Assembly: GCA_963830365.1 (NCBI GenBank)
Contig: CAWHMU010000003.1
Coordinates: forward strand, 1 to 54,322
Direction: 5' to 3'
DNA from: an uncultured Chlamydiae bacterium
Lineage (GTDB): Bacteria > Chlamydiota > Chlamydiia > Chlamydiales > Parachlamydiaceae
Length of the DNA stretch: 54,322 nt
How positions within the stretch are numbered: the first letter of the stretch is position 1; each line of letters starts with the position of its first letter. Position numbers and translations under genes: made by a program. Positions 1 to 54,322 of this stretch are shown here, one piece after another. The notes beneath the pieces were generated by a model. It saw only the letters and a list, made by a program, of their open reading frames with translations. It was not told where the DNA came from and made no database searches.

Positions 1-249
1 CAGTTCAGATTTAGTCTGCAACTGGACTACATGAAGACGGAATTGCTAGTAATGGCAGGTCAGCAACACTGCCGTGAATACGTTCCCGGGTCTGTACACA
101 CCGCCCGTCACATCATGGGAGTTGGTTTTACCCGAAGCCGCTGGCTCAACCGCAAGGGGAGGGCCACGTCTAAGGTGAGGCTGATCGATTGGGATCAAGT
201 CGTAACAAGGTAGCCCTACCGGAAGGTGGGGCTGGATCACTTCCTTCCA
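1..249 (+). rRNA. rrs: 16S rRNA, 3' end (truncated by window start)
   Basis: Universal motifs GTACACACCGCCCGTCAC, AAGTCGTAACAAGGTAG and GGCTGGATCAC. Chlamydial-type GAATTGCTAGTAATGGC, CGTCACATCATGGGA and GTAGCCCTACCGGAAGGTGGGG. Confidence 0.99.
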
Positions 250-716
250 AGGACAAAGTGGTCAATATTGACTACTTAGGTTGGGCAGTTTTATGAGCAA
301 ACACATTGTCTTTCTATCATTGTCGAAGATCTTGACAGGCAAATGAATCAAGATTCAAATGCAACGCGCTCAAGTCGAATTGAGTGCGTTGCGTAACCCC
401 CCCTGGAGACAGCCTTTAACAGCTGTTTCCGGGTTATTAGCGTAAGAAATATGTAAAATGTGTAATTAATGACGTGCTTAGCACGTCACAGCAAGCGTCG
501 CCCGACTAAAATATTGGCGGCGCAAATGTCACTGAACAGAAATCGACGCTCGAGGAAAATCTTCATCTTTCCGGCGATCTAAAAGTCGTTGCCGGAACAA
601 AATCAAATGGCGTAAAATTAAGTAGCGATACTCGAGCAGCGACTGATGTCACGTTAAGTGGCTAAGGTCGCTGAAATAATCGAGGCTCAATTACAGCTTG
701 TAACTAAATAATTTTT

Positions 717-3658
<2,942 letters not shown>

Positions 3659-3860
3659 ACCTTTTTTTAAGGTTGAAGGACAAATATATAGACCAAGTCC
3701 GGACACCGCAGCGCAAGCTGGAAAGTTGTGGTCGCAAAAATACAAGAAATCACAAGTTGTAAGAAATGTCCGCGAAGCCATCTGATGGATGGAGAACTTC
3801 AAGCGTCGTTTTTTGCAAGTGACAGCGCTTAATTTGACTTGATTCATTTGCCAACTTTTT

Positions 3861-3976
3861 GCTTGGTGACAATAGAGAGGGGGAAATACCTGATCCCATT
3901 CCGAACTCAGAAGTCAAGCCGCTCATCGCCGATGGTACTGCACACAAGAGTGTGGGAGAGTAGGTCGTCGCCAAGC
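3861..3976 (+). rRNA. rrf: 5S rRNA, copy 1 (operon copy)
   Basis: GCTTGGTGAC...GTCGCCAAGC helix I; CCGAACTC, GCCGATGGTA and GGGAGAGTAGG motifs; ~200 bp after 23S. Confidence 0.98.
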
Positions 3977-3988
3977 TTTTTATTCCGT

Positions 3989-4023
3989 GCCCTAGCTGCT
4001 AACGCAGCTAGGGCCTTTTTTTT
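3989..4023 (+). terminator. Rho-independent terminator of the rRNA operon
   Basis: GCCCTAGCTGC-TAAC-GCAGCTAGGGC stem followed by a T run. Confidence 0.9.
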
Positions 4024-4368
4024 GCAAAAATTTTCTCAAAAAACAATCGTGTGCGAACGGACGATGCGGACGAGGCCGACAACGGCAGGCGGACGCTGCG
4101 GACAACCACGATTATGTCGAGCCCGTTTCTATCGAATGAGCCCGTTTCCATGTCAGTTTTTTTTTGCGTCGTCGAACACGCCCGCTCGTTCCATGCCAGG
4201 CAACCATGCTTCGATTAAGCAATCATCTAGAAGCGGCAGTTGAGCACTCTTTCTCATATTTAACTACGGCTTCTAGGATTATTTGATTTTAACAAGAAAT
4301 AGTGTGTATAATAAAAAGCGGTATAAGGTTGTTAATAAAATAGTTGCCGTTTGTTATATGAGGTTGTT

Positions 4369-5331
4369 ATGAGCTTAATATCAAATTCTGGTGCTGTCAG
4401 CGTATATGCGTTCATACCCAAGACTGAGGCAAAAGATAAGATTGCTGAATGGTCAAAACTCCAAACTGAGCGCTCTTTCAGGACTAAGAACTCTGCTCGT
4501 CTGGCTATTAGGCTTGTGAATGGTGAAGTCAAGCATGTGGCTATCAGATTGAGTGATAATGGAGAGTTGTTTGCTACTAGAGAAGCGGCTAAGATTAAAT
4601 GGTACGAGTCAGGTCGGTTTGTGCCTCTGCACATTAAAACTGCAGGGGGCCAAGATGGTTGGGTTAAAGTTAATAAAAACAGTTTAGATCGGCTTGGGAT
4701 TGCAAGTACCGAGCTGAACAAATCGATCAAACGTAATGCAGTAGAAAACTTTGTAAAAGATGTTATAAAAAAGGTTTGTAAAGAAATTCTTTCAAACGCC
4801 GTCCACTCGTTTAGAAATAAAAATGGTGAGCGGGTTGATCTGTTTATTGACAAAAAAAAAGCTGAATTCAGCGAAGATAAAGATCTATTCCTAAAAGCTT
4901 ATCCGGGATTCGGTGAGCGACGTATTAAGTTTTTCAAAAATGGGGACGCTTGGTTAAATCAATATTTTGGCAATTTGCAAACGCGCATTCAAAACAACAA
5001 TGTTCTGTATCTACAAGCTTTTATTGATGGTAAACTAATAGGCTGTGTTTCATACGCTACTAAGTGGAAGCAAAATGTTCCGGAATTTAAAAAAAGCCTA
5101 TACATCGAGCACATATTTATAGATCCAGCTTATGCAAAAACAGGCATTGGGAGGGAATTGCTTTTTTCCATTTTTAAAGATGAAACCATCGCATCGCATT
5201 TTGACTCGGTGGTAGCTCTAGTCGAAAGCGGCTCCAATGCAGGTGGCTTTTACCAAAAAATAGGCTTTGAGCCTGTCAAAGTTAGCTTTTCAGTAAAGGG
5301 GGCCTTATTCAAGTGGACAAAAAATATTTAA
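4369..5331 (+). CDS. Hypothetical protein with C-terminal GNAT acetyltransferase domain (effector-like)
   Basis: C-terminal LYIEHIFIDPAYAKTGIGRELL (acetyl-CoA motif A) and NAGGFYQKIGF (motif B). ATG at 4369 preceded by GAGGTT; ORF track starts at TTG 4351. Confidence 0.8.
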   Translation: MSLISNSGAVSVYAFIPKTEAKDKIAEWSKLQTERSFRTKNSARLAIRLVNGEVKHVAIRLSDNGELFATREAAKIKWYESGRFVPLHIKTAGGQDGWVKVNKNSLDRLGIASTELNKSIKRNAVENFVKDVIKKVCKEILSNAVHSFRNKNGERVDLFIDKKKAEFSEDKDLFLKAYPGFGERRIKFFKNGDAWLNQYFGNLQTRIQNNNVLYLQAFIDGKLIGCVSYATKWKQNVPEFKKSLYIEHIFIDPAYAKTGIGRELLFSIFKDETIASHFDSVVALVESGSNAGGFYQKIGFEPVKVSFSVKGALFKWTKNI

Positions 5332-5339
5332 GGTCGGTG

Positions 5340-5454
5340 GCTTGGTGGCGTTAGAGAGGGGGAATACCTGATCCTATTCCGAACTCAGAAGTCTAGCCGC
5401 TCATCGCCGATGGTACTGCACACAAGAGTGTGGGAGAGTAGGTCGTCGCCAAGC
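5340..5454 (+). rRNA. rrf: 5S rRNA, copy 2 (diverged, outside the operon)
   Basis: Matches 3861-3976 except 5 substitutions and one 1-nt deletion in the 5' half; 3' half identical. Confidence 0.95.
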
Positions 5455-5465
5455 TTTTTATTCCT

Positions 5466-5499
5466 GGCCTCAGCTGTTTCAGCTGAGGCCTTTTTTTTT
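5466..5499 (+). terminator. Rho-independent terminator after 5S copy 2
   Basis: GGCCTCAGCTG-TTT-CAGCTGAGGCC stem followed by T9. Confidence 0.9.
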
Positions 5500-5608
5500 G
5501 CCAAAAAATGGACGCAGGCGGACGATGTGGACGGTTGCCAGCGAAGGCCTGATTGCGGTCAGGTTTGGGTGTTGTGAGCTGTAATTTTTCGAATCTGGTG
5601 GCAGGCGG

Positions 5609-6766
5609 TCAATTTTTTTTAGCTGATTTATCTCGTTCAAGAAACGCTTGGATTTTCTCTCGATTGGCGTCATCATTCAGCCAGAATGACTCGTTCCCAT
5701 GTCCTGAGATCACCTGGTGATATACACCTTTGCCTTCAATAACAATATGCGTTGTTTCCTCTTCGTTGATATCATGCTGCGTTTTCTCTGCCTTATCATG
5801 CGAAGGCAGATCGATTTTTTTGCCTGCTATCGCCGCTAAAAGTTTTTTTCCATGTACCCCGATTTGCATTCTTTGATCCCTTATTCCTTGGGCTACGTAA
5901 ACCTGGCCCTTGGATTTCTTTATTTTCGCCACATTGTTAAAGTGTGTCCCGATTGTCGCCAGGGTTTTGGCTACTGTTTTCAGGTTTTTTGGCGCAGCAT
6001 GATATGACACCTCGCTCATCGAGGTGAAACCGCGATCGATGATAATATCGACTTCGTATTTTGTTGCCAGATTGCTGACGGCACCGCTGCCTAGAGAATA
6101 TCCCCAGCCGACAATGGAAGCTGGCAGGCATTGTTTTTCTTGTAAAAGATATTGATAAGCCGCCTCGACACTTCTGTAGACACCTTCTTCTGATTTGTTA
6201 CCTTCGCTTTTGCCAAAACCTTCATAATTGAATGCCATGACATTATGCCCCATTTTTCGTAGAGCGCTCACCATTGGGATGGCGTAATTTTCGTACGAGT
6301 TGTGGCTGCCGGTGCATAATAAAATTGTTTTTGTTGTGGGTTTTGTATTGCCAGCATCGAAATACATTCCTTCAAGTTTTGGGCCATTTCGGTATTTAAA
6401 TTCGATTGCTTCACCGCCCATCGTTGTTAGCGCTTTGCGTTTGTCCATATTAATTGCTTTAATCTCATCTTCTCTTCCTAGCGTTTTGTCGCCAATCCAA
6501 CCAGAAATACGACGTTGGATTAAATATGAAAGGATGGCTAAGGGAAACACGCAGAATTTTGCCAAATAGACCACGCCAGTCAATATTTTTTGTGCAGCCT
6601 TTGTCTTTGGTTTTATTAAAATTGCCACTGCGACGTCGCTAATTTTTCCAACACTGGGATTGTCTTTAGAAACGCCTTGTTGGCTAAGATTGTCTTGATA
6701 GCCAAAGACACCCGCTGGGTAAGCGACAATTTTTTGTGGGTTAACGGGTTCGTTTTGCATATTCAT
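5609..6766 (-). CDS. Alpha/beta hydrolase (ABHD17/BEM46-like) with N-terminal hydrophobic segment
   Basis: Nucleophile elbow GYSLG; FNYEGFGKSEG...EAAYQYL segment typical of this group; candidate Asp (GIRD) and His (SGH); hydrophobic GVVYLAKFCVFPLAILSYLI. Confidence 0.85.
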   Translation of the reverse strand: MNMQNEPVNPQKIVAYPAGVFGYQDNLSQQGVSKDNPSVGKISDVAVAILIKPKTKAAQKILTGVVYLAKFCVFPLAILSYLIQRRISGWIGDKTLGREDEIKAINMDKRKALTTMGGEAIEFKYRNGPKLEGMYFDAGNTKPTTKTILLCTGSHNSYENYAIPMVSALRKMGHNVMAFNYEGFGKSEGNKSEEGVYRSVEAAYQYLLQEKQCLPASIVGWGYSLGSGAVSNLATKYEVDIIIDRGFTSMSEVSYHAAPKNLKTVAKTLATIGTHFNNVAKIKKSKGQVYVAQGIRDQRMQIGVHGKKLLAAIAGKKIDLPSHDKAEKTQHDINEEETTHIVIEGKGVYHQVISGHGNESFWLNDDANREKIQAFLERDKSAKKN

Positions 6767-7193
6767 TTGAAAACCCCTAAATCTTTTAATGTTATTTAAA
6801 AGCTCATGAATCTTTTAGTGTTATTATAGTTTGCGTGTTATTAATTGTAAATCGTAGAAGGTGGTTGTTTTTAATTTCTTTTATCTAAATTCCAGATTAT
6901 GGTGTTTGGTTTAGCCTTAGCTACGGCTTAACATTTTTAGTACTGATTACCAGAAGCTTACGCTATGTGGCTGCACGCTTCTGTCATATTCACGGCAAAC
7001 TCAAGCTTTTGTACTGGAGAATAAACTAGCCGCAGTTAAGCCACTACCCATGCAAACTGCCGAATCTTTTAATCAACACACCGTGTCCAGCGGTGGCCCA
7101 ATTTTCCCCAGCATCCCATTTTGACATCTTTATCTTTTCTTAACCGAAATGATTTACCATAGAGCTCCATAACCACCCAAGGCTTAAGGGGAA

Positions 7194-8297
7194 ATGATGA
7201 CAACCATGCTAGATACAATCAATTGGCAGCGTGTCGGACGTTTTGAACTGACGGTGCCGAAAGAACTCAGTCCAAGCTATGACAAAATTTCAGGACAGCT
7301 TTACCTCAGCCGGCGCGGCTATATGTATGCGACGGTATCAAAGCCTGTGGTCTGGTTGAAATTTCTGGGCTTGGCGCTGGCGCTGCCTTTTGTGGGGGTC
7401 GCCAAGAAAATCGGTGAGCTTGTGCAGCGCTGTTTTGGCGAGCATGCATGCAGCAAGGGCTTGCATGATTTGAAGCATACATTCCATTTGGCGGGGATTG
7501 CCTTTAAGGCTGTAATTACAGGATCCATTTTTGAGCGTGTGGAAGAGTTTGCCTTGGCTGAGCTTGATTACAATAGCAAGAGCCGAGAGCAGGAGCTGGA
7601 TAAACCTCGTTCGTATAGGTTTGAGGAGGGTGTTTATGTGGCGCGTTGTATGCAGCCGCTGTTTCACGAGAAGCAATATATGGCCCCTAAGCTGGCGTCG
7701 GATAAATTGGCTGCTTTACAAGGCGAGCACAAACAGTTGCAAGCCAAGCAACCGCGGCTGATAAAACTGCAAAAGACGCTGCAGCGCGTGCTGGCAGCCA
7801 AAGAAGCGCTGCCGCCAGCCACTGAGCCGGTAGAGAAGGCTTCCTGTTTGCGTCAGGGCGGCATACTCGAAGGGCTGTACCACACCGTATCCTCTTTAGC
7901 CAGCTATGTGCTGCCGGTTTCAGATGAAGAGAAATACAAGGATTGCAGTCTTGAAGAAATCGCCGAGGAGTTGCAGCATGTCGGGGTTGATTTGTTAGAG
8001 GTCGAACGCGATTTGCTGGCTGTGCAAAACAAGATCGACGGCACCGAGCTCTTAATCCATCTGGCCAAGCGCTGCCAAAAATATGCGGTGCATGCCATCT
8101 TTAAGCAGCAATGTGTTCCTAAAGGGGAAGTCGTTGACGAATGCAAAGTCTGCGATCAGACCTGCTACCGGCATGAGCAGATTTGCGGTTTGGTGCATAA
8201 AGTCGATTGCTGTGCCACGCGTTGCTGGGCCCTGGATTGTTTCTTTTGCATTTGCTGTTTCTGGCCGGAAGGGCGCCATTGCTGCATGATCAGCTAA
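7194..8297 (+). CDS. Hypothetical protein with hydrophobic helix, coiled coil and Cys-rich C-terminus ending CMIS
   Basis: 367-aa ORF; WLKFLGLALALPFVGV segment; heptad-rich middle; 14 Cys in the last 61 residues. Confidence 0.75.
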   Translation: MMTTMLDTINWQRVGRFELTVPKELSPSYDKISGQLYLSRRGYMYATVSKPVVWLKFLGLALALPFVGVAKKIGELVQRCFGEHACSKGLHDLKHTFHLAGIAFKAVITGSIFERVEEFALAELDYNSKSREQELDKPRSYRFEEGVYVARCMQPLFHEKQYMAPKLASDKLAALQGEHKQLQAKQPRLIKLQKTLQRVLAAKEALPPATEPVEKASCLRQGGILEGLYHTVSSLASYVLPVSDEEKYKDCSLEEIAEELQHVGVDLLEVERDLLAVQNKIDGTELLIHLAKRCQKYAVHAIFKQQCVPKGEVVDECKVCDQTCYRHEQICGLVHKVDCCATRCWALDCFFCICCFWPEGRHCCMIS

Positions 8298-8370
8298 AAA
8301 AATAGATCGCCGATGGACAAAAAATACTTGTGTAGACAACATGAGCTTACTGTTTTATTTAAGAGGTTAT

Positions 8371-9564
8371 ATGTCGTTGCGCAAGGTATGCCTGCTTACC
8401 AACTATAATTTATATGAGTCGAAGCGCTATTTCACCGAAAAGCTGGCTGAAGCCATGCAGCGGCATGGCATAGACACAAGGATCGTGGATGCCCGGCAGG
8501 CGGCTTTGGATGCCGAGACCATCGCCGCCATGCACCGCTTTGCGCCGGATTTCACCTGTTCTTTCAATAGTTTTGAAAAGACGAGTGCCGATGGACGCTA
8601 TTTGTGGGATTTTTTAAAGATCCCGCATGTCTCGTTTCTGGTCGATCCTTCCTTTTATTCCACTACCCTGACAGGCAGTCCCTTTTCCATCATTTCATGT
8701 GTCGACCGCAACGACTGCGAGGTGATACGGGCGAGCGGCTTTGAGAATGTTTTTTTCTGGCCGCATGCCGTGGAGCGCGAGCTTGCGCCGGACGCCAAGG
8801 TAGAAAGAATTTATGATGTCGTGCTTATGGGCAGCTGCTACGACTATGAGAGCCTGCGCCTTTCGTGGCAGCAACGTCAGCCGGCTACGCTTAATCGAAT
8901 GATGGATAATGCTATCGACATGGTTATGTCGGATGATACCATCCCGGTGGCCCAGGCGCTGGTAAAAGCTTGGAATGCTGCGGCTATCGATCCGCAGGGG
9001 GTCGATTTTGTCTCCCTCTATAACTATCTGGATACCTATACCCGCGGCAAAGACCGCATAGATTTGATCCGTGCCATCAAAAATGCCCGTGTGCATGTCT
9101 TTGGCGAGCTTGCGCCCGATAATGCCGTCGGGATTTTGAGCTGGCCGCAATATTTGGGCGCGCAGTCCAATGTGACGCTTCATCCGTCGGTGCCTTTCGG
9201 CGCCTCCATGGATATTTTGAAGCGCGCTAAAATCGTATTGAACAGCATGCCCTTTTTTCGCGACGGTTCGCATGAACGCATTTTCACGGCATTGGCCTGC
9301 GGCGCGCTGCCCTGCACCAGTGAAAGCAAGTATTTGCATGAGCAGTTTAAGGAGGGTGAAGAGCTTGTTTTTTATCGTGTAGGGCATAAGGACGAAGCCA
9401 ATGCTTGCATTGAGGCCTTACTGGCCGATGAAGGAAAGCGTAAAGCCGCCGCCGCCAAAGGGCGGGAAAAAGTCATGCAGCACCATACCTGGGACAGCCG
9501 CGTGCAGGAGCTGATGAGGGTATTGCCTCCTATGCTGGCAAGGATTGGAAATCGAACGGACTAG
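8371..9564 (+). CDS. Glycosyltransferase, CgeB/Glyco_trans_1_2 type
   Basis: KIVLNSMPFFRDGSHERIFTALACGA...GREKVMQHHTWDSRV C-terminal domain; ATG 8371 preceded by GAGGTT. Confidence 0.85.
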   Translation: MSLRKVCLLTNYNLYESKRYFTEKLAEAMQRHGIDTRIVDARQAALDAETIAAMHRFAPDFTCSFNSFEKTSADGRYLWDFLKIPHVSFLVDPSFYSTTLTGSPFSIISCVDRNDCEVIRASGFENVFFWPHAVERELAPDAKVERIYDVVLMGSCYDYESLRLSWQQRQPATLNRMMDNAIDMVMSDDTIPVAQALVKAWNAAAIDPQGVDFVSLYNYLDTYTRGKDRIDLIRAIKNARVHVFGELAPDNAVGILSWPQYLGAQSNVTLHPSVPFGASMDILKRAKIVLNSMPFFRDGSHERIFTALACGALPCTSESKYLHEQFKEGEELVFYRVGHKDEANACIEALLADEGKRKAAAAKGREKVMQHHTWDSRVQELMRVLPPMLARIGNRTD

Positions 9565-9583
9565 ATACATGTAAAGGAAGCAT

Positions 9584-10423
9584 ATGCAGGCTGATGGGAA
9601 TGAAGAAATGAAAACCCCCTGGTTTCTGGATTGCTATTGCCGTATGGGGCGAGATTTGGATGTCGGCAGCGGGCATAGGAAGTCGCTTGAGAAAATACTG
9701 GAGCATATCAATGAGCTCGTGGCATCGTATGTCGATATTAGAAAGCATGCGCAAGTTTTAAATGCCGGCTGCGGCATTAGCACCAGCGCTCTTTTTTTAT
9801 CCCAGCACTATGACTGTCATGTGACGGGCATCTGCTTGAGTGAGGAGCATATAAAGCTTGCCCGTGCCGAGGCGCAGCAGAAGGGGCGTTCTGCCTGGGT
9901 CGATTTTCAATTGCGGGACTTTTGCCACACGCATTTTATCGACACGAGTTTTGACGCGGTGTGGGGGGTGGAAAGCGTTTGCTATGGGGGCAAAGTCGAT
10001 CGGTTTATGTGCGAAGCACACCGCATTCTAAAGGATGATGGACAGCTAATTATGGCGGGATGTTTTGCCAAGAAGCTCTCCTATAGCTATTCTGAAGCGG
10101 CCGAGATGCAGCAATGGCTGAGCGGCATGGAAGCCGATGCGCTGGCAAATACCGAGGCGGTGGTTGAACTGTTGACGGCCAATAAATTTGCATCTATCGT
10201 TTTTCATGATATTTCAGCCGAGATCATGCCCACCATCTCGGCAGCAATGACAGGGGGGCTATTCTTGCGTCTATGTCAGGCGCAGCTCGGCGGCTGGCTC
10301 GGTCTTTATCCAAAAGAGATGGTGGCATCGCTGCAACGCAGCTATCATCAATACAGGACCTGGCAGCAGGGGCTATGGACGTACGGCGTCTTTGTCGCGC
10401 GGAAAAAAGGCCCGGGCCTTTGA
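9584..10423 (+). CDS. Class I SAM-dependent methyltransferase (sterol/tocopherol methyltransferase-like)
   Basis: VLNAGCGI motif I; SFDAVWGVESVCY motif II; EAHRILKDDG motif III. Confidence 0.8.
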   Translation: MQADGNEEMKTPWFLDCYCRMGRDLDVGSGHRKSLEKILEHINELVASYVDIRKHAQVLNAGCGISTSALFLSQHYDCHVTGICLSEEHIKLARAEAQQKGRSAWVDFQLRDFCHTHFIDTSFDAVWGVESVCYGGKVDRFMCEAHRILKDDGQLIMAGCFAKKLSYSYSEAAEMQQWLSGMEADALANTEAVVELLTANKFASIVFHDISAEIMPTISAAMTGGLFLRLCQAQLGGWLGLYPKEMVASLQRSYHQYRTWQQGLWTYGVFVARKKGPGL

Positions 10424-10439
10424 GGTTGACTTTGCTGTC

Positions 10440-11732
10440 TTAGCTTTTTTTCATCGCCTCTAATATTTTTCTTTTAATTTCTTCCTGGGAGGGAAAGCCT
10501 CTAGTCCCGAAAGCACCGACTGAAAAGGGCCATGTTAAGATAATGTCATCAGACTTATCCTCGGGCTGGATGGTAATTTGAAGTGTTAAAGAGTTAATAC
10601 CTTTTTTACCCTCTTCTGGATCAGTTAAATTTTCTATTTGCACAGTTGCTGGATAACCATTCTTTGTTAAATAGTCTTCTAAAACGCCTCTAAGAGGGGG
10701 ATAGATTTCTGATTGACGGCTAGTCACCTTATCATAAATGTCTATTAAAAGATTTTCCATTGTTTCTTTAGGAAGTATTCGGCCTGAATCAACATGATCG
10801 TCATACAATTGAGGATGACAAAAGGGTATAGGCGCATTACTGATCAGATTCTGAGAGCCCGCAGCGCTGTCTTTATCTGCTATCGAATAAGTATGATCAC
10901 CTGCAAAAAAACCAAGAGATCGATACTGGTGATCTAACTTTTCAATAAATGCATTCGCTTGTTTTTGGGCATCGTTCCAAAAATTAATTGCTTCTTGAGA
11001 AGAAAAGGAAATTGGCTGTGAATCAAAACCATCAGTAAATTGATTAAAGCCTGCTGTTTTGTCAAGCAAGGCTAATGTTATCGGCTTTTTAAAGTCTTCA
11101 GCAGTGGGTAAGTTAATTTGAGGGTTTTCAATCGATTCTACTTTATAAGGCAAACTCACAACAATCTTATCATGCTTACCCCATGATCCAAGATCTATGG
11201 TCAATTGAAGCCTTTCAGTTACCACACCGTTTTCTGAAGTTCCCCCTGAGTCTTTAATTCTTTCACTCGTAATGGTCGCGTCGGAATAGTTGTAGGTGTT
11301 TAGATGGTCTTTTAAAGCATTTTCAAATTGAATCCTGGTTTTGGCTGCAGATAGTAATGTATTGACTTGCTGCAGTTTGCTTTTTGTGTTAGCGTTGCTA
11401 CATGCAGGTAAGATTATCCCGATAATTCTTTGCAACTTGCCGACGACAAGATCATCTGTAAAATCCTTTATGCCAATTTTTCCTTGTAAGTCATCTCCTT
11501 TAATTTTAGCAATTTGTGTGGAAAAGGTGATTTTGTTTTCTAGTCCCATCAAGCTCTTGATGGTATTCCAAATCCTGCCAAACAGAGTAAGATGTTCTAC
11601 TTTCCAACCAGTGTTTTTATTATAGACTAAATAATTATGCCCTCTAGGCCCTAATTTCTCGACCGATTCTCTGGCTAAAGCATGAGCCAAAGTGGTTTCG
11701 GTAGGGACTTTATTGCTGACAAGAAAAGACAT
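10440..11732 (-). CDS. Hypothetical AT-rich protein, effector-like
   Basis: 430-aa ORF, RBS GGAGGT upstream, no recognised family, internal ~80-aa repeat. Confidence 0.75.
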   Translation of the reverse strand: MSFLVSNKVPTETTLAHALARESVEKLGPRGHNYLVYNKNTGWKVEHLTLFGRIWNTIKSLMGLENKITFSTQIAKIKGDDLQGKIGIKDFTDDLVVGKLQRIIGIILPACSNANTKSKLQQVNTLLSAAKTRIQFENALKDHLNTYNYSDATITSERIKDSGGTSENGVVTERLQLTIDLGSWGKHDKIVVSLPYKVESIENPQINLPTAEDFKKPITLALLDKTAGFNQFTDGFDSQPISFSSQEAINFWNDAQKQANAFIEKLDHQYRSLGFFAGDHTYSIADKDSAAGSQNLISNAPIPFCHPQLYDDHVDSGRILPKETMENLLIDIYDKVTSRQSEIYPPLRGVLEDYLTKNGYPATVQIENLTDPEEGKKGINSLTLQITIQPEDKSDDIILTWPFSVGAFGTRGFPSQEEIKRKILEAMKKS

Positions 11733-12140
11733 AATACCTCCTTTACGCAGGAAAAGTTTGGTTTTGCATCTCGAGTTGAATCTATTATAACACTTATAAT
11801 TAATTTAAATAGTTTGTTTAATAAATGTTTATTTGATAATTATCCGGCAAATCGGTGCATAATAAACCTGGAAACGGCAGTTGAGCATGTGGAAATGTGT
11901 TCAAGATTCTTGCCTGCAACGGTTTACGAAAGACACGGACAACACCAAATTGGTGAGGTCCTGCCTTTCGTAAACCATTGCAGGCAAAAAGATTGGGCAG
12001 ATTTTCCATGGGCAGCTGCCGTTTTCAGGATAAAATGGATGAGGTGGACGAAGTCGACGTTGCGGACACAAGGCGGACACCTTTTTTAATCATTTGGACT
12101 CAGATTCGATTTGTATCTCCGCAAGCTAGAATGGACTATA

Positions 12141-12172
12141 TATACCACACGCGACTAGCCGCGTGTGGTATA
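12141..12172. repeat. Short TATACC...GGTATA palindrome (deleted version of 28446-28507)
   Basis: TATACCACACGCG-ACTAGC-CGCGTGTGGTATA; same ends as the element at 28446-28507. Confidence 0.8.
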
Positions 12173-12265
12173 TATCGGGTCTTTTGTTGGCTTCCTCAGC
12201 GACAAAGAGATGGGCTCCGCCAGCAAAAACTATTTTAAGACATATTATCAATCCAAAAAGGCGTG

Positions 12266-12981
12266 GGCCTAAGCTTTTTCGAATTCGGGCATGGGCACGG
12301 GCTCGGGCACGTAATTTTAGTTTGGGCTCTGCCACAAACAAGATATCGAGAGGACTCAGCTTTTCCAGTAGTAGCTTTGGGAGCTTAGGGCTTTTTTAAG
12401 CCAGGTAGGGGCATGCAGGCAGCTTTTTCCGAGGCGGTAGCCGGCTCCATTTGGCCAGGATATGGGCGCAGGCATAGGGGAGCTGCTGGGGGGCTTCTTT
12501 GGCCAGGCGTTTGGTCATTTGCCGTACGAAGTCAAGGCCGCGCTTGCCATCGCTGCTGTCGCAGGCTAAAAGCGCGGCATAGTCCTTGCGGGCGATGCCG
12601 GTGTCGAAGTTGCGGCGGAATTCCTGCCACAGCGAATAGTAGTGGGAGTGGTGGACGATGGCCTCTGCCACATAGGCGATGCTGTAATCGTTTCTAAGTA
12701 ATTTAGCCACCGCCAATCTTCGCCGAGCAATACGCGCGGGAATCCGCCGACGGCATCTAAGGCTGCATTGGTGTAGGCGGCGCAGGAGTCAGAACAGAAG
12801 AAGGTGTAGACGCCATATTTGGAGAGGTCTTTCAGGCTGCGCACATGGCTTGTGGGGGGGTAGTTATATTCCCTTGGAAAGGCTTCAAAGAAGCCGGCGC
12901 CATGGTGCGGCACCTGTCTGGCATAGGCGGTGGCGGAAAGTCCCTGCACGAGTGGATCGACAAGCCTGCCCAAAGCCTCGG
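12266..12981. repeat. Direct repeat, copy 1, of 15757-16475
   Basis: Collinear match from GGCCTAAGCTTTTTCGAATT to AAGCCTGCCCAAAGCCTCGG, with scattered substitutions and small indels. Confidence 0.95.
12365..12981 (-). pseudogene. 5'-truncated, frameshifted copy of the GT2 glycosyltransferase at 15844-16767
   Basis: Two ORF fragments (12566-13018, 12396-12716) reproduce the intact protein; 4-nt loss near 12711-12715 and 1-nt gain near 12443. Confidence 0.9.
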
Positions 12982-13044
12982 ATGGTGGATAATCGAAGCT
13001 TTTGAGTAGCAAAAACAACCCTCACCCTTTTACAACGATTTTAA

Positions 13045-13269
13045 GGGCTCTTAAGCTATTTTGAGCATAGAATTGATAATGGCAAAGCAGAGGGAATCAA
13101 CAATAAGATCAAGGTTGTCAAACGGCAAGCCTATGGCTTTCACGATTTGGAGTATTTCAAGTTGAGGTTGTACCACCTTCACAGGAAAGAATGCCAGTTG
13201 GTGGGTTAGTGGACATTGCTCTCTGAGGAATTGTCTCGGAAAGTCTGCCCCCAATTCCCGAGAAGAACC
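13045..13269 (+). mobile_element. ISL3-family transposase C-terminal remnant with right terminal inverted repeat
   Basis: 13045-13209 translates GLLSYFEHRIDNGKAEGINNKIKVVKRQAYGFHDLEYFKLRLYHLH (ISL3 C-terminal E-motif). Ends in CCCAATTCCCGAGAAGAACC, reverse complement GGTTCTTC-type TIR. Confidence 0.85.
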
Positions 13270-13305
13270 AGATTGCGTAAGCTAATATTTGTTTTTGTAT
13301 GAAAT

Positions 13306-13319
13306 TTAATGCATATCAA
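13306..13319. promoter_or_regulatory. Possible Crp/Fnr-family (DNR/NnrR-like) box upstream of qNOR
   Basis: TTAAT-GCAT-ATCAA, one mismatch to TTGAT-N4-ATCAA, in an AT-rich context. Confidence 0.35.
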
Positions 13320-13372
13320 AAAACAGATTGTTTTGTTATGGTTTTTTTTAAAAAATCATGGGGGTTACGCTT

Positions 13373-15673
13373 ATGGCATTTCATAGCGAAGAAAAAGATA
13401 ACTTGTCGGTATGGTGGCGGTATGCGGTAATTATTGTGATGCTTATAGGTTTTTCAATTCTTGTATTTGTCACCAGCCTCGCCTATGAAAATGTGCCGCC
13501 TATTCCGGATAAGGTGATGGACGCCAATCACAACGTCATCTTTACCAAAGAAAATATTAAGGAAGGACAATCTGTATTTTTGAAATACAACTTGATGGAG
13601 CATGGAACTCTTTGGGGGCACGGCGCCTATTTAGGCCCTGACTATACAGCAGAGTATCTCCATCAGGAAGCTCTGGTAATGCTGGACTACCTAGCTAAAG
13701 AAAAATATGCAAACTCTTTCGCCGAACTTTCCGAAGATCAGCAACTTGGTCTCAAAGAAAAAGTTACTATCATATTGAAGGAAAATCGTTTTGATTTTGA
13801 TAAGAACGACTTAGTTTACACGCCGGGAGAAGTGGCGGTTTTTGATAAGGCGCAAGTTTACTGGCAGGCCTATTTTAATGAGGGCATAGCGCCAGGCTTA
13901 CCATTAAACTATATTAGTAATCCTGACGACCTCAGAAACTTAGTTACATTCTTCTCTTGGGCCAGTTGGGTTGCTGTGACGAAGCGTCCAAATGAAAACT
14001 TTTCTTACACCAATAATTTTCCTTATGATCCCATGATAGGCAATTTTCCTAGTGCCGACGCCTATTTCTGGAGCGCTATCAGCCTGATATTCATGCTGGG
14101 TGCCACAGGTTTGATGCTATTTCTTTTTGGAAAGTTCGATTTCCTTGGGTGGGATCCCAATCGGAAACCGCGCCACGTGCATGAAACCCATCTGGCCCTC
14201 CCTCCGTTGACAGAAGGTCAGTATGCAACGATGCCCTATTTTGCCGTCGTGGTCATATTGTTTCTGCTGCAGTCCTTGTTTGGAGGCCTTATTGCGCATT
14301 ACCGCGTCGAGTCAAGTTTTTATGGACTGACAATTGTCGACTGGGTGGCCTACAATCTAGGCAGAACCTGGCATCTGCAGCTGGCTATATTTTGGATTGC
14401 GACAGCATGGTTAGGGGGCGGACTTTTTATCGCTCCAATGCTGAGTGGTGTAGAACCCAAGCATCAAAAGCTTGGCATCCAGTTGTTGCTTGGGGCTCTT
14501 GTCGTGGTGGTGTTTGGGAGTTTGACAGGAGAATTTTTAAGCGCTCAGGGGTTGATGACAGGGGAGACTTGGTTTTGGCTTGGAAACCAGGGATCGGAAT
14601 ACCTGGATTTGGGACGCTTTTGGCAATATCTACTGATAGCAGGTTTTCTATTTTGGTTATGGCTGCTTTACAGAGCATTGCGGCCGGCTTTTTCGAATCC
14701 GGCCTTGAAAGAATTCAGCATTCTTTTCTTCCTCGCTGCGGCAGCCATCCCCATTTTTTATGTCCCTGCGGTGTTTTATCATCACCAAACCCATTTTACG
14801 ATCATTGACACCTGGCGTTTCTGGATCATTCACCTTTGGGTGGAAGGTTTTTTCGAAGTCTTTGCTACCATATTGACAGCGACTATTTTCGTGCAAATGG
14901 GCGTATCCAAGCTGATCACCGCGAAAAGGGTTATCTACCTGGACATCATCCTTTACCTAGGTGCAGGCGTAGTCGGCACAGGCCACCACTGGTACTTTAC
15001 AGGTCAAACAAATGTGAATATGGCCTTATCGGCCTGCTTTTCAGCTATGGAAGTCGTGCCTTTAACGTTGCTGACTCTTGACGCCTGGGATTTTATTCGG
15101 GTGTCGCGCCTGCGTTGTGAAGAGTGCGGACATTTTCTGGCAGAGCGGCAAAAGTGGACGATTTACTTTTTAATTTCCGTCGGTATCTGGAACTTCGTCG
15201 GAGCGGGAATATTCGGATTTTTAATTAACCTGCCAATCATCTCATACTTTGAAGTGGGTACGAATTTAACGCAAAATCACGGCCATGCCGCGATGTTCGG
15301 GGTTTTTGGTATGCTGGCACTGGCTGTCACAATGTTCTGTATGCGTGCGATGCAATCAGAAGATATTTGGCAAAAAACCAAAAAACTTGTCAGAATAGGT
15401 TTTTGGGGCCTTAATATAGGTATGGCCTTGATGGTCATCCTCGATCTTTTCCCCTCGGGGATTCTCCAACTATGGGATGCCATTGAGAATGGTTACTGGC
15501 ATGCCCGTCATCTGAACTTCATCATGAGCGGATTTTTCCATCAGTTAGAGTGGCTACGACTGGGCGCTGACATGATATTTATCGTAGTAGGTGTCATACC
15601 TACGGTGGCTGCGGTCCTTATCACCTATGCGTATGGTAACAAAATGCATGAAATCGCCGCTGAGCAGAAGTAG
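13373..15673 (+). CDS. norB: Quinol-dependent nitric oxide reductase (qNOR, long-form NorB/NorZ)
   Basis: GTLWGHGAYLGPDYTA, SYTNNFPYDP, RTWHLQLAIFWIA, WIIHLWVEGFFE, GTGHHWY and NHGHAAMFGVFG: heme b/b3 and FeB ligands and glutamates intact. Alternative start 13358. Confidence 0.96.
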   Translation: MAFHSEEKDNLSVWWRYAVIIVMLIGFSILVFVTSLAYENVPPIPDKVMDANHNVIFTKENIKEGQSVFLKYNLMEHGTLWGHGAYLGPDYTAEYLHQEALVMLDYLAKEKYANSFAELSEDQQLGLKEKVTIILKENRFDFDKNDLVYTPGEVAVFDKAQVYWQAYFNEGIAPGLPLNYISNPDDLRNLVTFFSWASWVAVTKRPNENFSYTNNFPYDPMIGNFPSADAYFWSAISLIFMLGATGLMLFLFGKFDFLGWDPNRKPRHVHETHLALPPLTEGQYATMPYFAVVVILFLLQSLFGGLIAHYRVESSFYGLTIVDWVAYNLGRTWHLQLAIFWIATAWLGGGLFIAPMLSGVEPKHQKLGIQLLLGALVVVVFGSLTGEFLSAQGLMTGETWFWLGNQGSEYLDLGRFWQYLLIAGFLFWLWLLYRALRPAFSNPALKEFSILFFLAAAAIPIFYVPAVFYHHQTHFTIIDTWRFWIIHLWVEGFFEVFATILTATIFVQMGVSKLITAKRVIYLDIILYLGAGVVGTGHHWYFTGQTNVNMALSACFSAMEVVPLTLLTLDAWDFIRVSRLRCEECGHFLAERQKWTIYFLISVGIWNFVGAGIFGFLINLPIISYFEVGTNLTQNHGHAAMFGVFGMLALAVTMFCMRAMQSEDIWQKTKKLVRIGFWGLNIGMALMVILDLFPSGILQLWDAIENGYWHARHLNFIMSGFFHQLEWLRLGADMIFIVVGVIPTVAAVLITYAYGNKMHEIAAEQK

Positions 15674-15756
15674 TCTAGGAGCTAGTCCCCCCATCCAGGG
15701 GTGGCTGTGACAATATGTCTAGATTTGAGACTTACACAGGCGCACTCAGAATGAGT

Positions 15757-16475
15757 GGCCTAAGCTTTTTCGAATTAGGGCGCGCGCACGAGCACGCACA
15801 CGGGCATGTAATTTTAGTTTAGGCTTTGCCATGAAAAGGAATATTACGGATTATCCCAGTAGTAGCTTTGGGAGCTTAGGGCTTTTTTAAGCCAGATGGG
15901 GGCATGCAGGCAGCTTTTTCCGAGGTGGTAGCCGCTCCATTTGGCCAGGATATGGGCGCAGGCATAAGGGAGCTGCTGGGGGGCTTCTTTGGCCAGGCGT
16001 TTGTTCATTTGCCGTACGAAGTCAAGGCCGCGTTTACCATCGCTGCTGTCGCAGGCGAGGAGGTCGGCATAGCCCTTGCGGGCGATGCCGGTGTCGAAGT
16101 TGCGGCGGAATTCCTGCCACAGCGAATAGTGGTGGGAGTGGTGGACGATGGCCTCTGCCACATAGGCGATGCTGTAATCGTTTCTAAGTAATTTAGCCAC
16201 GGCCACGGTATCTTCGCCGAGCAATACGCGCGGGAATCCGCCGACGGCATCTAAGGCTGCATTGGTGTAGGCGGCGCAGGAGTCTGAACAGAAGAAGGTA
16301 TAGACGCCATATTTGGAGAGGTCTTTCAGGCTGCGCACATGGCTTTTGGCCGGGTAGTTATATTCCCTCGGAAAGGCTTCGAAGAAGCCGGCGCCATGGT
16401 GCGGCACCTGTCTGGCATAGGCGGCGGCGGAAAGTCCCTGCACGAGCGGATCGACAAGCCTGCCCAAAGCCTCGG
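15757..16475. repeat. Direct repeat, copy 2, of 12266-12981
   Basis: See copy 1; this copy contains the intact 3' part of the GT2 gene. Confidence 0.95.
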
Positions 16476-16767
16476 CATCGGCCATGTAGGCATCTTGGGT
16501 ATGCATGCTCACGATATCGGTAGCCAGATGGCGGCGCGCCATTTCACGGGTGGTGCCGTGGTTGAAGTCGGCGCGCGGGATGACCAGCGTTTCGGCGCCT
16601 AAGGCTTGTGCCATAGCGGCCGTGCCATCGCTGGATGAGGAGTCGACAACCAGCACGCGTGGTTTGAGGGGGGAGTTTAGCAAGGGCGGCAGGCATTTTG
16701 GCAGATGGTGCTTGGCGTTGAGGGTGACGACAACGCAGCCGATGGTGGGGTGGGGTGTTGAGTTCAT
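15844..16767 (-). CDS. Glycosyltransferase family 2 (rhamnosyltransferase-like)
   Basis: VVVTLNA...VVDSSSSDGT...FNHGTTR...HTQDA...AYARQ...GED; start MNSTPHP at 16767. Confidence 0.9.
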   Translation of the reverse strand: MNSTPHPTIGCVVVTLNAKHHLPKCLPPLLNSPLKPRVLVVDSSSSDGTAAMAQALGAETLVIPRADFNHGTTREMARRHLATDIVSMHTQDAYMADAEALGRLVDPLVQGLSAAAYARQVPHHGAGFFEAFPREYNYPAKSHVRSLKDLSKYGVYTFFCSDSCAAYTNAALDAVGGFPRVLLGEDTVAVAKLLRNDYSIAYVAEAIVHHSHHYSLWQEFRRNFDTGIARKGYADLLACDSSDGKRGLDFVRQMNKRLAKEAPQQLPYACAHILAKWSGYHLGKSCLHAPIWLKKALSSQSYYWDNP

Positions 16768-16780
16768 CTTATTAGTTTCC

Positions 16781-17976
16781 TTATTGCCAGCCCATTGGCG
16801 GCGGTTGTTCATCAGCATCGTAGTCGACGGGGGGAATGACAAAGACTAATGTCAGATCATCGAGATTGCCGGCGGTGGGCAGGGCGTCGAGTTCATAATA
16901 GTAGTCGCCTTCTTTCAGGAAATGCACATTGGTGACTTCGGCTACGAGCAGGTCGGGGGGAATACGCCGTCCATGCCGGTGGTCACCAGTAGATCGCCGG
17001 CCTTAATGATGGGCATGGCAACCTCCTCGGAGTGTTCATCCAAGGGTTTGCCGGAACGCAGGTCGCGGGCTGGGCCTTCGCCGTCGGCGAAGTCGTAGTT
17101 GAAGCCTGTGCCCGTTAGTTGGTGGCGCTGGGTGCGCCATAAGGGCTTGCTAGAGCCGTGGATTTCGCCTTTGGCAAGGTACCAAAGAGGTTCATCTGGC
17201 GCAAGGCTGGCGGCGGTGGTTTCGAGGTGTTTGATCAGCCCTTCTTGCGCTTCAGGGTCGGCGAGAACATTCTTTTGTTTTTCCAGCAGCTGGATGAGGG
17301 TATGGATTTTCTCGATGATCAGCGGGCTTTGGGAGGCTATTCTCAGGGCGCGCACCGAGGGTGTCAAGCCCGAATCTGTGATCAGGCGCACGCGCGATTG
17401 TTTATGGCCGACGTAGTCGATGACGCCCACGATGGAGGTGCCGACGAGTACGGGGCTGTTTTTAGCCACTACGGTGCTGCCTAAGGTCTCGTTGGTGCTG
17501 GTGCCGACATCGATCCATAGGGAGCTGCTCCATGAGGCCGGTGAGCGGTAGATTACATGCCCTGGGATGGCTTTTAGTTGTAGCTGGAGTAGTTTTTGCA
17601 GTTCCAGGCGGTGTCTTTTTTTCAGGAAATTCGTTGTCTGGCGCGTCTCTAGTTTTCTATCGGTGATGGAAGTCATCTGGTTGAGCAGTCTGAGCTCATG
17701 CTGGATGGCTTCTTTGAGGTGCAGGATTTCGGAGCGCAGCAGGGAATTTTCAAGGCGCAATTGCTGGAGTTCTTCATCGTGTGCCGAGAAGTAAGTCTCT
17801 TCAGAGCCGGTATGCCGGACGAAGAAACTTTTTACTTTGGTCAGCGGCTGCCATACAGGTGCGAAGAAGGCCACAGCCGTGCTGCGCAGCTTTTCTGTGG
17901 AGATTTTTGGCAGGCTCATCAACGCCAGCAAGCTGAAGAATAACAGGAAATAGAGGTAGGGTGTTTTTCTTCGCAT
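16781..17976 (-). CDS. mreC: Rod shape-determining protein MreC, frameshifted at a G6 run (16955-16960)
   Basis: N-terminal TM and coiled coil; WSSSLWIDVG, VVAKNSPV, GDLLVTTGMDGVFPP. One extra base restores DLLVAEVTNVHFLKEGDYYYEL...PMGWQ to the stop at 16781. Confidence 0.88.
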
Positions 17977-17990
17977 ATGCAGGTTCTTCT

Positions 17991-19190
17991 TTATGGGCGA
18001 TTGACAGCAGACAGGGCTTCAATCACATAGTCCATATTATGTGAATTTAATCCGGCCACGTTGATGCGTCCGTCGGCGGGCAAATAGATGGCATAGTCTT
18101 TGAGCAGACGCTGCACCTGTGCATGGCTTAATCCTAAAAAGGAGAAAAAGCCGTTTTGCCGCTTGATGAAGCTCCAGTCTTTAGTACTTTCTTTAGCTTG
18201 CAACCCGGAAACCAGCGTCTCTCGCATAGCTTTGATCCTTAGGCGCATATCAGCAAGTTCCGCCAGCCATTCGGCTGTCAGGGCCTCATTTCTCAGGATG
18301 GCGGCGACGATTTGGGCGCCATGCAAAGGGGGCGATGAGTAGTTGCCGCGGATGATTTGCTTTATTTGGCTGCCGATTTTGCGGGCGGCATCGGCATGCT
18401 GGGCCAGCACGATAAGCCCACCCATGCGTTCGCCATAAAGTCCGAGATTTTTGGAGAAGGAATTGGCCACCAGCATTTCATGCCCTTGGGCGGCGAAGTG
18501 GCGGATGACCTTTGCATCTTCTTCGGGGGTGGCGACAAAACCCTGGTAGGCCAGGTCGAAGAAGGGGATGATCTTTTGTTTTTTTATCAGCGACGACAGC
18601 TCCTGCCATTGTGCAAAGGTGGGATCGATGCCGGTAGGGTTCTGGCAGCCGGCGTGCAGCAGGATGATGCTGCCGGGCGGCATGTTGCTGATATCGCTGC
18701 ACATGCCGGCAAAATCGAACTGGTGGTCTTTTTCGCTGTAGTAGAGGTAGCTATGGACTTTCAGGCCGCTGCGTGTGAACACCATTTTGTGGTTGGGCCA
18801 GGTCGGGGTGGGGATAAAAATCGTTTTGCTTGTCTCTTGCGCCAGGAATTCCCCTCCCACGCGCAGTGCGCCGGTGCCGCCAAGGGCTTGCACGGCAAAA
18901 AGGCCGCCTCCAAAGGACTCGGTAAAGCCTTTGCCGAGGACGAGTTCGATGTTGGCTTGGATGAAAGCTGTATGTCCTTGGATAGTCTGGTATTCCTTGC
19001 CCGGCTGTGTGGCGGGCAGGGAGGCTTCAGCCTTCCTTACGCAGGTCAATACGAGCGGCAGGCCTTCATTATCTTTGTAGCTGCCGACGCCAAGATTCAC
19101 TTTATGGGGGCGCGGGTCGGCGGCAAAGGCCACCGGCAGATGTACGATGGGGTCTTCTGGTAGCTGGGTGAGGGATTCAAAGAATGACAT
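17991..19190 (-). CDS. aspC: Aspartate/aromatic amino acid aminotransferase (class I PLP)
   Basis: KVNLGVGSY, GGTGAL, PTWPNH, NPTG, FDLAYQGF, SFSKNLGLYGER (PLP lysine), GRINVAG. Confidence 0.93.
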   Translation of the reverse strand: MSFFESLTQLPEDPIVHLPVAFAADPRPHKVNLGVGSYKDNEGLPLVLTCVRKAEASLPATQPGKEYQTIQGHTAFIQANIELVLGKGFTESFGGGLFAVQALGGTGALRVGGEFLAQETSKTIFIPTPTWPNHKMVFTRSGLKVHSYLYYSEKDHQFDFAGMCSDISNMPPGSIILLHAGCQNPTGIDPTFAQWQELSSLIKKQKIIPFFDLAYQGFVATPEEDAKVIRHFAAQGHEMLVANSFSKNLGLYGERMGGLIVLAQHADAARKIGSQIKQIIRGNYSSPPLHGAQIVAAILRNEALTAEWLAELADMRLRIKAMRETLVSGLQAKESTKDWSFIKRQNGFFSFLGLSHAQVQRLLKDYAIYLPADGRINVAGLNSHNMDYVIEALSAVNRP

Positions 19191-19303
19191 AAGGGTAGTC
19201 CTGTATGAGGGTAAGAGACTGCCATGCATTATATACGAAGAAGCAAAACATGAAAGGAAAAATATAACTGACTGCATTCAAAGAAATTGCATTCAAAGGG
19301 AAT

Positions 19304-19376
19304 TGGAGCGTAACGGGGTCGAACCGTTCACCTCAACAATGCCATTGTTGCGCTCTACCAGCTGAGCTAACGCCCC
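19304..19376 (-). tRNA. tRNA-Ala (GGC)
   Basis: Reverse complement GGGGCGTTAGCTCAGCTGGTAGAGCGCAACAATGGCATTGTTGAGGTGAACGGTTCGACCCCGTTACGCTCCA; G3:U70 pair; CCA not encoded. Confidence 0.97.
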
Positions 19377-19467
19377 AAATGAATGCGCACTTACTATATG
19401 AAATTGCAGGTTTTTCGGGCAAGCAAATTGCGCAATTAATAGGAATTATGCGAAACAGGTGTTTCTG

Positions 19468-19741
19468 AAATTTTCACCACAGAGGCACAGAGACACAGAG
19501 AAATAAACAAGCAGCAAAAAACATGCGATAGGCAGGATAGTCAAGATAGCCCCACAATGGCGTATCGTTTGCGCACGAGCATGATTTCATCTCTACTTTA
19601 TAAGGGCTTCCTAAGGCAGTTAATGTTGCGATTTATAAATAGTTGGATATCATTAATATAAAAGTAATGAAGGGACATAGAGAAAACAAGAAGGCATCTG
19701 CGGTCTTTCTCTGTGTCTCTGTGCCTCTGTGGTGAAAATTT
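19468..19741. repeat. Element bounded by a perfect 36-bp CACAGAG-type inverted repeat
   Basis: AAATTTTCACCACAGAGGCACAGAGACACAGAGAAA (19468-19503) and its exact reverse complement (19706-19741). Confidence 0.9.
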
Positions 19742-19761
19742 GCTAATATGGAAAGGAAGCT

Positions 19762-20649
19762 ATGCAACTATGTGCACTAGACGACAATGAGAAGCCGGTC
19801 TTTGCCGGCAGGGCCGTCAAGCAGCAGAATTATATCTGCCTGGAATGCCGTCAGCATGTGCGGCTGCGCAGCGGGCTGCACCGGCAGGCCCATTTTTACC
19901 ATGTGCAGCCCAACCATACCTGCCGGATGAATGGCAAGGGAATGGTGCATTTGATGCTGCAGAATTTTTTGAAGGACAGCCTGCCGTCAGGAGAAGCGGA
20001 GCTGGAGCGCCGCTTTAATGAGATTGGACGCATTGCCGATGTGGCGTGGCCTGCGCGGCGTTTAATCTACGAAATCCAATGCTCCCCCATAACAGCCGCG
20101 GAAGTTCAGGCGCGCAATGCCGACTACGCCTCGCTTGGTTATCAGGTGGTATGGATATTCCACGATGCGCGCTACAATCAAAATCGCCTGACGGCGGCAG
20201 AAGATGTTTTGCGCCACTGGCCGCATTATTTTACGGATATGGATGAATCCGGCTGCGGCCACATCTATGAGCATTTTGCACTCGTCAGCCGCGGCATGCG
20301 CCTGCATCGCCTGCCGCGACAGCCTATCGATGCGACGGCGCCTAGGAGTCCGCTGACAAAAGCCGAATTTGCCCATCTGGAGCAGCAGCTGCCAAAAGCC
20401 GTACTTGAGCGTGCCAGAAGGTGGCAGGTGGGCTTTAGCGGGGATCTGGTCGACCGGTGTTTGAAGTCGGATGCAAACTTGGCAGCAGCCTTGGAAGGAC
20501 TTGCCGGTCAGGATTCATCAGATTGTGAAGGAGAATCCGACTTTTTAGCCCAGCCGCTATGGCAGGCGATCAAAAGCTATGGATGGCGTTGGCTTGTTTT
20601 TCCCTATCGAGCGGTCTTGCGTCTGCTGTTAGAGCGGGCGTGCCGCTGA
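19762..20649 (+). CDS. coiA: CoiA-family competence protein / nuclease
   Basis: YICLECRQHVRLRSG...HFYH zinc-finger-like N-terminus; RIADV...EIQCSPI...R..DY...GYQVVW nuclease motif. Confidence 0.85.
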   Translation: MQLCALDDNEKPVFAGRAVKQQNYICLECRQHVRLRSGLHRQAHFYHVQPNHTCRMNGKGMVHLMLQNFLKDSLPSGEAELERRFNEIGRIADVAWPARRLIYEIQCSPITAAEVQARNADYASLGYQVVWIFHDARYNQNRLTAAEDVLRHWPHYFTDMDESGCGHIYEHFALVSRGMRLHRLPRQPIDATAPRSPLTKAEFAHLEQQLPKAVLERARRWQVGFSGDLVDRCLKSDANLAAALEGLAGQDSSDCEGESDFLAQPLWQAIKSYGWRWLVFPYRAVLRLLLERACR

Positions 20650-21864
20650 GAGATTTTGGTATAATACGGCAATGACATGTTGGCGGAAGATGCCTGTAGG
20701 GATGGCGCCGAAGTGTGCTTGGACGTTGATGTCGTGTCCGGACTTGGTTTTTAAAGGCAGTTGGATATGGGCTTCGCTGCGCATGGATAGGCTGGCGATG
20801 CCTTGGCGCCAGGCGGCAACATCCTGGATGATATCGCTGAAGTTTTGCACGAATTTATCGGGGCTCCAGCCGGCCAGGATTCTGATTTGGTTGTTGGCAA
20901 ACAGCAATTGGTTTTCCTTGGGGGAATAAAGCAAAATGGTGCTGTTGTTTTCGCTGCGCAGGCTGTCGCATAAGCGGCGTAGGTCGAGGGCGAAGCCATC
21001 TGCGGGAGAATCAAGGAAGGCGTTGAACTGGCTGTTGAAGCGGTGCGAACCGGTGATCTTTTGGGCTATATCAAGGCAGCGCTTAAGTTGCAGGGAGGCC
21101 TCTTCACTGGAGCGTATCTGCCTTTCCGGTGGGGGGTTGGGTGGTTCTTCTTGGGGGTATTCGGACATGAAAGAAGAAGAGGCATAGGAAGGGGATGGGT
21201 GGTGCGTCTCGTTGTGCAGCGAGCCGCTATAGGCTTCGGCTAGTTGTAAAAGCGTTTTTATTTCATATGTCAGATCGCCGGTTTTAGCTTCCAGTGTGCC
21301 GATCTGCTGCTGTTTTTTTTCCACAGCGGCTTTTTGTTCGGCAATGGTTTCTTGCAGTGCTTGGATGTGTGCTTGCTGTTGTTCCATCTGGCGGCAGGTT
21401 TGCTGACGATAATTTTCCCACTCGGCCTGTGTTTCTCGATCGTGCAGTTGGGCCTGTTCTTTGTCTTGGCATTGCTGTGCGGCTTGTGCTGCCAGCGTGT
21501 CTATCTCTGCGCGCATGTGGTCGTTTGCGGCTTTTAATATTTCCAGTTCTTTAAGTCTTTCAACAGCGTCCGAGAGGGCTATGGAGAGGTCTTCAGCGTG
21601 TTCTACCGCGGCTGCAGGGGTGGTGGCTTCTTCGGTGGCATCGTTTTCTGATCGGTTTTTAGGGGGGCGGAAGCGTGTTTCCCAACGCAGCATCACCCAG
21701 AAGATGGCGAGGGCGCCGGTGGTGGTTAAAAACAAGCCCAGGCTGAGCACATTCCAGCTGCCGGTTGCCGTGCTATATGTGCTCAGGCAGATTAACGGCA
21801 GCAGGTAGCATAAAATAACCACCCACAGGACAGTATAGCGGGAAAATGAGGGATCTTGTTTCAT
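20629..21864 (-). CDS. Hypothetical membrane protein: two TM helices, coiled coil, C-terminal PAS-like region
   Basis: Hydrophobic N-terminus; Q/E-rich heptads; LLFANNQIRILAGWSPDKF resembles a PAS N-terminal motif. Confidence 0.7.
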   Translation of the reverse strand: MKQDPSFSRYTVLWVVILCYLLPLICLSTYSTATGSWNVLSLGLFLTTTGALAIFWVMLRWETRFRPPKNRSENDATEEATTPAAAVEHAEDLSIALSDAVERLKELEILKAANDHMRAEIDTLAAQAAQQCQDKEQAQLHDRETQAEWENYRQQTCRQMEQQQAHIQALQETIAEQKAAVEKKQQQIGTLEAKTGDLTYEIKTLLQLAEAYSGSLHNETHHPSPSYASSSFMSEYPQEEPPNPPPERQIRSSEEASLQLKRCLDIAQKITGSHRFNSQFNAFLDSPADGFALDLRRLCDSLRSENNSTILLYSPKENQLLFANNQIRILAGWSPDKFVQNFSDIIQDVAAWRQGIASLSMRSEAHIQLPLKTKSGHDINVQAHFGAIPTGIFRQHVIAVLYQNLSAARPL

Positions 21865-22148
21865 ATTATTTAAGCAGTAATTTTTGTAGATAAGCGTATT
21901 ATACAAAAAAGGGAATTAAGGACACTGATCTATAAGGGTATCTCGTTGATTTTCTTCATTCTGTCTACAAAATTTTAGATTCTCCGCCGCGGCCGCAATC
22001 CTTAAGCTCGCTCATTCTTGGGGCGTTGTCACTCCAAGAATGCGTACATGCTAAAAAATAAAGTGGGGAATAAAGGCGATTTGCGTTATCGAAGAGTAAT
22101 CATGAGATTTATTCTTTATTTTAAAACGGCAGATGGCGGAAGTTAAGT

Positions 22149-23393
22149 ATGCTTACAAAGGCGCGTTGGCTATGGAGAATTTTAGGTCCTGGGCTGGTGA
22201 CGGGTGCAAGCGATGACGATCCTTCGGGCATTGCCACCTATTCACAGGCTGGGGCGCGCTTCGGCTTGCAGACGCTGTGGAGTGCATGGCTAACGCTGCC
22301 GCTGATGATTGCCGTGCTGGAGATGTTTTCGCGGCTGAGTCTGACTACCGGACGCGGCCTCGGCGAAAATCTGCGTCTTTATTATCCAAAAAGTTTTCTT
22401 TATGTCGTCATTGCCATTACCTTGCCGGCCATTATCTTCAATATTGGGGCGGACATTTTGGGGATGGGGGCTGTCGCTCATCTTCTCTTTCCGGATATTC
22501 CGAGAAATGTTTTCGCCTGCGCCTTCACCTTGATGCTGATCGTGGGCATCGTATTTTTCTCTTATGAATGGATTGCCGCCATCTTGAAGTGGTTATGTCT
22601 GGTATTGGCGGTCTATTTCTTGGTGCCGTTTATGGTTAAACAAGATTGGCAGGCGGTGGCATTTGCAACCTTGGTGCCGCAGATCGAATGGAGTTATGAC
22701 TTTTTCTATATTTTGGTAGCTATTTTAGGCACCACGATTTCGCCCTATCTCTTTTTTTGGCAGAGTGCCATGTCCCTGGAGCATAAGAATCACCGCACCA
22801 TCATGCCGCATATCGATATCGAAATGCATGAGATGAAAGTTGATATCAATATCGGCATGCTTATTTCCAATCTGGTGATGTTTTTTATCATCCTAACGGC
22901 AGGCTCGGTGCTCTATCCGAACGGCATCACGCACATCGATACCGTCGAGCAGGCCGCCGAGGCGCTAAGGCCGCTGGCGGGGGAATGGGCCGGGCTCTTG
23001 TTTGCACTTGGGGTCATCGGCACAGGTTTTTTGGCTATCCCGGTATTGGCGGGTTCTGTCAGTTATCTGATGAGCGAGGCCTTTGGCTGGGATGGCAGCA
23101 TCGGCAGGAATTGGCATGAGGCCAAGCGCTTTTACGCCGTCATGGTCGGCGCCATCTGCCTTGGCTTGGGGCTGTGCTTTTTCGATATCAAGCCCATGCA
23201 GTCTTTGATCTATACGGCTGTGGCCTATGGTTTGATTTGTCCCTTCATGATTGCCATCGTGCTGCACCTATGCAACAAACAGGATGTTATGGGGGACCAG
23301 GTCAATGGCAGGCTGGCCAATGTCTTTGGGGGCCTTGCCCTGCTGCTGACGGCCGCGGCGGCCATCGGCCTGCTCGTGCTGATGGTTGTCTAG
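22149..23393 (+). CDS. NRAMP-family divalent metal transporter
   Basis: LGPGLVTGASDDDPSGIATYSQAGA and ILGTTISPYLFFWQ motifs; about 11 TM segments. Confidence 0.92.
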   Translation: MLTKARWLWRILGPGLVTGASDDDPSGIATYSQAGARFGLQTLWSAWLTLPLMIAVLEMFSRLSLTTGRGLGENLRLYYPKSFLYVVIAITLPAIIFNIGADILGMGAVAHLLFPDIPRNVFACAFTLMLIVGIVFFSYEWIAAILKWLCLVLAVYFLVPFMVKQDWQAVAFATLVPQIEWSYDFFYILVAILGTTISPYLFFWQSAMSLEHKNHRTIMPHIDIEMHEMKVDINIGMLISNLVMFFIILTAGSVLYPNGITHIDTVEQAAEALRPLAGEWAGLLFALGVIGTGFLAIPVLAGSVSYLMSEAFGWDGSIGRNWHEAKRFYAVMVGAICLGLGLCFFDIKPMQSLIYTAVAYGLICPFMIAIVLHLCNKQDVMGDQVNGRLANVFGGLALLLTAAAAIGLLVLMVV

Positions 23394-23988
23394 CCTGTGG
23401 TCTTTAGCTCAAGGGGCTATTTATGGTTCATCGCACAATCGCGTACCTCCCCATATGTAAACTAATGGAGGATGTTAAATAAATCATACATATACCATGA
23501 TCTAGTGAGAATTTGAGTTGGCATTGCCATACAAGAGATAGGGCACAAGCCATGAGAACATTTTTACAGCCCGATAGAGGCTATGGTATAAATGACAATA
23601 AATTTGTTTATATTATAAATTTATTGCCTTTTCCCTAAAAAACACGGATTTTTGGGAAAGGTTCAAAAGCAGGTAATACTCAAAAAATACTAAGATGTTT
23701 CCTGGCCATTCTACAATCTTGTTTTTCGTTAGTGTAACCGACATTTCTCTTTTTTAAGGCTCATCACACAAATGAGTGGTTGACTTAGGGTTCATCCAGT
23801 TATGCAGGACAAAGATGCATAGCATGACATAGGCGAAGCCCATCTCTTTGTAGCCCGTCAGCTAAGGCTTGCGAGCGCAGCGAATGCAGCCGCAGCTACG
23901 GGACAGCAAGAAAAGTGCTCTACCCCGTAGGGGTTCTTCTCTTTATAATCTATTAAGGTGGAAGTATCTAAAGAGAAGAACCCCTACC

Positions 23989-24579
23989 GAGACAATTGCA
24001 TAAGTGACAATAAAATTTTATAACATAAATTTATTACCTTTTCCCTAAAAAAACACGGATTTTTGAGAAAGGTTCAAAAGTAGGTAATACTCAAAAAATA
24101 CTAAGATGATGGCAGGATGCCAGGAAACATCTTTTTTGCCCTTTTTCTCTCATTTTGTAGCCCACACCAAGGCGGAGGAACGGAGCCGCAGGTGTGGGAA
24201 AAAATTGTAAGTGATTAACCAGGGACTGGTTCTTCTTTTTATTTTTGGTCGAGGTTAAACTTAAAGCCTTTTGAATCAAGGGTTAAAAAATGAAGAACCA
24301 GTCCCTGGTTAGTTTGTAATTCTCATTATACCCACACCTGCGGCTTCGTTCCTCCGCCTTGGTGTGGGCTACAAAATGAGAGAAAAAGGGCAAAAAAGAT
24401 GTTTCCTGGCCATTCTACAATCTTGTTTGTTCGTTAGTGTAACCGACATTTCTCTTTTTTTAAACCATGCCGATTTTTGAGTATTTTGAGCGTTCTAGGA
24501 TAGATTCTTTTCGATCCCGGATATGATTGGCTTCCAAAGAATCGCTGTATAACACGCAAAACACTTCTGCAATTGGCTC
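23989..24579. mobile_element. GAG-type MITE (~590 bp), copy 1, carrying a REP-B doublet
   Basis: TIRs GAGACAATTGCATAAGTG / CACTTCTGCAATTGGCTC; near-identical to 37630-38221; internal IR ~24118-24411. Confidence 0.85.
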
Positions 24580-24596
24580 GATAGAAGCAGATGCGT

Positions 24597-24788
24597 GTAG
24601 CCACAGGTGTCAACCTGTGGAATAAAATGTAGCATAAAGAGAGCCGTGAAGACGGCGGCAGCAATGACTAAAGGATAGTATATACTATAATAATTGCATC
24701 TAATTCAGCCTCCATCGAAATTGCTGTCGCCGTATTCACGGCTCTCTTTATACTATATTTTATTCCATAGGTTGACATCTATGGCTAC
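24597..24788. repeat. GTAG-type REPIN (inverted REP-A doublet)
   Basis: GTAG-CCACAGG-TGTCAA-CCTGTGG at 24597; inverted copy ending ...ATGGCTAC at 24788; arms extend ~70 bp inward. Confidence 0.9.
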
Positions 24789-24982
24789 ATGCTTCCACCT
24801 CTATCGAGGCTAACTAGACCTGCTGTGCTAGAATGCCGATTTGTTTCAAAGAGAACATTACAAATAGATCATTATTTCTCATATTTCAACCATCAATTAC
24901 TAAGGGTTTTTGACGAATCATCATAGTATAGACTTTCTATTTCCCATTTCAGGATGTTATGAAATCCGGCAGTTCTGTCTCA

Positions 24983-26683
24983 TTAGAGCTTATCGAGCCA
25001 TTGATCGAATTCCGACTTTGTGGTTGGTGATGTCGTTGGCTTGGCTGCTTTTTGTGCCTCTGCATTTTGTTTTGCCTGTGCAGTTTTTTTTGCTTCAGCT
25101 TCTTCCGCGGCCTCAGCTTTCACCCTTCTTGCCGCCATGGCTGCTTCCATGGCTGCTTTGTGGTCAACGGCAGGGGATATAGATGCACCTTTGCTTTCTT
25201 GTGCTCCCTGTTTTGCCTTAAAAGGTATGGGTTCATACTTCATGTCTTCACCAAGCTTGAGGCGGCCCGTCAATATTTTTGTGATATCGGGAATGCATTT
25301 GTCTTGGGCCAACAACTTGAGCCATTCATGCTGGTTGGCATGGTAGGGTGTTATAAGCTCTTGTTTCAGCCCGGCTACTATTGTTTTGGCCTCATCCAAG
25401 ATTTTAGTGCGAGTTGCCGGATCGGCATATGTGTGTTTATAAGCGGCTTTTAGATCGGTTAGCATCTGTTTGACATCTTCCAGCGGTGTGGCAAGAAATT
25501 TCGTAAAGACATCCGCCTCCTTTGTAGTTTTCAATGTCTTAGGAGCTTCTGAGACGGCCGTTTTGGCGGTTTGTTTAAAATGCGCATCCACAGCTTTATC
25601 GAAGTTTGCGGGACTAATGCTTGCTTTAGCAACGTCGAAATCAGAGATGACTTTTTTTATGACGTCACTGAAAAGACCTCTTTGAATATTTAGATGGGCC
25701 TGACCATCCGGCATATTATTTAGATTTCTTCTTAGCGCGATACCGAGATCGAGGGGTTTAGTTTCAGCAAAAGCTTTTGTTTGTAAGCCTGCGACAGCGG
25801 TGTCGAATTGACCCCTGTCTTGCATGACTTCGACCGCCCCTTGAGCTGATTTAGTCGTCGGATTCATCGTCGCGTGAAGGTTAAGTAAGATAAAAAGTTC
25901 ATCGTTGGTATGTTTTTTCAACTCTTCGATGATGCCTTGTTGGTCTTTATACTTCACGTTACCTTGAGCGGCTGTTTTTAGAAGATCTGTAGCCCCCGTG
26001 ATATTTCCAGCCTCTATAAGTTTTTGAGCGTCCAATAATATCTTTGTGTCTACTTTGAGAGGGGGCTGCTGGATGGTGAAACGGTCAGGATTTGCGCGCT
26101 CTAGCCGGTTTTTCTCCAGTTCTTCAGCTTGTTTCAGATCATGGCGCTGTGCTGGGGTAAGGGGGGCGCTGGCTTGTTTGATTTCAGCAGAAGCGTCTCC
26201 AAAAAGGTCGTCTAAATCGGGTGCCGGTGGTAGATCAAAGTCGGGTGCCGGTGGTATATCACTAGGACCCTCGGCTTGATCTGAAGCGGCGGGAGAGGCA
26301 GAGCGGGTGGATGGTGGCGTGGGTGATGGGGACGTCGACAGTTCAAAAGGACCCTCCGTGTCAATTGAGCCGGATGATACGGAACGCGTCTTTTCAGTCG
26401 TTGCATCGGTTGGGTTTTGGGTGACAGTCTGAGTAAGTTTTTCATCAGATCCGCGGTAATCATCCTCACCATAGGTTTCACTTAAAATTGCTTTTGATAG
26501 CGTGTCAACATCGCCAAGATCAAGGCCATCTTGTTGAGGGGCGTCTTTTGGCTTATTGCTCCAGCAACTGCTGATCCACGTGACGGCCCGGCGTAAGAAG
26601 CTGGCTTGTGCTGGTTGTTTTGGTGGTTGGAGCGGGTGTCCTGGTTGAACTGGACCTGATGAGGGTGGCGGAATGAATGACAT
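24983..26683 (-). CDS. Hypothetical Pro/Ser-rich, helical protein, effector-like
   Basis: 566-aa ORF; low-complexity N-terminus; repeated D(I/L)PPAPD(F/L)D; RBS GAGGTT. Confidence 0.8.
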   Translation of the reverse strand: MSFIPPPSSGPVQPGHPLQPPKQPAQASFLRRAVTWISSCWSNKPKDAPQQDGLDLGDVDTLSKAILSETYGEDDYRGSDEKLTQTVTQNPTDATTEKTRSVSSGSIDTEGPFELSTSPSPTPPSTRSASPAASDQAEGPSDIPPAPDFDLPPAPDLDDLFGDASAEIKQASAPLTPAQRHDLKQAEELEKNRLERANPDRFTIQQPPLKVDTKILLDAQKLIEAGNITGATDLLKTAAQGNVKYKDQQGIIEELKKHTNDELFILLNLHATMNPTTKSAQGAVEVMQDRGQFDTAVAGLQTKAFAETKPLDLGIALRRNLNNMPDGQAHLNIQRGLFSDVIKKVISDFDVAKASISPANFDKAVDAHFKQTAKTAVSEAPKTLKTTKEADVFTKFLATPLEDVKQMLTDLKAAYKHTYADPATRTKILDEAKTIVAGLKQELITPYHANQHEWLKLLAQDKCIPDITKILTGRLKLGEDMKYEPIPFKAKQGAQESKGASISPAVDHKAAMEAAMAARRVKAEAAEEAEAKKTAQAKQNAEAQKAAKPTTSPTTKSEFDQWLDKL

Positions 26684-26763
26684 AATAACCTCACTATCGT
26701 TAACGCAACTATAATTCTGTTTTTATGCATGTCTTTGTTTGTTACGGCTGGCGTCTAGTCATG

Positions 26764-27216
26764 CTAATCAAAGGGGGATTCCCTATGGCTATCGTATTCA
26801 GGATCAAAGGGATTTATGTGTCGGGGCCTGCCAAAATTGGAATCAAACGGGTCATCATTGATGTCATCATCAGGAATATCACCATCGATGGGCGAGGTGG
26901 GTGCGGAGTTTGTCTCAGCAGAAGAGATTTTGGCAGCATGTGTCTTTTCAATCGCATCATCCGATGGGTTGGGTGTCACTGACCTGGAAATATCGGTGGG
27001 CGCTGGGGTTTTGTTCGCAAATTGATCTCTTGAAATTTCGGAAAAGATTTTGTCTGTGTGTGTGATGGTGGCATTCATTGGCTTGTCGCCGCACCAACTT
27101 TTAATCCACGAGACAAAATGATTTAATAGATGGGGTTTTGGTGGTTTTGGGGCCGTGTCATTTTGGTGGTGTGGTAGGGGACTGGATGATGATGGTGGCA
27201 GAGGAGTTAATGACAT
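26764..27216 (-). CDS. Hypothetical protein sharing its N-terminus with 24983-26683
   Basis: 150-aa ORF; RBS GAGGTT; MSLTPLPP...FVSWIKSWCGDKP. Confidence 0.65.
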   Translation of the reverse strand: MSLTPLPPSSSSPLPHHQNDTAPKPPKPHLLNHFVSWIKSWCGDKPMNATITHTDKIFSEISRDQFANKTPAPTDISRSVTPNPSDDAIEKTHAAKISSAETNSAPTSPIDGDIPDDDINDDPFDSNFGRPRHINPFDPEYDSHRESPFD

Positions 27217-27319
27217 ATCAACCTCTATTGTTTAATTAATTGTTGTTTATGGTTATGTCAATAATTATATATCTAATTGCATTGTATTGTATAGCTTTTT
27301 AATTGTTGTTGCCGTTTAT

Positions 27320-27570
27320 GTTTCATCCGGTTTTATAGGACCCGCCTAGAAAAGGATGCGTAGAAATGGGGAAATGTAGGTAACACATCGGAGCAGAAAT
27401 AACAGGATATTAGGATGGACAGGATGAAAGATTTAAACTTTAGTTTGACAACTTTGCGATTTACATAAGTCTTGGGCGATCATCCTATTTTTCATATCCT
27501 GATCATCGTAATATCCTGTTATTTTTGCTTGCCCTTTTCTCTTTACAAGTCCTACAAAACCGGATGAACC
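27320..27570. mobile_element. ISL3-type MITE, family b, 251 bp, 8-bp TSD CCGTTTAT
   Basis: TIRs GTTTCATCCGGTTTTATAGGAC / GTCCTACAAAACCGGATGAACC; CCGTTTAT at 27312-27319 and 27571-27578. Confidence 0.9.
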
Positions 27571-27604
27571 CCGTTTATGTGTGCTTATTATGTTATATAA
27601 AAAT

Positions 27605-28148
27605 GGTTCATCGCACAATCGCGTACCTGTCTGAGAGGATTCGTTAAAAAGACTTAATAATGGCTGGTTGGAAAACGAGAATTAACAATATATTTGTGGG
27701 GTTCTCTTTGAAACAAATCGACATTCTAGCACAGAAGATCTAGTTAGCCTCGATAGAGGCGGAAGCATGTAGCCATAGGTGTCAACCTATGGAATGAAAT
27801 GTAGCAAAAAGTGAGCTGTGAATACGGCGACAGCAACTTCGAGGGAGGTTGAATTAAATGCGATTATTACACCATATAATATCCTTTAGTCATTGCTGTC
27901 GCCGTATTCACGGCTTTGTTTCTAAACATGTGATGACCACACGCTGACGCATGTGGCTACATGCTTCCGCCTCTATCGAGGCTTTAAAAATGTTCTCATG
28001 GCTTGCGCCCTGTCGCTTATATGGCAGTACTGGCTCAACTCCTACCTTCACAGGAGCGAACATGCAATTTGTGGATTTTTATGATGCATTATTTGCAACG
28101 ACCTCGATTAATTTACATAAGGCGAGGTACGCGATTGTGCGATGAACC
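27605..28148. mobile_element. ISL3-type MITE, family a, 544 bp, 8-bp TSD ATAAAAAT, carrying a REP-A REPIN
   Basis: Perfect 24-bp TIR GGTTCATCGCACAATCGCGTACCT; ATAAAAAT at 27597-27604 and 28149-28156; GTAG REPs at 27769-27792 (+) and 27937-27960 (-). Confidence 0.93.
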
Positions 28149-28279
28149 ATAAAAATGCTTGTATATTCAACTTGCTCCTTCACATCTAGCAGCTCCCTTG
28201 CGCCTTCGCATTTCCTCCGCGTCTCTGCGTTAAATTTTTTAGAAGGTAGCCATGGTACGAAAACTTGCATCATTGTATC

Positions 28280-28507
28280 TATACCGAACGTAATTCAAAA
28301 TTTGGTATTTCCAGCTGCGCGAAAATCTCCGCGGATCAAAGAGCATAAGCGACCCAACATTAAGTCAATATGGGGTCGCTTATGCTCTTTGATCCCCGGA
28401 GTTTTGGCGCGCTCGAAATGCCAACTTTTTGAATCACGTTCGGTATATACCACACGCGGCTAGGTTTGGCGATTTTCGGCAACGCCAACCTAGCCGCGTG
28501 TGGTATA
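28280..28507. repeat. Two abutting TATACC...GGTATA palindromic elements (ERIC-like)
   Basis: 168-bp imperfect hairpin 28280-28447 and 62-bp hairpin 28446-28507 share one TA; both lie inside an ACGCAGAG-type IR pair (~28198-28231 / ~28533-28566). Confidence 0.85.
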
Positions 28508-28729
28508 ATTAACGGTCTGTGAATCCGATTCCTACGCAGAGACGCAGAGGAAACGCGACGACGCAAGCAGCTACCATGGTTCACTTCAAGAGCGCGTCCA
28601 TTTGGGCATATGCCGATTACCAAAAATAGATTGATTTTTTAGTACGTACAGCATAAGACAGGCTCTTGTATTATATAGAATTTTGTTTGGGCGCCGGCTA
28701 TTCATCGGCAAGTGGGGAGTCGTTAGACG

Positions 28730-29875
28730 TTGAACATCATTTTCTTACGTATTTTGTTAGGCTGTGCGGCTATATTTGGCGGGCTTTGTGGCTGCCAAAA
28801 GGAGGCTGCGCCTGCCAAAGGCCATACGGCGGTGACGGTCATGACCGTCGAGCGGCAGACCGTGCCGGCGGTTTTTGAATATGTGGCCGTGGCGCAAAGC
28901 TCGCACCTGGTGGAAATCAGGGCCCGGGTGGAGGGGTATCTGGATAAGATCGCCTACCGCGAAGGGGAGCTGGTAAAAGCCGACGAACTGCTGTTCCAAA
29001 TCGATCCTAGGCCCTTCGAGGCGCAGCTGGCCCAAGCCAAAGCTGTCGAAGACCACCAGAAGGCCGCCCTTTGGGAAGCTACGCGCGCTGTCGAACGTTT
29101 TACGCCGCTTTATGCCCAGAAGGCTGCCAGCCTGCGCGATTTGGACAACGCCACGGCCCAAGAACTAGAGGGGAAGGCGGCTGTCGAGGCCGCCAAGGCC
29201 CAGGTAATCACGGCGCAACTTAATTTAAGCTATACCACCATCCGTACGCCGATCACGGGGATGAGCAACCAGGCCAAATTCAGGGAAGGCTCCCTGGTGG
29301 GGCCGGGTTCAGAGCAAAGCTTGCTCACGACCATCTATGTGCTCGATCCGATCTGGGTGAATTTCAATGTCTCTGAAGGGGACCTGTTGAATTATCGTAA
29401 AGAAGTGGCCGCGGGGCGGCTGAAGTTTCCCAAGGACGACGACTTCGATATTGAAGTCGTGCTATCGGATGGATCGATTGTTCCCGGCAAGGGAAAAGTC
29501 AATTTTACTGATCCGGCACTGCAGCAAAGTACCGGCTCAATGACCGTGCGGTCGATCCTGGCCAATCCGGATGCCGCGCTGCGTCCGGGGCAATTCGTGC
29601 GCGCCCGCGTGAAGGGTGCCATCTATCCCGAAGCCATCGTGGTGCCGCAGCGCGCCGTTCTGCAGGGCAAAAGCGGCCTGTTCGTCTATGTCGTCGATAA
29701 AGATAGCAAAGCCACCATGCAGCCGGTTGAGCCGGGCGATTGGGTGGGGGATAATTGGATCATCAAATCGGGCCTTTTGCCGGGAGACCGCGTGGTCGTC
29801 GACGGGGTGAATAAGATCATGCCGGGCATGACCGTCGATATCACCTCAGCTGCTAGGGACGGTAAGGACGCATGA
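28730..29875 (+). CDS. RND efflux membrane fusion protein (AcrA/MexA-like lipoprotein)
   Basis: Lipobox-like [49 protein letters not shown] start. Confidence 0.95.
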
Positions 29876-32800
29876 TTTCGCGCTTCTTCATCGACCGACC
29901 GATCTTTGCCAGTGTGATTTCGATTATCATCACCTTGGCGGGTTTGGCGGCTTTAAAAGTGTTGCCTATCGAGCAGTATCCCAATATCACGCCGCCGCAG
30001 ATCCAGGTGTCTGCCACTTATACCGGCGCAAGCGCCCAGGCAGTGTCGGACAACGTGGCAGCGCCCATTGAGCAGCAGGTTAATGGCGTTGAGGATATGA
30101 TCTACATGTATTCGCAGAATTCATCGACGGGCAGCATGTCGTTGAATGTCTTTTTCGAGATCGGCAGCGATGCCGACAAGGCCCAGATCAATGTGCAAAA
30201 CCGTGTCAACCAGGCCCTGCCGCAGCTGCCGGAAGAAGTGCAACGCACCGGCGTCACCATCCAGAAGCAGACGCCCACGATCCTATTGATCGTGGCTATC
30301 GAATCATTGGAAGGACGCTACGATAAGATTTTCACCAGCAATTATGCTTCCATTAACGTGATGACCGAGCTTGAACGCCTGCCGGGCGTCAGCAGCGCCT
30401 CCATCATCGGCGTGCGCGACTATTCCATGCGCCTATGGCTGCGTCCGGATAAAATGGCGCAACTCGGTTTGACCACTGCAGATGTCGTCGCCTCGGTGAG
30501 GGAGCAAAATTCCCAGTTCCCCATCGGCCGCATCGGACAGGCCCCAAATCCGGTGCCGATGCAGCTGACGCTGCCCGTCACGGCCAAGGGACAGCTGCAG
30601 ACGCCTGCTGAATTCGACGACATCATCCTCAGGGCCGAGCCCGACGGTTCGATGGTGCTGATCAAGGATATCGGACATTCCGAACTCGGGGCGCAGAATT
30701 ATGATGTCAATGGCCAGCTGGACGGCAAGGACACCACTTTGATCTGCATCTACCAGCAGTTTGGAGCCAACGCCTTGGATGTGGCCGAGCAGGTCAAAAA
30801 GACCATGAAACAGCTTGAGAAAAACTTCCCCGCCGGCATCACCTGGTCGGTGCCCTACGACACCACCAGATTCATCAACGCCTCGATTACAGAAGTGGCG
30901 CATACCATTTTTGAAGCCGCGGCGCTGGTGGTGCTGGTGGTGCTGATCTTCCTGCAGAACTGGCGGGCGACATTGGTGCCGGTCGTGGCCATGCTGGTGT
31001 CTATTGTAGGCACCTTTGCCGGCATGTATGTGCTGGGATTTTCCCTAAATACGCTGACCCTTTTCGGCCTGGTGCTGGCCATCGGCATCGTCGTCGACGA
31101 CGCCATCGTGGTGATCGAAAACGTCGAGCGCAATATGCGCCAGTTCGGCCTTTCGGCCAAAGAGGCCGCGCAGCGCGCCATGGATGAGGTGACAGGGCCT
31201 GTCGTGGCCATCATGTTTGTGCTGTGCGCCGTCTTCATCCCTGTGGCTTTTCTGGGCGGCATCGCCGGCCAGCTGTACAAGCAGTTTGCCATCACCATCT
31301 CTGTGTCGGTGGTCTTTTCCGGCATTGTGGCTTTGACGCTAAGTCCTGCCCTGGCCGCCATCCTGCTGAAGCATGAAAACCAACCGGGCCGTTTTGCCAA
31401 CTGGTTTAACAGGAATTTCGATAGCTTCACAAATTTATATGTCATCGGCGCCACCTGGCTGATCCAGCGCAGGGCAATAGGCATGGGGCTTTTTGCCATG
31501 CTCATCGCTTTGCTGGTATATTTGTTCCAGACGGTGCCGACGAGTTTCGTGCCGGCCGAAGACCAAGGCTATCTCATGGTGATGAACGCCATGCCCGATG
31601 GGGCCAGTTTAGACCGCACACAGGCCGTGGACAACCGCATAGAGGAAATCGCCCTGAAGCATCCCGGCGTAGAGCATACCGTCGATCTGTCCGGCTACAG
31701 CCTGATGGAAAGCCTGAACCGCACCAACATGGGCGCCGTCTTCATTACACTTAAGGATTGGAGCCAGCGCAAAACCACCGAGCTGCAGGCCAGCGGCATC
31801 ATGCAGTCGCTTGCGGCACAGTACGCCCAGATCAAAGATGGTCTGGTGATGGTCTTCAACCCCCCTGCCATCCAGGGGCTGGGCACCGTGGGCGGCTTCG
31901 AATTCTGGATCCAGAATCGCGGCGGCTCGACCATGCAGGAGCTTGAAGAGATCACGGACAAGTTCATCGCTGAAGCGGCCAAATATCCGCAGTTGCATAA
32001 TTTGACATCGGCCATCCAGGCCGACACCATGCAGCTGTATGTCGATCTCGACCGCTATAAGGCACGCTCGCTTGGCGTTGGCATCGGCGAGCTTTTCCAA
32101 ACGCTGCAGGTGTTGCTGGGGTCGGTTTACATCAACAATTTCGTCAAATACGGACGCGTCTTCCAGGTCGTTGCCCAGGCCGAACCGAAATACCGCTCAA
32201 CCATCGATGATATCGGCGATGTCTATGTGCGCAACGACAAAGCCAAAATGGTGCCCCTCACATCCGTCGTCAACATCCTCTATAAACCCGGCCCCTCCTT
32301 GGTCAGCCGTTTCAACGGCTTCATTTCGTCAAAAATTGTCGGCGGCGCCGCCCCGGGATATAGCTCTGGGCAGGCCATGGATGCCATGGAAAAAATCGCC
32401 AAGGATATCCTGCCAGAGACGATGACGACCGCATGGAGCGGCGAATCGTACCAGGAGAAGACCGCCGGCGGCTCATCTCCGATGATGATGCTGGCAGGTA
32501 TGGTGATGGTATTCCTGATCCTGGCGGCCCTGTATGAAAAGTGGGCGCTGCCGCTGGCCATCATCCTGGCGGTGCCGTTCGGATTGCTAGGAGCTTTTGT
32601 GGCGGTATGGATCAGGGGGATGCCCAATGACGTCTATTTTCAGGTAGGCCTGGTGACGCTGATCGCTTTGGCGGCCAAAAACGCCATCCTGATCGTAGAG
32701 TTCGCCATCATCAAGCGAGATGAGGGAATGTCGATCATCGATGCCGCCCTATCGGCGGCGCGCCTGCGCTTCAGAGCCATCTTAATGACATCGCTGACAT

Positions 32801-32994
32801 TCATCTTCGGCGTAGTCCCACTGGTGATGAGCAGCGGCGCTGGCGCGGCCAGCCGCCATTCCGTCGGCACCGGCGTCATGGGCGGCATGATCGGCGCAAC
32901 CGTACTGGCGGTGTTTTTTGTGCCCCTCTTTTTCAATATCCTCGAACAGCTATTCGCCTCCAAGCAGGATGCGGATGATACAAAAAAACCATAG
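29872..32994 (+). CDS. RND efflux transporter, HAE1 family (AcrB/MexB-like)
   Basis: [51 protein letters not shown]; 1040 aa. Confidence 0.97.
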
Positions 32995-33003
32995 GTCTCG
33001 ACA

Positions 33004-34458
33004 GTGTACAAAATGTGTCACGCAATATCAGCTTTTTGGATGCGGGGCCTGGCCTTCGGCTTGCTGCTGCTCGCCATGCAAGCCTGTGTCCTCCATCCGG
33101 CCTACCGGCCGCCGCTGGTCGAAATTCCGTCCACCTGGCGCATTGCGGTTGATGAATCCTCAAGCTATGCCAATGCGGGCTGGTGGCAGCAGTTCAACGA
33201 TCGCGTTCTCGATGCCCTCATTCAGGAAGCTTTAGCAGGCAATATGGATCTTAAGGTTGCCATCGCCCGCGTCTATGAATTTGCCGGCCAGCTGCAGATC
33301 GTGCGTTCAGATCTATATCCTCAGATCAGCGGCAACTTAGGCAGTTTGCGGCAGGAGTCCTCGCTTTTTGTTTTTCCTCCAACAGCAGGCTTCTCACGCA
33401 CCTATGATATCTTTTCCTGCCTGCTCAACGCCTCCTACGATATCGACATCTGGGGCGAGATCCGCAGTGCCAGCGAAGCGTCCTTGGCCGAATTGCTGGG
33501 CTCTGTCGAAGCCCGTCGCGGGGTGGTGCTGACGCTGGTGACTGCCGTAGCCTCCTCCTATATTGAATTAAGGCAGTTCGACCTGCAGCTGGAGATCTCC
33601 AAACAGACGCTGATATCGCGCCAGGAATCTTACCAGCTGGCCATGGCACGCTACTTAGGCGGCCTCACCTCTGAACTCGAAGCCAAACAAGCCGAAGCGC
33701 TGATGGAATCGGCCGCCCTCCAGGTGCTGCAATATGAAATCGCCGTCGCCCAGAAAGAGAACCTATTGAGCGTGCTGCTCGGACACCCTCCTTACGCCAT
33801 CGAACGAGGTCTTGCCTTGGACAGCCTAACCCTTCCCCCAAAAGTGCCGGCCGGCCTGCCTTCAGAACTGCTGCAGCAACGTCCCGATATCTTCAAAGCC
33901 GAAGACGCCCTCATCGCCGCCAATGCCCAAATCGGCGTGGCCAAAGCCCAATTCTTCCCCAGTATTACCCTCACCGGCAACTACGGCAACCAAAGTCTGC
34001 AACTCTCCCGCCTGCTGACCAACCCCGCCGAAACCTGGCAGTTTGCCGCGAGCCTGCTGCAACCTATTTTCACCGGCGGCAGGCTGACAGGCCAACTCGC
34101 CGTGGCCGAAGCCCAGAAAAAAGAGGCCTACTATCTCTACCGACAGACCGTCCTCAATGCCTTCAAAGAGGTCGACGATGCCCTCATCGCCCACCAGAAA
34201 TCCCGCGAACTGCTTATCGTCCAACAACGCCGCGTCGATGCCTACAAAACATCCCTCCACCTCGCCCACCTGCAATACGACAACGGCCAGGTCGACTACC
34301 TAAACGTCCTCGACGCCGAAAGGAATGTCTTCATCTCCCAACTCGATATGGCCGAAAGCCAAAGCTTCACCTTCCTCAGCCTCATCAACCTCTACAAAGC
34401 CCTCGGCGGCGGCTGGGTGGTCGCTGCCGACGGCCAAGCCCTAAATACTGTTGAATGA
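33004..34458 (+). CDS. RND outer membrane factor lipoprotein (OprM/NodT-like)
   Basis: MQAC lipobox; WWQQFND, LPSELLQQRPDI, LYKALGGGW. Confidence 0.95.
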   Translation: MYKMCHAISAFWMRGLAFGLLLLAMQACVLHPAYRPPLVEIPSTWRIAVDESSSYANAGWWQQFNDRVLDALIQEALAGNMDLKVAIARVYEFAGQLQIVRSDLYPQISGNLGSLRQESSLFVFPPTAGFSRTYDIFSCLLNASYDIDIWGEIRSASEASLAELLGSVEARRGVVLTLVTAVASSYIELRQFDLQLEISKQTLISRQESYQLAMARYLGGLTSELEAKQAEALMESAALQVLQYEIAVAQKENLLSVLLGHPPYAIERGLALDSLTLPPKVPAGLPSELLQQRPDIFKAEDALIAANAQIGVAKAQFFPSITLTGNYGNQSLQLSRLLTNPAETWQFAASLLQPIFTGGRLTGQLAVAEAQKKEAYYLYRQTVLNAFKEVDDALIAHQKSRELLIVQQRRVDAYKTSLHLAHLQYDNGQVDYLNVLDAERNVFISQLDMAESQSFTFLSLINLYKALGGGWVVAADGQALNTVE

Positions 34459-34462
34459 GGAA

Positions 34463-34782
34463 ATGGGGGAGGAGCCGAGCTCCTCCCCCATACCCCCTCC
34501 TCGCCAAAGGGCAAAGCCCTCTGGACTCCCTTTTAGTGGGGGTCCTAGTCATAATGTTCTTGTTTGATTCAAGCTTGCCATCCATTCAGCAGTTTGCTGT
34601 CGCAAGCTGCTGAAAGCACTTCCCCCTCATCGCAGCAGAATTTGGGCAAACAGAAAGCCACAAAGGCGGCTTTCTGTTTGCCCAAATTCTGCTGCGATGA
34701 GGAAGAAAGGTTAAGGGAGTCCAGAGGGCATGGCCCTTTGGCGAGGAGGGGTTTGGGGAGGAGCTCTAGCTCCTCCCCAAAT
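34463..34782. repeat. Nested inverted-repeat element between convergent genes
   Basis: Outer ~70-bp IR (GGGGAGGAGC...CCCTCTGGACTCCC and its inverse); inner perfect 35-bp stem 34625-34702. Confidence 0.85.
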
Positions 34783-34784
34783 TG

Positions 34785-35372
34785 CTAGCTGAGGGGTTTT
34801 GGGGTGATGTTGCGGGCGCTTAGCGCGAGCAGTACCCAGAACCAGCCGTAGAAGAGCAGGTCGATGCCGATGAACAGGCCGAATACCCATAGGCCTGTTT
34901 CTGGCCAGCCGGCCCAGATCAGCATGCCGAGGGCGAATTTGATGATACCGCTGAACAGGGCCCAGCCCCACATTTCAAAGCGCATCATCAGGGAGCCGAC
35001 GATGCGGAAGAGGCCGCCCACGATGTAGAAGGCGGCGAGCAGCAGCGTCAGGCTGACGGCGCCGACGGCAGGGTGGATAGTGAGCATGAGGCCGATGACG
35101 GTATAGAGGATGCCGGCCAGCAGGGCGAGGAAGAAGCCGGTCCATTCACGCATCCAGAAGGCGTAGGCGATTTGAAAAATGCCGCCGATCAGCAGCATGG
35201 AGCCAAGTAAAATGACGGAGATCACGGTGACAAAAGCCGAGGTGGCGATGGCGATGGTGCCCAAGGCGATGAAGAGAATGCCTAAGAGCAGGAACCAGCC
35301 CCAGTTGGTGCGCAATTCTTTGAGGTCAAAGAATTGTCTGGAAAAAGCCCGTAGATCGGGAGGATTATTCAT
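34785..35372 (-). CDS. HdeD/DUF308-family membrane protein
   Basis: NWGWFLLLGILFIALG...WPETGLWVFGLFIGIDLLFYGW; six TM segments. Confidence 0.9.
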   Translation of the reverse strand: MNNPPDLRAFSRQFFDLKELRTNWGWFLLLGILFIALGTIAIATSAFVTVISVILLGSMLLIGGIFQIAYAFWMREWTGFFLALLAGILYTVIGLMLTIHPAVGAVSLTLLLAAFYIVGGLFRIVGSLMMRFEMWGWALFSGIIKFALGMLIWAGWPETGLWVFGLFIGIDLLFYGWFWVLLALSARNITPKPLS

Positions 35373-35529
35373 GGGAACTCCTGTAAAAAGTTGGTTAACC
35401 GTATCAAATCATTTATTTGAAATAGATACAATCACAAAGCAGTGCTTCCCGGTTTAATTTCATCCAGCCATCGAAAAGGCAGCGACTGTTGAGTAAAAAG
35501 ATTTGCTAAGTAGCAAGGCTGTGGTCGTC

Positions 35530-36624
35530 TTATTTTAGTTTTGTGGCTTTGGCGGCCAGCAGGCGGACAAACTTTCGGAAAAGGTGGCGGATAAATAGAT
35601 TTCGCTCTTTCATCACCAGCTTTTGTTGGTTGCCGACCTTGACGATGATGGGGATCTCTTTAATGAAGGGGAAAGATTCATTTTTGATAGCTTGAAGGGA
35701 GTGATCGGAATGACTCAAGTTTTTTAGAAATCGATTGATTTCCTGCACGGATTGACAGCCTTGCATCATGGGGAGGTGCGCAGAGAAGTATTTATATGTA
35801 TATTTCTCTTCGTTCCACTCGCTGGGCGGTTCTTGGGCGCTGGCCTTAACTTGTTTCATGAATTGTTTGGTTCCATTGGCAATATTGCAAAAGTCGTGCA
35901 GGGTAAAGACATGGCAAAGCGTGCCGTCGTTTTGGCGTCCCTGTTTCAGGGGATAGACCGTGGCTTGGGGGAAATTTTTACAGACGACTTTGATCAGGTT
36001 TTTTAGCCAATCGATTTCGATTGGTTTTTGTGTGTCAGGGTTTATTTTGATCAGTCCCGTACTGTTGGTGATGGCAATGGTGAATTCATCGGCTGTTTTC
36101 TCAACATAAACAGGGAAAGTGTGTGGAAAGTTTAATTTCCTTCCGGAAAGGCCTTCCGGATCACACTGCTGCACAATGAAGAGGCGCTTTATATCCTTCG
36201 CTTTGGCAACTTCTGTTAGTTCAGCCAGGAAGGCGGCAAATGTCGGGCAGATGGCATACGCTTTCTTATCGCTATTTAGTAATCCCACCTCACTTAAATG
36301 ATCCAAGATCACGGCGATGCCATCGAGACTGAAAAACGTCTGCTTTTTGATTTGTTGGTCAGAAGCTCTTGCCAAATCAATGCCTAGATAGTCCTGTAAG
36401 GTAGGATACATAGTTATCACGGCTTTCAGCGCTAATTCATAGGCATCATCGGAGAATTCATTCACATTGCCGATGGTTTTCATGAAGATATCGATCAAAG
36501 AGGAGCGTTTCGCATCTGTTTCCTCTTTGGCGATGCGGATGATGTCAGCTTGTTGCCGCTTGATTGAAAGTTTCATGTCAATGATTTGGCTATCCAAATC
36601 ACCGGATTTTCTGTTCATTGTCAT
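35530..36624 (-). CDS. Hypothetical protein with CE-clan (YopJ/Ulp1-like) catalytic motif
   Basis: FPHTFPVYV...IAITNSTG...RQNDGTLCHVFTLHD gives His, Asn, Gln and Cys in CE-clan order. Confidence 0.6.
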   Translation of the reverse strand: MTMNRKSGDLDSQIIDMKLSIKRQQADIIRIAKEETDAKRSSLIDIFMKTIGNVNEFSDDAYELALKAVITMYPTLQDYLGIDLARASDQQIKKQTFFSLDGIAVILDHLSEVGLLNSDKKAYAICPTFAAFLAELTEVAKAKDIKRLFIVQQCDPEGLSGRKLNFPHTFPVYVEKTADEFTIAITNSTGLIKINPDTQKPIEIDWLKNLIKVVCKNFPQATVYPLKQGRQNDGTLCHVFTLHDFCNIANGTKQFMKQVKASAQEPPSEWNEEKYTYKYFSAHLPMMQGCQSVQEINRFLKNLSHSDHSLQAIKNESFPFIKEIPIIVKVGNQQKLVMKERNLFIRHLFRKFVRLLAAKATKLK

Positions 36625-37084
36625 TTTCCTGTGGCAGCTCTAATTCATAGAGTTTTTTTTGAGTGTTATCGATGGCCGCGAGCAGGCTGGTCATTTTGTC
36701 GACATTTCTATGGATAGAATCATAAGTCGGTGATGGTAGGGCTTGGCAGAAGTCTAGGTCGAGGTTGAGCAGCTCCATCGATAGCGGAGCCGATGTTGAC
36801 GATTTAAATTCGCTTTCTTCACCGTCACCATCTTTTGCCGGCGTGGGGCGTCCCAAGGCTCTCAGTAGTTGGGGGGCGTACATGGCGTTCTGCCTGGTCA
36901 GCTTGGGAGGCTCTGAGGGCAGGCCTGCGGCATTCAATGTAATGCTTGCAGCCAGGTCGGCGGTTTTTTGGGATGTTGATGAGCAGTTATCGGGGGAGCC
37001 TATGGGGGCGGGGTCGTCAAATTGGCCATTTAGCAGGGGAGTATGGGAACGGTTTCGTTCCAAAAAGCTAGTTGTGCTGTTCAT
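36599..37084 (-). CDS. Hypothetical Ser/Pro-rich protein, possibly the N-terminal part of 35530-36624
   Basis: ATG MNSTTS at 37084; overlaps the next ORF by 26 bp. Confidence 0.55.
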   Translation of the reverse strand: MNSTTSFLERNRSHTPLLNGQFDDPAPIGSPDNCSSTSQKTADLAASITLNAAGLPSEPPKLTRQNAMYAPQLLRALGRPTPAKDGDGEESEFKSSTSAPLSMELLNLDLDFCQALPSPTYDSIHRNVDKMTSLLAAIDNTQKKLYELELPQENDNEQKIR

Positions 37085-37325
37085 AAAGTCGCCTTGGTTT
37101 TTAAACAAGAGTAATTTAAAGCATAAAATCTTGTTACTTAATCTGCAATATCTTGTTATGAAACAGCCGGGGCTTTGGCGCAGTCCAATATGTCAAATTC
37201 TCACTAGATCATGGTATATGGTTGTTAGCCGGAAATAGCGGCGGCAGCATGTAGCCACAGGCGTAAGCCTGTGGTTGTGCCACCAAAGACGCCAAGCCGT
37301 GAATACGGCGGCAGCAGTATAATCA

Positions 37326-38300
37326 GGCTCATCCGGTTTTGTAGGACTCATAATCGGCCATTGGTTTAATTTCGTCCGAAAAAGAAAAAAGAAGAACCCC
37401 TTCCGGGGTTTATATGAGGACATTCTTGTTCCCATACCTGCGGCTCCGCTGCCGCTCCACCTTGGTATGGGCTACAGAATGAGAGAAAAAAGGGCAAAAA
37501 AGATAGCATCCACGCCCTCTTTTTTGTCCTTTTTCTCTCATTCTGTAGCCCGTAGCCAAGGCTCGCGAGCAGCAGCGAAGACGAGCCACAGCTACGGGAA
37601 ACGCAATGTATATGAAGTTAACCCCGGATGAGATAATTGCATAAGTGACAATAAATTTGTTTATAACATAAATTTATTGCCTTTTCCCTAAAAAAACACG
37701 GATTTTTGGGAAAGGTTCAAAAGCAGGTAATACTCAAAAAATTTAAGATGATGGTAGGATGCCAGGAAACATCTTTTTTGCCCTTTTTCTCTCATTATGT
37801 AGCCCACACCAAGGCGGAGGAACGGAGCCGCAGGTGTGGGAAAAAATTGTAAGTGATTAACCAGGGACTGGTTCTTCTTTTTATCTTTGGTCGAGATTAA
37901 ACTTAAAGCCTTTTGAATCAAGAGCAAAAAAAAGAAGAACCAGTCCCTGGTTAGTTTATAATTCTCATTATACCCACACCTGCGGCTTCGTTCCTCCGCC
38001 TTGGTGTGGGCTACATAATGAGAGAAAAAGGGCAAAAAAGATGTTTCTTGGCCATTCTACAATCTTGTTTTTTCGTTAGTGTAACCGACATTTCTCTTTT
38101 TTTAAACCATGCCGATTTTTGAGTATTTTGAGTGTTCTAGGATAGATTCTTTTCGATCCCGGATATGATTGGCTTCCAAAGAATCGCTGTATAACACACA
38201 AAACACTTATGCAATTGCCTCGGATGGGGTTCCTCTTTTTCATTTTTCGGACAAAATTAAACCAATGGCCGATAACGAGTCCTACAAAACCGGATGAGCC
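37326..38300. mobile_element. ISL3-type MITE, family b, 8-bp TSD TATAATCA
   Basis: TIRs GGCTCATCCGGTTTTGTAGGACTC / GAGTCCTACAAAACCGGATGAGCC; TATAATCA at 37318-37325 and 38301-38308. Confidence 0.93.
37630..38221. mobile_element. GAG-type MITE, copy 2, 4-bp TSD GGAT
   Basis: TIRs GAGATAATTGCATAAGTG / CACTTATGCAATTGCCTC; GGAT at 37626-37629 and 38222-38225; REP-B doublet at 37799-38014. Confidence 0.9.
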
Positions 38301-38906
38301 TATAATCATTGCATCTAATTCAGCTTCCATCGAAATTGCTGTCGCCGTATTCATGGCTCTCTTTATACTACAATTTATTCCATAGGTTGACACCTATGGC
38401 TACATGCTTACGCCTCTATCGAGGCTAACTAGACCTTCTGTGCTAGAATGCCGATTTGTTTCAAAGAGAACATTACAAATAGATCATTACTTCTCATATT
38501 TCAACCATCAATGACTAAGGCTTTTTGACGAATCATCGGCGGTATTTTTGCAACTCTCTCATTTGTGCGATGAACCGAATGTTTTCGCCACGAGATGACG
38601 ATGAAGTTTTGTCTGTTTTTATCCTGACCATCCTAAAATCCTGTTCCTTTGTCCTTTTTCCTTTTGCCTTTTGCCTCTTTCCTTTATCTTTTCTGTTGGA
38701 GGCTTTTGCAAAACTGGTAAAACAGCGGGATTTTGAGAGGTTTTTCGATGGGAGGCAAAAAATATAAAGACCGTAAACAGCTAAGTGTTATCTTTTTATG
38801 TTTTTTTCTCCCAGCGAAAAAGATCCAAAAGACCGCCTTTTCCTAAATATTGCAAATGCCTCTTAGCTAGAACTTTTCCGTTACCAATTTCCAAAGAGTG
38901 TGGGTT

Positions 38907-40355
38907 ATGTCTGACAATGCTGCCAATATAAAAATCGCTCCCAATTCCAAAGAGTCGGAAATGATGGTGCTGGGGTGTATGCTGACAAGCATCAATGGTT
39001 TGAATATCGCGGCCGATGCGCTGGATGATGCCGACTTCTACTATACGGAGCATAAAATCGTCTTCCAGGCGCTTAAATCGGCCTACAAGCAGGACAAGCC
39101 GGCCGATGTGCATTTGATTTGCGAGGAGCTGAAGCGCCAGGACAGGCTTAAGTCTGTCGGCGGAGCGGGTTACGTCACCACTTTGGCGCAGTATGCCGGC
39201 ACGTCGGCCTATGTGGAAGAATATGTGTCCATCGTGCGCGAAAAGGCCATCTTGCGCAGTATGATCCATGCCGCCCAGATCGTTGAGAAGAAGGCTCTGA
39301 ACGCGCCTGACAATGTTTTTGATACGCTCGATGAAGCCCAGCAGCTATTCTTTCAGATCAGCCAGGCGGCGCACCCTTCCAATGGCAAGCTGATCAGCGA
39401 GATCCTCTCGGGGGTGAAGGCGGAGTCGGCCACTTCCTTCCTGAAGGAGTTGCAGGAGAGGCAGGAAAGTTTCCAGCTTAAGGGTCCGGAAGATTTAGGC
39501 ATCACCGGCATTGTGAGCCATTTCAAAGACCTCGATAAGATGATCAATGGCTTGAACAACTCCAACCTGATGATTCTGGCCGCCCGTCCGGCCATGGGTA
39601 AGACAGCTTTTGCCCTTAACGTGGCGGAAAATATCTGCTTTAAAAATAATATCCCCGTGGGGGTGTTCTCGCTGGAGATGAGTGCCGACCAGCTGGTGCA
39701 TCGTATCATCTGCTCCCAGTCGGAAGTGCAGTCGGACAAAATAAAATCCGGCAATATCAACGGGGTCGAATTTCAGCGCATCGTAGCGGCCGTCAACCAG
39801 ATGCAAAATAGCGTGATGATCATCGATGACCAGCCGGGTCTTAAGGTCAGCGATTTGCGCGCGCGGGCGCGGCGCATGAAGGAGATTTATGGCATCGGCT
39901 TTCTGGTGATCGACTACCTGCAGTTGATTTCAGGTTCCGGATCGCGTTCCCAGGACAACCGGCAGAGCGAGATTTCAGAGATTTCGCGCATGCTCAAGAA
40001 CTTGGCGCGCGAGCTCAACATCCCGGTGTTATGTCTATCGCAGCTGTCGCGTAAGGTTGAAGAGCGCCCCGGGCACCGTCCGATGATGAGCGATTTAAGG
40101 GAGAGCGGCAGCATCGAGCAGGATAGCGATTTGGTGATGTTCATGCTGCGCCGCGAGTACTATGATCCGATGGATAAGCCCGGCATGGCAGAACTTATCA
40201 TAGCCAAAAACAGGCATGGCGGCATCGGCATAGTGAATCTGACCTACCGCAAGGAAATCGTCCAGTTTGCCGACTACACGCCCATGACCTATGATGGGGG
40301 GTCAGCCGCCCAGGATCGGGAGGCGGAGCAGGCCTTCAGTCATTTCACGCCCTGA
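38907..40355 (+). CDS. dnaB: Replicative DNA helicase DnaB
   Basis: ILAARPAMGKTAFALN, FSLEMS, VIDYLQL, LSQLSR, SDLRESGSIEQDSD, IAKNRHG; no intein. Confidence 0.98.
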   Translation: MSDNAANIKIAPNSKESEMMVLGCMLTSINGLNIAADALDDADFYYTEHKIVFQALKSAYKQDKPADVHLICEELKRQDRLKSVGGAGYVTTLAQYAGTSAYVEEYVSIVREKAILRSMIHAAQIVEKKALNAPDNVFDTLDEAQQLFFQISQAAHPSNGKLISEILSGVKAESATSFLKELQERQESFQLKGPEDLGITGIVSHFKDLDKMINGLNNSNLMILAARPAMGKTAFALNVAENICFKNNIPVGVFSLEMSADQLVHRIICSQSEVQSDKIKSGNINGVEFQRIVAAVNQMQNSVMIIDDQPGLKVSDLRARARRMKEIYGIGFLVIDYLQLISGSGSRSQDNRQSEISEISRMLKNLARELNIPVLCLSQLSRKVEERPGHRPMMSDLRESGSIEQDSDLVMFMLRREYYDPMDKPGMAELIIAKNRHGGIGIVNLTYRKEIVQFADYTPMTYDGGSAAQDREAEQAFSHFTP

Positions 40356-40384
40356 GTAAGTTGGCAACCGTCTTTTTGCAAAAA

Positions 40385-41143
40385 AAAAATTATAACGCCC
40401 CCTTGGGGCTGGATTGTGTTTGTGGCACATCCCACGGTTTGCGTCTTTGACGCTACACCATGGGCTACAAATATTGTCGCTCCGTTGGAGCTTAGCAAAG
40501 CTGTTATAAATTTTGGTTCATCACACAAACGAGTACCTCGTCTTATATAAATTATAGATTCGTTCTTTTAAGCATGGTTGTTAGCCGCGAATAGCGGCGG
40601 CAGCATGTAGCCACAGGCGTAAGCCTGTGGTTGTGCCACCAAAGATACCAAGCCGTGATAACGGCGACAGCAATGACTAAGGATATTATCTGCTATCATA
40701 ACTGTATCGGATTCAACTTCCCTCGAAGTTGCTGTCGCCGTATTCACGGCTCACCTTTTGCTACATTTCATACCATAGGTTGACACCTATGGCTACATGC
40801 TTCCGCCTCTATCGAGGCTAACCAGACCTTCTGTGCTAGAATGTCGATTTGTTTCAAAGAGAACTTTACAAATATATTTTTAATTCTCGTTTTCCAACCA
40901 GCCATTATTGAGTCTTTTTAACGAATCCTCTAGGACAGGTACGCGATTGTGCGATGAACCTAAATTTTTTAGCATTTAAAACACCTCTTACGCCCTTAAC
41001 CTTTAAAAAATAAATTCCGCGAACTTTGGTTGCTGAGCTCCGTAGGAGTGGCCATATTTGTAGCCCATGGTGTAGCGTCGAAGACGCAAATCGTGGGATG
41101 TGCCAAAAAAACAATCCAGCCCCAAAGGGGCGTTATAATTTTT
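40385..41143. repeat. REP-C inverted doublet (~113-bp arms) interrupted by a MITE
   Basis: 40385-40498 is the reverse complement of 41029-41143 with a few mismatches; GTAGCCCATGG motif at 41060. Confidence 0.88.
40515..40960. mobile_element. ISL3-type MITE, family a, 446 bp, 8-bp TSD TAAATTTT, carrying a REP-A REPIN
   Basis: TIRs GGTTCATCACACAAACGAGTACCT / AGGTACGCGATTGTGCGATGAACC; TAAATTTT at 40507-40514 and 40961-40968; REPs at 40607 (+) and 40773-40796 (-). Confidence 0.92.
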
Positions 41144-41304
41144 AAACCTGTTACAAATTGCTAGCTGCCCCCGATCCCTGCGTCAGAACACCGGCTTGGT
41201 GGAATTCCGGTGAACTTGTGCATCTGTGCTTTACATTTTATCTACGATGTTCTAACATCTTCGCTTATTGAAATGGGTAAATAACGCTATTTAATGGAGA
41301 AACT

Positions 41305-41394
41305 ATGTCTTCTGTAAAAAAGAAGCGGCGCTTTAAAATCGCTAAACATAAGCGAAAAAAGCGTAGCCGCCGTGACCGTCATAAGGGTAAATAG
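41305..41394 (+). CDS. 29-aa basic protein, AURKAIP1/COX24 (bS22/mS38-like) family
   Basis: MSSVKKKRRFKIAKHKRKKRSRRDRHKGK; RBS GGAG; 11 bp before mnmG; too short for the ORF track. Confidence 0.88.
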   Translation: MSSVKKKRRFKIAKHKRKKRSRRDRHKGK

Positions 41395-41405
41395 ATCTCA
41401 ATGCC

Positions 41406-43328
41406 ATGTGGAAATATCCAGTAGATTATGATGTCATTGTGATGGGCGCAGGCCATGCCGGCTGTGAAGCTGCGTTGGCTTCCGCTCGTATGGGCCTGCG
41501 CACCCTTCTATTGACGATGTCGCTGGATACCATAGGCAAAATGAGCTGCAATCCCGCTGTCGGTGGCATTGCCAAGGGGCATATCGTTCGCGAGATCGAT
41601 GCCCTTGGCGGTGACATGGGCAAGGTGATTGATGCCACAGGGATCCAATATCGCATGCTCAATGCGACAAAGGGCCCTGCCGTATGGGCGCCGCGCGCAC
41701 AGGCGGATAAAGTCGCCTACCAATATGCCATGAAGCATCGTCTGGAGAAGACACCCCATCTGGATGTCAAGCAAGGTACGATCGAGGACCTGCTTGTCCA
41801 GTCGGACCGCATCACCGGCGTGACGACCAAGGAAGGCATTCAATATCAAGCCAAAGCCCTCATTATCTCTTCGGGCACCTTTATGCGGGGACTGCTGCAT
41901 ATCGGCGAGACCAATTATGCCGGCGGACGGGCAGGGGATCAGCCTGCCGTGGGCCTCTCAGCCAGTTTAGAGAAGCTGGGACTTAAGCTTGGGCGCCTAA
42001 AGACCGGCACGCCACCGCGTGTCAACAGGCGTTCCATCGATTTCAGTCTGACAGAAGAGCAGCCGGGCGAGCCGGGCGTTCACTTTTCTTTTGATTTCAA
42101 GGAAGAAAATGTGCAAAGGCTGCCGCAGGTGTCTTGTCACATCACCTATACCACTGCCCAGACCAAAGAAGTCATTTTAGCCAACCTCCACCGTTCGCCG
42201 ATGTATTCGGGAATGATCAAAGGGGTAGGTCCGCGCTATTGTCCTTCCATCGAAGATAAGATCGTGCGTTTTGCCGATAAGGAAAGGCACCAGCTGTTCC
42301 TTGAGCCTGAAGGGCTGCATACCGAAGAGATCTATGTCAACGGTATTTCCTCGTCTTTGCCTTTTGATGTGCAGCTGCAAGTCATCCACAGCATTCCCGC
42401 CCTGCGTGCGGCCGAAATCATGCGGCCGGCCTACGCCATTGAATACGACTATGTGGTCAGCGGCCAGATGTCGCATTCACTGGAATGCAAGACCATCGAA
42501 GGCCTGTTCTTTGCCGGTCAGATCAACGGCACTTCCGGCTATGAGGAAGCCGCCGGGCAGGGGATCATGGCGGGGATCAATGCCGCCAAGCGCGTGCTGG
42601 GCCAGCCGCCGCTGATACTTAAACGCTCTGAAGCCTATATCGGCGTGATGATCGATGATCTGGTCACTAAGGGGATGGATGAGCCCTATCGCATGTTCAC
42701 CAGCCGGGCCGAACACCGTCTGCTCTTGCGCCAGGACAATGCCGATTTGCGTTTGCGCGGCTATGGGCATGAGCTGGGCCTGATCAATGGGCAGCAATAT
42801 GCCCGTCTGCAGCACAAGCAGCAGATGATCGTGGAAGAGACCGAGCGCCTGCATAAGCTGTTTAAGCAGTCCAATGGCAAGGGGTGTTCCTTGTCGCAGC
42901 TGCTGTCGCGTCCGGAGACAAGTTACGCGGCACTACTCGACACCTATCCTGAAGAGATGCGCGATCATGGCGCTGACATCAATTTCCAGATCGAGCTGGG
43001 CATCAAATATGCCGGCTATATCGGCAGACAGAATAGCGAAGTCTCCAAGCTTGAGCATGTGGAAAATATCCGCGTGCCGGAAACTTTTGATTTTACCACC
43101 GTCAGCGGTTTGCGTTTGGAAGCCAAGCAGAAGCTAAGCAAAATGCAGCCGCAGAATTTAGGGCAGGCCTCGCGCATTTCAGGCGTTTCGCCGGCCGATA
43201 TTTCCGTGTTGATGGTGGCATTGGCGCGCCTCTCACACGAAAATATATCAAACGAAAATATAGCAAACGAGCAGAAAGCCTTGGCCTCGGAATCGTGCGG
43301 GGACGACGCATCTTCTGCATGCTGCTAA
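41406..43328 (+). CDS. mnmG: tRNA uridine-5-carboxymethylaminomethyl modification enzyme MnmG
   Basis: GAGHAGCEAA, MSCNPAVGG, RLKTGTPPR, GPRYCPSIEDK, GQINGTSGYEEAA, EPYRMFTSRAE. Confidence 0.99.
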   Translation: MWKYPVDYDVIVMGAGHAGCEAALASARMGLRTLLLTMSLDTIGKMSCNPAVGGIAKGHIVREIDALGGDMGKVIDATGIQYRMLNATKGPAVWAPRAQADKVAYQYAMKHRLEKTPHLDVKQGTIEDLLVQSDRITGVTTKEGIQYQAKALIISSGTFMRGLLHIGETNYAGGRAGDQPAVGLSASLEKLGLKLGRLKTGTPPRVNRRSIDFSLTEEQPGEPGVHFSFDFKEENVQRLPQVSCHITYTTAQTKEVILANLHRSPMYSGMIKGVGPRYCPSIEDKIVRFADKERHQLFLEPEGLHTEEIYVNGISSSLPFDVQLQVIHSIPALRAAEIMRPAYAIEYDYVVSGQMSHSLECKTIEGLFFAGQINGTSGYEEAAGQGIMAGINAAKRVLGQPPLILKRSEAYIGVMIDDLVTKGMDEPYRMFTSRAEHRLLLRQDNADLRLRGYGHELGLINGQQYARLQHKQQMIVEETERLHKLFKQSNGKGCSLSQLLSRPETSYAALLDTYPEEMRDHGADINFQIELGIKYAGYIGRQNSEVSKLEHVENIRVPETFDFTTVSGLRLEAKQKLSKMQPQNLGQASRISGVSPADISVLMVALARLSHENISNENIANEQKALASESCGDDASSACC

Positions 43329-43349
43329 ACTAGGCTGCTAAGCTAGCTT

Positions 43350-44063
43350 ATGATTCCACTCAACCTCATCCTTCTCAATAACACCTCCATTTTCGAACAG
43401 CTGCAGATAGAAGAGGCGTTATTGCGTGCCGACGGCCATAACTGGTGCCTGATCAATAGCGGCAGCTCTGCCGCCATCGTCATGGGTATTTCAGGCCAGC
43501 CTGAGCTGCTCGTCGACCGGGAAATGCTACGGCAGCAACCTCTGCCCCTCATCCGGCGCTTTAGCGGCGGCGGCACGGTCATCGTCGATCACAACACGTT
43601 TTTTGTCAGCTGGATCTTCAATGCCGCACCCATCGGTGTGGACTGCTGTCCGCAAAAAATCCATCGCTGGTCGGAAGCATTGTACCAGGCGGCCTTTCCC
43701 TCTCTCGGCATGCAGTGGAAAGAGAATGATTATGTCATCGGCGAGCGCAAATTCGGCGGCAACGCCCAATATCTTTGCAAAGGGCGGTGGCTGCATCATA
43801 GCTCTTTGCTGTGGGATTATGAGCCGGACAGGATGCGCTATCTGCTGATGCCGTCGAAAATCCCCGCTTATCGGCAAGGGCGCAGCCATCATGATTTTCT
43901 ATGCCGTCTACGCGCACATTTTCCGGATAAAGCTGACTTGACAAGGCAGCTCATGCAAACCGTGCAGCGGCGTTTCGCTGTGCAGCAGGTAGCATTCTCT
44001 GCAATTGATGAGATCCGGCAGCGCCCCCACCGGCAAGCCACCCAATACATAGCATTTGATTGA
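43350..44063 (+). CDS. lplA: Lipoate-protein ligase family protein
   Basis: EQLQIEEALLR, IRRFSGGGTV, ENDYVIGERKFGGNAQ, WLHHSSLLWD; follows mnmG as in Chlamydia. Confidence 0.92.
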   Translation: MIPLNLILLNNTSIFEQLQIEEALLRADGHNWCLINSGSSAAIVMGISGQPELLVDREMLRQQPLPLIRRFSGGGTVIVDHNTFFVSWIFNAAPIGVDCCPQKIHRWSEALYQAAFPSLGMQWKENDYVIGERKFGGNAQYLCKGRWLHHSSLLWDYEPDRMRYLLMPSKIPAYRQGRSHHDFLCRLRAHFPDKADLTRQLMQTVQRRFAVQQVAFSAIDEIRQRPHRQATQYIAFD

Positions 44064-44111
44064 AAACATAGCATTTGGTTGAAGGGCAAAGAAACTTTGA
44101 TTTAAAAAAAA

Positions 44112-44289
44112 GACTGCTGAGGGGTTTTGAGACGAAGCAATCAACTGGATATAATAAAGTGGGTCCACTTCCTAAAATTCTAGTTCGTAGGCATTGCTGC
44201 CTGGAAGCTATCCTTCTAGCGTCGTGATCCCTAACCAGTGTATTTCGTTGATGGGCTTTTTATGCCTCAAGGTGTCCCGTTCAGCAGTC
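44112..44289 (-). ncRNA. ssrS: Candidate 6S RNA
   Basis: 178-nt rod: closing stem GACTGCTGA/TCAGCAGTC; helices TTGAGGC/GTCTCAA, AAGC/GCTT, ATCAAC/GTTGAT; ~15+15-nt central bubble; GGGATCAC/GTGGACCC inner stem; T8 after the 3' end; own promoter. Confidence 0.78.
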
Positions 44290-44315
44290 AAACTGGTGAC
44301 TTGATCGTTACATTT

Positions 44316-44344
44316 ATTATAGCGAGCTAGTATTGTTTTGGCAA
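44316..44344 (-). promoter_or_regulatory. Sigma66/sigma70-type promoter of the 6S candidate
   Basis: Minus strand TTGCCA - 17 bp - TATAAT. Confidence 0.8.
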
Positions 44345-44375
44345 GTTTAAATTATTATATTTACGGGTTTGTGGT

Positions 44376-45410
44376 ATGTATGATATCCGGTTAGTTTGTT
44401 TCGTTAAAATATTAATTGCTATACTGTTGCTCCAGCAGCTCCCCGCCGCACCGGCGCCAGCCAAACGCTTCCGGCCTCTGAAAATCCACTTGATCGGCAC
44501 GCAAAATGGGCGCGGATTAGAGGCCGATCAGCAAATCCTTAAAAATGAAATCGAAGTTTTGGGCCACCAGGTGAGCTGCTTTGCCATCGGCAACGATGAG
44601 CCGGTCGAGGCCCAGGCTGACATCAATATCTTCTTCCAGGAGATTGATTTCCACCACCTCCCGCATGCCTGCCATAACTGGTTGATTCCCAATCCAGAAT
44701 GGTATGGGCAGTCTTTAGACGCCCTGAATGGTATCGATTTGATTTTGTGCCGCACCCAAGAGGTGGAGCGCATCTTCAACGGACTCAATAAGAAGACATA
44801 TCTTCTTGGTTTTACCAGCCGGGATTGCTATCAGGAAGAGGTGGTGAAAGATTTTTCAGCTTTTGCCCATATCGCCGGCATGAGCATCCAAAAAGGCACC
44901 CTGGCCATTGTGGAAGCCTGGCAGCACAATCCTCTGTTTGGCAAAGCGACGGTTTTGCAGTGTCGGACCTTTACACCGGTGACAAATCTGCCCAATCTGG
45001 TGTGGCTGGGGAGCCGCCTTCAAGAGAAGGAATTGCGCCTCCTGCAGAACCACTGCGGCATCCACCTATGTCTCAGTGAAACAGAGGGCTTTGGACACTA
45101 CCTCGTAGAAGCCATGTCCACAGGCGCCGTGGTGCTGACGACCGATGCCCCGCCCATGCATGAATTCATCACCGATCCGCGCTGCCTCGTGCCCTATCAA
45201 AGGCAGTCCGTCCAGAACCTGGCCATCAACTATTATGTCGATCCCGCCGCCCTGGCAGAAAAGATAAAGCATCTTCTGCAGCTGCCTGCCGACGAGCTGG
45301 CGGGCATCGGCCGCCAAAATCGCCTGGCCTATCTGGAGCTGACCAAGCAGTTCAGGCACAATCTACAGCGTCTTCTCAACGACCGCCGCCTCACCCACCA
45401 CAGCCAGTGA
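44376..45410 (+). CDS. Glycosyltransferase, GT-B fold (family 4-like)
   Basis: NWLIPNPEW, AHIAGMSIQKGT, HLCLSETEGFGHYLVEAMSTGAVVLTTDAPPMHE (EX7E motif). Confidence 0.88.
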   Translation: MYDIRLVCFVKILIAILLLQQLPAAPAPAKRFRPLKIHLIGTQNGRGLEADQQILKNEIEVLGHQVSCFAIGNDEPVEAQADINIFFQEIDFHHLPHACHNWLIPNPEWYGQSLDALNGIDLILCRTQEVERIFNGLNKKTYLLGFTSRDCYQEEVVKDFSAFAHIAGMSIQKGTLAIVEAWQHNPLFGKATVLQCRTFTPVTNLPNLVWLGSRLQEKELRLLQNHCGIHLCLSETEGFGHYLVEAMSTGAVVLTTDAPPMHEFITDPRCLVPYQRQSVQNLAINYYVDPAALAEKIKHLLQLPADELAGIGRQNRLAYLELTKQFRHNLQRLLNDRRLTHHSQ

Positions 45411-45435
45411 CAGCGCGGTGACTGTCTTGTTCAAG

Positions 45436-45648
45436 CCTCGCAAGAGGCGTCAGCGTGTGGCTACATGCTGCCGCCTCTATCGAGGCTGTAAAAATGTTCT
45501 CATGGCTTGTGCCCTATCTCTTGTATGGCAGTGCCAACTCAAATCCTTCCTTCACAGGGTCGAACGCGCAATTTGCCATTATGTATGATTTATTTAACAT
45601 CCTCCATTAGTTTACATATGGGGAGGTACGCGATTGTGCGATGAACTG
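45436..45648. mobile_element. Right half of a family-a MITE (one REP-A, subterminal region and TIR)
   Basis: Near-identical to 48115-48309; ends AGGTACGCGATTGTGCGATGAAC. Confidence 0.85.
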
Positions 45649-45801
45649 AATTATCTCGGGCAGGTACTCATTTGCATGACTAACCTAAATAGTTTTTTTT
45701 GTATGGAAGGCTTGTTAATTAGTTCCAGTTGATTGAGTAAGCTTTGTTTGTCAAATTTGTTTAAATAACGTCTAAATGTTATAATTAAAATTGTTTTAAT
45801 T

Positions 45802-47712
45802 ATGGCGTTTATTATGTCAGGCACAATCGATAGCTTTGATAGCGTCTCCTTTGGATCAGGTTCATTAAATGAACCGGGTACACCAAAGAGTATGCCGGGG
45901 AGTAAGCAGCAAAACACCGTTAGTGGTCATCAATTTACCACAGAAAACAGTATAGCTGAAACAACCAAAAACGGCGAAACCACCGAGAACTTGAGAAGTA
46001 AATCTACCGCGATAGCCAAGAATTCATTTTCTATGGCCTCATCTGCGGCCCCTGGCGCTGCTGTTGCATTACAAGAAAGGGTAACAGCTGGCATACCGAA
46101 AGGCGCTGCGGGGATGACGGCCAAAAAAATAGACGAATCAGCCCTTCAGGTTTTAATAGGTCATTTAGAGGCTGAATTTGAAGAGACAAGCACATATGTT
46201 GGCGAATTAGCAGCTAAACCTGCCGCTTCAATGAAAAAAAGCAAAATTACGGATTCTGCCGAGACGACAGGGGCAGAGCCGGGCAAAGCCTTGCTGACCT
46301 CAAAGTTGGCAACGCTCGAAGATGTCGTTGATAGAATAAAAGGAATCAATTCGAAGATTTTGGGGTCCATAAACACATCAGTACTCTCAAGTCCCGGAAA
46401 TGCAGCTGAATCCTCAGGCATGGCGGCTAGGATCTTTGTAACGCATGAGAGTAAAGTACATCAAATACTGATATCGGAAACTAAGGATAAAACCTTTACG
46501 GTCATCAATTTGACAGCAAAAGAGAGGTTAGGGGAAGGAAGTTTTGCCGAGGCGTTCGCTGTTATCAATCTCGTGTCAGGCAAAGATGAAGAGCAAGAGC
46601 TCGTGCTGAAATCATTACTTAGACCCGATGAAGAGGTTTCCAAGCAGGATATGGCTTCAGAGGTGTCAGCTTATCAAAGCATCCATTCCCTTCATCCCGA
46701 TGGTAAAGTAGCAGGGATATATCCAACCCCGCAAGGGGTCATGGATTATACGGAGGGAGCAAATGCAGAACAAAAGCGTGGCTTTCTTTGTGCCAAACGC
46801 GAGTCTGATGTCGCTGGTTTTAATGTGCTGCTTAAATGTCTTCCAGAAACAGGTACGGCAGATAAGAAAGCTGTCATTGAGAAACTAAAGGCAGAAAAAA
46901 TGGTTGCGAAAGGCAAGGGTCTTCTAAAAAGAATTAATGTAGCCATTAAACATGTAGAAAAGCTTACCAATCAGCAATTGGAACATATGCAAAGTCCGGA
47001 ATTTCTTAAAAAAAATCTGCAGCAATTAATTGGTGCAGGACGGTTCCTGGTAGAGCATAAATATGTGGTCACGGATATCAAACCAGAGAATATGTTAGTT
47101 GCTGCAGACGGAACGATCGAACTTGCTGATTTTGGAGGGGTAAAGAAATGGGACCACCCCGACCGCCTAGAATCCCCCTTGGGGCCCTTTTCGCCGTTCT
47201 ACACTCCACAACTACTTCGAGATGTATTGACGGATGTTTCAAATGAGGTTGATGAATTGAATGATGATTTGAATAACGTAGATGAGCTCATCACTTCTTG
47301 GGCCAATGCTAAGGAGTCATCGGCTAACGAAGGCCAGCCCGGAATTAAAGTGACTGAAGAGGAGAAAAAGGCTGAAAAGGCAGAACGGATCAAAACCCTT
47401 GAGAAAGCCAAAGGAGAGGTGATCAAGAAATTTGATGATCTTCAGGAAAAGCGAATGCTATACGCAATGGGACTTACCTTAAAGGCCGTGATAGAGGCCC
47501 ATCCTGTTGGTAAAACAGAGGAAGGTAAAAATCTGTTAGAAATTATATCAAACATGATCCTTGAATACCCTCCGGATCGAAAAGCTGGCGTGGGACGCGA
47601 TACAAGTATTACTGATGAGAATGCATCTAAAAGAATGGATTTTAAACAAATATTTGATCTGGTGTCAAAATGGGAGGGCGCCCCTACTAAGCCAAGTCAA
47701 GTGATTGGATAG
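45802..47712 (+). CDS. Ser/Thr protein kinase-like protein with low-complexity N-terminus (effector-like)
   Basis: LGEGSFAEAF Gly loop, LVLK, alphaC Glu (MASEV), TDIKPENML catalytic loop, LADFGG. Confidence 0.85.
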   Translation: MAFIMSGTIDSFDSVSFGSGSLNEPGTPKSMPGSKQQNTVSGHQFTTENSIAETTKNGETTENLRSKSTAIAKNSFSMASSAAPGAAVALQERVTAGIPKGAAGMTAKKIDESALQVLIGHLEAEFEETSTYVGELAAKPAASMKKSKITDSAETTGAEPGKALLTSKLATLEDVVDRIKGINSKILGSINTSVLSSPGNAAESSGMAARIFVTHESKVHQILISETKDKTFTVINLTAKERLGEGSFAEAFAVINLVSGKDEEQELVLKSLLRPDEEVSKQDMASEVSAYQSIHSLHPDGKVAGIYPTPQGVMDYTEGANAEQKRGFLCAKRESDVAGFNVLLKCLPETGTADKKAVIEKLKAEKMVAKGKGLLKRINVAIKHVEKLTNQQLEHMQSPEFLKKNLQQLIGAGRFLVEHKYVVTDIKPENMLVAADGTIELADFGGVKKWDHPDRLESPLGPFSPFYTPQLLRDVLTDVSNEVDELNDDLNNVDELITSWANAKESSANEGQPGIKVTEEEKKAEKAERIKTLEKAKGEVIKKFDDLQEKRMLYAMGLTLKAVIEAHPVGKTEEGKNLLEIISNMILEYPPDRKAGVGRDTSITDENASKRMDFKQIFDLVSKWEGAPTKPSQVIG

Positions 47713-47770
47713 GATCCGGAATCAGGCTTCACATCTACCGCTGCTTTGGAGCTGCATTTCAAATATAACT

Positions 47771-48309
47771 GGCTCATCACGCAAATGAGTACCTGTCCAT
47801 GATGATTCGTCAAAAAGCCTTAGTAATTGATGGTTGAAATATGAGAAGTAATGATCTATTTGTAATGTTCTCTTTGAAACAAATCGGCATTCTAGCACAG
47901 AAGGTCTAGTTAGCCTCGATAGAGGCGGAAGCATGTAGCCATAGGTGTCAACCTATGGAATAAAATGCAGTATAAAGAGAGCCGTGAATACGGCGACAGC
48001 AATTTCGATGGAAGCTGAATTTGATGCAATTATTATAGCATATACTATCCTTCAGTCATTGCTGCCGCCGTATTCACGGCTTTGTTTCTAAACATGCGAT
48101 TACCACACGCTGACGCATGTGGCTACATGCTTCCGCCTCTATCGAGGCTGTAAAAATGTTCTCATGGCTTGTGCCCTATCTCTTGTATGGCAGTGCCAAC
48201 TCAAATCCTTCCTTCACAGGATCGAACGCGCAATTTGTTATTATGTATGATTTATTTAACATCCTCCATTAGTTTACATATGGGGAGGTACGCGATTGTG
48301 CGATGAACC
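47771..48309. mobile_element. ISL3-type MITE, family a, 539 bp, carrying a REP-A REPIN (no exact TSD)
   Basis: TIRs GGCTCATCACGCAAATGAGTACCT / AGGTACGCGATTGTGCGATGAACC; collinear with 27605-28148; REPs at 47935 (+) and 48103-48126 (-). Confidence 0.88.
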
Positions 48310-48519
48310 AAAGTTATTAATTGAGGTGGCCGACGGCGTCAGCCTGTACGGAAGGCAAAATGCTATGGGAAGGACTAGATGACATCTCCGGGGTCTAGGA
48401 ACAGGACATATATCAAAAGTTTATAGAGGAATCGCGTGCGAGCCTGATGACTATAAAGAGATAGGCTTGCCTTCGTCGTATTTCACATTTCGTAGTTGAA
48501 GACTTTTGTGCGTGAGGCG

Positions 48520-49353
48520 CTAGTGCTTGCGCTGGCAGCCCAGCGTGCCGATGTAGGCCAAGCCTGCCACAAGCGCAATGGTGGCACCGCCCGGCCAGTC
48601 CAGATGGTAGGCCAAGGCCGTGCCGCCAAAGCACAGCGCGCAGCTCAGCAGCACGGCGATCAGCATGACGCGCGATAGGCTGGCGGAAAAGAGGTTGGCG
48701 ATGGCTGCCGGGATGGTGAGCATGGTCATGACGAGGATGATGCCGACAACCTGGATCAGCAAAACGATGGAGACGGCGGTGAGCACCAGCAACAAAAGAT
48801 AGAGGCTGTTCACCGGCAGGCCCTGCAATTGGGCCTGCTCTTCGTCAAAGCAGATCGCCAGGAACTTCTTGTGCAGGCACAGCACGCATAGCAGGATGAA
48901 AATATCAAGGCTAAAGAGGATATACAAATCCGTCGGCGTCACCCACAAGATATTGCCGATCAGGAAATTCGTCAGCTCGACATTGAAGCCCGGCGTCTGC
49001 GAGATAAAGAGGATGCCGACAGCCATGCCGATGGACCATAAGGCGGCAATGACGGAGTCTTCGCGCTGGCGGTAATGCAGGTGGATCCAGCCGATGAGCA
49101 AAGCAGAGAGAATGCCGGCCACCAGAGCCCCCTGCAGCGGGGAGATCCAGCTGATGCCTTTGGCGCGTTCCAGCCACAGGCAAAAGCCGATGCCGCTAAG
49201 CACTGAATGGGAAATGCTGCCGCAGATGAAGACGATGCGCTTGACGACGACATAAGAGCCGATGATGCCGCTGACGACAGAAGAGGCCAGGCCGGCAATG
49301 ACGGCCGACAGCAGCATGGGATTGCTTTGCAGAGCTTCAAGGAAGGACATCAT
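48520..49353 (-). CDS. Zn/Mn ABC transporter permease (ZnuB-like)
   Basis: GSYVVVKRIVFICGSISHSVLSG, FLIGNIL, VGIILVMTMLTIPAA. Confidence 0.93.
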   Translation of the reverse strand: MMSFLEALQSNPMLLSAVIAGLASSVVSGIIGSYVVVKRIVFICGSISHSVLSGIGFCLWLERAKGISWISPLQGALVAGILSALLIGWIHLHYRQREDSVIAALWSIGMAVGILFISQTPGFNVELTNFLIGNILWVTPTDLYILFSLDIFILLCVLCLHKKFLAICFDEEQAQLQGLPVNSLYLLLLVLTAVSIVLLIQVVGIILVMTMLTIPAAIANLFSASLSRVMLIAVLLSCALCFGGTALAYHLDWPGGATIALVAGLAYIGTLGCQRKH

Positions 49354-50123
49354 AGTTTAGGTCCGGGGTTGGGTCTCGCAGAATTGGCTTTGACAGGATC
49401 TTGCGCGGTCGGCAATTTTATTAAAGGCGCATGGTAAAGGCCAAGCGCGAAATGTTCGCAAATCTGCTGGGGATTGATCACCGCCGCCGTCTGCTGCACG
49501 CAGATCACCTTTTCCACGAGTTCAATGGCGGCTTGCAGGTTATGCGTCACCATCAGAATCGTGATTTCACCCTGCAATTTCTTCAAGATGCCATAGATAT
49601 CGGCTTCGGCCTGGCTGTCGACACTGGCGGTAGGTTCATCCAGCAGCAGCAGCTTGGGTTCTGAGGCCAGCGCGCGCGCAATCAGCGCACGCTGGGCCTG
49701 GCCGCCGGAAAGGTTGCCAAAAGAGCGGTGCTGGAAGTCTTCCATGCCGACGCGCTCAAGGGCGGCCACGGCAGCTTCCTTATCGGCCCGGTTGAACTTG
49801 CCGTACCATGGCAGGCGCGACAGGCGTCCGCCGAGCACAAGCTCAAGCACGGAAATGGGGAACTGCTTGTCGAAACGCAAGGATTGGGGGACATAGGAGA
49901 TCTGCTGCCGGGCTGTGCGTGGGGATTCTCCGAAGATGGATATTTTGCCTGTCTGCGGCTTCAAGAAGCCCATGATCAGCTTTAAAAGCGTGGTCTTGCC
50001 GCCGCCGTTGGGGCCGATGACGCCCACAAATTCCCCCTCTTTAATATCAAAGGAGATGTTTTTGAGGACGAGGGCATCCTGATAGGAAAAGCAGACCTCT
50101 TGTAACGCGACGACAGGCTCCAT
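49350..50123 (-). CDS. Zn/Mn ABC transporter ATP-binding protein (ZnuC-like)
   Basis: GPNGGGKTT, LSGGQAQR, LLLLDEPT, VTH. Confidence 0.95.
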   Translation of the reverse strand: MEPVVALQEVCFSYQDALVLKNISFDIKEGEFVGVIGPNGGGKTTLLKLIMGFLKPQTGKISIFGESPRTARQQISYVPQSLRFDKQFPISVLELVLGGRLSRLPWYGKFNRADKEAAVAALERVGMEDFQHRSFGNLSGGQAQRALIARALASEPKLLLLDEPTASVDSQAEADIYGILKKLQGEITILMVTHNLQAAIELVEKVICVQQTAAVINPQQICEHFALGLYHAPLIKLPTAQDPVKANSARPNPGPKL

Positions 50124-50132
50124 CAACCAACC

Positions 50133-51005
50133 TTATTGTTCATTCGTGGCAAAACGGCGCGCAATTTCAAGCATGCTGTTGAGGTAATCTTCAGCATAAG
50201 GATCAAGCATCACCACTTCTGCGCCGAGTTCTTTGGCAAACAGGCGCGCCCCCTTGCTGCTGTATTGTGCCTGAATGAAGACTTTTTTGATATGGGCGGC
50301 GCGGGCTTTATTTAAAATGGCCGTCAGCTGATAGGGCGTGGGGTCTTTGCCTTCGAATTCTATCGACAGCTGCGTGAGGTCGTAATCGCGGCAGAAATAG
50401 GCATAGGCAGGGTGCGACACCATCACCATGCGCTGTTTGAGGGGTTTTAGGATGGCCTGGATCTGGCTGTCCAGCTTGTCCAGTTCCAGCACAAAAGCCG
50501 CTAATGCCGTCTGATAGCGCGCGGCATGCTCGGGGTAACGCTGACTCAAGGCCGTAGCGATTGTGGCCGCCTGGATTTTAGCTTGGCGGGCGCTCAGCCA
50601 GATATGCAAATCCTGACCGTTGGCATGACAGCAGTGGCAGGTGCTGCCTGAATGGGGATCGGCCGAGATCATGTCCACGCCCTGGCGCAAATCGATGATC
50701 TGCAAATTTGGGTTGTGGGCGGTGAGTGCTTTGATGGCGCGCGTTTCAAAGCTTTCGCCAAGGCAAAACCAAAGGTCTGCCTGGCTGGCCGCCATCATCT
50801 GCTTGGGAGTGGGCTCAAAAGTATGCGCGCTAGACCCTGCCGGCACCATCAAGCCTATCGTGACTGTGCCGTCGGCGATTTTTTCGACAAAGAACTTATG
50901 AGGGGCGACGCTGACGAGGACGTGGCGGGAGGGCGCTGTGTCCGTAAAAGCCAGCGAAGCCGGCAGCATTAACAGGCAGGAAAATAAAAGGGTACGGATG
51001 TCCAA
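50133..51005 (-). CDS. Zn/Mn ABC transporter substrate-binding protein (ZnuA/AdcA-like)
   Basis: Signal peptide; SAHTFEPTP, DLHIWLS, VSHPAYAYF; His/Cys-rich loop; TTG start. Confidence 0.93.
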   Translation of the reverse strand: MDIRTLLFSCLLMLPASLAFTDTAPSRHVLVSVAPHKFFVEKIADGTVTIGLMVPAGSSAHTFEPTPKQMMAASQADLWFCLGESFETRAIKALTAHNPNLQIIDLRQGVDMISADPHSGSTCHCCHANGQDLHIWLSARQAKIQAATIATALSQRYPEHAARYQTALAAFVLELDKLDSQIQAILKPLKQRMVMVSHPAYAYFCRDYDLTQLSIEFEGKDPTPYQLTAILNKARAAHIKKVFIQAQYSSKGARLFAKELGAEVVMLDPYAEDYLNSMLEIARRFATNEQ

Positions 51006-51095
51006 AAGATAGATCCTTGCGATAACTTGTTTGTCATTGATTTTGAAGATATTATGTATAATTTTGCCATTCTAGGCAAGCTTAAACAAAAGGCA

Positions 51096-51551
51096 AAATT
51101 CACCACCGAGGCACAGAGACTAAAGAGGAGGTCCAAACATAATATGTAAATGATCCCAACCGGATAGGAGAATGAGGCCAAACGCAGCATAAAAATAAAA
51201 ATCTAACGCAAAAGAGCAGCCAAGAGCCGCAAAGGAACAAGCAGCAAAACAGAATAACAGGATGGCAGGATAAACAGGATAAACGCCGCCGGTAGCTGTC
51301 GCTGTGAGGCATGTCCTCGGATGGCTGAGGCAATCCGAAGGATAGGTAATGGTCCCAGCCCGCTTCCTTTTCCTTCTGTTGTGTTTATCCTGTCTATCCT
51401 ATCATCCTGCCATTATGTTGTGCTGCTAGTTTCCTTTGCGCCTTTGTGTTGAATTTATTTGTATATAAACTCACCCGGGTAATCCTATGTTGTTTTATTT
51501 TTTAATGGATATTGGACTTTCTCTGTGACTCTGTGCCTCGGTGGTGAAATT
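51096..51551. repeat. Nested IR element (CACCGAGGCACAGAG outer arms; GCAAAG and CAGGAT inner arms)
   Basis: TTCACCACCGAGGCACAGAG / CTCTGTGCCTCGGTGGTGAA; inner AACAGGATGGCAGGATAAACAGGATAAAC / GTTTATCCTGTCTATCCTATCATCCTGCC. Confidence 0.85.
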
Positions 51552-51567
51552 TAATGCCTGCCGCCCG

Positions 51568-52014
51568 CTAGGTGGTGGTTTTCTTCCAGATGCGGCCGTC
51601 GACGATAGTGCGGAAATTCTCCGTGGTGGCGTATTCGGCATGCAGCATGTAGTCGCCATTGTCCTGCAGCTCATAGACTTCAAAGCCTTCGAAATCCGGA
51701 TGGCCGCGAAATTCCCAGGCGATGGTCCTCGTGTCGATGATACCTTTGCCGCTGATGGTGCCAAGTAGTTCGTTAGTCAGCTCGATATCAAAAGCCTGGC
51801 TGGAAATGTTTGAGATGACGAAGTCATTGTTGAGGTTTTCTTCCCGGCCTTCCATCTCTACCGTCTGTTGACAGGAAATGAGGCCCAAGGCATCTTTTTT
51901 GATCACCCATTTGGTGTAGAAATGCAGGCGGTCCGGGGAGACAGTAAAGGTTATTCTGCCTTCGCCAATCCATTCTCCGGGGGTGGACATGAAATCGTGT
52001 GGTGTGTCCTTCAT
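51568..52014 (-). CDS. Hypothetical protein, translationally coupled to rodA
   Basis: 148-aa ORF whose start overlaps the rodA stop; beta-rich pattern (WIGEGRI...GRIW). Confidence 0.8.
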   Translation of the reverse strand: MKDTPHDFMSTPGEWIGEGRITFTVSPDRLHFYTKWVIKKDALGLISCQQTVEMEGREENLNNDFVISNISSQAFDIELTNELLGTISGKGIIDTRTIAWEFRGHPDFEGFEVYELQDNGDYMLHAEYATTENFRTIVDGRIWKKTTT

Positions 52015-53150
52015 CAGAACATGAACCTCCGGCTATAGATACTCTGTAAAATTCCTAAGGCAGTCATCGTCGATAGCACAGAAGAGCCTCCATATGTTAC
52101 CAAAACCAAGGGCACGCCGGTGATCGGCAAGAAACCCGTCATCATGCCGATATTGACCAATACATGCATGGCCAAATAGACGCTGATGCCTGCCGACAGC
52201 AGCCGCCCGAAATGGTTGCTTGCCACGGCGGTCACTTGAAAACTAAAATATATCAAAGTATAAAAAAGCACCAACATCAAAAGCAATCCCAGGAAACCAA
52301 ATTCCTCGCCAAAGGCCGGAAAGACGGCATCGGTATAAGGATAAGGCAGCCATCCGCCGCCAGAAAATTCGCTGGCACGCCATCCCTGGCCGGTCAATCC
52401 CCCCAGCGCAATGGCCGTGGCGGCCGCCTTTTGGTGGTGGGTATTGGGATTTAGGCGGTCGAACTGGTATTCTTTTAGCACTTTGGTAGCATAAGGCCGC
52501 ACGTCTTCATGCGGGATGATCCCCAAAAAGATGATGGCGATGACGATCAGGCTGGCACCGCCCAGCCAGGTCATGATTTTAACCACCAGCGGATGGACGC
52601 CGCCGAAGTAAAACATCACCAGCGTGATGGGGAAAAGTACCAGGGCTGTGCCTAGGTCGGGCTGCTTAAGGATCAAAATAAAGGGGATGCCGGCGATCAA
52701 GCCGCCAAAGAAGGCCGTGCTCCAGCTGCCGACGTGCGCCTGGCGGCGCTCCAGAAACCAGCTCAAGGTGATGACGACGACGAGTTTGGCATATTCGGAA
52801 GGCTGAAAATTCATCGGCAGGAAGGGGATGCGATACCAGCGATGCACGCGCTGGATGGGATCGGTAAAAAACAGGCCGATCAATAATAGCAGCACAAGGC
52901 CATAGAGCAACCACGTCCATTCGCGCAATTTGTTGTAATCAAAGCCTGCCACCACAATGAAGATGCCGATGCCGATGATGAACCAGCGCAATTGTGTTTT
53001 CACAAGCGGCGTGAAAAAGCTTTCATCGGCGCTGTCTGGCGTGTTGCCGGTGGTGAATGACGAGACGATGAGCAGGCTGATCAGCATCAACCCCAAAATG
53101 ATCGGGATCGTCCTGAAATCAATGCGCGATAGATAGCGATAGCTCCACAT
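52014..53150 (-). CDS. rodA: SEDS peptidoglycan glycosyltransferase RodA
   Basis: RWYRIP...FQPSEYAK, LKQPDLGT, IALGGLTGQG, PYTDAVF...GEEFG, LPITGVPLVLVTYGGSS. Confidence 0.95.
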   Translation of the reverse strand: MWSYRYLSRIDFRTIPIILGLMLISLLIVSSFTTGNTPDSADESFFTPLVKTQLRWFIIGIGIFIVVAGFDYNKLREWTWLLYGLVLLLLIGLFFTDPIQRVHRWYRIPFLPMNFQPSEYAKLVVVITLSWFLERRQAHVGSWSTAFFGGLIAGIPFILILKQPDLGTALVLFPITLVMFYFGGVHPLVVKIMTWLGGASLIVIAIIFLGIIPHEDVRPYATKVLKEYQFDRLNPNTHHQKAAATAIALGGLTGQGWRASEFSGGGWLPYPYTDAVFPAFGEEFGFLGLLLMLVLFYTLIYFSFQVTAVASNHFGRLLSAGISVYLAMHVLVNIGMMTGFLPITGVPLVLVTYGGSSVLSTMTALGILQSIYSRRFMF

Positions 53151-53181
53151 AAACTTTATACTTTGATTAGCCGTTATTGTG

Positions 53182-53360
53182 GTAAGTCCTCAAAAACTCA
53201 TGCCGAGGGTGGTGACTTAAGGCTTGGGGTATGGCTTGTGATTTGTGATTTGAAAGTCCTACAGGATATTAGAAAGTGAGACTCCTTTCAAATTGCAAAT
53301 CGCAAGCCATACCCCAAGCCGTGCTACCGAAAGCTGTTCCATGAGTTTTTGAGAACTTAC
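53182..53360. mobile_element. MITE-like element with GTAAG termini (IS66-type ends) and internal IR
   Basis: GTAAGTCCTCAAAAACTCATG / CATGAGTTTTTGAGAACTTAC; flanks TTATTGTG / TTATTTTG (7 of 8 match); inner IR 53221-53255 / 53286-53320. Confidence 0.7.
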
Positions 53361-53480
53361 TTATTTTGAGGATTAGAATACAGAATCCGACATTGCCTTC
53401 CAAGCAAAGAAATAAAAACAGGCTGGCATAAATTAATAATTTATGTAAAAGTGTTTCACTTTGACCGCTGGTTGTTACTT

Positions 53481-54224
53481 ATGGATCTCATTCGCCGCCA
53501 TTTTGATATCATCGATTCGACTAATACGTGGGCCAAACAAAATGCCCATCTGCTGGCACGCGATAAAGTCACTTTAGTAACAGCCGAAGGACAAACGTCA
53601 GGACGGGGGCGTTTCAAGCGCCGGTGGGAGTCGCCGCCGGGGCAAAATATCTATGCTTCCTTTTGTTTCTTTGTCGATAAGGCGCGCTTGGATCTGGGGA
53701 ATATCCCTCAAGTGCTAGCTTTATCGGCGGTGTCGGTGTTGGAAAAGCATAACTTCAGTCCTGAACTCAAATGGCCCAACGATGTGCTGCTGTCCAAGAA
53801 GAAGGTGGCCGGCATTTTGGCCGAGACCACCTCCATTGACGATGAGCTATGTATGATCATCGGTATCGGCTTGAATGTGAATATGACAAAGGAATATCTG
53901 CAGCTCATCGACCGCCCGGCCACATCGCTGCTGGTTGAGAAAGGCCATGCTTTCGATATCGAAGATGTACTAAAGCAGCTGCGTAATAGCTTCCTGCCGG
54001 ATCTGACTTTATTCTTAAAGGACGGCTTCGCCCCATTTTTCAAAACGTATTGCCGGTATATGACCATCAACCAGCAAATTCATTTTCATGACAACGTAAA
54101 CATCTGGGATGGGCAGCTGCACGCCATCAATCCCGATGGCTCACTTACGCTCAGGCTGTCCGATGGGAAGCTGAAGAACTTCATCAGCGGTGAAATCCTG
54201 TGGCCCGAAGTCCCAAATTCCTGA
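53481..54224 (+). CDS. birA: Biotin-protein ligase (class I, no HTH)
   Basis: IDSTN, AEGQTSGRGRFKRRWESP, LKWPNDV, KKVAGILAE, IGIGLNVN. Confidence 0.96.
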   Translation: MDLIRRHFDIIDSTNTWAKQNAHLLARDKVTLVTAEGQTSGRGRFKRRWESPPGQNIYASFCFFVDKARLDLGNIPQVLALSAVSVLEKHNFSPELKWPNDVLLSKKKVAGILAETTSIDDELCMIIGIGLNVNMTKEYLQLIDRPATSLLVEKGHAFDIEDVLKQLRNSFLPDLTLFLKDGFAPFFKTYCRYMTINQQIHFHDNVNIWDGQLHAINPDGSLTLRLSDGKLKNFISGEILWPEVPNS

Positions 54225-54322
54225 AGTCCCACTTTAGGATCTCGGAGCCTAAGTTGGCCGTGCATGCGGCAGCCACAGGCGTAAGCCCAATGTCGTCAAA
54301 ATAAACGAAGCTAGATAATACA

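Follow-up and report, generated by a model that had tools for sequence, protein, structure and literature searches.

How does a pair of REP hairpins, the repeats of a HUH nuclease system, come to lie between the terminal repeats of what looks like a DDE-type transposon, and do the two travel together? This question is raised by a 544-bp element at positions 27605-28148 of the window, that is, of the whole 54,322-nt stretch of DNA analysed, which is contig C3 of a host genome (G000) of 2.73 Mb, 82% complete and in 48 contigs. The DnaB encoded here exceeds the cut-off of PRK06321, the chlamydial model. The terminal 24 bp on both sides are perfect inverted repeats (TIRs), and the element is flanked by an exact duplication of ATAAAAAT. 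Within it there is no ORF of at least 100 aa, and its centre is occupied by two inverted, GTAG-tagged REP-A arms that form a 238-bp inverted repeat (73%); folded as single-stranded DNA, the element reaches z = -11 relative to 100 shuffles. An earlier note on this DNA had claimed the perfect TIRs, the exact duplication, the absence of a transposase and the central REP-A doublet, all of which are confirmed. Target duplications indicate DDE rather than HUH chemistry. Taken as a whole, the locus is probably best explained, judging from the sequence comparisons below, as a gene-less transposon in which left and right ISL3 ends enclose a REP hairpin pair, inserted as one piece at many sites and likely moved in trans. 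These comparisons support movement as a unit well; its origin we infer. The organization of the element and its further copies in the window are given in the table.

Table. Features of the 544-bp element, and further copies of its lineage in the window
Feature	Position	Strand	Remark
Left 8-bp target duplication	27597..27604	.	
Left 24-bp TIR	27605..27628	+	Similarity to ISL3 ends
ISL3 left-end remnant	27629..27717	+	Leader reaching just before the transposase start codon
Linker	27718..27745	+	28 bp
REP-A arm 1	27746..27792	+	Small hairpin, GTAG at 27769, 20-bp palindrome
Inner partial arm	27814..27835	+	Hairpin only; 68 bp after arm 1
Spacer	27836..27893	.	Occupies the position of the Y1 gene in relatives' REPtrons
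Inverted inner partial arm	27894..27915	-	
REP-A arm 2	27937..27983	-	
Right module	27984..28124	+	About 90 bp, then about 50 bp weakly like the ISL3 transposase 3' end
Right 24-bp TIR	28125..28148	-	
Right 8-bp target duplication	28149..28156	.	
446-bp mosaic relative	40515..40960	-	Shares the left module but has another, short right end; 8-bp duplication exact
Full-length older copy	47771..48309	+	86% identical; without target duplication (5/8 mismatches)
Interrupted copy	23425..24922	-	Nested mini-elements; without left TIR
446-type copy	37220..38577	-	975-bp ISL3-type element in spacer, with its own exact 8-bp duplication
Right half only	45434..45647	+	

Both ends of the element can be related to the ISL3 family. 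The host genome contains 22 matches to the ISL3 transposase domain (PF01610), some of them in full-length, open frames. A 1327-bp ISL3 element scores 325 bits against a cut-off of 180 for the NCBIfam ISL3 model (NF033550); the four copies compared are identical, and all six of its paired frames carry exact 8-bp duplications. An intact 1302-bp ISL3 type and a broken 1377-bp type are also present. The TIR of young copies is identical to the closest ISL3 ends of the genome at 19-20 of 24 positions and the left end of older copies at 21-22. The young TIR departs from that of the intact 1327-bp element at 5-6 of its 24 positions, so this element is not necessarily the source of the cognate transposase. 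The left module can be aligned with an ISL3 left end as far as position 113, immediately ahead of the start codon, and none of 200 shuffles was as good as the alignment obtained with an older copy. The right end weakly resembles the last codons of the ISL3 transposase (4 of 200 shuffles were as good), a similarity that is clearer in variants, where it extends to about position 56-76. Pairs of ISL3-like ends with an exact 8-bp duplication occur 72 times in the genome and never in the reversed genome, so such pairs do not arise by chance, and these 72 duplications are 78% AT. Indeed, passages of PMC3469429 describe 8-bp duplications with a possible AT preference for ISL3 elements; there and in parts of bioRxiv 2023.06.07.543989, the ISL3 mechanism is described as undetermined, circles having been seen for IS1411. 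With its ends, AT-rich 8-bp duplication, lack of a transposase, multiple copies and a helper in the genome, the 544-bp element has the features of an ISL3-derived MITE.

What lies between these ends is of a different nature. A transposase remnant was considered for the interior and rejected, as tblastn against ISL3 transposases gave no significant match. Likewise, the 28-bp linker was considered as a carried REPIN flank and this was rejected, its similarity to the flanks of free doublets being non-significant (20 of 300 shuffles as good). None of the seven Rfam matches listed reaches the gathering score and none of them is inside the element. A promoter scan found no site in the element and one in the region against 4.3 expected; the same scan gave one terminator-like site against 1.8 expected. 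Another near-perfect hairpin of about 69 bp (28330-28398) is located between the element and an RND efflux operon, which, with an ORF on the opposite side, bounds the 1.5-kb gap where the element sits. At 27320-27570, 26 bp from the element, there is an ISL3-type mini-element of 251 bp that belongs to another family; it is flanked by an exact 8-bp duplication of its own, and its core matches repeats flanking a GxxExxY gene on contig C45.

To follow the REP-A repeat itself, we used an arm profile, which recovered 189 full arms in the genome, the best control hit having an E of 0.67. Among these arms, 95 abut a mini-element module, 19 belong to a 67-bp tandem array and 75 lie elsewhere; the array unit compares with the 68-bp offset between arm 1 and the inner partial arm of the 544-bp element. 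The earlier note had proposed a census of REP-A inside and outside the TIRs: 43 of 64 doublets touch a transposon module and 21 are free, some of the latter looking like decayed frames. The framed doublets have a median identity of 0.91, compared with 0.67 for 17 free ones, the four others, each shorter than 170 bp, being omitted from this comparison. The 43 framed doublets, with near-identical spacers and target duplications, do not show the slow HUH spread with diverse spacers that characterizes REPINs, whereas the free ones, being diverse, fit it. Transposon frames thus hold about two thirds of the REP-A doublets, and a DDE enzyme, rather than their own HUH enzyme, is likely responsible for the abundance of these framed copies.

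The free-standing forms include tandem doublets on contig C46 and some twenty 67-bp REP-A units in tandem at C18:1-1373, an array that runs off the contig start with a partial unit at the edge. None of the nine Y1 matches of this genome, 82% complete, is flanked by REP-A; the missing Y1 gene may lie beyond the edge of the C18 array. In a relative (G002), a 154-aa Y1 gene has a full arm and an inner hairpin on each side, which is the layout of the doublet with the gene replacing the spacer. Broken versions of this REP-A-flanked gene are found in G002, G014, G006 and G013, and locus L154 is intermediate, with a gene stub between inner hairpins. The Y1 protein of locus L044 passes the IS200/IS605 model (NF033573) and has no match to the RAYT model (NF047646) at 1e-5. 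Moreover, its motif is Y-x3-Q-x2-HH, the signature that PMC6006769 gives for subclass 1.2. From these motif and model matches, the enzyme linked to REP-A appears to be an IS200-like protein and not a canonical RAYT (Group 2/3). The cargo had been called a complete REPIN. Two inverted 5'-GTAG palindromes that form a hairpin, free copies and arrays, and linkage to a Y1 gene in relatives all agree with this description; the enzyme, an IS200/IS605 TnpA and not a RAYT, does not. By its sequence, the cargo would thus work like a REPIN but lack one membership feature, the Group 2/3 RAYT. With eight Y1 and two GxxExxY loci, the host genome is unusually rich in hairpin-associated nuclease genes for an environmental chlamydia, and several of these loci have their own repeat class. 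One of them (L014, C45:169619-170494) encodes a 291-aa protein with two tandem Y1 domains and has its own REPs on both sides.

The same architecture had been reported at several other positions of the window, and all these loci are members of the lineage, with various alterations. The copy at 40515-40960 does have an exact duplication, but it is a mosaic, its TIRs carrying three mismatches and its short end and arm differing from those of the 544-bp element; it is homologous to composites of another genome, G013. The 47771-48309 copy is full length as claimed but lacks the duplication. The loci 23425-24922 and 37220-38577 are partial copies, though broken by nested insertions and each missing one end, and the piece indicated at 45436-45648 is a partial copy consisting of the right half. 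Further nesting is seen around them. The 446-bp variant is itself inserted in the doublet spacer of another REP class with 114-bp arms, 89% alike (40385-41143). At 23989-24579 and 37630-38221, mini-forms of a non-ISL3 element occupy REP hairpin loops, with an apparent 4-bp duplication. This family, also found at C1:1-1463, C34:4325-4916 and C29:8890-9068 of the host genome, has a 404-aa open frame with weak IS1182/IS5 matches below cut-off, and its 592-bp mini-form carries a REP doublet of the C27 Y1 class while a 179-bp sister does not. Elsewhere in the window, a repeat of about 620 bp (12365-12981 and 15856-16475, 96-97% identical, 3.5 kb apart) adjoins an ISL3 transposase fragment at 13006-13170.

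The earlier note had seen one hairpin-cored family. Clustering of ends defined 11 types of ISL3 mini-element in the genome, eight multicopy and three seen once, and each was examined for an internal inverted repeat of at least 30 bp after trimming 30 bp from each end. Ten of the 11 types have such a repeat, and eight retain it after a 60-bp trim. Among randomly drawn free intergenic segments, such a repeat is present in 25 of 150 cases at 200 bp, 60 of 150 at 350 bp and 58 of 150 at 500 bp, that is, in 17-40%, so that 10 of 11 corresponds to P of about 4e-5 when the types are treated as independent, which they are not fully. The hairpin-cored arrangement is therefore the rule among ISL3 mini-elements here, and several unrelated hairpin classes take part in it. 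Indeed, sequences bordering Y1 genes of this genome are matched by the cores of the 488-, 239-, 975- and 531-bp types, and those bordering two GxxExxY genes by the cores of the 251-, 209- and 551-bp types. The 410-bp core has only a weak match to flanks of dedicated genes in this genome (E 0.004), and the 341-bp core has none among them. We also looked for a complete REPtron between ISL3 ends and rejected this possibility, the long frames examined holding other insertions and no Y1 gene. These insertions are ORFs that, by their motifs, we take to be reverse-transcriptase-like, IS110-like and IS1634-like. For instance, some 1.9 kb containing a 419-aa ORF, presumably a group II intron reverse transcriptase, splits a 488-bp mini-element (C46:71190-73543), and two 410-bp mini-elements (C29:8711-11111 and C42:67789-70007) are interrupted by one shared ORF that, from its motifs, we assume to be IS110-like.

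Similar arrangements exist outside the host genome. No genome of the same genus is among the 60 relatives compared; REP-A-like arms are present in nine of them and the full 544-bp element in none. Of 401 genomes of the phylum, 27 contain the ISL3-type end motif, one of these being the host. Loci sampled from five other genomes, which do not amount to a census, gave 13 distinct paired frames, of which ten have an internal inverted repeat, eight a duplication and seven both; two short frames of G143 have no hairpin pair. The frames of G013, which belongs to another genus, are homologous to the 446-bp variant (65% in the left module, 78% in the short end plus arm). Its two cleanly paired frames are both without duplication, and no ISL3 transposase was found in this genome, which is 57% complete.

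As to how the composite arose, the doublet would derive from a REPtron that lost its Y1 gene. The composite would have formed once, when a doublet with little flank came to replace the ISL3 transposase gene, most likely by Y1-mediated insertion followed by deletion. Later recombination within the shared doublet would then have swapped ends, yielding the 446-, 422- and 528-bp variants. We give this origin, replacement of the transposase gene by the doublet, about an even chance. Between ends and arms there are linkers of 2-90 bp that are not IS-like; cleavage at a distance from the REP, as by E. coli TnpA(REP), would account for them. An insertion intermediate was sought in ten transposase-bearing ISL3 frames, and none has a REP-A arm. 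In the doublet tree, four label changes are needed, but the tree is unrooted and its bootstrap unsettled, so that neither a single origin nor the direction of capture is shown by it.

The same linkers fit capture of chromosomal DNA too: by inserting to the left and right of a chromosomal REP doublet, two ISL3 or MITE ends could have captured it with some flank as a miniature compound transposon, with the same movement afterwards. Such a route is seen in this genome, where the 301- and 383-bp families consist of the 209-bp mini-element plus an ISL3 left end, with duplications in 10 of 10, and ISL3-type elements do insert in and beside doublets. Hairpin pairs, present in 17-40% of free intergenic segments, would be easy to capture. 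However, their frequency among mini-element cores exceeds that background. Furthermore, the 544-bp element has one left and one right IS end in native orientation, as internal deletion gives, one cut falls close to the start codon and the other inside roughly the last 20 codons, and the same two junctions recur in another genus. Overall, two-end capture is possible but the less probable route.

The hairpin pair itself could have created the mini-element, template switching at the long inverted repeat placing a duplicate of one neighbouring IS end on the other side; this is unlikely for the 544-bp family but has more plausibility for symmetric families. In the 488-bp family, both ends are left ends of one IS, cut at positions 57 and 54, and the symmetry of the 239-, 410- and 975-bp elements extends far past the TIR. 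In young 544-bp copies, the right TIR sequence is present at both ends, which is not the case in older copies. Nevertheless, the left and right modules of the 544-bp element are unlike, so template switching is not its primary origin and at most explains the perfect TIRs and the symmetric families.

Whichever way the composite formed, its copies bear on how it spreads. The lineage, defined as loci with at least 40 bp of flanking module (BLAST, host genome), comprises 65 loci. At least one REP junction is kept in 60 of them, the other five being short fragments. Both modules are kept in 40, and in 39 of these the doublet lies at the same junctions; the doublet's position had been expected to vary if it were a later arrival, and it does not. 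The fortieth has no doublet but keeps pieces of both arms, which points to later collapse, and no clean empty frame, the REPIN-less form that had been suggested as a check, exists among the 65 loci. Of 24 copies with paired ends, 14 have an exact duplication, three have one mismatch and seven have none, so the lack of duplications foreseen as an objection applies to seven of them and not to the other 17. The claim that the composite moves as a unit is borne out by these two counts. Among 74 ends, 39 have no matched partner; ectopic recombination was considered as the cause of the missing duplications and is not established, a single cross-match being found among the 39 orphan ends.

MITE arms and REP arms, whose trees the earlier note had wished to see compared, diverge together: across 26 near-full copies, Mantel correlations are 0.63 between left module and doublet and 0.73 between doublet and right module, with a range of 0.56-0.73 over module pairs (p = 0.001). 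Only 2 of 544 bases distinguish the C3 copy from the C27 copy, and their duplications are not the same, which would reflect recent movement. Three of 26 tested elements lie in repeats with 17-29 uninterrupted paralogues and a fourth in one with two; in the best case, the empty site is 98% identical and has a single copy of the 8-mer. The rest of this test gave two single weak hits and one artefact hit. Paralogous empty sites within the genome thus show whole-unit insertion; for the 27605 locus itself, an empty target site had no match in the metagenome contigs. Two 544-bp copies at C4:44741-45834 stand in tandem, 5 bp apart and with duplications that do not match, and may represent insertion beside an existing end, or a dimer.

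Carriage of the whole unit by the Y1 (HUH) enzyme or by recombination, the TIRs being passive, is very unlikely. According to PMC3333891, E. coli TnpA(REP) cleaves some way off the REPs, so that adjacent DNA could be carried along, and the mosaic variants reveal recombination between copies, but the insertions stop precisely at the TIRs and have 8-bp duplications of the kind seen with intact ISL3 elements. Even less credible is independent insertion of doublets by a Y1 enzyme at a preferred site in pre-existing MITE copies. Free REP-A doublets exist (21 of 64) and relatives have a REP-A-flanked Y1 gene, yet the sole doublet-less frame is a later collapse, doublet and flanks diverge together, and, whereas the framed doublets are 91% alike, no free doublet matches them at more than 81%. 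An assembly artefact of a repeat-rich metagenome bin is the least probable of all, for although several of the 48 contigs end in IS or REP repeats and a read set covering the locus was not found, the copies diverge by 0.4-16%, come with duplications of their own and are consistently nested, and a homologous composite is present in an independent genome. Movement in trans by an ISL3 transposase is therefore very probably the right reading of these sequences; that transposase might come from the intact 1327-bp element or from one related to the broken 1377-bp type.

The number of REP copies is taken to record RAYT activity. Since about two thirds of one REP class are here in ISL3 mini-elements, REP counts and diversity can mislead. 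At least eight multicopy mini-element types, with hairpin-pair cores and intact helpers nearby, also offer a testable route for the origin of MITEs. Tentatively, and at somewhat less than even likelihood, hairpin pairs of dedicated nucleases (Y1/RAYT-type, GxxExxY) might be the usual seed of bacterial MITEs: a doublet would land in or beside an IS and replace or bypass the transposase gene, and the DDE enzyme would amplify the short hairpin-cored product. If so, REP-type repeats would acquire a second means of spreading, one that is much faster and does not depend on their own enzyme, and they could cross between genera with the IS.

Collectively, these data describe a composite of two known kinds, real and well supported, and apparently undescribed. 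The earlier note knew of no description of this arrangement; likewise, the full-text literature, subscription journals and ISfinder lying outside its scope, yielded none of REP doublets inside DDE MITEs. The main text of the Ssn nuclease paper (PMC11893778) contains no mention of MITE, ISL3, RAYT or GxxExxY. REPtron repeats are listed in the supplements of PMC3733652 and PMC6006769, which may be relevant to how REP-A is named. Bertels and Rainey (bioRxiv 2021.07.10.451892) regard REPINs and MITEs as distinct classes whose duplication rates lie about a thousand-fold apart.

The element shares with ISL3 insertion sequences (IS31831, IS1411) and IS-derived MITEs its homologous ends, 8-bp AT-rich duplications, absence of coding capacity and intact helpers. 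In contrast to these, its interior is the repeat of an unrelated HUH system and not a transposase remnant, and such a foreign repeat interior is found in most mini-element types of the genome. With REPINs and BIMEs and their REPtrons, as outlined in parts of PMC3337134, PMC3333891 and PMC3733652, it has in common the inverted GTAG palindromes and hairpin, the free doublets, the tandem arrays and a Y1 gene flanked by the same repeats, here in relatives. However, most REP-A copies here are within DDE-type ends with target duplications, and the linked enzyme is of subclass 1.2 (Y-x3-Q-x2-HH; excerpts of PMC6006769) instead of a Group 2/3 RAYT. The REP-targeting IS1397, IS621 and IS1594, covered in sections of PMC3184786, similarly associate DDE or other IS with REP by nesting, and here too an IS5/IS1182-like element nests in REPs. 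There the IS is in the REP, whereas here the doublet is in the transposon and travels with it. In IMU and NFM2-MITE, taken from the same sections of PMC3184786, IS ends also mobilise foreign DNA in trans, but MITE pairs flank genes, while here single ends flank a non-coding repeat as a fixed unit. BrickBuilt/MITEPgRS of Porphyromonas gingivalis, as presented in part of PMC4596501, is likewise a MITE with IS-like TIRs and another repeat as its core, and its repeat-less form is unseen as well; it differs in its IS5-like ends and in its core, a minisatellite of direct repeats that has no dedicated enzyme.

Follow-up and report, generated by a model that had tools for sequence, protein, structure and literature searches.

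Two ISL3-type MITEs and an IS1182-like MITE nested beside dnaB in an uncultured chlamydia

Introduction

How does a single intergenic gap come to hold element within element within element? The question is raised by the DNA in front of dnaB in an uncultured member of the Parachlamydiaceae, whose assembly (2.73 Mb in 48 contigs, 82% complete) is labelled G000 here, its contigs being numbered with a C. The window, that is, the whole stretch of 54,322 nucleotides that was analysed, is contig C3, and a stack of repeats occupies most of the 1789-bp gap between an unassigned ORF and dnaB. An earlier note, made from the letters alone, had taken the stack for six nested insertions and for the best candidate of an undescribed system, in which several recombinase systems would insert preferentially into each other's hairpins.

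Several ingredients of such a stack are familiar. Elements of the ISL3 family have GG ends and 8-bp AT-rich target site duplications (TSDs). REPs, REPINs and TIRtrons are defined in the accessible portions of PMC3733652, PMC3116915, PMC3184786 and bioRxiv 10.1101/2021.07.10.451892. Tobes and Pareja (2006; PMC1525189), in the part of the text available, place ISs of five families at fixed REP positions; palindrome or hairpin targeting by IS1182-family members is described in the available parts of PMC4923244 and PMC5678879; and the accessible text of PMC3119063 counts 192 element-in-element events in Haloquadratum, most of them into Y1-related palindromes. In the available portion of PMC6199540, IS231 targeting appears only in reference titles, and a review of MITEs (PMC10969869) contains neither 'nested' nor 'ISL3'.

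Results

Three mobile units in the nest

The features of the locus are as follows (positions are those of the window):

36599-37108, minus strand: left neighbour, an ORF of 169 aa that found no match in a family search
37158-37218, minus strand: one truncated arm of family D in place of the left end of MITE a, matching a complete D copy at 98% across 51 nt
37218-37317, plus strand: outer MITE a, left part, 93% a446-type; includes the left REP-A arm, whose GTAG is at 37251
37318-37325, plus strand: left 8-bp target duplication of MITE b, TATAATCA
37326-37629, plus strand: left part of ISL3-type MITE b, with an ISL3-like end
37630-38221, plus strand: G592, a 592-bp GAG...CTC MITE of the IS1182-like element, with the 4-bp TSD GGAT
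37771-38042, no strand assigned: REP-B REPIN carried by G592, arms at about 37771-37885 and 37928-38042
38222-38300, plus strand: right portion of b with its ISL3-like end, preceded by the second GGAT
38301-38308, plus strand: right TSD copy of b, TATAATCA
38309-38576, plus strand: right part of outer ISL3-type MITE a (a547-type, 97%), with an ISL3-like end at 38576
38898-40355, plus strand: right neighbour dnaB, above the cut-off of NCBIfam PRK06321, which we take to be the chlamydial dnaB model

The nest consists of three mobile units: the ISL3-type MITE a encloses the ISL3-type MITE b, which encloses the GAG-ended MITE G592. The junctions of b (37326-38300) and of G592 (37630-38221) are real, and both TSDs claimed for them are exact: TATAATCA at 37318-37325 and 38301-38308, and GGAT at 37626-37629 and 38222-38225. 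Taking the layers out in silico, a check that the earlier note had proposed, restores the empty alleles. Removal of 37630-38225 (G592 and one TSD copy) leaves a 379-bp empty b that is identical at 375 of 379 positions to a copy on C42 minus that copy's own two inserts; removal of b leaves an a547-type MITE with 21 bp missing beside the TSD. The stack appears to be free of transposase genes, as had been stated: the ORF listing contains only two ORFs of at least 100 aa (115 and 105 aa), both running across repeats and neither resembling a transposase.

The other three of the six supposed insertions are fixed parts of the units that carry them. The GTAG/CTAC tags of the two REPINs are where they had been placed (37251/38403 and 37799/38014), but the a539 MITE has the REP-A REPIN built in, its 12 TSD-verified copies clustering together, and in the same way the REP-B REPIN is built into G592 (6 copies). 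The inner inverted repeat is real (25 nt, 100%, 37858-37882/37929-37953) but forms the second hairpin of each REP-B arm; it is also present in the arms that flank a Y1 gene at C27:48424-48891, and was rejected as an element of its own. Because the REPINs and the inner repeat are fixed parts, the order of events at this site reduces to a, b and G. That a preceded b can be read from the sequence, whereas G may have entered b before or after b arrived here.

The outer unit is a mosaic, its left arm being of a446 type and its right part of a547 type, and it ends at 38576 rather than at 38577, as first given. Its right REP-A arm spans 38335-38426 and holds a vacant GCCTC-N4-GAGGC target near 38413. 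The left end of a is absent here, and the 8-mer of its right flank has no match in 36600-37330. The D arm found in its place belongs to a 165-bp, fully palindromic, MITE-like element with TATACC ends, which is present in 16 of the 73 searched genomes of the family. As to a partner for D, none of three IS630-like genes checked in the source genome has D ends nearby, and the ORFs near nine D-like loci in relatives encode no recognisable transposase in the first 60 residues, which were inspected. The source genome contains 54 D ends, more than half of them apparently lone arms truncated at 25-60 nt.

Inside b, the left part carries a vacant target palindrome (37395-37410), a tail-to-tail REP-B/REP-B' pair and, at 37620-37629, the left half of the palindrome that G592 entered. 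All six b379 copies contain a G element. The hairpin entered here is occupied in the opposite orientation by the autonomous G element on C7, and a second b, at C45:55065, holds G592 at the same base. The G at C45:55065 carries a variant shared with other copies, for which reason we tentatively lean towards separate hits at the two sites.

Searches for functional signals returned little. No Rfam family reached its gathering score on the stack, and scanning by E-value turned up nothing beyond hairpin matches below threshold. Promoter-like sites are about as common as chance predicts (3, with 3.5 expected), and terminator-like sites (6 against 2.2 expected) correspond to the REP hairpins. None of the 40 relatives searched, all of other genera, shows the pre-insertion locus, matches there being dnaB or short repeat arms. 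Elsewhere in the window, just beyond the stack (38610-38650), there is one arm of a further short repeat family, which is related to b251 MITE cargo; a C45-type REP arm adjoins a446 at 40398-40960 and b251 adjoins a544 at 27320-28148, each partner with its own TSD. Two 5S rRNA genes (3862-3976 and 5341-5454) follow the 23S gene, 1.4 kb apart and with ORFs between them.

A second stack in the same window

The earlier note had pointed to a similar stack near 23425-24922, and it is indeed there:

23425-24924, plus strand: second stack, a539 enclosing G299, enclosing a410, enclosing G592

G299 starts at 23577, a410 lies reversed at 23758-23987 and G592 occupies 23989-24579. The a539 layer bears a 26-nt D patch at 23491-23516 and lacks its right tip; neither the remainder of a410 nor one of the G right halves is present. 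The outer G has the TSD GATA at both far ends while the half between them is gone, probably through recombination between G right halves.

REPINs as probable cargo of MITEs

REP-B arms, 74-89% identical, flank the Y1 transposase gene at C27:48424-48891, whose protein matches the NCBIfam IS200 model (74 bits) and not REP_Tyr_transpos. For REP-A, no Y1 gene with such arms was found around the nine Y1 matches of the source genome (82% complete) and 22 matches in relatives, apart from one single match of 39 nt. Of 161 REP-A arms, 97 lie in or adjoin ISL3 MITE bodies; these arms, about 60% of the total, would thus spread as cargo. The remaining 64 are classed as free, and free inverted GTAG doublets exist (for example C8:27128-27324 and C23:4257-4451). 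REP-A REPINs occur in MITEs of two different ISL3 end types.

An internal inverted repeat (score at least 20) is present in 11 of the 13 ISL3-ended MITE types picked for this comparison. Among random windows drawn from intergenic DNA outside ISL3 elements, the proportion is 13% for a length of 250 bp and 33% for 450 bp; the MITE types share cargo and so are not independent. This exceeds the prediction of passive capture and favours part of the earlier note's idea. Capture of a doublet by two ends, insertion of REPINs into MITEs and better amplification of hairpin-bearing MITEs could each account for this excess. Cargo-free bodies are rare, with short forms in 1 of 39 a539 pairs, 1 of 17 b251 and 2 of 8 G. 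Two copies of G299, which has no REPIN, coexist with the six REPIN-bearing copies of G592, although G299 could equally be a G592 deleted between short AAGATG repeats.

Other Y1 genes and arms were seen along the way. At C45:169616-170494 (L004) a 292-aa Y1 protein with two tandem Y1 domains is encoded between doubled GTAG REP arms. Long Y1 transposases (318-345 aa) with flanking terminal repeats lie at C20:43501-44538, C20:48480-49517, C28:29731-30687 and C17:27407-28384, and the a239 MITE family carries arms like those at C20 as its cargo. At C18:12-1366 and C46:60241-61249, REP-A units are arrayed in tandem with periods of about 67 bp and about 300 bp.

The ISL3 layers nest at chance level

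The partner families that had been guessed are all present in the source genome, namely two ISL3 types, an IS1182-like element and a Y1 transposase. The two ISL3 proteins, of 410 and 412 aa, both score above the cut-off of NCBIfam NF033550. The end of a matches that of the 410-aa element at 17 of the first 19 bases, and the end of b matches that of the 412-aa element over about 11 terminal bases only; judging by these shared ends, the resident ISL3 transposases may mobilise a and b in trans. Genome-wide, 402 ISL3-type ends were collected, 192 of which could be paired by an 8-bp TSD (at most one mismatch) into 96 elements, the 210 unpaired ends being excluded. The TSD has at least six A/T in 77 of these 96 pairs, which include b at the stack.

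Repeats lie on both sides of 25 of the 96 insertions, where AT-matched intergenic positions would predict 27.2 (P=0.73). This null is generous because it is based on present-day repeat content; 13 insertions have one repeated flank and 58 have none, and 7 of the 25 nested insertions share one site copied as a composite. Only 1 of the 96 rebuilt sites lies at a hairpin centre, compared with 80 of 3000 random positions, and hairpin targeting by ISL3 was rejected. An ISL3 element also sits inside its own copy at C42:112030-114691, both 8-bp TSDs intact. Sequence with at least three other copies makes up about 35% of non-coding DNA genome-wide (genes approximated by long ORFs), so stacks are to be expected.

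G elements sit in REP palindromes

The autonomous G element is 1463 bp long and GAG-ended (C1:1-1463), with pieces on C7, C28, C34, C45 and C46, and shares its ends with the G MITEs. Its transposase (387 aa) has the Pfam domains DUF772 and DDE_Tnp_1 and shows 38-39% identity, across 96-98% of its length, with proteins that are annotated IS1182/ISUnCu17, an annotation carried by 9 of 12 plasmid records with near-full coverage. Against the NCBIfam IS1182 model NF033551 (488 positions) it scores 72.8 bits, below the cut-off of 270, and is therefore labelled IS1182-like. GAG ends and a 4-bp TSD were found in two of four IS1182/ISUnCu17-annotated regions examined (L103, L104). In the source genome an exact 4-bp TSD brackets 11 of 12 same-contig G pairs. 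Three copies (C34:46226, C45:55368 and position 23989 of the window) have unmatched flanks, which could reflect recombination or misassembly. Five of the six G592 copies are within 0-4 differences.

Where, then, does G insert? Of 40 BLAST-supported G ends in the source genome (14 motif-only rows were left out), 39 have a readable flank, and 38 of these abut REP-arm palindromes of the form CYC-N4-GRG: 26 are ACCC-type, in REP-B/B' arms, and 12 are GCCTC-type, in REP-A arms. Position -7 is C in 37 of the 39 ends, -6 is C or T in all 39 and -5 is C in 37. A perfect stem of 5-7 bp is restored at nine of the 12 sites that could be paired, and at 16 junctions the tip and TSD of the inserted G rebuild a target-like palindrome. 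A fixed REP point and a broken REP that can be rebuilt, the type 1 pattern of REP-targeting ISs in the available text of PMC1525189, are thus seen for G in two arm families. Because composites are copied whole, the sites are not independent; counted by hand, host site, G type and orientation combine in roughly 20 different ways. Outside genes, 76-92% of motif occurrences, depending on stringency, lie in repeats, so the motif alone largely explains the bias of G. Both the idea that the recombinase systems prefer each other's hairpins and the suspicion of genome-wide nesting beyond chance thus hold for G only, and fail for ISL3. A 473-aa DDE transposase gene in a REP-A stem at C38:47676-49097, apparently in tandem copies, is possibly a second REP-associated IS.

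Relatives of the G element

Close homologues of the G transposase that have a named source belong to Parachlamydiaceae or other Chlamydiae, and 4 of 72 other genomes of the family have G homologues. In genome G067 (L046-L057, 61% identity), 11 of 11 copies occupy an identical position, to the base, in a single repeat; both orientations are found, and the TSD is 5 bp as judged by eye. The stem of that target differs in sequence from the targets of the source genome; 254 free exact copies of it exist, and the arm flanks a Y1 gene in L153. The repeat itself (L133-L144) is an arm of REP type; its outer palindrome recurs exactly at least 254 times, and another conserved repeat often stands before the arm. 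In genomes G056 and G006, copies are mostly beside similar C-run palindromes, the exceptions being a 46%-identical paralogue in G056 and one end in G006. In 21 of 22 metagenome loci examined, CC directly precedes the 4-bp duplication at 22 of 26 readable ends, as read by eye; four ends with less than 10 nt of flank and three secondary matches were left out, and three loci had no end. Some metagenome targets are short tandem repeats, not REP arms, and the proteobacterial homologues with readable flanks (L103, L104) are not in C-run palindromes. That G is found almost only in small REP palindromes is likely a target preference, common to relatives in other environmental chlamydiae.

Discussion

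Taken together, the stack most probably represents three non-autonomous elements, likely mobilised in trans by enzymes from other loci of the source genome: two ISL3-type MITEs, which enter AT-rich intergenic DNA and nest no more often than by chance, and an IS1182-like MITE that is almost confined to short palindromes in REP-type arms. MITEs a and b would have formed around REPIN-type doublets and amplified them as cargo. MITE b would then have entered the AT-rich spacer of a, 21 bp being lost alongside. The G transposase is predicted to cut with a 4-bp stagger in a symmetric (A/G)(A/C)CYC-N4-GRG site that is abundant in REP arms. These arms supply G sites in bulk, so every b copy would deliver two ready targets, and stacks could grow; later recombination and deletion may have trimmed the outer layer.

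Could the layers instead be seeking each other out, with REPINs homing on MITEs and ISL3 elements on repeats, in self-reinforcing safe-harbour hubs? The inverted doublet in 11 of 13 MITE types, the presence of REP-A REPINs behind two ISL3 end types, the coexistence of G299 and G592 and the alternation of a and G in the second stack all fit such a cycle. However, its ISL3 arm runs at chance, the REPINs in MITEs trace to few founder events, G299 has an equally good origin by deletion and 64 of 161 REP-A arms are classed as free, and we regard reciprocal targeting as unlikely. The opposite extreme, in which no element targets anything and selection merely purges random insertions outside repeats, can draw on the rarity of gene insertions in all families and on the repeats that fill about 35% of intergenic DNA. 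It suits the ISL3 layers but is contradicted for G, which returns repeatedly to the same base; moreover, the same selection leaves 58 of 96 ISL3 insertions in unique DNA against 1 of 39 G ends, so that for the stack as a whole this explanation is barely credible. An assembly chimera of similar repeats is very improbable as well, even in a 48-contig, 82% complete assembly whose contigs break at these elements, with a mosaic outer a and three other G copies with unmatched flanks. Against it, both TSD pairs are exact, the TSD of b is unique among the 96 pairs, the G592 copy in the stack has two private substitutions, and the same IS-in-arm layout is found on a 3.1-Mb contig of another genus.

A narrower alternative concerns only how the G transposase finds its site: it might recognise an extruded hairpin, that is, a structure and not a sequence, as proposed for IS1272. 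Perfect stems at 9 of 12 paired sites, the different stem sequence of the G067 target and the palindrome targeting reported in the available parts of PMC4923244 and PMC5678879 for the IS1182 family speak for this. Yet by hand tally about 70 hairpins of the same shape, AGCCCC-N3-GGGGCG, have no G insertion, whereas about 17 of 43 ACCCC-type sites are occupied, and where the loop is 3 nt the TSD does not equal the loop but stays at 4 bp and slides along the C run. For these two reasons the transposase probably reads sequence in double-stranded DNA, and recognition of a hairpin appears doubtful, if conceivable.

How much of this is new? In their likeness to REP-targeting ISs (IS1397, ISKpn1, IS621, ISPsy8, ISPpu9/10, ISRm22 and IS1106, all or nearly all copies of which lie at a fixed point of the REP palindrome), G elements join a group treated in the accessible text of PMC1525189. 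ISPsy8 and ISRm22 are described there as inserting at the symmetry axis with short direct repeats; hybrid flanks from recombination occur in that group too, and the unmatched flanks of three G copies may be of that kind. The families in that part of the list (IS3, IS110, IS4, IS256 and IS5) are from Proteobacteria, whereas G is IS1182-like and from Chlamydiae; unlike those ISs as there described, G has its own MITEs, and its target arms ride in other MITEs. With the IS1182 family, in particular its short ISUnCu17-like members, G shares DUF772 and DDE_Tnp_1, GAG tips and a 4-bp TSD, but its transposase falls below the family HMM cut-off, and IS1272, unlike G, removes the stem-loop that it targets and leaves no TSD. 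The Haloquadratum SMR-A/MGE conglomerates, according to the available text of PMC3119063, likewise arise by non-autonomous elements entering palindromes of Y1/IS605-related elements; SMR-A is given there without TSD or known transposase, whereas for G a partner transposase and a target consensus can be identified. As in the GTAG REPs, REPINs, REPtrons and TIRtrons of the accessible parts of PMC3733652 and PMC3116915, the palindromes here are GTAG-tagged, form inverted doublets and, for REP-B, flank a Y1 gene, but their arms are long (90-115 bp, two hairpins) and the flanked Y1 scores as IS200-like, not as RAYT, in NCBIfam. MITEs a and b resemble ISL3-derived MITEs in sharing GG ends with the resident ISL3 and in their 8-bp AT-rich TSDs, whereas inside they have for the most part nothing in common with the ISL3 element and typically hold a repeat doublet. 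A search of the published literature, with ISfinder and supplements lying outside it so that an entry may be missed, found no description of the IS1182-like clade of G, nor of ISL3 MITEs with REPINs inside. Still, IS targeting of REPs and the nesting of elements in Y1 palindromes are already published, on the available text of PMC1525189 and PMC3119063, and the label of an undescribed system has to be withdrawn: this nest of three mobile layers, with a single targeting system, does not make a new class.

A more far-reaching relay is possible, though we offer it tentatively. In it, a chlamydial IS1182-like clade would have specialised on the outer palindromes of Y1-associated REP arms; its GRG half-site would mirror its own GAG tip, so that insertions rebuild target-like junctions; and with ISL3 MITEs built around REPINs above chance, DDE transposases rather than RAYTs would spread most REPINs and sow the targets of a third element.

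The list of REP-targeting ISs gains an IS1182-like clade and a new phylum. The target consensus of G is short and testable and has natural variants in other genera, making it useful for the study of symmetric-target choice by DDE transposases. Finally, REPIN copy number can be driven by hitchhiking in ISL3 MITEs, as the 97 of 161 REP-A arms illustrate, and such hitchhiking would be a confounder in models where RAYTs are assumed to replicate the REPIN populations.

Follow-up and report, generated by a model that had tools for sequence, protein, structure and literature searches.

A conserved, structured non-coding RNA gene, present as one copy in every genome that carries it, is encoded on the minus strand (44112..44289) of the window, i.e. 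the whole 54,322-nt stretch of DNA that was analysed. Together with its homologues, it most probably represents the divergent 6S RNA clade of environmental chlamydiae, a reading to which we assign a probability of about 0.85. The RNA family itself is real and conserved and, by score, is not a member of RF00013. 6S RNA is among the few near-universal transcription regulators of Bacteria.

The family was delineated by searches of increasing reach. A blastn search of 41 genomes yielded long matches in six relatives, all limited to positions 54-247 of the query, which correspond to the rod described below. The covariance model R1, built from these seven sequences (the query and the six blastn relatives), finds exactly one copy in 26 of the 41 genomes and a match in 66 of 150 genomes across the phylum. 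A second model, R2, comprises 41 of the 69 collected sequences, picked for diversity and shorter length, and gives matches in 74 of the 150 phylum genomes at E ≤ 1, of which 71 are strong (E ≤ 4.4e-5). The three weak ones sit in or across ORFs and were attributed to chance. The weak R2 matches in three Chlamydiaceae-like genomes and in one genome of family f19, as well as a second match in genome G006, were rejected likewise, since they lie in or across ORFs at unrelated loci. R2 non-matches are not equivalent to absences, because the phylum search scored 18 candidates per genome. Scanning the GTDB collection for an exact pattern returned 38 stretches, 34 of them confirmed by R2. The confirmed stretches belong to records labelled Chlamydiae, Chlamydiales, Parachlamydiales, Parachlamydiaceae, Simkaniaceae and Ca. 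Protochlamydia, plus a single one labelled Verrucomicrobia; by kinship, the window's genome is therefore itself chlamydial. Pattern matches in four named non-chlamydial genomes had no R2 match and are considered to be due to chance, and no match to the family was found on plasmids.

According to both the fold and the family model, the window's copy is a predicted 6S-like RNA forming a rod that is 178 nt long with both strands of the closing stem included (all of its parts are given on the minus strand). The 5′ strand of the perfect 9-bp closing stem, GACUGCUGA (44281..44289), pairs with UCAGCAGUC (44120-44112), after which the DNA has a T8 run corresponding directly to a U8 tail (44104..44111). 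Helix P2, located beside the central bubble, is formed by AUCAAC (44247..44252) and GUUGAU (44145-44140). The bubble consists of the putative template, or 5′, strand (44232..44246), in which A44244 corresponds to U44 of E. coli 6S RNA, and the putative non-template, or 3′, strand ACUUUAUUAUAUCCA (44146..44160), in which A44160 corresponds to E. coli A131. The apical arm, running from GGGA to ACCC, occupies 44161..44231 and is ~25 nt shorter in many homologues. The rod, the closing stem and the T8 tail proposed in the sequence-only reading are correct base for base, and its bubble strands match ours, the 3′ strand being 15 nt long when its final A is counted. Slight pairing within the bubble is predicted for some family members, among them the window's copy. 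Folding, which had been suggested as a check, gives −59.2 kcal/mol for 44310-44104 (z = −3.88), with none of 200 shuffles equally good. The plus strand, too, yields a stable fold (z = −3.20), and thus folding energy is insufficient to fix the strand.

Conservation of the structure is apparent from covariation, which had likewise been proposed as a check and which supports the rod. In a MAFFT alignment of 41 sequences, not fitted to the model and with the structure set from the alignment, 86.2% of the cells pair, compared to 74.6% in shuffled alignments and 34-52% with slid partners. Compensatory changes on both sides are displayed by 26 of the 32 pairs. In the model-fitted alignment of 26 sequences, pairing reaches 90.1% and 43 of 49 pairs change on both sides (20 of 49 among the first seven sequences). 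G-U pairs are common when the element is read on the minus strand. The stem-to-stem length varies between 146 and 196 nt, nearly all of this variation being confined to the apical arm. Of the 69 sequences, 67 could be anchored, and among these the 5′ strand of the bubble ranges from 12 to 19 nt and the 3′ strand from 13 to 16 nt. Both bubble strands, typically ~16 and ~15 nt long, are unpaired across the family, with a mean unpaired probability of 0.69 for the 5′ strand (67 sequences). Conserved motifs include CGA(U/C)A, GGGA and ACCCAC(C/U)U..GUUGA, and a U-run (at least six T in 10 nt) follows the closing stem in 59 of the 69 homologues.

The relationship of this family to 6S RNA (SsrS) emerges from the homologues rather than from the query. 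Rfam 15 returned no 6S match in a scan of the window, and for the query no match at all, whether the gathering score or E 10 served as the cut-off, so that the RF00013 cmsearch proposed in the sequence-only reading was negative for the window's own sequence. RF00013 was also found in none of 41 genomes (the window's genome and 40 relatives) and in none of 13 further chlamydial loci, searched in a larger search space. In 5 of 20 homologues, however, RF00013 is the best of 4227 families, aligning over the full length on the same strand with 18.5-30.5 bits (best E = 0.0019). The opposite strand never scored, and GGGA and CCCACCU are in register in these alignments. The gathering score of 46.4 bits is reached by no family member, the best homologue standing at 30.5 bits, and neither Ms1 nor any other Rfam family gave a match. 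For the proposed 6S identity, the covariation, the bubble geometry with its motifs and the sub-threshold RF00013 scores of homologues speak in favour, whereas the lack of an RF00013 match for the query, the decisive one among the proposed checks, speaks against it. The family shares with 6S RNA a rod (here 146-196 nt) with a central bubble of ~16/~15 nt, a single copy per genome, and CGA(U/C)A, GGGA, (A)CCCACCU and GGUU in like order and spacing. By contrast with RF00013 members such as E. coli ssrS and B. subtilis 6S-1, all chlamydial sequences fall below the Rfam cut-off, large internal loops and a GGGA/CCC helix interrupt their closing arm, their apical arm is often ~25 nt shorter, and they neighbour lplA and a PMT_2 gene, with ygfA not seen among the nearest ORFs.

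The shared motifs were also examined in the reverse direction. Four short motif matrices derived from chlamydial rows only were applied to 30 proteobacterial RF00013 members, which scored 9.1 on average versus −2.5 for the antisense strand, 1.7 ± 5.4 for shuffled and 0.9 ± 5.6 for flanking sequences. In 29 of these 30 RNAs, the distance between the 3′ motif and the 3′ end is 54-63 nt (61 nt in the query), and in 21 of them the 5′ motif falls at position 36-41 (position 40 in the query). Since the motif windows were picked after the RF00013 alignment was known, and the 30 test RNAs are related to each other and represent the best RF00013 scorers of 40 genomes, the p-values overstate the effect and the result is supporting rather than blind. 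R2 found none of the 30 proteobacterial 6S loci and gave E. coli 6S RNA −0.6 bits, leaving it unrecognised. Seven metagenome stretches picked up by a motif scan as potential other 6S RNAs had no Rfam 6S match and were rejected. As a separate observation, several genomes from another phylum (G195, G198, G202, G206, G210, G212, G214 and G218) each contain three or four RF00013 matches, some of them close together, and possibly represent lineages with multi-copy 6S RNA.

The bubble is where a 6S RNA is copied into a product RNA (pRNA), which starts at U44 in E. coli 6S RNA and at C40 in B. subtilis 6S-1, as described in PMC8876501. In annotated E. coli ssrS, CCGA-U44-AUUU and UUC-A131-CCUUGAACCAAGGGUU are spaced by 88 nt; their equivalents in the query are separated by 85 nt. 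Among 67 family members, the position equivalent to U44 is a pyrimidine in 58 (U in 50, C in 8) and is preceded by A in 60 and followed by A in 56; the A131 equivalent is A in 64 of 69 homologues. A template from which a transcript starts with a purine would be expected to show this pattern, in which U and C replace each other and purines are rare. In the window's copy, A occupies the usual template position, and the nearest pyrimidine, U44242, lies two bases further in. No pRNA-induced release element is clearly conserved in the family. A 3′ bubble hairpin of at least 3 bp is predicted in 34 of 67 members with the template blocked versus 23 of 67 with it unblocked. Seven of 67 members, the window's copy among them, are predicted to form a collapse helix, and covariation in the hairpin is weak (130/260 pairs, shuffles 120 ± 6, 93/2000 shuffles; 65/69 rows anchored, a few of them wrongly).

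The best surviving alternative, which we consider improbable, is that the RNA is derived from or resembles 6S RNA and works otherwise, for instance by binding core polymerase, as Ms1 does, or some other protein, without making product RNAs. It would be compatible with the uniformly sub-threshold RF00013 scores, the blindness of R2 to known 6S RNAs and the shortened apical arm of many members. It also has a precedent in actinobacterial Ms1, a polymerase-binding RNA with a 6S-like fold from a phylum once believed to lack 6S RNA, which differs from 6S RNA in binding the core enzyme, according to PMC9130861. Nevertheless, the chlamydial RNA, unlike Ms1, retains both the template and the non-template motifs of 6S RNA, down to the template pyrimidine and the A131 equivalent, and matches neither Ms1 nor any other Rfam family. 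A need for a dedicated model is not unique to chlamydiae. The lineage-specific 6S-Flavo (presumably RF01685) had the same need and differs from the chlamydial sequences in giving no match to them in any Rfam scan.

Another RNA that invites comparison is ctrR0332/CPn0332, encoded 3′ of ltuB in Chlamydia. It is similarly of interest as a very abundant RNA enriched in elementary bodies (EBs), accounting for 78% of putative mRNA reads in EBs (PMC2817459), and was once examined as 6S-like (PMC2817459, PMC3333780), with section 8 of PMC3333780 describing a test against sigma28 only. It differs in being ~240 nt long with several hairpins and its own terminator. Covariance model and HMM comparisons between ctrR0332 and the chlamydial 6S-like family gave no match in either direction, and we reject it as a disguised homologue, although on visual inspection its GGG..ACCCGCU pairing bears a resemblance. 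A ctrR0332-like RNA with an invariant AGAUCUCCAAAAUCU-like loop motif and a GAUGCAC..UGCAUC hairpin is kept 3′ of ltuB at 23 of 27 loci (L105-L109, L145-L162) and was not found at the four loci of sister genera.

Upstream of the rod on the minus strand is a sigma70/sigma66-type promoter, TTGCCA-17-TATAAT (44316..44344), with the −35 element TTGCCA at 44344-44339, the −10 element TATAAT at 44321-44316 and a 17-nt spacer. It agrees with the consensus at 11 of 12 positions and predicts a start near 44309, which bears out the promoter and the ~20-nt leader described from sequence alone. With such a start, the 5′ leader would occupy 44290..44309; it is not conserved and, by analogy with known 6S RNAs, is likely trimmed off. 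The region contains three promoter-like sites versus 1.5 expected from shuffles, and 10 of the 69 homologues have an upstream site that matches at least 10 of 12 positions, compared with 4% of shuffles. No classical short-hairpin terminator was found at the locus. ORFs of 50-86 codons overlap the element, and a flanking-ORF scan of 26 homologues detected no conserved ORF across it, in agreement with the earlier statement that no convincing ORF is present. On one side, a lipoate-protein ligase A/B gene (lplA, PF21948; 43350..44063, plus strand) lies behind mnmG/gidA and converges on the RNA gene; on the other, a group 1 glycosyltransferase gene (44376..45410, plus strand) diverges from it. Convergent lplA is the downstream neighbour at 32 of 69 homologue loci, and 22 loci have a PMT_2 mannosyltransferase gene upstream in the same orientation, whereas the glycosyltransferase gene, present at 2 of 69, is not conserved as a neighbour. 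This variability of neighbours fits the expectation for an independent gene.

It appears very improbable that the element acts in cis, as a bidirectional terminator or 3′ antisense of mnmG-lplA, or as the 3′ UTR belonging to the mannosyltransferase gene that precedes it. The proximity of convergent lplA or of the PMT_2-family gene at the above loci, and a strong promoter of its own in just 10 of 69 homologues, would suit such a role. However, convergent lplA is missing from 37 of 69 loci and neighbours switch freely, terminators are not characterised by conserved unpaired motifs or by a bubble of fixed size, and no element was found beside lplA in family f19 (22 loci) or family f20 (five loci). 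An origin as a DNA-level palindrome or mobile repeat, to which the dozens of copies reached by the genome's palindromic repeat families and the folding of both strands might point, is hardly tenable and largely refuted by copy number, since the element is single-copy wherever it is found and unrelated to the genome's repeats, including the local ones, for which the sequence-only reading had already stated this, and it has frequent G-U pairs on the minus-strand reading as well as a promoter and a U-tail in the correct order.

Three further observations concern the element and its homologues. At loci L081-L083, a tblastn match to MnmG/GidA lies downstream on the same strand instead of convergently, possibly reflecting a mere shared FAD-binding domain. 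A second 11/12 promoter-like site, TTGAGA-17-TATAAT (44127-44155, plus strand), is located within the RNA gene and faces the glycosyltransferase gene. Judging from the alignments, this site does not seem to be conserved, but it could drive antisense transcription in the window's genome. A lone 166-nt contig of one DNA sequencing run spans 44158-44289 and then diverges, and was not counted as evidence.

The divergent 6S RNA family is unevenly distributed within the phylum. Family f20, in which LtuB is found in 27 of 29 genomes and genomes measure 1.0-1.4 Mb, appears to correspond to Chlamydiaceae. In this Chlamydiaceae-like family, R1 detects the RNA in none of 26 genomes and R2 gives chance matches alone. 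On the whole 1.14-Mb chromosome G049 of this family, neither R2 nor the motif scan revealed a real copy. The best R2 match there (17.8 bits, E = 0.27), an 86-nt hairpin resembling a shortened copy, is antisense in a conserved gene for a 581-aa protein, and the best motif matches (at most 28, a score exceeded by 60 of the 69 family members) all lie in ORFs. The lplA loci of five Chlamydiaceae-like genomes have no element, and in all five lplA abuts ndk, leaving no room for one. Similarly, no element was found at the lplA loci of 22 f19 genomes, among which the lone R2 match is due to chance, and f19 (e.g. G042 and G117) has either lost the gene independently or has a more diverged 6S RNA. A very diverged copy is conceivable in both f20 and f19, because R2 overlooks genuine 6S RNAs from a different phylum. 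The lineage distribution appears to reflect loss rather than gain.

By analogy with the E. coli and B. subtilis systems, the RNA would be transcribed from the sigma66-type promoter and trimmed to the rod, which would bind the sigma66 RNA polymerase holoenzyme as an open-promoter mimic. The 3′ bubble strand would take the place of the non-template −10 strand, and the 5′ bubble strand would serve as the template. Once nucleotide levels rise, a product RNA would be copied from the bubble into the AUCAAC strand, and unwinding of the AUCAAC/GUUGAU helix would release the polymerase. For the family, this product is predicted to start with a purine at the U/C that lies three bases inside the 5′ bubble strand, giving the consensus 5′-AUCGUUGA.., whereas in the window's copy the start would probably be two bases further in, giving 5′-AUUUCGUUGA... 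The family, its fold and its motifs are observed directly, and the later steps of this mechanism are extrapolated from E. coli and B. subtilis.

A role in the transition from reticulate body (RB) to EB had also been suggested for the RNA. A universal role of this kind is unlikely, because Chlamydiaceae share the developmental cycle and complete it with no copy detected. For environmental chlamydiae, a role linked to a stage of the cycle is nevertheless plausible, given that 6S RNA increases in Legionella and Coxiella within host cells (PMC4228915). Our guess is that the RNA would accumulate when growth stops, in the late inclusion or the elementary body. A broader scenario, which we put forward tentatively and regard as possible rather than likely, is that this is the first 6S RNA of Chlamydiota: an old gene of amoeba- and invertebrate-associated chlamydiae that parks sigma66 polymerase late in the cycle or in the EB for a fast restart, and that has been lost in Chlamydiaceae, where shutdown would be achieved by other means.

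The suspicion that the RNA was not catalogued for this lineage is consistent with the absence of an Rfam match, including RF00013 in the 41 genomes, and among the matches listed in a search of freely accessible literature, none reported a chlamydial 6S RNA; within that scope, the family is uncatalogued. Wehner 2014 reportedly lists tentative 6S candidates, which may include environmental chlamydiae. Chlamydiae are one of three branches without a known 6S RNA according to PMC4607514 (2015, citing Wehner 2014), and C. pecorum is reportedly the sole chlamydia analysed by Brewer 2021. A chlamydial 6S family would fill this gap at the phylum level, and it supplies a model for annotation. For the silencing and restart of transcription between reticulate and elementary bodies, a polymerase-parking RNA becomes a specific candidate in the environmental lineages. 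The apparent absence from Chlamydiaceae recasts earlier negative searches as probable lineage-specific loss and allows a clean comparison.

Several other features of the window deserve mention. Palindromic intergenic repeats (MITE/REP-like) are located at 40385-41143, 45439-45695 and 47771-48320, and three repeat probes gave 73, 131 and 48 blastn matches of at least 80 nt in the window's genome. Between positions 45802 and 47712 (plus strand), with repeat copies on its flanks, lies a gene whose 636-aa product combines a Ser/Thr kinase domain with a long N-terminus of low complexity; this protein may be a secreted effector-type kinase. Finally, a second, lower-scoring 5S rRNA copy is present at 5341-5454 (plus strand), 1.4 kb behind the 5S gene of the operon.
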